Below are positions 1 to 64,000 of a DNA stretch of 64,000 nucleotides, one piece after another. Below the pieces are notes generated by a model that was given only the letters and a program-made list of their open reading frames with translations, did no database searches and was not told where the DNA came from. This DNA is from Trichoplax adhaerens (Eukaryota; Animalia; Placozoa). The DNA lies in assembly GCF_000150275.1 (NCBI RefSeq), contig NW_002060965.1:558001-622000 (forward strand). Direction: 5' to 3'. Positions within the stretch are counted from its first letter, which is position 1; every line of letters starts with the position of its first letter. Made by a program: the position numbers and the translations under genes.

Positions 1-1
1 G

Positions 2-334
2 TATGGGTATTATCCTAACTGTGTTAATCCAAGCCAATTGCCTACTGAACGTGGTAATAATAGAGCACTTCGAAATGAAAGACCCAATACTTTCCGACCT
101 GATAGTGCGATTGCCACCTACTCAAGCCGAAATATGCAAAGTACATCCATGCAAGGCTATCTTGTCTCTCCATTGGCACCTGCTCTTCCATATAATAATT
201 CTTCTAGCACTTCGCTGTGTCAGCCAGATATTGCTAGCGGTAGATATCCCTCATTAATACCGTCATTTGAAAGCCACCATCAACTTCCGCCGCCGCCGGC
301 GTATCGTGAATGGCCATCAACACCATTTATGTGA
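2..334 (+). CDS. 3' terminal coding segment of an unidentified gene (low-complexity tail with PPxY motif), partial
   Basis: Frame is open from position 2 to TGA at 332-334 (YGYYPNCVNPSQLPTERG...QLPPPPAYREWPSTPFM*). GC is higher than in the AT-rich sequence that follows. No family recognised. Confidence 0.5.
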   Translation, partial: YGYYPNCVNPSQLPTERGNNRALRNERPNTFRPDSAIATYSSRNMQSTSMQGYLVSPLAPALPYNNSSSTSLCQPDIASGRYPSLIPSFESHHQLPPPPAYREWPSTPFM

Positions 335-1030
335 TCGTGTGTAGATCAATGTTTATATTTTTGCTATTCGCCTCTATATGATCTGTAGTTCTATATTAGA
401 TCATATCTTGAATATCATGCTAATGTCGTTATCATAATTAAAGGTTCTCTTGTATAAGTAACGCTTAAATTTCTAGAAATGATACAAATATGAATAGCAA
501 ATTTGTTATCTTTATTTAAAGTTGAAAATTTTGGCGCTAGGAAGTAAATGAGCCTTTCAAATTAATGGCTCGTTTTAAATAAAAATATTTCGATAGAATA
601 TAGAGCTAAAACTTCATATGGACTGAAATATAATAAACAGATACAGATGTCAGAATACAATTTATTGATCAATCGATTTCCATTTCTGTTAAACTTAACC
701 GTTATTATCATCCTTATCGCTGATATATTATTAGCTAAGTATAATAGCCACTACTATTTCCAACTACAATTGATAGCATTTAATGTCTCTCATTGCTAAG
801 AGTCAAAGCAGTGCTTCTGAATTTGTTAGTTAGTAATAGCTCATACTGAAGGTAATTTATCTGACGAAAATGACATTAAAATGTTAGATAGTATCGTACG
901 GTAAATAAATAAAACCGACCGTTAGCTAGATCTAGCAATTTAGTAAAATTTTATATAAAATGTATGAGTTCTGAATTCTTCAATCACATCAGCAACCGAA
1001 GCATGAAGAGCACTTTCAATGATATGTTAC

Positions 1031-1050
1031 TATATATATATATATATATA
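1031..1050. repeat. (TA)10 microsatellite
   Basis: Directly visible tatatatatatatatatata. Confidence 0.9.
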
Positions 1051-2456
1051 GTATAACGTACGCATATATGTACGGGTGCGTGTAATCGAGCTCACTTGTG
1101 AAATAAACTGCAGAAAGGCGGCGCACTAATATCAAAATTTGAACTCAAATCTGTTAACTTAATACCTTAATACCAAAGTATATGAGTACTACTATACTAC
1201 AAAAGTCAATGCTAAAATACAGTACACGGCTACCCAGAGGCGTGATTATTTGTTTACGATAGTCGTAGGCCAATTTGGAACCTGGCAATGACATCATCAA
1301 AGTACCTCATGACGTCGTATTGTAGGATATTAATTAATTAATGCAGAGATGTAAATAGTTCGATGTCTTAGCAGCAGATAGCTTACTATAGCTTTGGCTG
1401 CCGTATGAGGCAATGTACTATGCAGTCTATTGCAGTTAAAAGTTAATTTGTTAATGTCATACAATAGCAGATCATGCACTTTACAACAATCACAAAGTAG
1501 AATAATGACTATGGGAACAAATGGTGAATGATACATACCGTCACCGAATGATACAAACCATCTTGCACTTATTAGAAAACAATTTGTAGGGATTTACTAA
1601 GTTATTCCCGTTGTTATAATCAGGAAATTCATTTCTTAATAGGAGAATTTGAATTGAATAGGTGGTCGGCATCGTATCGATTGATATTCTTTTTATTACT
1701 CCACGAAATTACAATATAAAAACAAAATTGCTCTTTGACCAACACGGAATATTATTCAATCCATCCAGTTATCCTATCAGGTAATTAATCTACAAATTAT
1801 TCATTGCGCTTGTACAGTATAGTAGATAGTATATCATATGCTGTCTATATCGTCAGCAGTAATGAGTTATTATTGTTATTACAAGTTTGCAACTGTCACT
1901 GATCAAGGCTTAATGAACTGGCGCCTATTGCAGGGCACTATCTATTAGCCTCTTTCGTAAGCTTAGCGGTACTTTAATCTTTTCAGGATAATGTGGCGAT
2001 ATTAAGCACCTAACGAAGTCTTGCTCTATCAGTTATATGATTGAAGTTATCACTTAAAACGGTTATCCAGAGTTCATTTCGTGTAAGTATTTATACGGTA
2101 TGCAAGCTCTTTATTCATTCTTGGTCGTATTGCATCGATGAAATAACTAAGATAAATGTCAGAAACGATCATTCCACCTAGTTAACGATGTTTTTGTACT
2201 ATTTCTAGTGTGATTAATTATCAACCAGCTCGATTCCTTACTTGAATAAAGTAAAATCTTACCAAACGCCAAGCGTTATAGCTAGATCGATTTCATTTAG
2301 TAAGTAAGGTTCGTTTGCATGTATACAATAACGAATGGTAGGATAGATAACGGAGAAAATTGCAGATAATATTGTTATAGATTTGTTGCTGATTTCCAAT
2401 GGCAATGTATTACCTTATCTTTGATAGGATAATTAGACACCTTGTATTTATTGGAA

Positions 2457-5400
2457 ATGATGAAGGGAAGTGTCGATGGAGTACAGGAAAATATCAATGG
2501 GCCGAAACAACCGGATGCCAAACTTGCATCAAAAACATTGCATGTACTCTTTTTGTCCTTATTAATCGATTTAATCGCCTTTTCCTCCATTTTGCCTCTA
2601 ATGCCAGTCATTCTGGAACATTATCGGGACACTGATTCGGTAAATTGAATTACTGTTCATGTATAGTGTTTTAATTATACCCGTTATGTTCAGCAGTTTT
2701 AATACGCAAGATTGATCGAAAGAAGTTCTTATTTTTATTAGTAACTTCAACTTCAAAATAATTACATTCTGCAGTAGAGATGTGCTTATTAATACTACTA
2801 AATGAAAAGTTATTACAGAAATAAATCGAATAAGATTTACAGCTCTAATTCTACGTGCATAATACAGTACTTCCGAATATAAATTGATTGTCCAAGTGAA
2901 CCACTTTTATAATCTTGCAAAATCTTGAAGGAACGATTTATTGCAGGATGTTTTGCGCTTGACAGATTATAAATCGTGACTTTTTTGATAATACAGTAGC
3001 AGTGATTAACTTCTAGACATTACCGTAGACGTTTAAGGATATGGGTTTGTTTAAGCTTTTCTTAGCTTGGAGTAGTAAATGCGTTGTCAGAAAGCTAAAA
3101 AATCAGCAGCAAATGGTGAAACAACGTGTTAGCAATATTGTATTAATCTTAACATTTTCAAGTTAACTTTATTATTAGTTCCCTGTTTACCTAAAAGCAA
3201 ACGTAACAAGTGCACGTAGAGTCACACAAGTTCCTCACAGTAAACAATAATTTCACTAGTATAATAACTGAACTACGAAGTGACTCTATATCACCAACAT
3301 TAAAATCATCGACCGAAAATTAATCGTTATTATCAAACTTTAAGATGAATTAAAATTGACTAATCAATATACGAAAGGATAGTTATAATTAAGGATACAA
3401 TTACAACTTTTTCTCGTATTTTCAATATTCAGTACGATACTATTTCGTTTAGAATCAGTAGCAGCGATAAAAAAGTTTTAATGCGGTGCCTTTATCCATA
3501 ATGAACTATGTGGCGTATGTATTTAATTCTAACTAACCATTATTTATGATTGATCATCAATACAGAAGGATGGGCTTTATCATACAATTCAACGTCATAT
3601 CCAATATTTTGCGACATCGATCCATGCACCAGGAACAACGCGCTATAATACAGTTTTCTTTGGAGGTAATTTCTTAAAACTACATTCTCACATGAAAAAA
3701 CACATGAATTACTTCCAACCTAATTACAATGCAATGCTAGGTCTTATGAACCTCATATAAAATACATGTGTATCTTGCATAAATAAACGAATTCTAACAA
3801 GTACAGTAGTGATTTTCTTTAGCTTATGACTATTATAGCTTTTGCAAGGCTATACTGTTTTTTACGTCTATGATATGCTTTTCCGATGTTATATTTTAAG
3901 ATAAAATAATACCGTTACTTGTAAGTTTTTATTTCGTAAATATGTTATCATCATCACTGGAGCTACAGACCGAGGTAGATCCATCGACGTTCATAAAAAT
4001 AATGATGAACCCTTCATTATTCCTGAGGAAGAACTAGTAATATCAAGTTTAATCGTCGTTTTTGACATTTACAGTACATTATTATCGAGTTCAAATAGTC
4101 CACAACTTTCATACGCATAGGCTGTACCGTTGCTCTATTAAATTATGATAGATAGTAAGCAAAACTACAGTGAATTATATACCATTAGCTTCAAGAATGT
4201 AACTCACTTACCGTATTTCATGGAGCTCATTTATATAGCATGTCATAAAACAAAGTACTGCTATAATGTTAATTCTGATATATTCATAATTTATTGATAT
4301 TCACTTAATTTTTAGGCGCTCTTGGCTCAATGTATTGCTTTCTACAATTTTTGATGGGGCCTTTCTTTGGTGCATGTTCGGATAGTTATGGCAGGCGTCC
4401 CTTAATTCTCATATCAATGGTATGTATAGCCTCTAAATACCAAGCAATCATCATACATGTTATCGTCTTCATGTTCATAATCCCATTTTAGAAGTCTTAT
4501 CGACACCTTACAGTCAATACCGTCAATACACTCAACATATCAAATTTTTTTCTGTCTTTATATTAGATTGGAATATCAATGTCTTATGCCGTTTGGGCCT
4601 TTTCGGGTAGTTTTGTCTTGTTTGTGCTGTCGCGTGCCATTGGTGGTATAAGCCGAGCTAATGTCAGTTTATGGACTGCAGTTGTCTCCGATGTTACCGA
4701 AGAAAAGAAAAGGAATAAAGGAATGGTGAGAGTAACATAGTGCTTACCACAACACTTAGAATTAACATGGCTTATGCTTTACGTAATCAAATTTGCATTC
4801 AATAAAAAGAAATGGCTATAAAGTTAATTGCTATTCAGTGATCAATCAAAGTCTCAGTGGGCTCTTTCTTGTAGGCTTTAATTGGTATTGCTTTCTCTGT
4901 TGGATTCGTCCTTGGACCAATGTTGGGTGCGTTCATGTCCAAGAGAGATTTCTTTGAAAGCGGTTTTGTTCATTTCCAACCTGCTATAACAGCTTTAACG
5001 ATATCTTTGGTCAATTTACTGTTTGTATATTATACGTTACCTGAAACTCACCAGCCCGGAAAAAGCGTGAGTTAACGTTAAAATTCATTTTAGGACTTGG
5101 ATCACATTAGTGTTAGGGATGATAAATTAATATGCAACATTCTTTGCTATTTATTCACAGCCAGGCACAAGTAAAGAGATAGTCAATAAAGCCTTACGTC
5201 TTATAAATCCTTTACATTTATTCTCCTTCCGAACGACTGGTGTTTCTGACAAAGAATGTAAGCGTAAATATATTTCGTTACATGCTTGTATCTTCTATTA
5301 GTGCTATGAACGAACTTATGCTGTCGAAATCTTTTTAGTATGCTGAATGTACATATGTTGCATAAAGATTTATTAGCAAATTATATGATTTTAGACGACG

Positions 5401-6724
5401 AGAAGCTTCAAAAATTGAGCTTGGTCTATTTTTTGTATTTGCTACTGTTCTCTGGTGTGGAATTTACCTTGAGTTTCCTTACTCGTGAAAGATATCAGTA
5501 TACTAGGTACTCAAGATGCGTTACGTACTCATAGGCTAATAATTTTTAAATCTTGGCAAGACGAATATTGTATTCAGTATTTACTGACCAAATTGATGGT
5601 TTAACTACGTGTTCATTGTAATAAAATGTACATCTATTTTGATATATCCTCACAGTATGCAACAAGGCTTAATGTACTTCTATATTGGTTCGATCATGAT
5701 AGTGATACAAGGTGAGTATTGGGTGATACCCAGTAATTTCTGGTAATAGCAAGACTATTATCTCATCTGTGTTAAACTTGCATTTTGATCCCAAGATATT
5801 TCCATTAATTGCTCTTACTGTAATCCTAGAAATTGCTAATGCTCGAATTATACGTATACATATATATATGTTATTTATTATGTATTATTTATAAAGGTGG
5901 ATATTTTCGAAGACTGCCTGCAGGAAGCGAAATCAAATGCGCTCTGCAAGTAAGTCTATATTGACTATGATTAGAGATGATAGTAAGTTACTGTACGAAG
6001 ATTGAATGGCTATATTGACTTGCTGAGATAAAAATAATTTTATAGTTTTTAAATGAGCATATGGCATTTTACAGGGCCTGACTGCAGTTGCCATTTCTAC
6101 CTTGATGATGGCTATGTTTACTGACCAACACACTTATTATGCAGCTCTGGGACTTTATTCATTTGGTAAAATTCTATTACTTTTAAGCTTCTATTTGTGA
6201 TATCTCAATTGCGTCTCTACCTGTCTATTAGTGTTACTAATATTATTTATTATTCCTTTTATTATAGGTTCTGCAACGGTTGTCCCTTCGTTAACTTCTG
6301 TGGTCTCCCATTATGGTATAAATCAAAGATACTTTAGGATTACATCGGATGTTGAATATGTCATTTCTGCCTTGTATCGTAATGATATCTCTGTTTATCG
6401 TAGGAAGTGCCGAACATAAAGGAAAATTGATCGGCATATTTCGCTCTATTGGAGCATTAGCACGTAGTTTTGGACCTTTTCTGGCATGTTCAGGTAAACG
6501 GCGAGAAATTTAATTCATTCCGTGTTTTCAGATCTTACCTTAAATTATGTAGAGGTCGATTCTATAATTGGTTGATTTCTTCGAATTCTTCCATTCTTAT
6601 AGCTTTCTGGACCCATGGCACCTTGTGTTATTACATGTCTGCAGTACTACTAATAATTCCACTAGTTATCTTAATGAGAGTTAGACATACCGGTACTGGT
6701 CTTAAAAATGTCAAGAAGGAATAA
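2457..6724 (+). CDS. MFSD10: Major facilitator superfamily transporter MFSD10 (TETRAN-like), about 13 exons
   Basis: Spliced GT-AG exons (2457-2639, 3566-3665, 4316-4419, 4567-4704, 4875-5066 ... 6603-6724) give LFLSLLIDLIAFSSILPLMP, YNTVFFGG, MFS motif A GACSDSYGRRP, RNKGMALIGIAFSVGFVLGP, LYLLLFSGVEFTLSFLT and GIFRSIGALARSFGP. Confidence 0.9.
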
Positions 6725-7857
6725 GCGATTGCTTTTATCAGCAATTATGAATATTTCTATAATAATACCGGTATTTGTATTTAATCGAAAATGATAAATA
6801 TTTTTTGATTAGTTATTTCAATTACATTAAAATAGAATGGCTTTTTTCTAAATCCTATTTTAATTATAGGTAAGATAGGTAGTTAATATTTTCGATGAAT
6901 TTTGCCGCCGTGTCCAAATTTAATCTGAAATGATTGAGATATAAAGTAAAACGGTGTAAATGGAAAACCTAAACCTAGTGTGGCGGCATTCGTAACGTTC
7001 CACAAAATTTCGCTATTTTTATATGTACAGCTATGGGACACTTTTGTGGATCGATATCTCAGAGTACTGTACTTTAGAGTATAATTATAAAGCTGAACAT
7101 ATTCTTTGAATCGACGTAAATTATAATTATCTATTGACATGAAACATTGAATATAAGTAATAAAACACTTTTGCAACATTATTTCGCGATAAATGTATTT
7201 AAGATAAATGGAATTTATTTCTTAGTTGAGACAATAAATGTTGACGTATAGCGAGTGTATATAACTCCATGACAATTACAAGAAAATAACGCTATGTTAG
7301 CACTTGATTTTGACATACGCAGTCCATATTATCGTCGACATTTACTTGCAGTATAACAGAAATTTGAATCGATTATTCATACGTACTGTATTTACAAAGA
7401 TTAGACTAAAACAGCAATTTAGAGAATTTGCCTATATGCCTGCATATAGACCATTCTACGTGCCTATAATATGTGTATTTATACCATAAGCAGTTTAGCC
7501 TATACAATTTCTTAAGACAGCCATAGACAGTCAGAATCGTACCAGTACAGTTAAAATTAGAGTTCCACTAAGAACACTTTTCCAGGCCCATCATATCATA
7601 GAAGTTAGAGAGGCCATTACAGCACCCGACTATCTATATCATAGCTATAAAATTTCATTGACAAATTTATATACGGTTAAATCAATTGATATGTACTTAC
7701 AGCATACCTACTCTATCCTTACAATAATCTAACATACATTATACATTAGTAATCGTCTTTCCCTAATCATATGAGAAGCAATTAATGTTGTTACTATAAC
7801 TTTCTCGCATATATATATATAGATGTATTTACATCTGATTTTAAAGCAACTCATTTC

Positions 7858-10733
7858 TTAGTAGTAAGGATTCCAATTGCTACCATCACTTGGCATGAGA
7901 TCACCAGTAATTAGGAGAATTATATCAACAATCCACCAAATCCCTAAACCACCAATCGTCAACAGTTTGCCAAAGGCAGTACCAGTATGGCCTAGACAAA
8001 AGCGATCAATACCAAAAAAGCCTAACAGAAGGGAATAAAGTAACGTAGAGGGGAAAAAATGGCCGGTATACCTACAAATTGTAATTCCAATGATGTTAAC
8101 TTAATTGGCTGCTTAATATGATCGTAATCAATATACTAATGTAATTTATAGTAACTGATTTCTATAAATTTATAAGCGTAGCAGTGGCAAAGACAAGCTA
8201 ATGTACTCCTTGAAGTTAAGGTTGATACGAACTTAATGCAAGGAATATTCGGCTTAAAAAAAGTTCTATTCCCAAAGCAATCAATACCAGTGAGTACATG
8301 GCAGACTACTGATGTAATTTCCACTTCTTCATAACGTGTTCCACCAAACTGGAGGTTTAAGATAAATGTAACGATTTCAGATAAATCAATGTTGATTAAA
8401 TTTTGCATTAGGCACAGTCTAAGTAGTGGACATTTAATCCTACCAAACAGTCAAGTTTTTCCAAACAATTATTCGTTGTAAAGGTGAAGCGATGAACAGT
8501 ACCGTAATAAACAGATTAAACACATTGCTTATCCAATACTACTTCATACTATAGGTTATCACATATTCGCAGGTAGCTAATTGCTATACGACAGTAAGCG
8601 ATGAAAAGTAAGAGTTATTATACCTTCTTAGCTTAAGAAAGCAAATAGTATGACAGATCATCAAGTGATTAGAATATTTATCGAATATCAAGACTATGGA
8701 AACGGTAGCTGTTTCTATCTTCGTTCTATAACGTATAAAACTGCTCCTGTGGTCATTTATAATTTGTCGACGCATACTAGAATCTGAATTATTAATAGAG
8801 ATGAATAATTCGGGTTTGGAAGAGATTATTAGATGCGAATGTGTGTTACCGTTCACACTATCGCTGATATGTATTTAGTCCAAGTAGTAAATTTGCAGAG
8901 AAATATACTCTAATTTCGCTGCAGCGACCATCAGCAGTAATATGAGTGATGCTCACTCTAAAGAGTTATTTGGAGCACTGCCATTGAATAAACTACAACT
9001 CATTGTACAAAGCATTTGACAAGTAGGAAATGAACTAGTATCATGGGATTTCCATTGAAATTTTACATTACCTTTATGCATCCATAGCCCAAAGCTTGTT
9101 TAGCCGAATAGTTTCCTTTCAAGTCTACAGGAGGATCACACCGGATGAAATCGTCAGACCTGGAATAGGAATTAATTAAGACCTTACATCCTTAATGCAA
9201 GCAGTTCCGTTAATCTCATGCTGTTTTTATTTTGACACTATCTTTATTGCAGGTTAGATTATACATTAAGCCACTGATAGCAAGGAAATTTCAACTTAAT
9301 ACAGTAGTACGAAAGAATTAAATGCCTTGATCTACAGTACTATAACCTCATGTCAAACCGTCACAGAAGATTAACACTCATGTTCTAGATTAATAATAAA
9401 AATTGACCATAGTCAACAGCATGGTAGAAAATTCTCATAAGGCATTCTATATCTTTATATCTGTACAATGCAAGATAATATCAAGTATGAGCGCAATTGA
9501 TATGACAAATTTCGTATTACTGAATTTACTGGCGTATGTGAGTTAGTACGTTAAAATGAACTAGTTTAATGTATCATTTTCTCAAGTTTGATGAATAGGT
9601 CTCTAGCAATTGAGGATAACTCCTATCATAGAGTTATTTCTAGTATTGGTTAAGAGTGATATCATCGTCATTAGTTATACACCATTCTAGCGTTTGCCAT
9701 GAAAACATCTATCAATATTAGGGAATCTCTAATAGTAAACAACATCATCAATGACTGAACTATCATTCTACCCTTGCTATAGCTATTTCAGCGAACATCT
9801 AATGTTAACTAAGAGCGAGAATCCTATATAATATTCGTATTGCATACGATTTAAGAGCGATATCATGGGTACAGACTATTCCATCCTCGGCTGTAAAAAC
9901 AGTCATCAATATTGTAGTAAAGCTAACAGTAGACAACGTGGTAAATGACTGGGCTATTATTCTAATATTGTCCGAGCTAATTCAGCGAACATGTAGTGCT
10001 GACTAAGAGTGGCATGGTAGTCTTTTAGACTATTCTGTCTTTGGTTCTGAAATTCACAGCTATCGGGATAAAACTGGAAAGTACAGTATTGTAAATAATG
10101 TCAGAAAATGACTTAACTTTCGTCATACGCGTATCATAGTAGAGCTATTCCAGCGTATGAATAGCGCTCAGTAATCTTATCATAATCATCACTATTGGAG
10201 TATATCTGATAGTAAGTAGCGTTGCCTATAACTTGGCTGTACTAACGTACGGCTATGTGTTCACATTTGGCTTAACGATGCAACCAATATTTATTCTTAC
10301 GATGAATGCTGTCCGTGAGGGTTGTGGCCAACTTGTGGGTATCATTTATCGGACAAAATCATCATCGAATAACATCGAAATGTCAAAGTGCAATCCAATC
10401 GTATAAAACGCCTTATTGAACGACTGCAAGCATGATCATGATAAGCACTCACAGGCTTTCCATAATAACAGTGCTTTGGCAGAAGAGAGCAGAGCATAGG
10501 TAGTCCTAAATCATAAGTCATGTCGCTAGGCAGTTTTTCAAATTGTTCACTCATAGCGATGTCAACACTGTACTGAGTACAAGAAAGGCAAAACGATCAA
10601 CAACTTACAATAAAGAACAATTTACTAATGGTCCATTAGGATCGTAACTACAATCTTCTCCACCACATTCAGAACAGTAACCAAAACTGATCACCATTGC
10701 AATTAGTGCTATTGCAAGTATAATCTTCATCAT
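7858..10733 (-). CDS. TM2D2: TM2 domain-containing protein 2, 4 exons
   Basis: Exon 1 signal peptide [18 protein letters not shown]...PLVNCSL; exon 2 [11 protein letters not shown]...LGYGCIK; exon 3 [10 protein letters not shown]...PCIK; exon 4 [70 protein letters not shown], matching the TM2D2 C-terminus. Confidence 0.93.
9620..10170. repeat. Degenerate tandem repeat (about 150-200 bp units) in TM2D2 intron 1
   Basis: Recurring agcta(t/a)ttcagcgaacat...actaagag...agactatt at about 9781 and 9975, with weaker copies at about 9630 and 10141. Confidence 0.55.
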
Positions 10734-11478
10734 CTAGTGAGTAAAATAAGCCGCCTTCTTCCTTGACGCAAGATGATTTGTTTGATTTGGCTAACTGCCT
10801 CCACTATAAAGTGTCGAGTATAAAGTGCTCAAAGCATAGACAGTCACTAATTTTACTAATGGGATGGATGACACTACGGATGGTCTGGATGGATGCTCTT
10901 TATTTATACAGTACTATAGTAGCTGGTCGACAACGCTGGTGGCTGCGATGCTATACTGTAGTAACAACTGTGGACTCGTTCATGGTAACCTATGGTCACA
11001 TGATGATGTATCCCATGGATGACAATCCTAGCAATGTTTTGGGAATCAGCCACTTCTCAAAGTATTATTTCAGTCTTATGAATGGATTAGCTTTATTTAT
11101 AACATCCTATGCAACGGAAAATGGTGCTTCCAATGATCTATTATTCACCTTTTAAAGTCTACGTTACAAATATTAAAAATCGATGATTCTTGTCGTAACG
11201 AAATGAATGAAATTGACCGGACGGGTTCTATACTGAAATATGGTGTGGCTCGAGCAACACTTCTTGTCATTTAAATTACAAATGGATATCAAAATTGGGT
11301 TAACTTCGCGGTTGCCGCGAATATCTTGAATACAAATTTAGAGCAGTTACGATTATAAACTAAACTTACTCTATTACTATTCGCCTTTCTTCCACTGCAT
11401 GAGAGGATTCAAATAAAAGACATCATGCACGGTGATAGGGGATTTCGTATTATACTGTATACAAACCCATGCAAGTCC

Positions 11479-11731
11479 ATAAGCAATCATGGAAAATCCA
11501 CCGCTCAGTATAAAGCTACGCCACCGTCCAGGATACAGCTGATGAAGACAGTGCAACAAAGTATATAGTACAGCAGTACTTGGCGGAATATCAATACGAT
11601 GGGATAGGCAATCATACAAAAGTCCATCATACAGTATAAAGCTAATCCATCGTCCAGGATACAGCCGATGAAGCAGTGTGACAAAGCATATAGTACTCCA
11701 GTACTTGACAGAATATTAATACGATGGGATG
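11479..11731. repeat. Two-copy tandem duplication, about 126 bp unit, intergenic
   Basis: cagtataaagcta...cgtccaggatacagc...aatacgatgggat begins at 11506 and at 11632. Confidence 0.85.
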
Positions 11732-12881
11732 GAATAAAAACAACATATTTTGCAGGAGTCTGTAGTGCACTAGTGAGTGGGCAAGTGTGCATAGAAAACC
11801 CGTGCCTTCTTGCATGAAACGGGAAATGAAAGCAGTATCGCTGAAACGTTCGATAAGAGCAAAACTATTATGTGAAGCGGTATACTTCTAGTAGACGGTA
11901 CACTTTTGCAAGTAACTGATAATACCTCTTTCAGGTAAACTATCAGTAGCATGCTTGAGATAGAATATTTGGATCAATTTGATCCGAATATTTCTTATTC
12001 TTCTCTTCTTATTACTGTAATGGTGTTACAGCTAGCTACAGTTATACAGTAGCAAGTGTATTAACACATGGCAATAAATAAGCCATAAAAAAGGAACAGA
12101 AAGAGTTCATTTCATTATTGCATGCTATATCTAAAAATTAATAGCAATTCGTGTACGAGTAAAGTGCTGAATCAGCATGAGCTTGTTACCATAAATAAAT
12201 CGTCAACATACTAACGAATCATTATCCAATGGCAGTCAGCCGATAAGTTAATAAAGCTCATAAAAGCAATTTTTATTCCATGACGAAACGGTGATACCGT
12301 TTAGACATTTTGTATAGCAGAAAAAGGTTTTCATTATGGAGGAGTTTAGTTCGTCAAGATGAACTATTAACGATTGTGTCGATGAAAAGTACGACATAAC
12401 CTATGGCCGGTAACAAGTGCAAGATATCCATATAAAACTAACGATATGATCATATAGATCATAATCAATCAGTCAAGTATCACATCTTACTGAACTGTAC
12501 ATAAAACAACAGTTTATATATAAATAACTAGAAACACGAGGCAGCCAGACGAAATACTAAAATCATCTGGTGAGAGCATAAATAAAGCAAATACTCTCCA
12601 AATCGGTAATCCTTCGTTATGTTACATTATATTTATAACTTTACAATAGACTGCAAACGTATTGCATAGATAAACACAAATCAAGTGTATATATATACAT
12701 ATATATACATACAGTATACAGGAAGGTAGTTTTTTCGTATAACTTCTAGAATTAGTTATTAAAAACTTGAAGCTGATACAATTTCTGATTGCCATCCTAC
12801 TAAAAACGAAACATCCTAGAATAAATTCTGCAAGTGTCAAATTCTTCATAACTTCGTCACTCGGGAATTGAACACCGTTGC

Positions 12882-15800
12882 TCATGTTTCTGATTTAGTA
12901 GTACTACTCTCTTTTGCTCGATATTTCTTGTCATTTATTAGAGCTGTACTTAATTCCGATAGAGTTATTTTCTCCTTAGCATGAATCTTCCTCTTTGACA
13001 TAATAACACTTGCTAGGGAAGCACTTAAACCGGTTGGACTGTCAGAATGATGGAATGAGGTAAAAGATTCTGTTTTTTGTTCTTCCTGCTTGACTGTTGT
13101 AGAAGAGCCGTTGCTTTCCACGTTATCTGCAACCGATTTACTTACACTTTTCTCAACATTGGCTTTATCCACTGATTCAGAATTTTTGTTGTCCTTGGAT
13201 ATTTGAGATTTTCCATCACAAGCCGATACACTACTTAAGCAATCCGATAAAAGAACAGCCATAGGCTGCGTTATATCTCCCATGCCGATTTTAGGGGCAA
13301 CAGTTTTTTTTGAAGATTTGGCAACATTATCAGTGGATAACGGATCTAATTTTAATTTCTTTCTGGCACTAAATCTTTTACTGCCTTTATCGGAATCAGA
13401 TTCAACCTTTGTTGCTACCGTAGATGCAGTCGTTGAATCAGTTGGTGATTCTTTTACAGTTTTTTTATTACCTAATTGTATCAATAAACTGTCAATAGAT
13501 TCTCCAAGATACGCTATGGACTATGCTTTTATAGTAGAAAGATAAACCAGATTATCAATACCAACCAGTCTTTGGCGGAGTGGATTTTATAGAGTCCTTG
13601 GACAAGTTGGGACTTGGCCTTTTCCGCTTTCTTTGATTGTTAGGTTTTGTAACAGGATTTGAATAGTTTTCATCATTTATGCCACGTCGAGTCAAGGTTC
13701 GACTGAGGAATTCAGCGATTTCATTCTACCAAGCAAAAGCATGAATACGCGTGTTAAAGCAACGTAAATATTTCTACAGATATATAGGCAGTCTTACTTG
13801 AATCATTTTATCTGCAATCGTCTGCGTGACACATTCTCGCCTTTTAACCTGATGACTAAGTCGAAGCTATAAAGTCAAGCATAAAAATTTAAGTCAATGA
13901 GTGATGTGGATCAATTTGATCATAGATAATAAAACCTATTGTAGATCAATTTGGTCACAGCTAATAAAGTCTACCTGTTCATCAGCACCACCAACGATGA
14001 ATAAACTAGTATTTGCACTCATATTTTGCCTCAATTCCTATCAATATCATAACATCACTAAAATCAATTTTTCATGTACATATATAAGCTATACCGAATA
14101 ATGTTAACGTTTGTAGACAGAATATTGTCAACAATAATTATCGCATAAAATAATTATTTCCCTCCGCATTAACTTATAATGGAAAGAAACTGCGGGTAGC
14201 AATACCTCTATATCGTCTGGTGAAGATGCTCGTGATTCTGTACCAACTACAAATAAGGTTGGTGTTGTAAGAGCTAGAACTGGATCTTCGATATCCTAAT
14301 TAGTTCGCACACGTTTAATGAATCAATTTTAAATACACTGTATCAGATAATTATTAAACTAACGACACAATCAAATTCAGACTAAAAAATGATCGCAAAA
14401 TACTGAAAAGTGACGATATACAAGATTTATCAATGAAATTACCCCTCTCATGCCATCTAGCCCTACTGTTGGAAAACCTAAACAAATGACACCCTCGATA
14501 GATTCTATTATAGCAACCTGTAATCAAATGCAAATCAACCATCAAATCCTTGGAATAAATAATATTACAAGTGCAATAGGAATCCTCAATTTAACTTCAG
14601 TACCCTGCAAGCAACAGCTGCTCCGGCACACCAGCCAGCTAAGACAATAGGACGTTTTGGAAAGTGACACTTTAACTGTAATCAATCAATAGGAATTTTA
14701 TTTCAAATAGTTATAATTATTAATTTTAAAAGCATCTGAAGGAAACAGTATTATTGCGTAAACGTAACTCACCTCCAATATTTTGGTTCTAACCGCTCCA
14801 ATCATATGGTCCAGACATTGAGATACGTTTACATTCTTAGTAGAATGCATGGTAATTGGAACGACTTTACCGCACGTCGATAAATGGCTTTGCCAGGCGC
14901 GCAGCCTTCGAGAAGTAGAGTTTGATGGTTGCGTAGGGCCGTTGGGAACAAGCAAAAGGAGGGGGGTGTTTAATTCCTTATTCTGAATAGAAAAAAAAGT
15001 CCTTAAAATCTAGATGTTCCACGTTGGAAGCAAATACTCTAAGATACTAACCGATAAGAAAGATTTGTGTTGATTGACAGTGCCAACCAAAGGATCCCAT
15101 TTACGGTTTAACAACAACTGTAAAGCTTCGCTTCCAGTCGGATTCTGACAATCGGACGCATACATACCAATTAATTTGTCAACCATTGAAGGGCACTGCC
15201 AGATGGAAAAAAATGTTTAACTCGTTAAAACGAATGTGAAATTTTTTCGGCATTACTCGACCAGAGTTGTAAAGCCAAGAAGTTTATTACCTTAGCCCGC
15301 AGTGTCTGTAAAATATCTAGGTAATCAGATAAGTAAGTAGTAGAGAGATTGTCCATCAATAGCGTATGCAGCCATAACAATAGCTTAGGATCCTAGAAGT
15401 GAAGCATACTTTTAGAGGTAAAACAAGCATTGCAGCCAAATAGAAAATATATCTCAACGATAATTGTAAGTCCTACAACAGTACATAGCAGTGTTTAAGA
15501 TTATTACAATCATTCCAATACTATGGTATTATAAAGTATTTTTCTTGCACTATGTCGCACTGTATCACTGAAATAATCTATTTCAATACTGTGATATTCA
15601 GTGGCAATAACTCTGAAGAGATGAAATAACTTACCCATCGTATAAGAGCAAATATTTGTCGCACATTCCTCGCTGCTTTGTCAATACAATTCCTCCGTAG
15701 TATAGGTTCGTTGGCAGTCTAGAAAATAATAGAATAGGCTTGTAAGACAATATCTTTCCATACTTGAGAACTTTATCCTATGGAAACAGCTACTATTACC

Positions 15801-16946
15801 GTTTCGCAAGCTAATTTTGCCAACCGACATGAGTTGATTGACCGACTGACTTTATCGAATAACTGATTTTGTCGAAATGTCCATCCCGTTCTTTTGCGTA
15901 AGTTATCATATTTAACAAAATAGATGGAAAAAAAAGAATATTAATCCTTGTATTATTCAATCCTCGCAATCCTATCATTCAATGATAAATCGTTGTATTA
16001 GTTTACTCTACAAGTAAACAATAAGATGATCAGCAGTCAAGCTCGAATCCGAAATATCTAAAAATCACTACGACTACAATCATTCATTGAATAAGAAAAA
16101 GAGAAATATGCCAACGATACTATCTAATATTCCAGGAATAATTGAATCAAGACCATCGTAACGTCTTATTTTCTTTACTCTACGTGTATATTTGAACGTG
16201 CGTATAAGAAACATGAGAATAAATGCGCACTCATCATTGTTTTGTCTTTGCCTTTGCTGCACTTGTTCCTCCTATACAGTATACACGTCCAGCTGTACTT
16301 TTTGGTTAAAGGTTTGGATAGAAAATGATTGAACTGATATGCTATAAAGTAGAAGAGTAGTTGATAACTACATCCATCTTCTACTGCCAGTCTACAGTAC
16401 GCTCCATCATGCGTTATCACTCCTGTTCCTTCCTTGGCTAACCATGTCTCGAATCGACGCGAAAATACAGCAGTCTATGGCCTATATTGCAATATACCCT
16501 TGCAGGCAAGTCTCACACTACCTGTCTGCTGTAGGACTAGGTATCGACAGTGATTATCCCTTATTGTACCGACCGACCTAAGGCTCAATTTACCTAGGAA
16601 TATCGTCAATATCGTCATAAAGTGGTTTTGCTCGTTTAGCCACTACGAGGCCAATATGTTTCTCACACTCTGACATGACATTTCGCGCTTTGGCAACATC
16701 GTAGTAACTGGAGCTTAAATGCCTATTCATTTCTACCCTGCCATCGATGGTGACATCGTCCGAGGAACTTCTCGAATCATGAGAATAAAACTTGGGCACA
16801 AAAATGGATTTAGCCGGTCGATTCGAATTATATCCAGGATGAGGTATCCACGATTTGGAATAAGAATGATCTAGTAAAATAACTTTGATATCAGCCACGA
16901 TTTCTCGTTTGCCTTTGCTCGTGGACAGTGAGTTTTTGCCCGCCAT
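12882..16946 (-). CDS. KANSL3: KAT8 regulatory NSL complex subunit 3, multi-exon
   Basis: Exon 1 LLDHSYSKSWIPHP...RPAKSIF and YYDVAKARNVMSECEKHI; later exons RTGWTFRQNQLFDKV...RLAKLA, NEPILRRNCIDKAARNVRQ, LLLVPNGP...SRRLRAWQSHLSTCGKVVPI and NEIAEFL; long low-complexity last exon ending at 12882. Confidence 0.9.
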
Positions 16947-17867
16947 GACTGCGTCAGCCAAGCACTTGATAGTAGTAGACTAGTAGTAGGGTAGGCTTCC
17001 ACCAGCAAGTCGTGCTGCAACTGTATGTTAGTCAGTCACAGTCTGCGACTCTACTCTAGTTCAAAATACTTTTTTTAAACTACTGAACGCAACACTATAC
17101 TGTTTATACTGACTACGCACGCGTATGTGGACAAACGGATTAACGAGCTTGCGTCAGACACAGACTACTGTACGGACGGTACAGTCATGGTCTACTAGAC
17201 GAAGCATACAGTACAGTACTGTATTGGCCAAAACTACATCATCGACTCATCGAGAATTTGATACCCACAAATTTGCGTATTTCTAAAATAATCCGTATAG
17301 TATAGTATTCCTTTTTCATAGTTTAAATACCTGTATCCGTTGAGATGTATAGATTTTAGAGTCGTTTTGATAGCTTAAAGTGTATTAATATTATCGTCAC
17401 GGTCACCTCTTGCTTCGCCATTTCCGATAGGACTACTGTACTACTGCATCTATAGTACTGTACTGTGTGGCCTAGATGGGCGACACCATTTTTAGTTACG
17501 AACAATACTTACACTATCATCGGGGATTAAAATCATGTCACCCTGCCAAATGCTAGGTGACATTATTTAAGTCAACATACTTTATTCTAGCCTATAGTTT
17601 GTAACAAAGCGATGTCACCTTCGTTACAGTCTAGCTTCCCTACAGTGTACAATGTACATTGGACGCCGCGACTGTAAGTACTGTACTGTACACTGTGCAG
17701 CTCTCCCTTTTACTAGTCATCGACCCCTATAACGTGGTCTACTTCTATTGCTGCTATGGGGTGTTTGCACAAGTAGTGCAAAACTGTCTACAGTAGATTG
17801 CTAGAAACTAGTTGGCAGATTCGGATATCTGCTACTCGTTGCGTTCGTAGCCTTTAATCGGAGGAAG
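16947..17867. promoter_or_regulatory. Probable bidirectional promoter between KANSL3 and THOC1
   Basis: About 920 bp between divergent start codons; dense in TACTGTA/TACAGTA words; contains an inverted ATGTCACC...GGTGACAT pair at 17530-17568. Confidence 0.6.
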
Positions 17868-19682
17868 ATGAAGGGCGAGCTCGTAACTTTCGATGAATTA
17901 AGGCATCAATTAGTGGATTGCTTACGCCATGAATGCGAGCAAAGTGAAGAAACAACCATTACCAAAACTAAGCAGATCCTTGCTAATCATGAGAATAACG
18001 TCAGTGAAAGTAAAAGTGCCATTGATCAAGCATTCCGAGATCTACTGAAAGAATTGATCGTGCAAAAGCAAAAGGGCACCGATGACAACCAGGTCAAAAT
18101 TGACGATCTCACTTGGCTAATTAAGATATCGACGATATGTGCCAAATCAGGTTTAGCATCAGTTTCCTTGCCATTTATTCTTTTAGTAGATATCTTCGAT
18201 TGTTTGACCCTTCGTGTATGTCAACGCATGTTTGGCTATGTGGAGAAAGAAATGCAAACCTGGAAAGATACCGCTTTCGACGCCATGGGTAAAGTATATA
18301 TCTTACGCATGTGTAATGATCTCCTTCGACGGTTATCGCGTTCCCAAGATACCATCTTTTGTGGCCAAATTCGATTATTTCTCAGTCGTTATTTTCCGCT
18401 CGATGAACGCTCGGGCTTAAATGTCATGAGTCATTTCAATGTGGATAATGTGACGAGTTATACAAAGCGTGACATGGTTGACTCTCAGACAGCCTCCGCC
18501 GAAGGGGTGATGGATGTTGAAGACGGAGAAATAAGTGAAGGGGATGATGACGAAAAAAAAGCCGAAAAAAATAAAACACCCATTGATTACAATCTCTACT
18601 ATCGTTTTTGGTCATTGCAAGACTTTTTCAGTAATCCTAATTTATGCTATTCCAATTCGGGTTGGAATGCACTCACGACTAGTAGTCGTGTCGTTTTGGA
18701 TGTTTTCAAAAGCTACAAGCTAGAAGCTCTTACAAGTAATAAAAGTACAAAAACAGACAACGATAATCCGTCCGATCAGGATGGGATGGAAATATCGGAC
18801 TCATGTGACAATGCTATGGATGTCTCCAATCGCTATTTTGCTAAATTTTTAACCAATGAAAAGCTATTAGATTTGCAGCTCAATGATAGCCAATTTAGAA
18901 GAACAATACTTATACAATTTCTAATCTTGTTTCAATATTTGACCAGTACGGTCAAATTTAGACCAACTAGCTGCACTATTTCAGAAAGGCAGCAACAGTG
19001 GATTGAAAGATCAACCAAATTGGTATACCAACTTTTAGAAGAGACGCCTCCTGGAGGGAAACAATTTGTAAAGTTAGTTCGTGAGATATTATCGCGCGAA
19101 GAATATTGGAGTAAATGGAAAAATGATGGCTGTCCTAGTTTTGTACGGCCAGGCGTTTCAACTGAAAGTAGCGATAGCTCTTCCGCACCTCGTAAGAAAC
19201 GTAAAATTAGTAGGCATTATTCTCCTACTTCTCACAAGATCGAGCTTGGAAATCCGGAGCTAACACGATTATGGAATTTATCAACTGATAATTTATCTGC
19301 ATGTAAAATGAGTGGTGAAAAATTTACGCCTACTATCAAAGATTTTTTCGAAGAAGCGATAGAACAGTGCGATCCAGAAGCTCAAGTAGAGGAAGAATAT
19401 AAATTAGTCAATAACCTAGTTTTTCGCTGGCGTTCATTTCGTATCTTGGCTGTACAAAGTTCTATCATATTTCCCACAAGTTCTTCTACTCCGTCTTCAA
19501 CCACAAGTAAAGCAGACTTCCTAGCTGGTGCTCTAGCAGAAATGGCTAAGGAATCGAAAGATAAAAAGCCTGTAGAGTCAGATAGCGTAGAAGGAGAGAG
19601 TATCGTAGCGGACGATTCTACTACACCATTAGCAATTAAAGAAGAATTAGAAGATGATGATAAATTAACTGACGGAGACTAA
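17868..19682 (+). CDS. THOC1: THO complex subunit 1 (Hpr1/p84), single exon, 604 aa
   Basis: ORF has LRMCNDLLRRLSRSQDTIFCGQIRLFLSRYFPLDERSGLN, PIDYNLYYRFWSLQDFF, YFAKFLTNEKLLDLQLNDSQFRR, WSKWKNDGCPSF and LGNPELTRLWN. Confidence 0.96.
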   Translation: MKGELVTFDELRHQLVDCLRHECEQSEETTITKTKQILANHENNVSESKSAIDQAFRDLLKELIVQKQKGTDDNQVKIDDLTWLIKISTICAKSGLASVSLPFILLVDIFDCLTLRVCQRMFGYVEKEMQTWKDTAFDAMGKVYILRMCNDLLRRLSRSQDTIFCGQIRLFLSRYFPLDERSGLNVMSHFNVDNVTSYTKRDMVDSQTASAEGVMDVEDGEISEGDDDEKKAEKNKTPIDYNLYYRFWSLQDFFSNPNLCYSNSGWNALTTSSRVVLDVFKSYKLEALTSNKSTKTDNDNPSDQDGMEISDSCDNAMDVSNRYFAKFLTNEKLLDLQLNDSQFRRTILIQFLILFQYLTSTVKFRPTSCTISERQQQWIERSTKLVYQLLEETPPGGKQFVKLVREILSREEYWSKWKNDGCPSFVRPGVSTESSDSSSAPRKKRKISRHYSPTSHKIELGNPELTRLWNLSTDNLSACKMSGEKFTPTIKDFFEEAIEQCDPEAQVEEEYKLVNNLVFRWRSFRILAVQSSIIFPTSSSTPSSTTSKADFLAGALAEMAKESKDKKPVESDSVEGESIVADDSTTPLAIKEELEDDDKLTDGD

Positions 19683-21966
19683 TGTTAAGACAATGAGGAA
19701 ATTTCGTTATCATCGTATTGACTGATTGATATCATAATTATAATCAATGATTGCGCAGATGGATTGTACATAACCCATTGCTATGTTATATTGATGACTT
19801 TATCTATAAATAATACAGTTCGGTAATATTGAGCCTACACTTGTAAAATCTAATTATGGTTGAAGGTTGTATGTGTAACTTAACGGATGGTGAAATAAGT
19901 GGCAAAGTTTATAGCAATAGACCTAATGTAATCTGTCCCTGGATCAACTCTTTTCACAGAGAATAAGAATTACTTATTCCTGTACTGTATATTTATTCCA
20001 ATTGAGCAGCTATCGTAGAATAAGCCACTGCTTTCCTAGAAGTTATTGCAGCCATTGATATCTATATACAGCAAATGTTATTTTTTCCGTTAAGAATAGT
20101 GTAACGGTAATGCCACCCTCTGTTCGTTAACTGCCTACGTGAACCTTACATCGATCTTAAGACTATAGAGCAGTACAGAGATGTTCTTTGACTACTACTG
20201 ATCTCTGTTATAATTGTTGCTGCTGTAGCATTTAGTCTCCATCGAACAACATGAAATCATTTTTACATGATGAAATTGTATAACGTGTCGAGAATGACAC
20301 TTTATGTTGGTCTTTGTTAAAAATGATCGAATTTGATACCTAGTTAGTAGTGTAAGGTAGTTCATAAATAATATTGTACATTCTACACTATGCGTATGTT
20401 GATGTCATACAAAAAAATTATGCCAAATTAGCACATTTACTCATAGCCGTCTACTACGACGTGTAAATGCTAAGTCTTTACGTTTATTCAATACCCTCTT
20501 GTGATTCAGCGCCACTATTATCGACCCAATAAATCGTCTCTAAATAAAATTTTGGGTATTTCGACTTAGCTTTCTTCGTCTGCACTGTATTTATACCGCA
20601 TTACTCGTATGTACCATTGTACATGCCATCATCCTCGTCGGGTTCGTTATCGATTAGTTATACGAATATAGTTAGAGTGTTCGGCTAGTATTAAAACTTT
20701 AATGTTTATTCAGAAAGATGACCGATATCATGAACTATTAAATTACAAATTGGTAGTCCATGCCGATACCAGGGACTACTAAAAGAAGAAAGAGGGGGAC
20801 AGAGAACTATCGTTCAGTATACTGAAAATGAGGAAGCTGACTATTTTGCTATGATTGTCATCCAAATTCGCCGCTTGGTTGCTTTTTTGCAGTGTAGTAT
20901 ATGGTTTCGGTGGTAGCGAGCGTATAGTAAATGACCAGAAAAGTGATAAGCCCCTTCATTATTTTGCACTGAACAGCCGCTAGGCGTCCCTCTTACTAAA
21001 ATCCCGGCCGATACACGGAAGAAGCGATCTCATATAAACTTGGAATGTATACTTGCCATTTTTTTATGCAATTTCTTAGAAGTATTTACAGCACAGTCAC
21101 TACGGAATTTAGATTGGTAAAATAGGTCTGACTATCGAAAAGATACAGCTGCGACCTACGAGTATTTGAGAATGTAATTCGAGTAAGTAGACGTGTACGA
21201 TTTCAGACTTAACAAGGGTAGTGTTCATATACTCTAGGAGCGCCCTTTCTAAAGAAAATTTTAAAGTATGCTTAGCTACTATATCGAGACCTTTTATTCT
21301 TCGATATTAGCACTGGTTTAATAAGATTGCAATTTCCTCTCGGGAATAGAGAAAGCAATACGATCTTAATCTAATCTTACACGCTATAGGTTCAGATCAG
21401 AAATTGAAAGGGCTTCAGACCATTATGAATCTATTATGTTGATTAGAGCACTAGCACTATAATTCAGTTACTGACATAATTTTTCATCTAACGAAGACAT
21501 GCAGGCTCGATGCGGGCAAATCAAGTTCCAATGTACAATGTACTTTAGTGTAAATAATAATATTATTTTATAAGCGTATACGCATATACTTGTATAGAGA
21601 TATCCAGATTAATTCAAAAATTGCAAGTGGTCTACTGCTTATCATGAGATTTATTAGAGATCATTCTTGTACAATATTCAATTTTATTATCTAAAAGTAG
21701 GTGATCGATGGTATGTGAATGATATGGCATTTCAAATAAACACACATCATTATACGTTTACAACATCAGATTAAGTTATCATATATCATATATAATTTAC
21801 AACTAGATCATCATGAATACTAGGAATTAGAAATAACAATCAACCTCCAGGGTGGCAATGTGTAACCGTATACAGAAGTATGAATATTAGGATGATGCAA
21901 AGAATATTGAGATGATTAGCGAACCATTAATAATTATTATTATAGGGTTAATTAATGCCAATTACA

Positions 21967-24297
21967 CTAGAATAATTTAGCAACAACAAGACCAAATATC
22001 GTGATCAACAAATGCGTCATGGTAAAAATACTAAGAGCGCCACCCGTTAATGGTGGCTTGTTTTGTGAACATTTGCTTCCATCAATACAAACTCTCCTAA
22101 TGGTTACAAATGGCGTTGAAGCGTGCTTACTTATAGCATAACTATTTTTGTTGTAGTTACCACCAATGGCAAATATGAAATAGTGACATCCATGTAAAGT
22201 CTTATCATTCTGTGTATCTGTAGTATTAATTTTACGATAGAAATTTAATAAAGTTACGCCGTTTACTAAAGATCCATTGACTAAATTGACATTTCCAATG
22301 GCATCGACAGCTGGTGGGGCATAGCCATTTACAAAACGATCTTTCAAGGATGGTATTCCACTCGAAACCCATCCAACGATAGCATCGGTATTGGGCATCT
22401 TGGTATCGTCGGAGATACCTAAGGCAATCCATTTATCTGTTTTTGCAGACATGGAAAAGTGGACAGTGCCATCATTGTAAACGTTCCAATTCAAGTTGTT
22501 GACGCACGCTCCTGCAGCACATCCAGTGCCCCAGCTGCCAGCGCAATTACCCGTGGTTAATTTAGTGCCACCATAAAAGTTAAGCGATTGACGACCGCGA
22601 TTTTGATAACCATGGTATTTTAGCTCATCGTCTCCGTAGTAATCATTCGCACGATGTGAGTTAACTAAGCCAGATGGAAACTGATGCGAGAATGGTGATT
22701 TCTGTCCATAGGCATAAATGACATCCATAATGGTATCTTTGATTTCATGATCGGTTTGACCGTCAGCTGTTAGCTTTTTACGCCATCTTAAAGTTGTAAT
22801 ACCATTGACCTCAGAACCAACGGCAGCAGTGATGCTGTCCGTTTCACCGTAATAGGCATCCATTCGTGGTGTACTACGATCACGAGAATAGTAATCAAAT
22901 AATCTGAAAGTGTTACCGCGAGCACTACCAATGACCATATCCATGCAGTCCATAGGATGGCTTACAGGGCCGCCAGCAGCACCACCGCCTTCGGAGTTGC
23001 CACCTTCGCCTTCCGGCTTGGTAGTGCCTTCGCCTTCTGGTTTGGTAGTACCTTCTGCGTTGCCTTCTGGTTTGGTTGTACCTTCTGCATTGCCTTCTGG
23101 TTTGGTTGTACCTTCTGCATTGCCTTCTGGTGCTGCAGTGCCCTCTGGTTTGCTTGTACCTTCTGCAGCTGCAGTACCTTCAGCTGCTGCAGTACCTTCA
23201 GCTGCTGCAGTACCTTCAGCTGCTGCAGTACCTTCTGCATTGCCTTCTGGCTTAGTAGTACCTTCTGCATTGCCTTCTGGTTTAGTAGTACCTTCAGCGT
23301 TGCCTTCTGGATTACCTTCAGCATTACCTTCAGGTCTGCCTCCAGGTCCAATCAAAAGGCCAGCTGCAGCTCCAGCGGGAAATAATTGGCACGATGCTCG
23401 CAATCCCTGTGGTCGCCAACCGAGAGCAGCCCAACTCTTGGTTGTGGTTTTATGAATAACTTCGACTTCACTGGATGCACTGATTATTTTATACCAAATC
23501 TCGCTATTGGTATCTAATTTACTATAGGTATATGAAGAGGTATCGCTTGGCATAGCCGTTGTTAGCGAACTTGTTTTGGCGCACTTATAACCGTATGCAC
23601 CAGCATTGCAAAAGCATTGCTTCAAAGGATAGTAATAATCTTGATTGATGGCGATACATTGACCTTTATTGTTGCAATCTGCATTGGTTTCACATTCATT
23701 TGTATATTGGCAACGGTCTCCACTAGACATGCTATTGCTGCACGTGCATGATGGAGAGGCATTATTACAGTTGGAAGGCATACTACCGCCGTTGTAGCAA
23801 TCGAGTTGAGTACATTGGAAATTTTTGATTTCGACATCAGCGCAACTCCAGAAGATATAAGGTCCGCTGGTTGTGACCCATTCTCTGGCATTTCGAGTTA
23901 ATCGCAAAATGCAGTGATCGCAAGTAAAACCGCTCGGTAGCATAGCCAAATAATTTTGAACCGTGTTATTATTGGCTGAAAACCATGGCGTACCAGAACT
24001 GGTTGGTGTTAATTCGTGAGCAATAGTGCCGTTGCGATGCAAAATTTGGATGCGGAAACCACCACCATGGGGGAAAGCCATATGCCAAGTTACATCGACA
24101 GCTGAGCCAGTCATTAATTTAGTTTTATAGACACCTTTTCCGGTAGCATTTTCAGGCATACCGCACGGACTACGCGTTCTGACATTGTCTAAAAAGTCCA
24201 AATCGAACATTCTTGCTTTAGGAAAACTCAAGCGAATATGTGCGTCGACAGCAGTTAAGGCCACAAGGCCTAACAAGATAAGACTCAACGTTTTCAT
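21967..24297 (-). CDS. Secreted, probably GPI-anchored protein: N-terminal His-brace (LPMO-like) domain, 2 EGF-like repeats, 2 DOMON domains (the first interrupted by a PEG/AEG repeat); single exon, 776 aa
   Basis: Signal peptide ending AVDA|H; Cys-rich EGF-like pair; DOMON signatures WAALGW...HPMDCMDMVIG...LRWRKKL...KYHG and WIALGIS...KMPNTDAIVGW...FYRKI...SKH; hydrophobic C-terminus with no cytosolic tail. Confidence 0.88.
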   Translation of the reverse strand: MKTLSLILLGLVALTAVDAHIRLSFPKARMFDLDFLDNVRTRSPCGMPENATGKGVYKTKLMTGSAVDVTWHMAFPHGGGFRIQILHRNGTIAHELTPTSSGTPWFSANNNTVQNYLAMLPSGFTCDHCILRLTRNAREWVTTSGPYIFWSCADVEIKNFQCTQLDCYNGGSMPSNCNNASPSCTCSNSMSSGDRCQYTNECETNADCNNKGQCIAINQDYYYPLKQCFCNAGAYGYKCAKTSSLTTAMPSDTSSYTYSKLDTNSEIWYKIISASSEVEVIHKTTTKSWAALGWRPQGLRASCQLFPAGAAAGLLIGPGGRPEGNAEGNPEGNAEGTTKPEGNAEGTTKPEGNAEGTAAAEGTAAAEGTAAAEGTAAAEGTSKPEGTAAPEGNAEGTTKPEGNAEGTTKPEGNAEGTTKPEGEGTTKPEGEGGNSEGGGAAGGPVSHPMDCMDMVIGSARGNTFRLFDYYSRDRSTPRMDAYYGETDSITAAVGSEVNGITTLRWRKKLTADGQTDHEIKDTIMDVIYAYGQKSPFSHQFPSGLVNSHRANDYYGDDELKYHGYQNRGRQSLNFYGGTKLTTGNCAGSWGTGCAAGACVNNLNWNVYNDGTVHFSMSAKTDKWIALGISDDTKMPNTDAIVGWVSSGIPSLKDRFVNGYAPPAVDAIGNVNLVNGSLVNGVTLLNFYRKINTTDTQNDKTLHGCHYFIFAIGGNYNKNSYAISKHASTPFVTIRRVCIDGSKCSQNKPPLTGGALSIFTMTHLLITIFGLVVAKLF
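22990..23335 (-). repeat. Coding minisatellite: 30-bp (PEGNAEGTTK) and 18-bp (AAAEGT) units
   Basis: About 5 copies of the 30-bp unit flank about 4 copies of the 18-bp unit; all are in frame. Confidence 0.92.
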
Positions 24298-25923
24298 TGC
24301 CTTTTTAGTCTTGATTTCGTGATCTAACTACAATTGATTAGCAGTAAAATCGTTGATTCTAATAACGGTAAAGAAGAAGGAACTTTTTTCTACTTCAGTT
24401 GTATCCACTGAGATGACAACACAAATAATGCTCGAAAACTGTCCAGGTCGATCTTATTTATCCTTTTTTATTGTTCTTACGGAGGAAAATATCATCCGTG
24501 TCTTGGTACCTATTGATTAATTCCACCAATAACAAAAGTCAAAAAAAACAATATGGATAATGCACCGAATTCAAGCTAACGAATTTCACCTTCGACACCT
24601 AGTTACTTAGTAACACCTTGACAGTAGGGAGATTACTATGACTCGGTAAATTGCAGGGCTAGTGCTAGCGTTGGTCGAGAAATAATATAATCGAAGGGGC
24701 AAATGAAGACGAGCCTCTAAAAGTACAAGGTGTAAACAATAGATTGAATGATTGGATGCAGTAACTATGCTAACAAATTGGATAATGAAGCAGCGCTTTC
24801 TTTGACGTCATTTCTTCTCGGTTTAAACGACAGAAGATTGTTAACAATGTACTTAATTATAATAATGATTATAATATTCATTATTATCATTGAATCTTAT
24901 TTTTTTCCATCTATTCAACTTTACCCTTAAAAGGCCATCGTACCATGCAAGGATATCGTATAGTAGGCACGGACTAATACTGGCATCGGTAGGGGAGAAG
25001 ATTGCTAGAGTACAGTATGTAAGGCAATGGTATCATCCAAATTAAGAACAGTAAACGACAGAAGAGAAGCTTAAAGGATGAATCATAAGCTAAATTAACT
25101 CTATTCGAGTAGACATGATGACTATGAATTGAAGTGATCACGCTCTACAGTATACTACTGATGCAACCGTTGAATTTAGTTAACTCAGTCAAGCAGGATA
25201 TTTAATTAGAGAAATCAGGAAATTGCCCCCAAAACTTCTCCCTTTGTACTTGAAATATGCCAACTGTAATCACGATTGCCCCCCCCCATCTGTGCAATTT
25301 TATATCCTTAATGACCAACTTTTTCAAAGATCAATCCTTATTAGATGGCAACGTTCTATGCCACTTCGTGACCTACGATAAGCTTTTCCTGCTTCATTAA
25401 GAATTACAATTTGAATTACTGCAATGCAGTTGAGGCGTTGAAAAATTAACGTGGACTCTTGTTCATCGATATAAAATTTTCTGTTGACATAGTTCAAAAC
25501 GTACATTTTTGATTTGATTTAAACGAGTTATCGCCCAAATCCATCGCAAAGCAATTAAGCAATATTGGAAGATGGCATAAAGATTCAGTAGGAATTGCAA
25601 TTCGGTCGTAACCTTGTTGATGATTTATACAGCTTGATCAATGGCTATACCACTGAACGGTTATTGATCTTCATTGTTGACATTTTTTGTTTATGATGAC
25701 TCATTTAGTATAAGGTCAGTGATGTTGTCCTACACACATAATCATTTTCCTACACTTTTCATTCCTTGTCCGTCAGTATCAATTCAAATCTCCAAAGAAC
25801 TGCCCAACAGTCCATCGTTTACCGGTAGTTGATTATTGTATGCGAGAACGGTATACTTGTATAAACATACTCGAAATTGTAACATTCTAATTAGCCCATG
25901 TATTGACTAAAATGAATTAAATT

Positions 25924-26536
25924 AAATCTAGTAGTAGTGGTAGCTTTTGGATGAATGAGGATGCCTGTGCAGTAAATGACGCTATCACTGTGCCGTCTGA
26001 TCTTTACAAATGCCCTAGCTTAAAGTAAAGCTGGTATTTGAATGGATAGGATACTGTTGCTATAAATGGCTATTTTATTATACTGTTATATAAAGTTTAG
26101 CTTTTGCAGATGGCTAGTCCGACGGCAATGTTAGTATTAAGCTGGATGAGGATACTGCATTGATGTATTTGGATGCCTAAGTATGTCGATGTAATAAATG
26201 ACGGTTTAGCTATACTGTTATCTGTAGAACGATTCTTATAAATGTCCAATCCGATGGCAGTGTTGGTACTAGGATAGATGAGGACGCCTATGAAGCAAAA
26301 TATAGTTTTACTACGGACGACTAAAAGAGGAGAAAGATTTACTATACAGTACTATAGTCAGATTATTACGAATGTTTAATCGATGGCAATGGCAGTATTT
26401 GGATGGATGAGGATGCCGATGCAGTAACTGATAGTTTTGTTATGCTGTTACGTATCTGCAGTCATAATTTTACAAATGTCCAATCTGATGGCAATAGTGG
26501 TATTTGGATGGATGAGAATGCCTATGCAGTAAATGA
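25924..26536 (+). repeat. 613-bp dispersed direct duplication of 31572-32184
   Basis: Colinear at a constant offset of 5648 bp; only 2 substitutions noticed by eye. Confidence 0.95.
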
Positions 26537-29284
26537 ATTAATGAAAATGAATTAATTAATGGTCCTTATAGTCTATCAGTATTATGGAAATGGACTAATA
26601 TGGATGCTATTGTTTTATCTATTGGTAAACTAGTTGGATTGCTTCTCTCCACTTGTAAACAGGAATCTTACTCGGAACTTGACCGCTCATGGACGCTATG
26701 TTTATGGCCATTTGCAGTAGTTGTTGGTTGTTATTACGAACTAAATTATTTATCGCTAGTTAAAATGAGTTAATATTTATCTCGACTGGAATTACTATCT
26801 TATTGTCTACAACAAACAATACATCTTTATATTAGCAGTTAACTCCGTGTCTAGGACAGTATAGAGAATACTACTCCTACTCGTACTTGCTTATTGTAAC
26901 GTAGTCATTCAAAGGATAGTATGAACTTGGAGTAATGATTCAGTTTGCAGGTAAAATACTTGTGAAAATCTCCTAACAAAGCCTGATTCAAAGCCGCTTT
27001 TCACTATTTATAATTAATGGCGACGGTAACGGTGCAGAACATAGCCAGGGGGCTGCAAGGCATCCAGTTGTCAAGTAATCGCCATAGTATACGTAGGGCG
27101 TTTGTTTCATTCCTTGCCAGAGATACCGCGAGGGCTTTGTCATTACTCAATCACCGTAAACAAATTAACGTTATATCTTTGTTCAATCATGATAATGATT
27201 TATCTAATTCGAAGGCAAGTTTAAAGTGATACAAAACCAATGACAAGAAGCAATATTAATAATGGCATTGAAAATTGAGTTTTGAACTTATTGACAAACG
27301 CTAATTCAGTTTTACTACATATAATTGATCTTAATCACGAGTAGTACTTTGGCCGTATTGAGATGAATACGGTACGCCAAACAAGAAAAATGCAATAAAA
27401 TTAGAATGTAAATCGATTGATAATATAGAATAATTCGTTGATCTTTATTCTTGTATTGATAGACATGAATTCTTTATAAACAGCGGATGGTTGTAATTTT
27501 CACTACGATTCGCTTTCAGTATTTTTAAAATAGAATACTGCATCAACGATTAAGATGCGACTGTAGTTACGCATACCCGTTAGCGCGTATTGCTATTGTA
27601 GATATCAAGATGGACAGCATCAGAATATGTAAATGCACGAATATGAGCTCTTCCAGAGTTTATGAATATGACGGGGCTAAATAAATTTTCTCAAAAGAAA
27701 CTGAATTGTACATACAGTATACCGTATTATTTTTATAAAACGGTTGTCTTTGTGATCATATTAATTCGCTTTTTGGCTTAGCCCGTCTGTATAGAATGGG
27801 ATATTAGATACAATCGCTAATATAAGCAAATAAATGACACTAAAGCTAAATTAGGTACAATCACTAATCAACCTGCACAAATGAGTCCATATAGTACTCG
27901 TAGAAATATGAAATGGCAGTGGCTAGTAAATATATACGAGTATACAGTAATTACTATAGGAGAACCTATCGGAAAAAGCTAGAATAAATTTAGCCACATT
28001 TATCGTCGATATTGAAGTCCATGTATTCTTATTACAGCGAATTTCATAGAAATTAATTAGACTTCTCCTGAAAATAGTGGGAGTGTGTACAATAATACTT
28101 TTAATAAGAATTTATGATTTTCCCTACCGGTAGGTGTTAATTGATCGTATGTTAATTATCAAATGGAGTAATAAACAGATAATACAAATACTCAGCTCAC
28201 AAAATGATGTTTTGATCGTTATTTTATGGACAGAGGCATTTAGCTTATGAATACTTTTTAAATACAGTACCGATAATATGTAATTACATTTGTCATGAAT
28301 AATGATATTACTTAAACGAATTCGCATCGGCATGATTACAACACAAATTGCGTTATTCACTATACGTCATGAAACTGAATTATCATACAAGATATCTAAA
28401 TACTAGCAACAGGTTTCCAGATCACTGGTACTTATAATTGTGGTCGTTGTCACCTCTTGCATGGTGCAAGGTAATTTCAATTTCTTCAGATATCGATATT
28501 GAACACAAAATATGTATAGGATTAGCAATACTGCCATGCCAAATTACTTACTGCTTGAGTGATATTTATAGGGTATTATACAGAAAATATACAAGTACAT
28601 AATATTCGAATTATTGAGATGAGAATAACTGTTGTCACGGCCAAGGACTACGGTCATATTGCAATTTAAACATTTAACGAAGACGCCCTCGATAGAATAG
28701 GAGTATGGTTTGTATCACGTAAGGCATAAAATTAACTCATTCCATGTCTAGCTGAATTAAGAGAAGTTATAAAGTGTTTAACATTACATTCAAGGAATTA
28801 CAGACAATAAATGCCTACTTACAAGTACTAGCTATAAATGATAGCAATATAGTAGTTAGATTTAAGGGAAAATACATTTTGCTGCAATTCACACCTTATT
28901 AACGAATTTTTTACGTATGCATTACTATTATGATTCACCTTTCGAAATAACGACTATTCAAATACGCAAGAATGACTAAAGAGCCATAATGCAGCGGTGT
29001 TAATGAATATCTTATATTACAAAGCGTTAAAAGTCATATAGTAGATTTGTGACGATATGAAATAATAAAATTTGTTTTACAAAAATAACGTAAATATCGC
29101 CAGATCGAATCCATATAGCATACATTGCAACAACAGTCTAGCCTGAATGAAATAGTACAAATTATTCTGATCACTCTTTACCTTCACTTAAGAACTAAAA
29201 TTTCTTGAATATAATGATATCATATACTCGTATTGAAGCAACCATAGCTATAAACTTTAAACTGGGGAAACTTTAATAAATGCA

Positions 29285-31355
29285 TCATTTCCCATTTTCT
29301 TCCAAATTTTCAGTTACATTCTTGCCACTCGTGATTAACTCCAACTGCTTGGTGATTTGATCAAGTCTACTTACTATAGCTTTATTATTCGATTCTATCT
29401 TATCATTTATTTCTTTGATAATATTTTCTGAGGTCCGTTCAATAGCATTATCAACATATTCTCTAATTAGTGATAAATCAGCTGCAACAATAAATTTTTA
29501 ACAGCGGTAAGATCAACTTATATTTTTATGCATTTGCTGATAATTTAGTAGTTGTACATATTGCCTTGCATCACCTTTTTCTTTATTAGCGTCTGACCCT
29601 ACAGTTTTATCCATCGGTAGTAATGAATTTTCTTTGCCGTCCACTGTTGGTTTAGTATCATTTTTTGCTAAGTCAACATCATTCTTACCAGTCTGATGTT
29701 CTATAGTGCTTGTGGTAGGCTTGGCAATTTCTTGGCGTAAAAGTGGTAATTGAGAGAGAAAGAGCTGCGCAAGGTTGGAAGTTCCAGAATTCTTCGCAAT
29801 AAATGATATAATTACATTTAATGCCTACCGTAAAATTGATACAATCCTTAAACAACTATTAGAGTTACTAAAGTTGCGCACTCGAATGTTAACGAACTAT
29901 TGGTGCTATAATTTGAACAGTACCTATGTTGCATACTTGTACGCGAATAAATTTATGTAGAATAATTCCTATTCGACTTGCATAATGAGCATAAAATAGA
30001 AGCGCAATCCTACTTTAATCAATACTGATCGAGACATTGCAGTATAAATAACGTGAATTCGACCAACCTGACTATCTACTATTGTAATGATGCTATCGCA
30101 GTTGAAGCATAAGATTGAGTTTACCTTTTGATTGCCTTGTACAGTTGATAGCAACTGACCAACTTTATCAGCCTTAGGTCCACCAATTGAATTAATGATA
30201 CCCTGCACTTGCTGCATATCAATTTTCGGCTTACTTACTGCCTAAAATGGGTGTACTTGAATTTAGCTAAAACTTGAAATCGAGTAATCTAATATTTGAA
30301 ACTTGCACATGAATATAAATTGATTCCTTACCTCTTTACTACTACTGCATGATGAGGTCGTACTTGCAGCAAGAGTTATAAATACATCATGCAAATGAAG
30401 CTCTTTCTTATTCGGTAATGATAAACACTAATATGTTATATAATTTGGCATGTACAAATATTAATATGGCATACAAAATTGTCTTTTATCAGAGTCCTAC
30501 ATGGAATCTTATTAAAGTATTCGAAATTTGAAAAAGATTTACCAGGTATGCTATCATACCTTAATCGTGCAGAAAAATGGGTAAGGTTCAGGAAACGATT
30601 GGGCTACTTTGTATAAGCCATTGATAGAACCATTTTCAGCGCTATAAGAATTTAGATTTAAATTAATAAGCAAATTCGTACGTTGCCTCTACTGTATAAT
30701 AACCAACAATTTGAGCTGCTTGCATCTAGAGCCGTATAAATACTGTACGTAATATTCACATCATGTAGTGTATGTTAAAATAATTTTTTAGCATACCATA
30801 TATCTAATTTCGAGCCACGCACGGTACTTTGATAGATCATTTTATCCAAGTAAAATTCAATATTCTTTGAATCTGATGTAATGGTGATGTCTTTAATGCC
30901 GTAATATGATACAAAAGTTATCGAACATGGTATTAACGAATCATCTTTTTCTGGGTGAACAATGATAGTGACTGTGGTTGATAAGTTGTCCTTTTCAGAC
31001 TGGCTGCTATGCAAAATATATATTGCGTTCATCAGTAATAAATACTGCTAAATACTGTTGAAATTATTCCATGTATAAACGCAGTATACTGTATTTGCAA
31101 AATTAGTCAACATTTATATAGAAACTGAATTTTTATCAGCTGCAGTTGCACGCGTAAAATGATCCACTTATATTTATCAAAGTATTTCCTTAAAGTTCAA
31201 CAACACAAATTAATGCTTACTATCTCTGAGTACAGTATACAGTACAATACTTACTTCCCATCATCTCTGGCCCAGCGGATAGCACTTCGGATGCCATTGC
31301 TTCTCTTGCAATGCCATGAGGTTGAAGCAACTACTGGTTCATCAAATGTTGCCAT
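29285..31355 (-). CDS. C10orf88: C10orf88/PAAT-like protein, about 7 exons
   Basis: Exons give VVASTSWHC, PCSITF...IKDITITSDSKNIEFYLDKMIYQSTVRG, CTIK|CLSL, KIDMQQVQGIINSIGG...VGQLLSTVQGNQK and a C-terminal coiled coil. These are colinear with the conserved C10orf88 blocks as I recall them (SSARNMEVY..YCGTSRG; IDLDKVQTIMESMG). Confidence 0.75.
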
Positions 31356-31566
31356 ATATACAGAAGACTTGATTACTTTGTTGCTTTCCTAATAACCCTG
31401 CAACGTTAGCATTCGTTTGAATTTACAAATTTAAGCTTTACTACTATCAAGAGTCTGCCAATGGACTATTCAATAAATTATTTAGCGGCAATTTACAATA
31501 CAGTATATAGCTACCTGAACATGGATCATTTACAAGACTTACTATTCCTCCTCTTACCTTTACACA

Positions 31567-32740
31567 CGTCCAAATCTAGTAGTAGTGGTAGCTTTTGGAT
31601 GAATGAGGATGCCTGTGCAGTAAATGACGCTATCACTGTGCCGTCTGATCTATACAAATGCCCTAGCTTAAAGTAAAGCTGGTATTTGAATGGATAGGAT
31701 GCTGTTGCTATAAATGGCTATTTTATTATACTGTTATATAAAGTTTAGCTTTTGCAGATGGCTAGTCCGACGGCAATGTTAGTATTAAGCTGGATGAGGA
31801 TACTGCATTGATGTATTTGGATGCCTAAGTATGTCGATGTAATAAATGACGGTTTAGCTATACTGTTATCTGTAGAACGATTCTTATAAATGTCCAATCC
31901 GATGGCAGTGTTGGTACTAGGATAGATGAGGACGCCTATGAAGCAAAATATAGTTTTACTACGGACGACTAAAAGAGGAGAAAGATTTACTATACAGTAC
32001 TATAGTCAGATTATTACGAATGTTTAATCGATGGCAATGGCAGTATTTGGATGGATGAGGATGCCGATGCAGTAACTGATAGTTTTGTTATGCTGTTACG
32101 TATCTGCAGTCATAATTTTACAAATGTCCAATCTGATGGCAATAGTGGTATTTGGATGGATGAGAATGCCTATGCAGTAAATGATAGTTTTTTACTATAC
32201 TGTCGGCTGCAGTCTGATTTCGAAAAATATCCAATACGATGGCTACGATGGTGTTTGTATGGATAACGATGCCGATGCAGCAAACGACCAGGCCTTACTA
32301 TGCTGTGATCAGTAGTCTGACCTTGACAAAAGTGCAAAACAAATCGGATGGCTTGAGCTTGGAAACGTCAATCCTAATTTTACAACACTGTGAACTGCAA
32401 ACTGACCTTTATAAACGTCCAAATCAAATGATTTGCGTCGGTATAGATGAAGATACTGAGTAGTCAACGATACTTTTACCTTGTTGTGGTCACTCTAGTC
32501 TGCAGCCAGGCCTCGACGAATATCTAAATCGGTTGGTTTCTATTCCAGTCAATGCGGAGCTGTGCAGTAAACGACAGCTTACTGTTTTGCAGTCGCCCTA
32601 GTTTTAGGTCTAACCTCGCCGAATATTCCAATGGAATCAAGTGGCTTGGGTTTCGATACGTTAATGGCGGTTTTATTCCGTTTTAGTCCTTAGTTTGACC
32701 ACCAACGATGTCCAAATAGGATAGCTGGCGTTTGGATAGA
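31567..32740. repeat. Degenerate tandem array, about 100 bp unit, about 12 copies, between C10orf88 and iPGM
   Basis: Recurring aaatgtccaatc(c/t)gatggc...ggtatttggatggatgaggatgcc.atgcagtaaatga at about 31567, 31658, 31758, 31889, 32020, 32124, 32227, 32416, 32520, 32622 and 32708. Confidence 0.85.
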
Positions 32741-32956
32741 TGGTAGTACAGCTGCAGTAGTGCAGCAAAAGTAAGTAATTCAATCTGCCCTTTGCTCTCT
32801 CCACCCACTGTACTGCGCGTATTCTGCGGACCGAGAAAGCCTGGAGTATAATATACTGTGCCAAACAGTTCATTGGACATTAGTCTACAGTATGGCAGTG
32901 ACTAAAAGAAATGCTCGACTCTACCGACGTAATCCATCCAGTAACCATCTTGGACT

Positions 32957-33020
32957 AAATAATGTCACCCTATATGGTACAATGAACAGTGTATAGATAT
33001 CCTATGGGGTGACATTATTT
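32957..33020. repeat. 14-bp perfect inverted repeat AAATAATGTCACCC-N36-GGGTGACATTATTT, about 155 bp upstream of the iPGM ATG
   Basis: Arms at 32957-32970 and 33007-33020. Confidence 0.9.
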
Positions 33021-33175
33021 CTACCCCAGGAAGGCATTCATCGAGGACATTGTACGTGACTCCCTGCAAGTAGTAGATTTTGAACCCAGTAGCCGACAGG
33101 ATTTACTCTCTACCCGCTGCAATAGTAGTCATTTAACCTCTGTTCACTCATTTAAAATAGCAGGAAAGTAAAACC

Positions 33176-36100
33176 ATGGCCTCTCAAGTCAAGCAGAATG
33201 TGTGCTTAATTGTGATCGATGGATGGGGCATTACCGATACAATGCAAGGTACGCGTACACTTTACCTTATGTCGTCTCCTTGTTGACGAGAGTACGAGAA
33301 GAAACTTGCAATTCCATGCACATCTTTTCAATTACTGTCCAAGTAAAGCAGGACTTCAATCGTGCTGAATACTAACACGGTGAAACCGATGTACGAATAG
33401 CGCAGTTGAGTTTGGAGTAAATGTCTTTGCCTCGTATTTGCATCTAATCGTTAAGGTAGAGATTGATCCGACATTGAAAGATACTGTAGTGTAGGCAATA
33501 GCAAGGACCACTTTCTAGTACTATAATTAATTAATCTTGGCATTGGTGACAGAGCTGATCAATGAAATAGATGTGCCGTACTTAATAGTAATCTAGTTTG
33601 CAATAGGAGTACAGTATGTGTGTGCAGTAAGTACGGTCAATTTGCACCGTTCATAATAGCCGATAAAGAGGACAGATTGAGAAGAATGATTCTCTGATAC
33701 CTCATTGAAGTTTCATGAGCTACCGCAGCTGTTGCATTCAGTTCATATCAAGTAATCCATCCGTATCTCCAGCAAATTACTTTCTTCCATTTCAAGATAC
33801 CCTTACTGCAGTAGTGCTGCAATTAAATTAAATGATGGCCTTGTTGCCATGCCATACAGCTACAGATATTGAAAATCTCATACGGCACTGCACTGTTGAT
33901 GGGCCTACACAAACGAGAGAAAATTTTGAAAATGTCACACCTCAAGTCTTGCTGGCTTTATGACACACCGGCTTGTTAAGAATATCTGCATAATCAAATC
34001 TAGATTATTTGACATAAAAGGACAGTAAACTAGTTGTCACTACAGTATATCCACTTTTTGTCGGTATGTTTTCGTGTTATTTTTCAAATCAATAATACAG
34101 TAGCATAGCTACAGAAGCAATAATTTATCAAGTTTAGGTCATTGAGATGAAAGTACAGTACAGTAAAAGATAGTTACGATGGTATCTACTTCTTGTCATT
34201 TCGACATACGAGTACAAATAATGACAGCAAGAGCTAAGTACGTAAGTATGTTTTCATGCAATACTATAAATTAATAATTTACTGTTTAATAGTAGATACG
34301 GAAGCAGTAATTAAAAAATTTACTGTTTAATGCTAGATACCGAGGCGGTGATTTATTCAACTTAGGTCATTGAGATAAGAGTATAGTAAAATAATTGCCA
34401 TTATTCTAGTCAGTTGGGCATACGAATAAATGACAGCATCAGCAGTGAAATACGTATGTTTTCTTTTTATATTGCTAATTTTAAATATTATAATTATCAA
34501 TAATACAGTACAATAGCATATATGCAGAAGCAATGATTTATTAAGACTAGGTCATGAGATAAAAGTATGGTAAAGTAGTTGTCATAATGCCTGCTTCTTG
34601 TCAGTAGGGCATACGAATAATGACAGTAGCAGGAAAATGTGTATGTTTTCATGAAATGTTGTAAATAGATAGTATACAAATTAGTCTACTTGTAGATACA
34701 GATGCAATATTTAAGCTAAACGATTTTATCAAACCGCTGTTCATTCCGGTTTCTCAAGCATTACATGTTGCACAAATACAGCACAAACCAAATTGTCAAT
34801 TCCACAAGCCTATCAAAGTTCCTTTTGATATTAGAAGATAGTCTAATCCAGAACGCTAACACACTTTGTGTTGCTAACAGGAAATGCTATTGCTAATGCT
34901 CAGACGCCCGTTATGGATAAACTGCAAAAAGAATATGCATTTCATACGCTGGAAGCATCAGGATTAGCGGTCGGACTGCCTGCTGGTGTAATGGGAAATT
35001 CTGAAGTTGGTCACACCACAATTGGATCCGGTCGTGCAATGTTTCAGGTGAATCAAATTGAAAATTCATGATACTCATACCTATTGAATCATCTTGCTTT
35101 AGTTCACGAGACGATTCTGCAACACACAACACTGCACATAGTATCTGAAGATGAATGTTGCTTGATAATATAAATCAGTGTGGTATATTTATAGGAATGT
35201 TACTAAGCGATTTATTCGTTGACAGTATCATCATATAAATTAATCGATGGCTGTGCCATTATCCGAATAGTACGTTAGTGTATATAGTTGTATTAATTAA
35301 GAATACTTTAACCAAAGAGAAAAGGATGGTTTAGGATGGGAACAAGTACCGAACACGACAATCATTGACTTCTAAGAAATTATGTAAAAATTATAATTTT
35401 CGATTCGTTATTTATATCATTAAATCTATTAGGATTTAGTGAAGATAAATTTATCCATTCAAGAGGATACTTTAAAATCCAATAAATCTCTTACTGACGC
35501 TATGGCCAGAGCTAAGAACGGGAACGGTCGGCTTCATTTCTTAGGATTGGTAGGAATTAAAAAAATTTGTATTGACTTTGATGTGCATACCGTGATATTC
35601 TGAGTACATGCCATTATTATTTTACAGGTCAGCGACGGAGGAGTCCATAGCCATATTGATCATCTGCTACAATTTTTGAGAATTGCAAAGGATTATGGAG
35701 TTCCAAAGTCGTTTATTCAATTTTTTTCCGATGGACGTGATACGTCACCTACAAGTGGAGGTTAGCTGTAAACAGTTCAGTACAGGCTGATAAATGAAAT
35801 GATTATTTATGATAACTATCAATCAAGATGCTGCCTATCGTTGCTGATATCAGATATCACAAATACATTTTATTCGCTTAATGTTATACTGTAGTAACGT
35901 TCGTTCAGAAAGTTTTGAATTACATCAGTGAAATGAATTATGGCTCCTTGGCCACCGTTGTTGGACGCTACTATGCAATGGATCGTGACAAGAGATATGA
36001 TAGGATTCAAATCGCTTATGAAGGATTAGTAAAAGTGGTTGGTGAACTGACTTCACCGGGATCTATAACAGAGGTAACGTGTGCTGCAGACTCTAGCTGC

Positions 36101-38214
36101 AGTACCATTTAAAATTTGGACCTCTTTAGTGCATACGATATACGTAACTAGACCCGAAAAGTAGCATGTAATACAGACGCAATTTGTATTAACGAGAATT
36201 TTAGAAGATATAGCGTGGTTAAGTCTAACATATAATATTGCTATCCCTAAAGTGAAATAGCTAAGATTCATTCGGATACACTCCATAGGTTATGACAAAT
36301 CGCTACAATGCGGAAGGAAGCCAGCGTCAGACAGATGAATTTATGACTCCGATTATAAGTGATCCGGAAGGACGCATTAGCAGTTAGTAATTCTTAGCCT
36401 ATTTAACGTATATGATATTTCAAGTGGTAGCCACATATGGAAATTAATGATTTCACTTATTTACTCTAATGCGTGTAGATGGTGACACTCTAGTCTTCAT
36501 TGACTTTCGTGCTGATAGAATGCGACAAATTTCCGAAGCTTTTGGTATGCAGCCTCAATTTTCCACTGATGTTGTACCTACGGATTTAGTACGTTAATGA
36601 TCAATATGAATGACACATTCCACCGTTTTCCCCTGCTAAACGTGCTTTATGTATTACCACAGCATGTTGCGACTATGACTCAGTATAAAAAGCAATTCCC
36701 CTTTCCGGTTCTCTTCCCTCCTACACCGCCGGATAATGTTATTGCAGAGTGGCTTTCAAAGAAAGAATTATCTCAAATGCATGTTGCAGGTTCGTAAATG
36801 CTATAGAATTTTTGTACTGACTATTACAATTACTATGCAGCAATCATTCTGTTCCGAATACTCGTTTAGCGTTATTGATATGCAAATATCTTGATAGAGA
36901 CTGAAAAATACGCTCACGTAACGTTCTTCTTTAACGGTGGACGAGAAATGCAATTCAGCATGGAAGATAGAATTATGGTGCCCTCTCCTAAAGTAGCTAC
37001 CTACGATTTAAAGCCGGAGATGAATGCCGAAGGCGTGGCTGATGAGGTAAACATTAAAATAGTAATGACACCATCATTCGCACTTGATTGTAATAACAAA
37101 CTATGATGTGCTATAGGTAATTCGTGCCATTGAAAGTGGAAAGTATCCTTTCGTGATGTGTAATTTTGCTCCGCCAGACATGGTTGGACACACTGGAGTT
37201 TACGATGCTGCTGTTATTGCATGCACTGTTACAGGTAGATCAATATTTCACACACATATATACGGTACAAATGCCTGTTAATTTTGCGTTTGGAAGCGTT
37301 CTGTTTTTGGAAAAAGTAGAGCATAAATATCATTACTTGCTGTTAAGCTCTGTTAATATATCTGTAACTTTAGAAGTCTCTTGTTTTAGAAAAAAAAGTC
37401 GAGCAGGAGCATTGGTACTTGCTGTTTAACCCATTTATGATTAAATATCCTTTAGGCTGTTCGCAAATTTTACAAATAAAAATTGTAACGTGTTTATCTC
37501 ACGGCTTAGTTATATTATATATATCTATAACATATATATATATAATCTACAGAAACAGCATATACGCGTACGAATCTAAACGATTTATAGTTATAACGAA
37601 TATTTGCAAGATTAATCCAGGTGGATAGCTTAATTATAATTAGTTGTTGGAAATAGGCAAGATGTTATGCAGTCATCGTATTTTCGTATACATGTAATTT
37701 AGAGTACAATGCTACTATCACGATAATTTAAGCTCTAAAAGAACAAAACTGTCTACTAGATACAAATGGTATCAGAAGAAAAAACTTTTACTCAGTATTT
37801 TAATTTCAAAGTTCTTCATTATATTTTTTTAGATTTTAATATCGGTAGAATCTTTGAGGCCTGCGAAAAGCACGATTATGCCCTAATGATTACAGCAGAT
37901 CATGGCAATGCGGAGAAAATGGTAACTGAAAATGGTTCGCCCTTTACAGCTCATACGCTTTATAGAGGTAAGCTACCTTACGAGCTACATCCTGACCTAG
38001 TATTGGATAAATGCTGCAACTGTTAATATCTAAAGTATGACTGACCGAGCAAATTTAATATGGCATTTGTTTAGTTCCTCTCATAATGACTCGTGGAAAG
38101 TATAAAGATATCACACACGATGCTAACCTAAGCGATGTTGCTCCTACAGTTTTACGAATTATGGGTTTGGACGTACCCCCTGAGATGAGTGGTCAATCGC
38201 TTCTGGCTGAATAG
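33176..38214 (+). CDS. gpmI: 2,3-bisphosphoglycerate-independent phosphoglycerate mutase (iPGM), about 12 exons
   Basis: [10 protein letters not shown], catalytic [93 protein letters not shown]; all joined by GT-AG introns. Confidence 0.96.
34085..34710. repeat. Degenerate tandem repeat (about 190-230 bp, about 3 copies) in iPGM intron 1
   Basis: taggtcat(t)gagat...catacga...aatgacag...tatgtttt at about 34135, 34363 and 34548. Confidence 0.7.
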
Positions 38215-38307
38215 CAAAATAAATATTTCAAGTGAATAAATCCCCCTGAGATGAGTGGTCAATCGCTTCTGGCTGAATTGCAAAATAAATATTTCAACTG
38301 AGTAAAT
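38176..38307 (+). repeat. 66-bp tandem duplication spanning the iPGM stop codon
   Basis: 38176-38241 and 38242-38307, 3 mismatches, including TAG to TTG. Confidence 0.95.
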
Positions 38308-38755
38308 GCTAAGATTTTATTGTATATTACAATAATCATAATTGTTGTAACAGTATTCATATCTTACTAATTCAATAAAGTAGTGGAAATGATACTTAAA
38401 CTATAAATGCACAACGAGCGAAATAAAAATTAAGCTCTATATAACTACATATGTACGAATGCTATATCTATGTATATATTTCGTACGAGTGTATATACAC
38501 AGTAAACAAAATGACAAAACAATACTACATGTTAAATATATGAAATGATGACTACATTGTGTACTGTATACTGTATATGCAAACGTCTAAGCTCCATATA
38601 TAGTAACTAGACAGCAAACTTTTTGTGTGCTAGTTAGGATAATGGCTAAAATGTTCGTGAAAGTTGATCGACGTGACCAATTGAAGTTGGTCTCAGTCAT
38701 TTGAGTTACGTTGTATGGTAGTTATGATAGACAGCCACCTAAATGGGCCTCTTTA

Positions 38756-41290
38756 TCAACGGTCTCTCATATACCTAACGCACATAGTAAAGGATGTCAT
38801 GAAATTTTATTCAATACCTCCAACCGATACAATGAATGAATGGCTTACCTTTCCCATCGTCGATGATTTAGTTCAGTGAAATCGTCTAATTTTGCAATTC
38901 TTTTTAGATATTTCTTCAGTTTTAGTAATTCTTTATCTGTTTGCTGATTTTTGTGCGCTTCCCGAAAAGGGCGTATCTGATTAAATAGTAATTTAAAATC
39001 GATACTTTATTCCAGTTAAAAAGTTATTCGATTATTAATCTGATAAAGTTTACCCTTAAACCACTTTGAGGATTCATTAAAAAGTTGGACCTGACATCGT
39101 CGAACATGATAGTGTTACCTTTATGGTAGCGTGGATACTTTCCCCAGATTACACCAAGAGGCTTTACCTATAAATTTAGGAATCATGGCGCAATTACAAG
39201 TTCTAGAGTGCTCCCCTTAAAGCCGAAAAATATGTCAACTACTGTACTTACATCAATAACACCGCGTTTTTCAGTTTGAATACTTATCATAGCCAAATTA
39301 TCCAGCAGAAAAGCGATTTTGTAGTTTGAATTTTCTAATACTCCAAGTTCCTATATTGCAGTCGAATAAGACGGTATCATCATTGACGTTTTATTTAGCA
39401 CATTGGCAAATTCTTATTATCGCAATATAATGTCTTTCTTACTTTCATTTTTAGTTGAACCCACTTCATATTAGTGGCAGCTAATGATCAAGTCAAATGT
39501 TATCGTAATGATTCAAATAAAAAGTTGACATTATCCAATTATATAACTTTAACCTCAGAGTACTACTAAAGTTGCACAAATAACTAGTGTTTGTTATCGC
39601 TAAGTCTTACACCAGATTACTATGTCATAGTCTTCGTAGGCAGCTGTTAAAAATTGGTGTAGATACGGCCTCATTAGTTGTAATGGATGATCAGCAACTG
39701 ATCTGTGATCTTGATAAAGAAGTCATACGTTAGATTTTCAAAAGAAACCGGCACATTATTAGATTGAAGCTAACAAATTAAATAGTCTAATTCTTTCCAG
39801 TTAATACAACATTAAAAATCCATCGTATCTACAATTATTACCAAAGAGTGTATAGTCAATATCGAGGACGAGTAGTTTCTTGCCATTACGAAATGGATTA
39901 ATTTCTTCTACCGAATACTCTGCAACACGTCTTTTAATCTTTTTCAGATAGATTTCCCTTTTAGAAAAGGACATAATCAAGATTAAGATCTGTCTATTAT
40001 ATCATCATTGTTTACGATTATTCACTTATAATATTAGTTACGTGTATTAAAATTGCGTACAATTAACATGTTAGCAATAGCTATACTTTATTATGAAAAA
40101 ATGAGAAGGCACTGTACAGCATCTATTTTTGTGATTATAGTAATTGTCGTCATACATTCATGTTTCATACCTATTTTCAATTGCAATCTCTTCCTCCTCT
40201 TCAACCTCTAAATCATTGACTACATTATTACCCCAATCTGTAGATGGATTAATAACCTCTTCCTAATAAATATTGAATCATTAATATCCAACATTTATAG
40301 AGCCGATACTTAGCTGAGCCAATTGCAATAGGAACAAGTTAATCTTATTTTAACGAAAGAGTAATACTATCCACTTAACGATGCTTTGACATTAAGAGCG
40401 TAATCTGGCAGTACTTAAACTCTACTCAATATTAAGACTTTATGCATTCTATACCTTTACTAATATTATTAATTGAATAGTGCACTCATGTAAGATTAAG
40501 TTATATAAGATACGATAGTTGTAGGAAAACAATCACAAAATTGCTATCACAAATTTCCCTAACTTTACACCAGAATTTACGATTTCAAGTCTCATAAGTT
40601 AAATGTTAAAGCAGGGCATAAAAAAAATCATCGTTACGTTACATACTGTATATCATTCAGGTTGCTGATAATTATATTATTATGCAGTATTCATATAATT
40701 AATGAATACAGTGTCATGATTCTAACCAAAGCTTCCTCGCGCGTTCCCATCATCATGATTTTACAATTTGGTTTAAGATTGAGCTGATTCAATGGTACAT
40801 CATCAGCTGGTGGTTTAGCTATAAAGTTGATAATTACATTTATAAAACGCTCTCCTTGCATATAACATAATAAACAATTAGTCAGTCCATTGCAATAAAG
40901 TACGACCTAAAAGTACCGCTGTACAGTACAGAACATTGACTAATTATTCAAGTAATCGTATGCTCTACATGACAAAATACTTACAAAGTTTCTACATGAA
41001 CGACTTCAAAGTAAATTCGTAAGGTAGACAAAATTAAGTTTAATCTCAAATGCAGTACATCGTAAACCTATTTCATAATCAGATTGATGATGAAAGTTCT
41101 AACCTTTGTATTTTAATCCAAGTAGTTTCTGGCGTCTTGCTAAGACACCAGTTTTGGCTTCTACAGCTAATTTTAAATGACCTACGGTGTTTCTCAAAGA
41201 TACCGTATCAATTGGGTATTCCTTCCCACTCCATTTTACAATAATGGTAATTATTTCCGTTTCCGCAGCTTCGCCAACAGGACTAGCCAT
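38756..41290 (-). CDS. UBLCP1: Ubiquitin-like domain-containing CTD phosphatase 1, about 10 exons
   Basis: [15 protein letters not shown]...[26 protein letters not shown] motif [64 protein letters not shown]. Confidence 0.95.
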
Positions 41291-42126
41291 TATATCACAA
41301 AAGCTGGAATGCACTTAGGGACTTTGGTAAATATTATTATAATTTCTAATTAAAGAAATAATCCAACTCGAGTATTATATTTTTTTTGCAGTATACCGTA
41401 CAGAGAGTAGCGATGGATTAAATAGTGCGAGTACATGCGTAATGAATGCTAGACATCATGCCTACTGCGCCCTAGCGTATAGTACAAAAACAGCAACTGT
41501 ATGAGACGTACAGTGCCGTGCGGTAAGGCAAAATGTAACACAAACTATGGTCCGTAAACAGCCATTGATGCACCGTCTCTGATCAAAATTCTCCATCGGT
41601 AAGAATTTTCTTCGCCTCTCTAAACAATTTCCTTCTTGAAATCAATCACTACAACAGCTATGTCTTTATTTACATCACCTTCTCAATAGGAAGTATTATC
41701 TACTTTATTTACCATTTTATATTATGCATCCAGTGTACTGTATATACACAGTATTTCACAATCTTATTCATTCATTTACTGGTTGCAATGCCCTGCCTAT
41801 CTGCATCAACTAAAGCAGTGTCCCCCTCTTTGGTAATCGTCATCATTTCTAAATTAATATGTATTAGTTACCGAATGACATCGAGAATCTGGATTGTAGA
41901 TATACATGAGCATTAGATACCATATTAACTAGTCATGTCTATATTATACGCTACACGCAGTTGTACAGTACAGTAATACTAAACTCCAGGACCGTGAGCA
42001 GAGGTAACTTCAATAAACGTGAAAGACATTGCTGGCAAAACTTCTGCTAAATCGTTCAAGTTGTACAGTAGCGTACTGGACATTGACATTGTACGCATGT
42101 GCAATGTGCAGTACAATTGACTGTTG

Positions 42127-42150
42127 ACATTGTACTGTACAGTACAATGT
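42127..42150. repeat. Perfect 24-bp palindrome ACATTGTACTGTACAGTACAATGT
   Basis: Equal to its own reverse complement; lies in a TACAGTA-rich patch between divergent UBLCP1 and APAF1-like A. Confidence 0.9.
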
Positions 42151-43283
42151 ACTGTCCACTGTTATTATTTTACCATATCGACTTTAGTACGATACAGTAC
42201 AAACTCTACAGTAGTTACAGTCCCTTTGGCGATTGTTATGATGTTGGGATTACTGTCTGTACGTACTGTAGGTACAGTACAGTAATAGGATTTCGACCAT
42301 GCAAAAAACTGATGACGCTATTAACTGTAAATACAACAACAATAAACTCAACTCCATTGATGTTATTGTTAGTGTTGTTCATCAAACTGTAACTTATTGT
42401 TAGTAGTAGCACATAAAGAAAAAATGATCAATCAATGTAGGTAAAAGCAATTATATGCTTGGAGAAGTAAATTTCCTTCAAGGTGTATAATCATTGGCAT
42501 ATAGATCAGAAAGTGGGTTGTAAAGTTCAAGCCTTATAGTATTCGGCTGGTGGATTTTGAAATGTAACCAATTCATTGTCAACAGGAAATAAAAGGTTAG
42601 AATATACTATCTAGACAATAAAATTAATTAATGACAATCATATGCAATATCATTGATTACAGTTAACTTTTATGAGCACAATTCATATATTTTATAGCTA
42701 GAATTTATCATAATTTATAAACTTGTCTAATACGTGGAGATCCGTTTCCGTTATTCGATCGAATCAGTTAATGGCAAAGATATTATCAACAGTCAATAAA
42801 ACACTCTACATCAACATTCGATAATATTGTATATACAATTATGCATGTATCCTCCATTGTCAGACTGCTGAAATAAATTTCATCACTGTCGTCTTTATAG
42901 ATATCATAACTAGGGCTTTATTATTTAAAAGACTTACTTTAATAGATCACATGGTGTTGCTCTATTCCAAGCGAATCAAATTAAATGACAGTTCTTAGTA
43001 GCAGTAAAGATAGTGCTATATACGCGTATGTACGCGCAATGAAATAATGTTGTATATGTGTGTCCTCAAATTGTAGGCAATTAGAACTAGCTTCGCGACA
43101 CCAACTTTAAGGACGAATATTTTTTCTCTTTCATCGCTTTCGATATGATGTTTATTATGGAGGTGCTATCTCGGGGTAAACTATCATGATGGACAACTTC
43201 TATGTATACAATAAAAACAAGTAGAGTATTTTTCCTGCCAACAGAAATTTTGATGATATTTATTACAGCAAAGGAGGAAAAAG

Positions 43284-46200
43284 ATGAAAAGTTATGAGCT
43301 CAAAGCTGTCATTGATAAATGGCAGGATCTGCTAACGATAATATCGGTAGATGATATGATAGCGTATATGATGCGAAAGGAATTGTATGATGTTTGCCAG
43401 TGGTTTGAACGCATGACTTCTAGAAACAAGTCGAAGAATCGACAAATTTATAAAAAGGAGAAAATATTGGAATGCTTCACTGGTCTTGAACTGCCTAATG
43501 CATTTGATCTTTTAATCGATGCATTATCAACAACTAATGGACCAGATTCAACGCCTATTATTGATTCTCTCCTTCAACGACAGTGTCAATTGGCACCAAC
43601 TAATAGTACTGATCTTGATAGAAAAGGTAAAGTCGCTATTTTTTAATAAAGGTTTTAGGAATACACCCTTCCATAATTAATTACAATAATCGTTGATATT
43701 ATTAATAAATAACTTTTCTATAATGGTAATAAGATTGAGATAAAAAATTTTATTCGATTGCATGGAGTGCAATTTCTATTTTACAAATTAATCTTTGCAA
43801 TACTGCATATTAACTGTACTATACAATGGGTGCAAATTTTTTACTGACAAAATATACTTTTAATTTTTATTTTTGTAGCTTTAACTATAAATGCATTTAT
43901 TCCTCCGTTACCTAACTGTTACGTAACAAATTTTCAAGCTGAAAATCATATTATTGAAATCCTGCAAGACTTAAAAATTAAGAATTTGAATGGCTGGATT
44001 GTCCTCTATGGATCGCAAGGGATTGGTAAAACTGCTCTTGTAAATCAGTTCGTCCGCAATCAAGCTATGACGGGCGATTACTCTTCAGGAGTAATATGGA
44101 TATCGTTAGGTAGGTAGATTTACGCTTTTATATTTCATGTAGTATAATTGAAGTATTGGGATTGTAGGTAAAATGATTTGTGAGATACATAAGAAACTTA
44201 TAAAAATGTCTATTTTAAGAAGCTTTGCATGTAAAAATACCTAGAGAACAAGCTAAAATAGTAAATTTTCTATTAGTAATTTAAATAGATGTAATTAAAC
44301 TATACTTGCAGCATGTAGCCCCTAAAGATACTTTTATATGATATGAAAGAAATACTGCTTATTATCCAAAACAAACAATTCTCTTACAGGTCAAACTAAG
44401 ATGAATCAAACGCTAACGGTGATGCAACAGCTATTGAAACGATTGAATAGGCAAGAATGCGTTATACCATCTACTATGACAAGTCTTCAAATGAAAATTA
44501 GCTCTTTAATAGGTAGAAATTTCGCTATGAAATTGATATATAAATAAACAAAGTCATCAATATTTCTAACACTTATTATTTGTTCGTTGTTATTATTGAC
44601 GGCACTCTCTTTGTAAATGGCCACCATGACAGAAAATCAACCCATCAGACCATTTGTAGTATTGGATGATGTACGAGAAGCAAATCAATTGCTGTATCTA
44701 AACTTTAATTGTGATACCATTGTCACGACTAGAAATGCAGATATCGCTTCAAAGCTTAATCGAGAGAAATGTGTAATACATATAAAAGTTAGTAGATCTG
44801 TACACCTTTGACTAATGCACCTGCCGTATCTTGATGTTCATAATTATTATTTACTCATCTTCATGCCAATTTGACTACTAGGAATTATTAACTGTAGAGC
44901 ATTGCAGAAACGTCATGGCATCGACTGCTAAAATTCCTATTTCAACTTTACCAAAAGCTGTAGATCAATTCATTGAAATTGTGGATCATTCAGCCTTGAT
45001 CTTAACACTGTTTGGGATTTTAGTACAACACGATAAAGATAAATGGAATATATCAGATAACAAATGGTTAAATCAATACCAATCACAGTATGACACTAAA
45101 ACCATGTTGCACAAGCTTATTGATATGCTTTTGAGTAACTTAAACGAGAGCGATCTGAATTTGATTTTAAAACTGGATATATTTGAAGAAAATACCATAA
45201 TACCTATTAACACGTTATCCATGTATTGGGGCGTTAATCAACATTACTGTATTAGCATAATGAATTCTCTGGTTCATCGATTTTTAGCTACTGAAAACGT
45301 CGTAAATACTAAGTAAGTTGAAAAAAGCATATTTAAGTTGCTTATAAATAACAATATACATAATTACTTATTTCTCGAATAATTTTTATGTCAATATCGT
45401 AATATCGTTATAGGAATATCGGCTATTCTTTAAATGACTATATGGCCGATTATATACGAAGCCGTCACTGCGTCAGCGATGCAAAAGCAAATCATGTTAC
45501 ATTATTAGATTTATACAAGAAGTCTTGTCAGGGGGACTGGGTTCAGTTAAGAAATGATGATTATATACATGATCATCTCGTTGATCACGTTATTGGCGCA
45601 GATGATAAGAAAACTATGAAGGAGTTGTTAACGAATTTTAAATGGCTACAAATAAGACTCAAAAATAAATCGTCTTATGCTTTATTACATGACTTTATTA
45701 AAAGTCGTTCCATTCTTGATTTCGAGGTATGAGTACTACAGAATTACAGATTTATGTAACTGATTATACCGTAGTAATTTCATCACTTGCACGTATATAT
45801 TGTAAGTTGAGATGCTGATGTCTATATTTTTGCGTACAAATACAACAGTGTTCTACTTCATATTTTTCAGGAATGGAATCATCTTCATGACTACTGGTAT
45901 CTTGTACGGGATAGTCATAGTTCCATAAATCTATGCCAGGATGGAAGTTTAATTCAGCTAGCATTAAGCAGACCTTGGTGGCGAGATTTTTACAAGGAAG
46001 TTGAAAGTAAGGCCATTGAAGATTGCAAAGAAACAACATTTTTTAAGTGGAAGTAAGCCAGATATTCTTGTGATATCATCTTCGATACTTTAATTAAAGA
46101 GTTTCGGCGCCGTCATGAACTATTGATTAATCGATCAAGAAGACACTTAAATTTTTCCTTGAATCTAAAATAGTAACTGCTATAACCAGCGAAATGAATT

Positions 46201-49200
46201 TCAAATCTGTATTGCCACATTGGAACCCACTTCAGAATCTATAACTAGCTCTTGCTTCTCATCAGATGGAACAATGTTAGCTTGTTGCGATAAGATTGGA
46301 AATATTATTGTAAGTTGTTCAGTCAAAAGTTATTCTTGACTTTCTTATAAAAGTGAAAAGTTATATCAACAGTCACATATCCAAAATGTAAATACATTGC
46401 TTGTACAGTACTATACATATTACAGAACATTCGTAGAATTTCAAAATGGTAACCAATGCTGAGCATTGTACCAATCATATACGTATTGGGTTATCAAAAT
46501 CTTAACTTGGTATATCGTATACGATAAATGGTTAATGATTTATTTGTCATTGAATATTTTGCTATAAAAGCCGTTTATTTAATTCGTTAGTAGCTTAAGA
46601 ACTGATATACTACCCAAAGGTTTTCTGCTCCCAATTTGATAGCTGCCGAAATTGTTTAATCTGTTATCTAGTATTAAAATCTAACGGTAATCAATCGTAA
46701 CGTTCTTTCTTAGCGAACTAAATGTCTTTTTACATTTACATTATTAACTTATAGATATATGATACCATTTTATGGACTCCGTTGTACTCCTTTCATAGTA
46801 CTAAGGGTAAAATCTCGAATTGTTCCTTTTCACCCGATTGTCAGAAAATTGCGTTATCTTTTCACTGCGGTAAAACTGAGGTAATTTCCTTGTTCTATCT
46901 AGAATAATCCATTCATTCTATAAACGAAAAATTCGCGTTAACAGCATCTAATCTAACATGAAATATATTCGTCATTATTCAGCAGTTGTCTATACACAGA
47001 GTATGACCAATTCAATTTCTAAGCTTATATACGCTCAAATGCCATTTCTATAATATAGGTATGGAACATCAATAACGAAAAAATACTCATCGAACATGGC
47101 TATCATACTGCCAAAGTCAATTGGTCAGAATTTTCTCCAAGTGGACAAGAAGTTGTTTCCTGTTCGGATGATAGGCTGATTATGGTAAAATAGCAAATAA
47201 GACTTAATCTCAGTAGCAAGAGTATTCTGATTTTACGTAATTTATAATATTATGGTATCAATCCAGCTAACCTTGCGACATTTTTAAACGTCTAATATCG
47301 TTAGATTTGGAATTCAAATACTGGCAATAATATCGTCACCTGTCGTGGTCATAAAAATATGGTTATAGATTGTCATTATTCTAAAGATGGAGGTAGAATT
47401 CTTTCCTGTTCATGGGATAAAACAATTCAGGTAAGCTCATCTTAGCATATAATATTGGTGATTTTTATAAAGTTAATTTGCAATGGTTGCAATTTAGAGA
47501 ATTTTTTAGTCTTGTTGTAATAAAGAATTGTTTTATAAATCTAATGATTATATGAACCAATATTGTTCTTTCAGATATGGGACACCACATTTGGAACTAG
47601 TCTTCTTGTTTGTGCGATAACTGAAGATTGGCCCATTTTTTGTTCATTCCTTGATCATGATCAACATATTATGTGTGGATGTGAACATCGAGTTTATATA
47701 TGGGATTCTAGTACCGGTGACGCTATTGATAAGCTTACTAGTACATGCAGAGATAGAGTGTCATTATATGATGTCACTGCAAATGGCAAAATGGCAGTTC
47801 GATGCTTATTTGGTAGTAATTTAGTAGAGGTAATGCATCCAAACATTATTACTACGTTCAAGTTTTTTTGAAGTTCAGATTTAGATGATTAATATGATCA
47901 TTATTATAGCATGATAGTCATCCTTTAAGCTATTTATTTCGCAATGTAAGAGTTTCAATGACTTGTATGCAACGTTTTTCTAGGTTATTGATACATCATC
48001 CGGTCAAACATCTATTGTAACAGATGATGGGCATCACGATTTAATAACGTGTGCAAAAATCTCGCCTAATAGTAAAATTATTGCTACTACGTCTAAGGAT
48101 ACCCTGTTAAAGTTATGGCTAGTTCAGCCATTCAAAGAAAATATGGAAAAGGCCGATAAGAAGCCTATGCATCTTTTAGATTGCAGTTTTATTGGTAACG
48201 TACCACATATTATTTCCGGAGAATATGAACAATGGGAAGGACAAGCTATTGAGGTTTTATTTTGGGATACATTTGTTTTTGATTGTGGTACTGACTGTTA
48301 AATGTTAATACCTCGATTAAGTTATGAAACTCATTTTGATATCAAAATATAGTCATTTATAGGTAAGGATGTTCGCTTTGTAAAAGAAACCTGTAAAGAG
48401 GATTGGAAATGCGTTAAATGCTGTTCCTTGTCGCATAATGGAAATCTGCTAGCCGTAGGCTTTGCTTTTGGTAAAGTTAAGGTAAATATATTCATTGTAA
48501 TTTAAATAATAGATACTGATGGTGGTAATCGGTATCTATATTAATTAAAGAGTCATTGCTAATAATCTGTACTATAATACGCACGTAAAAAAACATCTCA
48601 TTTATAATAAACCTGTATATTTCCTGTTGCAGATGTTACACCACGACAACTTGGAGGTTGACTGGTCAATTAATAATCTACAGTTGCATGTTAACAATTT
48701 AACATTCAACTCTACCGACGAGGTTCTTATGGTATCAATTAGTACGGATCCATTGGATTCTTTAAAGCAATTCAAAATTATTGTATGTTCTCATCAAATA
48801 TCGAATTAACGCTATATATGTTATCAATTTTGTTTATTTTTATACCTTACGATAATGTTAGGTTTAAGGCACGTTATGCATTTATATGTGAACTTTATAC
48901 ACTGGATAATATTAGCTACGTAGGGTATTTCCTAAACTTTAGTAGCTTGATAAATAAATGTATGAAAATCGACTTTCTTGCTTCTAGATTGTCAATTCTA
49001 TCAATGGAGATATTGTCAATAAATTTATATCTGAAGATCAGATTTGCTTTTATAAATTTTTGGAAAGCTCAAATATCCTACTTATTGGTGCTGCACGTGG
49101 AGAAATGCAGGTATATTAAACATTTTATTATCAAAACGTTATATCAAGCCTTTTCTATTACGATACGAATATGAAAAGGCGTTAATCTGTGATAAGCGTC

Positions 49201-50305
49201 AAGCCTTCATAGTTTCTATTTGAGCGTAGATGTCTAGTTTATTCGTGGTTATTTTTCTCGATCCTAGGCCTACAATATTTATGAAAATTCCAAATCGATC
49301 GACTCATTATCTATACCTGGGAAGATTATTCATCACGACTTAGCATTAGATGATGCTGAATGTGCTGTAATACTAGAAGATAAAGATTCCAAGGTATGTA
49401 CGTGTATACTGCAGGGACTGGTTTTGTTACGTACATTAGCCCTGCTTATCATCTGTTAAATCAGATATAATGGATATACAGCTACATTTGCTTAACGATA
49501 GTTGCTGTGTTGGTATAAACGAGAGTATCTATCCAGTAATATGTACTAAGTTAATAACAACCGAGTATTTAGGATCAATACAGTATCTCCGTTAAGGCAT
49601 TTAACAAGATTTATATAAATAGTAGTATTTTTATCTGATTAAGTGCGAATCTTTCTTGAATGCTGTAAATTTTGAGATGATTATTTGAAAGAAATAGGCT
49701 TGCTTTTCTTAATATTGCTAACGGATTTATCGCAATTACAGGCCTGCATAGTGTGGAACTGTGTCAGTTTTAAAATAACTCATACTGTGGATAGTAATAC
49801 TTGCATTTCGACATGTAAATTCTCAACCAAATGTGATAAATTAGCTATAGGCTACGATTATGGAACGTTTAAGGTAATCTGCAGTGCTAGCTATGATACG
49901 ATATCTTACATTACAGTAACAGTAAACGATCATTTAGGTCATTGCTCTATAATGATTTCCTACCGCATATATGTGCGTAAATATCATACTTAGATTTGGG
50001 AAACGACTTCATGGACATTATTAACTAGTTTCGATGGACATCTTGGTTCTATTCAAACATTATACTTTTCAGCAGATGATAAAATCATTCTTACTGGAGG
50101 TAAATGTATAACTTGGTGGGATTTAACTGAAAATAAAGTAATGCAACAATTTCCATTACAGCACTACGCTAATGTGATTAAATTTAATGACAGTTTACAT
50201 ACTGTAATAATTGATGACGGTGAATACCTTTATGTACTATCACATATAACCCCCATTGATCGGATCGGATCGTTCTCGCTGAGACGAAACTTAAGACGAA
50301 AATAA
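43284..50305 (+). CDS. APAF1-like protein A (CARD - NB-ARC - HD2 - WD40), about 19 exons, roughly 1250 aa
   Basis: CARD-like exon 1; Walker A GSQGIGKT (44010-44033); Walker B FVVLDDV; sensor VTTRN; LLTNFKWLQIRL; many WD40 exons (FSPSGQEVVSCSDD, GHKN..SCSWDKTIQIWD); stop TAA at 50303-50305. Confidence 0.9.
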
Positions 50306-53170
50306 TTTATGAAAGCAACTACATAGGGAAATCGTAGTAATTTAATTATAACAATTATGAGAAATTTCATTCCTGGAATGTTCAGTAAGTTATCTCTTTT
50401 CTGATTATGATAGCTTATTTTCTTATGTTATCAATAGTGAGTAGTAATATATGCTCTTATTATAACATATAAAATGTAGCAATTCTAATATTATTGGATA
50501 GTAATATAATATACAATTTACTAAGCTTTATTTGATTATTGCAAATGATGATAATTGCAATTACGCATACCAGTATAATAAACGCATATGGAGATTTCTA
50601 GCACCATTAATTACGTACGGTCATGAAAAATATCGATATGCCCTTTTCCAGTGGAAAGGCATATGCCATAGCTATTGTAACTTCTTAATTAATTTAACAA
50701 GAGTGGTGATAGGAAATTGATTACTTATATTGCACACTCTATTTCATCAAGCCTTGTTAGTACTGTTTAATCTTCTAAATCTCCGATATATGACGTCGCA
50801 TAGAAATTGAAATTATTGTATTATTGGAACTTACTCCGTATTAAACTATTGATTATCTGAGATGGAATTAACAGAAAATTTTGTTCTTTCAATTTATCGG
50901 TGTAATCATAATTCTATCACATGTCCTAATTATTTGCAATAGTAAAAATATAGGAATAAAATGATTGGAATTAAAAATACTTCTGTTGATATATCTGGTC
51001 ATATAAACCTAATTTTCTTTGTTAACCACTGGCTTCACGAAGTGTCCTACTGTATAGTCCGTCCCTATTTATTGAAATGCAGTAATTTCACAGGCATAAA
51101 TAATTATTTATACTAAATTATTTGATTTTGCTACGGAAGAAGAAAGTGTACGTACTAAAACGATTTCATGAACCCTATAGCTGAGATTGTGTTATTGATA
51201 TGCTGCAGCATGTTCAATAGCTCTCTGACTACCAGTATACGTATATTTTCTGTAATCATAAATTTCAATCACCCCCAATTTATTGAATTTTTTACTATTA
51301 ATTGGTGAAAATCAATCTGAAAAACATTTTTGTTACCCAAACGACATATGCTAGCAATGTCAACGCCAGAGTAGATAATACAAGTATGACTGAGGTTAAA
51401 AAGTATAAACTTTGTATAATGTCTAACACTATAATTTGTACAGAAAAGGCTAGTATGCTACTGTATTACGGTTATTACAAATATAAAACATGAGGTTACT
51501 ATCATTGCGTGATATACATAAATGAAGTTTTCGTCCTTTGCCCTTGCATCGAATCATAAGATAATTAATTTATGATGTATTCATTCTTATATAATATGGG
51601 ATAAATTTAATTGTTAAATTCAGTATAAACCTGGAGAAAGGTTTGAAATGCGTTGATTTAGGGCAAGTTAAATATATTTTAATTATTCTCTATTGCACCA
51701 TCAACTAGCGAAGTTGGCTACTATCAAATGTAGGGTAGCGAGAGCTGAAAATGAACATATGAATATTATGATACAATTTTTACTATTAAATTTAGGCTTA
51801 GCGACTTTGTAAGCGGGCAGCTTAGAAGTAAGATTAATCTTTTGATTCGAAAATTCCTTTCTTTTATTTCAGGCAATCAGGAAAGGAATAATGCTGGTGA
51901 TTATATTAGCAACCATTTTTCCCATAAGGTATGATTGAATGCAGTACAAAGTTAAATACCTAAGCTTTCATAATGCCTTAGGCGTCTATTTTAAAGTGTA
52001 AGTAAGGATAATTCATCGTCCGTCTAGTGACTTTTATATACATAAGCAAACTATACAGTTTGCAGTCTGATTACGGTATTTAAGCCGATCGGAAATTTTA
52101 CAATTTGATTTACGTAGTGCAACTAAATCACTTATCAACAACGATATTGTTTGGAGAGGCCTTTTGGCAGCTAAAAATGGGCTAGGAACTAGAAAGATTT
52201 TTAAACATGAAATTATTTACACTATCCTAATGAGTAGTAAATATTTTATCCAGTAATTAGGACTTATCGAAATTTTTTATCAACATCTGTCGGTAAAGTC
52301 TAGAATGTTTAGAACAACCAGCACTATATCCTATTTGGATGTAGCAGTAACAATATCGAAAGATCTTGCTTCTTTTTTGGATATAATGACATAATCATTT
52401 GTTATTCTAATATCGTCACAGAACATGTTGTCTAGCTTTAATCTTTATTTTTGCCTCCATATATCTACGATTATTTTACGCTTATTTATTTTTAACGGTT
52501 ACTATTCGATATCGGGATATAACAAGCCCATAAACACGTTCTAATTGGAGATATTAGACGCAATGGTACGCATTTTAAGTCGTGGTCCACTTGTTTCCTG
52601 AGTTTAGAGTTGGTATTCTTGCTGTGCTTTGCTGTAATTACGCTTTTCTCAGGGATTATTATAACAACTACGATTAAAGGTTTACCGATTGTACTATTAA
52701 AATAACTAGCGTCTATCCAGAGATTTTGTAGTTAGTTTACAAGTATTGTATAAAGTTTAGAAAGGAATGTTTCACCACCGAGCTGTACTTAATTTCGTAA
52801 TTATATAATGACAAATGTCTCATAAGTTACCACAATGTTACAATCTAAGTTTACTTTACCCAATTGCACTCTCATGCTAATATAGAAAGAATTATAATTA
52901 CCTTAAAGAAAAATGAATGCAGAATAGATTCACTATCTAGCCATTGAGCATCCTCGTACAGAAATACTCTATTTACATAGAAAGGACCTTGCTTTTGGCC
53001 TGTAATCCTCCAGTCAAGTCTAGTTAAATAGTCAATTTTCATTCAGTAAAGGGCTTTCGAACTCCGATCGCTTTCTGATAGATTCTAAGATTATTCAACC
53101 ATGATCAGCAACATGCAGCGTTGTATAACATAAATCAGTTCGTCTCGCATGGGATTATCATCGGGGCTGT

Positions 53171-53392
53171 ATGCTAATCTTTCTGTTCTTGCACGGTTAT
53201 TAGGGCTTACCGTAGCAACACCGAGACCTGATCAATTCATTAAACTACATTTATTTACGGTAACGTATCTTCCCAAATGCTAATCTTTCTCTTCTTGCAC
53301 GGTTGTTAGGGCTTACCGTAGCAATACCGAGACATGATGATCAATTCATTAAACTACATTTATTTACCGTAACGTATCTTCCCAAATGCTAA
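53171..53392. repeat. Recent two-copy tandem duplication (106/109 bp) bounded by ATGCTAA
   Basis: Copies start at 53171 and 53277; ATGCTAA recurs at 53386; few substitutions and one 3-bp indel. Confidence 0.93.
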
Positions 53393-56300
53393 GATAGCTA
53401 ATTGGACGAATTAAAATTTACGATTTTGCCGATTTATTGGCTTATACTTGCGCCGGCTAAGTGCGAGTTATAGCTACAACGCCATGGATATATGTACCCG
53501 TATAGTAGTTTGATTAGTGGTTTGTCTAGTTAAAACTTAAATTATTCGTAACGATTATCAAGGAATAACAGAACCCGGGAATGGAATCCGGAAATCGGAT
53601 ACAGTATAATACCAGATCAGCTTAACACTATTTCAGTAATAAATAATTTAATCATCTCCTTAACCAAGTCAAAGTCTATCTTTTGAAAATTTTCGATACA
53701 AAGTTATGATTAACCCTTTGTTTCATGCAGCTCGAATGATATACGACATTTATAATTGGGAATTCCTAAGCAGTATTGTTCGATTATAGTGTTGCTATGC
53801 AGAGTATTAAATAGTGAAACCCTTATTTCCGTTGAGCAATCAATCATTGAATAGTAGTTCACGTTTTTGAAGAATTCACGAAAAATTTGAAGTACAGAAA
53901 TTATTTCGTTGTATTAAAATTAATAACTAATAAATGGATCGTATGACAATCACTTCAAAATAGAAATACCTTAACATAGAATTTCACATTAAAATTGATT
54001 ACATTCCAGGTGCTCGTTGAATAATTTTTATGAGCTATAAAAGCATGCTAGAAGTAAGCATTTTATATTATATTTGATCAGGGGTAATTTTATAATTTAT
54101 TAACTTACTTGGAAGAAAGGACTGGGTAAAATATCCGATGGCATTGCAATTAAATTTATTCTAGATCGTACAATTACAATCAGACAAGCAGCTTGTATCT
54201 ATTCTCATGGATTGAAATCGTATTGAAGATAAACAACTAATATCATAGGTTAAAAATTATTCTCCACATAAAGATCCGATGGAAGGCAAATTACACTGTA
54301 GGGATTCATGTTACCTATTTCCTAATTCTATGATTTAAGACCACAAAGAGGTGTTTTAAGTCAAGTTAATATTCGATTCAGGCTGGTATAGTCTGTATAA
54401 TTATTATAATAGAAATATCTTCAATTAATTCAGATCGCTGTTTACGATCCAATGACTTCAGTGTCATACCATTTATTAAAAAGCGATAGGAATACAAACA
54501 CACAATCATGTTTGAATTGATTTCTAAATCATATAATCAATTACAGCTAATTACTCAAGTAAACTTAGGCTATTTTGGGAGTAATGACTGTAGGATTTTG
54601 TAACGATAACATTTTAGAATGATAAATATCGATAGGAAAGAAAAATATACGGAAGGAAGTTGTCAAACAGCTGTGTGATGAGTATCGAGAAATAAGATCA
54701 ACATTGAATTTTTTTAGTTTTGATATTCTGAATCAAATCGATAGGCAAAGTATACAATATGATACGAAGGGTGTCTAATCGAATGGATATTGAAAAACAA
54801 ATTATTTAAATGGAAGAGAGATGATCTGATTAAAAGTGATTATCCCGATAGAATTACTAGGAAAGATTGTCCATTCAATGTAAATAAAAGAACAAGAGTC
54901 GCAATTTTTGATTTTGCATTTATCCAACGTCAGCCTATAGAAATGGATTGAAATCACGTCGCCATTGGCCTATTGCAAGTTACTCTATTCTATCCAAACG
55001 TATTGAAAAAGGGAAAGAACTGTATTGAGAAGACATCAAAATGAAAATTTAAAATAACGAAGAAAAGAGAGATCCAACAAGGGAGATATTATACAGTAAC
55101 TTGTATCCACTTACGGCAATAAGTCGATATTGTCCAAAAGTGTTTTACTCTTTTCACCAATCCTCTCTCAGCCCTCTAATCAATTATTTAATATCATTAA
55201 CATGATAAATAAAGTTAGACAATAGGATCAACTAGATAATGGCGACCGTTACTTTTGTTAATAAATTCTTCTATAACAATGTTACAGATAGTACTAGCCG
55301 TTAATTGAATTGTATAGCGTCTATTTTCTAATCTCCTCCTCCTAAATCAATCCTTCCTATTCGCCTTCCATGTTATCGTCATAATAGACTTGCAATTAAA
55401 CAATCGTACAGTTATAATTTTAAAAAATATTTTGCCAGTGTCTCCTACCTGTACAAGGGTAATCTATTTTTAACAATATTCATTTATTCGCTTTATGGTC
55501 TAATGGTAGTAGGTCTTGAGTGATGTTGAGTAATTCTCCATAGTCAGACGAGTATTATCGTGAAATTCGTCGTAGAATATTGCAAATCGATTAAACTCTA
55601 ATATTGTTATACCAATTATTTTAAAAGTAGATTGGAAAGTGTCTCTAACTGGTACAACATCAATCTATGTTGAATATTTTTCAATCCGTTCTATATCTGA
55701 TAGTCATTGACACATCTTGGAGAATCCTCCTTAACTACTTTATAAAGATTAGGATTATCGCCTAGCGATTAGGTGGTATACAATACGACCAATCCAATTG
55801 GTTCATCATCATTATAAGGAGAGCTTTATCAGACATTTGGAAAATAGTCTTAACTAAGATCAGGCCAATTCATTTTGAATATTTTCCAATTGATTTCAAG
55901 ATCGTTATAGTCTGTCTTGAATCTAGTGTCGAAAAGTAATTGTGAATTTCCCATTTCAAGTGTACGATTATCTTCAAGATAGATAGAAATTAAGCTGGTT
56001 GACCACTCTTTGAAAAAAATAAGCGGAAGAAAAATTGACAATCCATAATCGAATCATTGAATTTACAATTTTGTATTATTGCTAGCAATCGATAGAAAAG
56101 ATAAAGCATTGAAGATTTGACTGAAAACTTGGTCTTTTGTATGAGTGTCAAGAATTGAATTTCCGTTGCTATAAAATTTTAATAATGTTACTGCAAACTT
56201 AATTTAATTATTCATTCCCCACAATCGAATTTCACATACCTTTATAGTGGGCATCAACTTGATGATATCCAACAAGATTTTAAGCTGTTTTAATGGTATC

Positions 56301-56405
56301 ACGGAAAGATTGATTGCGATTACTTAAAAGTCTTAGGATAGAATTCACCCTTCTCCTTTTTATCTACTTTGATAAAATTTTAATCGATGTTAAAACAATT
56401 AAGTT

Positions 56406-59400
56406 ATGGATGAACTACAACGTAAGGCAATCATTGATCATTGGGATCGATTAGTAGAAGAATTACCTGGTCAGGATATGATTGATTATTTAGTTGCAGA
56501 TCGAATCATCGACCATGAAGAAGCCATTAACATCGATATCTTACCAAACGAAAAAGAGAGAAATATTGAATTAATACAACACCTTTTAGCTTCAAGATCA
56601 ATTCATACATATCCGTTATTTGTTAAAGCATTGAAATCCATTAATGATGTATCATCAAAGTCGTTGCTTGAATTGATTGAAGATCGCCATCATCGGTTAC
56701 AGCAGAAAAAAGAATTGGAATTAAGTAAAAGATCGATGGATCATTTAATTCAAGGTAAGAAGCAATTTTTTATTTAATTTTTTTCTCATTTTTACCAACA
56801 CTCCTTACAAGACTGATCCAAGTGCTAGATGTTGACTTTGATTCATAGAATATATGATATTGATTGAATATAAATGGACGATAAAGTCGAAATTTATGAG
56901 ACGAAGATTAAGAACAATGTACAGTAACTAATTCGATAAACATGATAGGATAAAAAATAGTATTTGTTATCACTTTCCAGTCTATTCATTATCCTCACTC
57001 GTACTTTTATTCTTAAAACTGGATCTTCGAAGGTAATTACTTACTAAGAGAATTTTTGTTTGCGCTAATTTTTATTTTAATTGGGCTATATCATGGTGGT
57101 AAGAAGGTCAATGTTATGCTTTGGGGTCCTTGTGAGATGTATTGAATCATGTTGCACTGGTATCTGAAGGTTTTATTATCCTTGGACACCCTTTCAATTT
57201 ACTTTAAATTACTCTATTTTTAAAAGACAGCTTCTTTTCCTTTCTCCTACTACTCTATCTCACAGTACCATCTATAAAGGGTTCTTTGACTATCACTAAC
57301 ATTATTTCAGTGTATAAACGTTCTTTCCACCATAATTATAGAAATCAATAGTCACGTTATTAAGGAAAATTGTAAGAATAACATTTTACTATTACAATCT
57401 TGCTTCCTTTTCTTGCAAGTATAGGTTGATATTTCCGATCTTTAATCTATTTAAATTAAATTTTTGACAACTTCTATAGACTTGATGTGTGTGACGTAAT
57501 GCTATAATAGAGGCTTTCAATCGATACATTTTTAGACATGTATATTTTAACTGTTTGGATATTACATCACTAATTATTCGATCTGACATTAACTTGAACT
57601 TATTCAAACTCTTTATAGGTACTGTGATTCCGTTTAGTAATTTTCTAGCTAGTTTATTTGTGATAAAGTGTTACAAAAATAGTGTAGATTTCTGAAAAAT
57701 TTTCACCATAATATATAATTTGGTTTGTATACCTAGGGTTATGTACTTGCAGCTTAATTATCTAACAGCCTATAACACTTAGAATATTGGCAATCTAACT
57801 ATTCTAGCATAGTCTCCTTACGCTAATCTTAAAGTATATTAAGGCAGCACTACATTTTTATAGGATCTACTGTAATCTGCTTCTGGTATAGATTAATTCA
57901 TTTCGTTTTCATCTGGAACGCTTCTAACTTATCAATACAAAGTATATATTACTAACTAAAAAGACAATCAAAAATTTCGTTATTCTTTCACCATTTCTGC
58001 AATCGTCAGTCAATCACAATTCTTGATTTACAGTACAACAGTAATAGCGACAGAGTTGCGGATAAAAGGGCGGAAGGAATCTTTAACAGCAATCGCTTAA
58101 AAACTTTAATTTTTCAACGTGCACTCTCATGTAGTTTAATAGTTACAGATTGCGTGAGAAATTTTAATGTCTCCCGGTAGTAAAAATACATTTCAGCATC
58201 GAGTAGGCTGTAATAGCACCATATAATTTATTATTAAGAAAATTAAATTGTAGAGAGAACTACTGTACGTCCAGTAAGAAATTGGACGAACGAACCTAAC
58301 TGCAATGTCAGTTCTAGTAAATATCATGCTATTCAAATTCGGTAGTCTTGTACCGCCTTGATTTTATTCCCTAATCGTTTGATAGATTTATTGATTATCT
58401 TGGAGAAGTTCAAGATATAATATTTGCATTGGGCTTTTTCTACACATTCTAACTACTATATTATTCCATAATCTTGGGCATGGAAGAGAAATTTCAAACA
58501 AAGTTAGACAATGGTAATAACATATCTGCAGTCAGACATGAAAAAAAGTAAAAATCAATCGCTAGATTGAAAGGTGTCATGCACTTGTAATAATTATATC
58601 CTATGGTTCATTCTTGTCTTAATAGGATAGAATTTAATTCCATATAACAGTATTATAAGACGATTCAAACTGAATCGCTGTGTTGATTGGCATTAATGAA
58701 GGCAATACGCCTTAACTCACTTACTCGCACATACTGTGCTATAATGGTGGGATAAATGCGTAGATATCTAACCTTATAGAAAGGTTTATAAAACAGAATC
58801 ATATGATGACTTAAATTGAATGGCTATACTTATCGGTATTAATGCAGGCTATATGCCTCAACTTAACCATATACTGTATTGCAATAGTGATATAAATACG
58901 TAGATATCTAACCTTATGGATATTTTCATCATAGGATGACTTAAATTGAATGGGCATATTGACCGCCATTAATGCAAGCTACACATCTTAACTTACTCAT
59001 ATACTGTGTTATAATGAATTTACTTTATACCTTACTATCCTGTTTTGCAGTACCTTCTTCGGATAAAACTGACCCAGGGGATGAATTGAACTCATTGAAA
59101 TATTTACATTAGCTTATTCTCACCTTTATACCCAGTCACACTGTTTTTTGTACCTTATTTTCGAAATAGCGGTGCTAAGCAATGAGATATTCGAACTCAT
59201 TTTACTATTTGAAATTGATTTATTATCACCTTCACATCCAGCAATCCTGTTTTTATAGCACCTTAATTCCGATAAATCTATGTAATACAGTAAGATAAAC
59301 GCACTTCACCATTTGAAATTGGTTTAATAATTACTACCTTTATGTCTAGCTAGCTTATAGTTATAGTCACTTGTTTTATATAGCATTGGACTAAGTAATG

Positions 59401-62400
59401 GTTAAACTCGCTTCTCTATTTGAAATTGGTTTACTATCACCTTCATATCCAACAATCCTATTTTAGAGCACCTTCATTTCGATAAAGCTGTGCCATGCAA
59501 TGAGCTAAACTCACCTCATCATTTGAAATTAGTTTATTGTCACCTTTACATGCAGGTAGCCTGTGTTTACGTGTACAGCACCCTAGTTTATATAAAAATT
59601 GTGCTAAGCAATGAGTTGTTTGAGCTCTTTTTATTATTTGAAATTGGTTTATTATCACCTTTAGGTCTAGCTAGCCTACATTTTATGGTGTATTATTTTT
59701 ACGTATATAAATTGTACTGAGCAATGAGTCAAACATTTTTAGCTATTTAAAATCAGTTTATTATCACCTTTACGTCTAGCTACTCTGTTTTTATAGCACT
59801 TTAATTTCGATAAAGCTGTGCTAAGCAACGAACTGAACTCGCTTTACTATTTAAAATTGGTTCATTATCACCTTTATGTCCAGCTAGCCTGTATTCATAG
59901 CGTTTTAATTTCGATAAAGTTGTACTACGTAAGGAGCTAAACTTATTATAACATTTGAAACTGGTTATGATCACATTTAATTCTAGCTAGCCTATATTTA
60001 TAGCATCTTATTTTCGATGAAATCTTACTTAGCAATGAGCTAAACTCATTTATTATTGAAATTGGTTTTATTGTCTTCTATAACTCTCGACTTATTACAC
60101 ATTTATGCGATATTGCAAGTTCTATTAATAATTATAAGCGTTGACTAATATTGCCAATTTATATCGTATTAATGTATTGTAGATAGATTAACTGATGGAT
60201 ACTTTGGGTCTATTTTATTAGCTCCTAGTCTAGATAGTGACGATCTTCCTGAATTACCATCTCATCCAGTAGTTCGTGAGAAATTAGCAAAAGATTTAGT
60301 AAAAGCTTTGTTTAGTTTAAGAGACAAGAATGGTTGGATTGTGATTCGTGGCTCAGAGGGTTCTGGCAAGACTGTTGTCGCTAATCTAGCCGTAAGAGAT
60401 GAAAGAACCATAACAGATAACTTCCCAGCAGGGTTTATTTGGTTTAAAATAGGTAATTTTTCATTTTTTCATAGATATAGTGTATTAGTTCTCGTTTTAT
60501 GTCAAATAGAGGTATTTATAGCTCATGGTCAATATTCATGCGTATCTAATTATTTTAAATCAAATAGATACTGTACTTGTAGAAATTCTGACATAAAGCC
60601 AAAGTTATTCGATTATCTTAATTTGCATCATTTCTCGATTAATTATTTCAAGCAGTTTGAGATTTGAAATATCAGCTTGTGCTGTCCATATATTTGTCTA
60701 TGACTAAAGTATGTATAACCCTGGCGGAGTGTCCATAATCTAACTGATTGAGTCAAGGCTAACTTACAACTACTTCAAGTCTAAGAATTGATTAATATCT
60801 AGTGCATGCTTTGTTGATATACTATTAATTAATTAATTATTTGGCATAATTTAATATTTAATCAGCTTGTGTCGTTGGCGTATTCGTCTACACTGAAGTT
60901 TATACGAGCTCTTGTGAAGTGCTTAGGACTTACGTGATTTGAGTTAGTCTATTACTGTAAGCCTACTGATTGATCTGGTGTATAATTTGTTCGTAAAACG
61001 ATTATTTATTCCATCAGTTTATACTATTGACGTGTATCAATGAAGTGTGTAGAAGCTCTTGTAAAGAATTTATGATTTAATTGATTGAGCTAATACATAA
61101 CTACTGCAAGCCAAAGGATTTATTAATATGTAGCATATTACTATTCACAGCAATTAGATGTTTTTGAGATCAGTTGACAGAAATAAACATCATAAATATT
61201 TTATACAGATTGTCGGTATTATAATCGTCAACAATATTCTGTGTTGCCAATATACAAGAGCCTTCTATTCCTTGACTATAGTAGCAGTAAGAAATGGATC
61301 TAAAGATTAAAACTTTTTCTTTCCAGGCTGTACAGATATTAATGAACTCTTAATCAAGGTACAAGAATTTTATTTGATACTCAATCATAATGAAAAACCT
61401 CCACCTAGTACTATTGAAACCGTAATTGAAAGTATACGACTATTAATTGGTAAGTAGACAGTATTGATTGATCGATAAGCTACATATCCTATTGCATGTT
61501 CGGAATTAAGCACGTTATACTAATCTATTTTTTGCCATGTTTTAATTCTCTGACCCTAGCTGATCAATATTATGGCATGTTACTTATATTGGATGATGTG
61601 CGCGACGGAAAAATATTAGAATACTTCGATTTGCCCTGTACGAAATTAGTAACAACAAGAGTATCTGCAATATCATTTCAAACGACTAACTATCGCATCA
61701 ATTTGAGCACAGAGGTAATTTTTAAATCGACTAGAATGATAATGTAAAGTATTAGTATTGCCAAGATAACCTTAAAGATGCAAATAAAACGTCACTTTAT
61801 TTTTAACTCGCTCATAAAAATTACTTGTACGCATGAATTTCTGATCCCCAATATTCATCAAACGTATACACATGTACTCCAATATCTACAGGATGGATAT
61901 ACAAATTCTGAGGCCGAGAAAGCATTTAGTGCTTGGTTTGAAAATGATTTGACCTCTATTACTAGTGATGCAAGCAGTATTACTGAAGAACTGAAATGTG
62001 CTCCTATGGCAATAGCATTAATTGGTGGCAACATCTTGCATGATGATATTCAATTTCAAAATCAGTTTAAAATGAACGGAAGCTCTCTTGAAAATGGTTA
62101 TGCAACGAAATCAGTAAAATCCGCTAAAGTCGAAAAAATAAAATTTGCGTTAGGCAAAGCATTCGATACCGTCGACGTTGAGTTAGCTAGTAAATTACGG
62201 CAATTGGTTACTTTTCAAAAATGTCCAAAGATTCCATTAAATCCATTAAATGTTTTATGGCAACTTAACGATGGACAAGTAGAAAATATTATGAATCAAT
62301 TAGCTAAGCAAAGTTTAGTTTTAATTACAAAAAAACGACGAGATAAGTAAGTAAAAATTCAATTAATTCAAAGGCTAATCCTATAATCAGCGATACCCGT

Positions 62401-64000
62401 ATTCAGTTGGACTAGTTTGTTATTTTACTTTTGGGTGTAGGAATAAAATGAAGAAATTTTCAATTTTCGACCATACAAATGAATGATTTAATATCCTTGA
62501 TTAGTCTTTTGAGGTTCGAATTGTAACTGACTATCTTTAACCTTTTTATTTCTACTTTTAGTCAATTACCAATCTATGAATTACATGATATAGTCATGAA
62601 CTATCTAGTCGAAAAATCAACAAACTTAATGGAAATGCATCAGTCTCTGATTCGCCAGTATGAGGATAAATTCAATGGCGATTGGTTAGCTATCATGGAC
62701 GATGAGTATATGCGCGATCATTTCATCTATCATCTACTACAAGCTAAAGAATATGATAAAGTCATGTCGATTTTAACCAATTTAGAATGTTTGGAAGTAA
62801 AGTTACGAGCTACATTAATATCTAGGGTATTGAACGACTTCCTTCAATGTCGTTCGATATTAAGCAAAGAGGTAAAGATCTGCTTCAGTTTTTTATTAGA
62901 CTGCAGTATTCTATGTTTTGACCACTATTCGTCTTGCTACGAGTACGCGTATATTACTTGTTCTGATAGTATAACATTTTCAAGAGTTATTGAACCGAAC
63001 GATTTAGGCTTTAATGAAAGTTTAAATCTGAATCAGTTAAATAGTTATATTTAGGAACTTTATAAATTGGCATTTTATAATTTTATCACTATATGATATT
63101 CATACTGCTGATAGAAATGGTATTCCATAGTACTTTACTGTAGATATTTATGAATACTGATCTTTCGCCTTATAACAGGAATTAAAGATTTAAAGTTAGA
63201 TCCTTATAAAAGTGATATTCTAGTAATTCAGATCTCTTATTCTGTGTAGAAAGTTTATAAGTCTAAACTTGTCATCATCCTGGACACATGGCTAATTATG
63301 TATAGCAGTAAATTTAAAAACTATGATTGCGTACGATTATAGCTACTAAACTGCAGTTCTGTCATGAAATCCTTCTACGCTAACAAAGTTATAAATAGCA
63401 TTAGGTGTACTTGCTCTATTAATTATAAAATGAAGTTGAAATAGTGGTTTAAATTCATGAATTTTAACCTTTTTTGCTTGTAATTATTTATATTGGTCTA
63501 GAACTGGGAAGCGATCAGTCAATATTACCAATTTGTTATTTGTAACGGTAACATCTACAATATTAATCCTCAGCAAAGTATTATTCAAATGGCCTTGAGT
63601 AAGCTTGGCTGGCCTGATATTTACGATAAAGCGGAAAAATTGGCAAAGAGATATTGCCAGGAATCACTATATTTTAAATGGAGGTAAGATGTTATCAAAA
63701 CCGCCATTAGACAAACTGTTCGTCGTCAATTCTAACAGCTATAGCCTATTTCAAACCACCTGAGTTAACTTGTGGCAATAGCAAGATTAAAAATCAGCAG
63801 CAATCCATCATCCTATTACTTTGATCATTTGTCGTAAATTGCTTATTAATTGGTCCAAGCTGAGCTTTAAAGTTAATACTACAACTTTTTCTCTATTTTT
63901 TAATCGATAGCAACAATCATCAATACGATGTTACCGATCAATCCATTTCATCTACGGAAATCCATAACGATCGAATAACATGTTGCAGATTTTCACATGA
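56406..64000 (+). CDS. APAF1-like protein B (CARD - NB-ARC - HD2 - start of WD40), truncated by the window end
   Basis: CARD MDELQRKAIIDHWDRLVEEL...IDYLVADRII; Walker A GSEGSGKT (60350-60373); LLILDDV; VTTR; CAPMAI; YELHDIV (LHD at 62581-62589); intron positions parallel those of paralog A. Confidence 0.9.
58660..59020. repeat. Degenerate tandem repeat, about 130-145 bp x3, in APAF1-like B intron 1
   Basis: aaa(t/c)tgaat...attaatg...atactgt...cgtagatatctaaccttat recurring at about 58665, 58811 and 58941. Confidence 0.75.
59090..60070. repeat. Degenerate tandem array, about 105 bp x10, in APAF1-like B intron 1
   Basis: tttgaaattggtttattatcacc...tttcgataaag...ctaagcaatgag at about 59209, 59312, 59419, 59522, 59637, 59746, 59850, 59954 and 60055. 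Confidence 0.9.
60668..61130. repeat. Degenerate repeat, about 150-190 bp x3, in APAF1-like B intron 2
   Basis: atcag(c/t)tt...tgattgag...aactact recurring at about 60670, 60861 and 61013. Confidence 0.55.

Follow-up and report, generated by a model that had tools for sequence, protein, structure and literature searches.

Lytic polysaccharide monooxygenases (LPMOs) need an outside electron donor, which in fungi is a separate DOMON-type cytochrome. These AA8 cytochromes, known from cellobiose dehydrogenase (CDH) and CcPDH, give electrons to the histidine-brace copper. They share their chain with a dehydrogenase of the flavin or PQQ type and meet the LPMO as a separate protein. To our knowledge, no natural fusion of an LPMO with a cytochrome has been characterised. 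In DBH and MOXD1, a DOMON domain accompanies a copper monooxygenase of the two-copper PHM/DBH fold that receives its ascorbate supply via cytochrome b561, and the DOMON of DBH binds no heme. The b561-DOMON proteins (FRRS1/SDR2 and plant CYBDOM/AIR12) are comparable through their DOMON and b561 domains, and AIR12 is a GPI-anchored DOMON cytochrome. Fungal X325/Bim1 proteins are GPI-anchored and have an LPMO-like sandwich with a histidine brace, and we know of no X325 protein with DOMON or EGF modules. X325 has an equatorial Asp ligand, and Bim1 is GPI-anchored (PMC10952591).

AA15 LPMOs, represented here by TdAA15A of Thermobia domestica (PDB 5msz), have ten conserved cysteines forming five disulfides, with His91 serving in the brace and Tyr184 in the axial position (PMC5823890). 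Sequences joining DOMON/EGF with LPMO_10 were placed by Voshol et al. on a branch that is early and separate from the named AA families (PMC6950343). Arthropod members of the family treated here are called 'DOMON-like domain-containing protein nahoda' by NCBI, a name silent on the LPMO-like domain. Our literature search found nahoda mentioned only in gene lists, with no functional study, and returned no paper on LPMO together with both DOMON and b561, on CYBDOM with LPMO, on LPMO with Trichoplax or on the TRIADDRAFT identifiers of the Trichoplax paralogues.

We describe a Trichoplax adhaerens gene found in a window of 64,000 nucleotides (contig NW_002060965.1, positions 558,001 to 622,000), in which an LPMO-like domain and two cytochrome-like DOMON partners are predicted to form one polypeptide, unlike CDH and CcPDH. 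We hypothesize, with a probability of roughly 55%, that it encodes a nahoda-type redox protein in which DOMON hemes relay electrons to copper at the cell surface. It would offer a model, open to direct testing, of how electrons reach copper outside the cell, and a biochemical hypothesis for an insect gene that has a name but has not been studied.

An unannotated nahoda-family gene of Trichoplax

The gene is a single open reading frame with a GC content of 0.44, versus 0.34-0.37 in its flanks. Its features are listed below in window coordinates, with protein residues given as aa.

21967..24297, minus strand: whole open reading frame, 776 aa plus stop, ATG start, intronless
24241..24297, minus strand: signal peptide, aa 1-19, MKTLSLILLGLVALTAVDA, with predicted cleavage after AVDA and His20 following
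23821..24240, minus strand: LPMO-like histidine-brace domain, aa 20-159, called from LPMO_10, 5msz, conservation and the AF2 model
24238-24240, minus strand: candidate copper ligand His20 of the LPMO-like domain
24067-24069, minus strand: candidate copper ligand His77 of the LPMO-like domain
23851-23853, minus strand: candidate axial Phe149 of the LPMO-like domain
23578..23820, minus strand: linker rich in cysteine (12 Cys), aa 160-240, comprising two EGF-like modules of the teneurin type
22546..23565, minus strand: DOMON1, aa 245-584, second Pfam DOMON stretch, AF2 pLDDT >90 outside the loop
22984..23358, minus strand: low-complexity Gly/Glu/Ala/Thr/Pro loop, aa 314-438, inside DOMON1 and 5' of the Met449 codon
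22951-22953, minus strand: DOMON1 candidate heme ligand Met449, conserved across phyla (39/43)
22612-22614, minus strand: DOMON1 candidate heme ligand His562, conserved across phyla (40/41)
22048..22545, minus strand: DOMON2, aa 585-750, best Pfam DOMON stretch 598-712
22396-22398, minus strand: DOMON2 candidate heme ligand Met634, aligned to the 6jt6 Met
22123-22125, minus strand: DOMON2 candidate heme ligand His725, from conservation and position
21970..22047, minus strand: C-terminal tail, aa 751-776, TGGALSIFTMTHLLITIFGLVVAKLF, small residues TGGA and then hydrophobic to the last residue

Examination of these features confirmed the overall observation that the sequence-only reading had made on 21967-24297. 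Every motif it had named was found at its residues, with codon positions checked: P26, R29, C45 and G46 in FPKAR/PCG, H72 and H77 in WHMAFPHGGG, C126 and C129 in CDHCILR, F149 and C152 in YIFWSCADV, M449 and H562 in HPMDC...KYHG, and M634 and H725 in KMPNT...SKH. The architecture it had inferred, namely a histidine-brace LPMO-like domain, two DOMONs with candidate Met/His ligands and a GPI-like tail, is supported by the alignments and structural models described below. The domain calls are beyond chance because Pfam DOMON (PF03351) matches two stretches at E 1.6e-40 (138.6 bits vs a cut-off of 32.7), LPMO_10 lies above its own cut-off, and the profile of the LPMO-like domain draws in 852 cluster representatives (at E<=1e-3) with conserved residues.

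Counting the window gene, the T. adhaerens genome holds four paralogues of the nahoda-type LPMO-like/EGF/DOMON family. The three others are 100% identical to TRIADDRAFT_61434, TRIADDRAFT_61435 and TRIADDRAFT_60676, and the last of these carries Asp in place of His77 and Val in place of Phe149. The exact window protein was absent from the public protein collection searched (~15 billion sequences). On sequence grounds, the window gene is an unannotated fourth Trichoplax copy of the nahoda family. Its product is probably secreted and displayed at the cell surface by a probable GPI anchor, with a predicted redox role of the nahoda type.

The N-terminal LPMO-like domain

Cleavage before His20 is inferred because AVDA has Ala at -1 and Val at -3, and because His follows A, G, S or C at residues 17-36 in all 116 relatives compared. 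The mature chain is thus predicted to begin with His20, as the sequence-only reading had proposed, and the homolog alignment it had suggested found this first His to be invariant (116/116). The full-length Pfam scan returns DOMON only, and the LPMO_10 match appears when the N-terminal part (residues 1-170) is scanned alone, at 30.4 bits vs a cut-off of 23. The LPMO-like domain comprises 140 residues and four cysteines (C45, C126, C129 and C152). Its sole significant solved sequence relative in the PDB is the Thermobia AA15 5msz (E 6e-4 to 8e-7), with which it shares the N-terminal His after a signal peptide, a second His (His77 = His91), an axial aromatic (Phe149 = Tyr184) and a C-A-D strand (C187-A188-D189 in 5msz). 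Relatives span sponges to insects, plus a green alga. His77 is kept in 141 of 155 (91%), the four cysteines in ~100%, and the axial position is Phe in 108 of 120 (90%) and Tyr in three. The complete H/H/F triad occurs in 161 sequences, ~120 of them arthropod orthologues. The second internal His and the aromatic-xx-C-x-D strand, both pointed out from the bare sequence, therefore hold across the family. By these alignments, the candidate ligands His20, His77 and Phe149 correspond to the residues that form the histidine brace around copper in AA15/AA10 LPMOs.

The AF2 model of the domain has a pLDDT of 74 and a pTM of 0.73, with the first 35 residues below pLDDT 60. The predicted fold was compared with solved structures, as the sequence-only reading had advised. 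The top Foldseek matches are all LPMOs, the best being 5msz (E 3.7e-5), which also leads the VIA comparison at Z 9.8 over 129 aligned residues, near the Z 9.0-9.2 reached by generic Ig-like folds such as RhoGDI (Z 9.2).

Strict membership in AA15 was rejected on the basis of 16-19% identity, E ~1e-5, four cysteines vs ten, and Tyr147 at the position of AA15 Glu182. The latter is the second-sphere Glu/Gln-x-Tyr/Phe position, and Tyr is found there in 208 of ~236 aligned sequences. For this reason the domain may not follow the classical catalytic scheme of LPMOs. Conserved Glu139 on the adjoining strand might replace the second-sphere Glu, making Tyr147 and Glu139 possible second-sphere residues. 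A further difference lies two residues before the second His, a position taken by Ala89 in TdAA15A and by Tyr or Phe in the nahoda family, and nahoda-type proteins differ from it in being always EGF/DOMON-fused and membrane-anchored.

An ordinary AA15 chitin/cellulose LPMO with accessory modules, whose DOMONs would bind sugar like their CBM9-like relatives instead of acting as cytochromes, would account for AA15 being the best match by both sequence and structure. Chitin-active AA10/AA15 enzymes typically have Phe in the axial position (PMC5823890), and some members of the DOMON superfamily bind sugars (Iyer et al. 2007, as cited in PMC6950343). The low identity and the cysteine count argue against it, as does the branch of Voshol et al. 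outside the named AA families (PMC6950343). A chitin synthase was looked for in the Trichoplax genome and none was found, which together with Tyr147 weakens the reading of the domain as a true LPMO enzyme. With the DOMON evidence given in the next section, we consider an ordinary AA15 enzyme improbable.

Several of the same observations suit a role in copper handling, in which the brace domain would capture Cu(II) as in Bim1/X325 and the DOMON hemes would serve as a cupric/ferric reductase feeding a Cu(I) importer. LaX325 is a close structural match (VIA Z 8.6). The Pfam BIM1-like profile spans the whole domain (residues 19-169 vs profile positions 2-137 of 140) and is significant in more relatives than LPMO_10 (9/46 vs 3/46). 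Tyr in place of the catalytic second-sphere Glu and the lack of a detected endogenous chitin synthase in the genome point the same way, and known ferric reductases are built from DOMON and b561. The GPI-like tail also resembles the anchoring of Bim1 (PMC10952591). However, in the window protein itself BIM1-like reaches only 17.8 bits (E 0.0048), under its cut-off of 27, whereas LPMO_10 exceeds its own. The nearest solved sequence relative is a catalytic AA15 and not X325, the 90%-conserved axial aromatic is an LPMO feature, and no copper transporter is linked to the gene within the window. We regard copper handling as unlikely, though as the most probable of the alternatives to our hypothesis.

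The EGF-like linker, DOMON domains and C-terminal tail

The linker gives a weak EGF_2 match in the window protein, 38 of 46 relatives match EGF_TEN or EGF_Teneurin, and the family profile matches teneurin and Notch EGF structures. Both DOMON domains that follow had been credited with candidate Met and His ligands on first reading, and these pairs proved to be conserved across phyla. In DOMON2, the residue aligned with Met634 in 6jt6 (CcPDH) is Met65 of the chain, which corresponds to the heme ligand Met83 (PMC6881789). Met634 is retained in 31 of 37 sequences and His725 in 28 of 36, with M50 and H141 invariant in 7 units, and the Met-to-His spacing is 91 residues vs 98-99 in CDH and CcPDH. Met449 of DOMON1 sits at the position equivalent to Met634 when the two DOMONs are cross-aligned, and 171 Met/His pairs were counted for DOMON1. 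By position and conservation, His562 and His725 are candidate heme His ligands in their respective domains, and the Met/His pair of each DOMON may match the heme-b ligands of CDH-type cytochromes.

In VIA comparisons of DOMON2 alone, the DBH DOMON scored Z 14.6, the CDH cytochrome 1d7b 14.0 (159 residues aligned, chain 1-183) and 6jt6 13.9, over a noise level of ~6.6, and matches to CDH/CcPDH cytochromes, covering almost the full domain, ranged over Z 13.4-14.0. The best sequence match of DOMON2 is the DBH DOMON (E 3e-8), a non-heme domain that has Leu at the position where DOMON2 has Met634. The Pfam CDH-cyt cut-off was not reached by the window DOMONs and was reached in 7 of 46 relatives. 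The retention of Met/His pairs in both DOMONs and the match of the DOMON2 fold to heme cytochromes tell against the sugar-binding role that an ordinary AA15 enzyme would assign to these domains. The copper domain differs from that of DBH and MOXD1 as well, being predicted as a mononuclear histidine-brace sandwich.

DOMON1 is interrupted by a loop of 125 residues made of tandem units of 30 nt (PEGNAEGTTK) and 18 nt (AEGTAA), with TRF arrays at 23002-23333. Its pLDDT is ~30, and relatives carry P/E/T-rich insertions at the equivalent site. An intron was considered for this repeat block and rejected: the block is in frame, relatives have insertions in the same loop, and the model shows a disordered loop between well-predicted halves.

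The EGF modules and this long repeat loop of rapidly varying length would also fit a structural or adhesive surface glycoprotein that acts through the EGF modules and a mucin-like loop, its metal sites being vestigial. Automatic names among the relatives include 'cell surface glycoprotein 1' and 'proteoglycan 4-like', and TRIADDRAFT_60676 has lost both His77 and Phe149. Against this, the columns of the candidate ligands rank with the most conserved ones in an alignment that reaches from sponges to insects and algae, which is not what one would expect of vestigial sites. The fusions to b561 described below make sense only for a redox function. We therefore give an adhesive glycoprotein with vestigial sites very little credence.

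The tail was judged by eye, and its pattern resembles a GPI-attachment signal; the hydrophobic end that the sequence-only reading had pointed out is present, preceded by small residues. In placozoan, sponge and hemichordate relatives the chain ends 0-13 residues beyond the hydrophobic stretch (0-8 in the paralogues). In bilaterian relatives, by contrast, a TM helix is followed by a tail of 70-250 aa.

The nahoda family and a possible electron relay

The expectation that similar architectures exist in other invertebrates, annotated only as DOMON/EGF proteins, was borne out by the nahoda family. Drosophila nahoda and its arthropod orthologues are homologous to the window protein over its full length and share with it the signal peptide followed by His, the LPMO-like domain, two EGF modules, DOMON1 with its low-complexity loop and DOMON2, and the order LPMO-EGF-DOMON1-DOMON2 is constant in all long relatives. 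Arthropod nahoda proteins add a SEA domain, a TM helix and a cytoplasmic tail of 70-250 residues, whereas the Trichoplax protein ends in a GPI-like manner. A Sitophilus protein (P0008), which groups among proteins named nahoda, is 34% identical to the window protein across 94% of the query length (E 3e-122). The arthropod proteins retain the H/H/F triad as well as the Met/His pairs of both DOMONs. Three algal or protist relatives, P0010, P0047 (Bryopsis) and P0066, carry a cytochrome b561 at their C-terminal end, and these fusions again disfavor the ordinary AA15 enzyme.

In the electron relay that we favor, the two EGF modules would keep the LPMO-like domain apart from both DOMONs. The window protein contains no dehydrogenase domain to feed the hemes. 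The DOMON hemes would instead accept single electrons from an outside reductant, either ascorbate or separate membrane cytochromes b561, for which at least five loci occur in the Trichoplax genome. Electrons would then pass from the DOMON hemes to the copper centre, and the reduced copper would activate O2 or H2O2 and oxidise an extracellular substrate, most likely a glycan from food, from biofilm or from the coat of the cell itself. Confidence is lowest for what is oxidised and for the chemistry at copper.

More tentatively, and at somewhat less than even odds, nahoda may constitute a new LPMO family, older than the metazoans, in which the copper centre is permanently coupled to a cytochrome relay of its own. 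A single chain in algae and protists would carry electrons from cytosolic ascorbate through b561 hemes and DOMON hemes to a histidine-brace copper outside the cell. Across animals, from sponges and placozoans to insects, the same module would oxidise an extracellular substrate on the cell surface. The family would then represent the first natural fusion of an LPMO with its redox partner, and nahoda would gain its first function. The family hints that animals own a second, membrane-bound LPMO-like lineage besides AA15.

Co-loss of the two kinds of site was looked for across the family, and the few members lacking His77 keep the DOMON Met/His pairs, so that copper and heme sites are not strictly co-dependent. 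Trichoplax digests algae and biofilm externally and seems to lack chitin synthase, and the presence of four paralogues in its genome suggests a role at the feeding surface or the cell surface.

A nahoda-family gene in Trichoplax and its relatives

The window encodes an apparently unannotated new member of a widespread, functionally unstudied protein family. As judged from sequence, its parts are known and their combination is new: a single chain carries a putative LPMO-like copper domain together with DOMON domains of the cytochrome type. Two features of the window are concerned:

21967-24297, minus strand: nahoda-family ORF, one open frame of 776 codons with an ATG start
23002-23333: in-frame 30-nt and 18-nt tandem repeats that build the disordered DOMON1 loop

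The ORF is free of stops and of obvious introns, and has a GC content of 0.44 versus 0.34-0.37 in its flanks. All motifs quoted in the sequence-only reading were found in the 776-aa frame at the residues it had assigned to them, and the architecture it proposed (an LPMO-like domain, two DOMON domains and a GPI-like tail) is supported by Pfam, alignments and predicted folds. Searching the Trichoplax adhaerens assembly (105.6 Mb, 1414 contigs) revealed three further loci with products 100% identical to TRIADDRAFT_61434, TRIADDRAFT_61435 and TRIADDRAFT_60676; the window protein is a fourth paralogue, whose N-terminal domain is 50-78% identical to those of the other three. Its exact 776-aa sequence was not found in a public collection of 15 billion proteins, and the gene therefore appears unannotated in this form; it seems to be either unannotated or modelled differently, though its three paralogues are annotated. 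A neighbouring ORF (17868-19682, plus strand, 604 aa) matches THO complex subunit 1 (efThoc1; E 1e-117) and is an ordinary gene, seemingly intronless here.

Similar architectures had been expected in other invertebrates, and from sponges to insects all long relatives do share one order: signal peptide|His, LPMO-like domain, two teneurin-type EGF modules, DOMON1 and 1-8 DOMON2 units. The family occurs in sponges (Geodia, Sycon), placozoans, a hemichordate, annelids, molluscs, nematodes, a nematomorph, chelicerates, insects and the green alga Bryopsis. In bilaterians the protein continues into a SEA domain, a membrane-spanning helix and a cytoplasmic tail; in placozoans, sponges and the hemichordate its C-terminus is a short hydrophobic stretch resembling a GPI signal. 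In three relatives, P0010 (L005:128-3661, from sequencing run SRR19264472), P0047 (Bryopsis) and P0066, a cytochrome b561 with at least four transmembrane helices is fused at the C-terminus. A search with the Neodiprion member returned orthologues from bees, moths, bugs, beetles and a sea spider that are named ‘DOMON-like domain-containing protein nahoda’, ‘Nahoda protein’ or ‘nahoda’ at NCBI. The list also includes the weevil proteins whose match to the window protein covers 94% of the latter. Nahoda itself was found in the literature in gene lists only, and nothing on the LPMO-like/EGF/DOMON architecture was found beyond one remark in PMC6950343, that sequences combining DOMON/EGF with LPMO_10 branch off early in a tree of LPMOs.

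The N-terminal LPMO-like domain

DOMON is the sole Pfam report for the full-length protein. When residues 1-170 were scanned alone, LPMO_10 was matched at 30.4 bits (cut-off 23), and the BIM1-like copper factor aligned weakly over the whole domain (17.8 bits versus a cut-off of 27). By sequence, just one solved structure is significantly related, the AA15 protein of Thermobia domestica, TdAA15A (5msz), with E-values of 0.014 for the single sequence, 6e-4 and 1.4e-5 for profiles of 8 and 18 sequences, and 8e-7 for the 46-protein family profile. In TdAA15A, His1 and His91 form the copper brace and Tyr184 is the axial residue (PMC5823890). The alignments pair His91 with His77 of the window protein, Tyr184 with Phe149, and C187-A-D with C152-A-D.

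The domain profile retrieved 852 relatives at E<=1e-3 from 1.84 billion representatives, 176 of them at E<=1e-10. The invariant N-terminal His on which the sequence-only reading depended is present in 116/116 cases at the first profile position among the best 150 of these relatives, always at residue 17-36 and immediately behind A, G, S or C, a pattern as expected of a signal-peptidase site. Relatives from the same search retain His77 (141/155), Phe149 (108/120) and, in essentially all cases, the four cysteines.

An AlphaFold2 model of the domain was moderate (pLDDT 74, pTM 0.73, first 35 residues poor), and its best Foldseek matches were AA15, AA11 and AA10 LPMOs. Structure alignment with VIA ranked 5msz first (Z 9.8, 129 residues), with generic Ig-like sandwiches such as RhoGDI so close behind (Z 9.2) that the fold alone is not decisive; the putative LPMO assignment is carried by sequence evidence rather than by fold.

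Membership in AA15 was rejected, since identity is 16-19%, the domain has four cysteines to the ten of AA15, an aromatic residue stands at -2 from the second His in place of Ala89, and Tyr147 takes the position of Glu182. Because of these differences, the domain is classed as LPMO-like, with AA15 nearest, yet outside AA15. The main rival to catalysis is a role like that of fungal Bim1/X325, in which copper would be captured and reduced. In its favour are the GPI-like tail, BIM1-like matches in 9/46 relatives and the lack of a second-sphere Glu; the AA15 link, however, is stronger.

Two other Trichoplax genes bear on this domain. TRIADDRAFT_60676 (L004:1531-1947; G000:C1398:198554-199000) has Asp at brace-His position 77 and Val at axial position 149 while retaining its DOMON Met/His pairs, and may be a copy that lost copper binding; its orthologue in another placozoan (L008) retains the brace His. 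A fifth LPMO_10-matching gene (L009:1485-2828; G000:C1408:4191484-4192827, minus strand; 447 aa) begins with a signal peptide that ends in IEA|H and also contains a CxxC and an FxxCxD strand; after these come ~270 residues lacking a Pfam match, and the protein carries neither DOMON nor EGF modules.

DOMON domains and candidate heme ligands

Pfam detected two DOMON matches (E 1.6e-40). A model of residues 245-750, built from 34 sequences, had pLDDT >90 except in one loop (residues 314-438, pLDDT ~30), which directly precedes Met449 and is built from tandem units of 30 nt (PEGNAEGTTK) and 18 nt (AEGTAA). Relatives in other phyla have unrelated P/E/T-rich insertions at this point of DOMON1, directly ahead of the candidate heme Met.

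The DOMON2 model aligned by VIA with the DBH DOMON (Z 14.6), the heme-b cytochromes of cellobiose dehydrogenase, CDH (1d7b, Z 14.0, 159 residues, chain 1-183; 4qi3, Z 13.4), and the CcPDH cytochrome 6jt6 (Z 13.9), compared with ~Z 6.6 for unrelated folds. Met634 aligned in sequence with chain Met65 of 6jt6, which is heme ligand Met83, the second ligand being His182 (PMC6881789); the non-heme DBH DOMON, in contrast, has Leu at this position. His725 lies 91 residues beyond Met634, versus 98-99 in CDH and CcPDH, and we infer its role as a candidate ligand because the alignments stopped short of it. Cross-alignment placed Met449 and His562 of DOMON1 at positions equivalent to the DOMON2 pair. Among 46 long relatives spanning many phyla, conservation was 39/43 for Met449, 40/41 for His562, 31/37 for Met634 and 28/36 for His725; seven of the 46 passed Pfam CDH-cyt. 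In a set of 284 sequences, 171 DOMON1 and 202 DOMON2 units had both residues, with almost no substitutions where aligned.

Elsewhere in the genome, at least 10 DOMON-matching exon pairs are clustered within ~100 kb (G000:C1411:2805269-2909042), probably other DOMON genes arranged in tandem.

Proposed redox chain and substrate

In the proposed mechanism, signal cleavage would allow His20, His77 and Phe149 to assemble the copper site, and each DOMON would hold heme b by its Met/His pair. Ascorbate or one of the animal’s separate b561 proteins would supply electrons to the hemes, and the hemes would then reduce the copper, which in its reduced state would activate O2 or H2O2. We infer this chain with its strongest indirect support coming from algal and protist members that carry a fused b561. 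The Trichoplax genome has at least five cytochrome b561 loci, on C1412 (9073293-9259565, four within 190 kb) and C1389 (299827-300198); their products may serve surface DOMON proteins as membrane-bound sources of electrons.

A six-frame scan of the whole genome gave no match to chitin synthase (PF03142), though such a scan reads genes exon by exon and does not prove absence; for this reason, the substrate is likelier to be a glycan of food or biofilm, or the cell coat, than the animal’s own chitin. The few members without His77, among them TRIADDRAFT_60676, keep their DOMON ligands, which suggests that the hemes may also work on their own.
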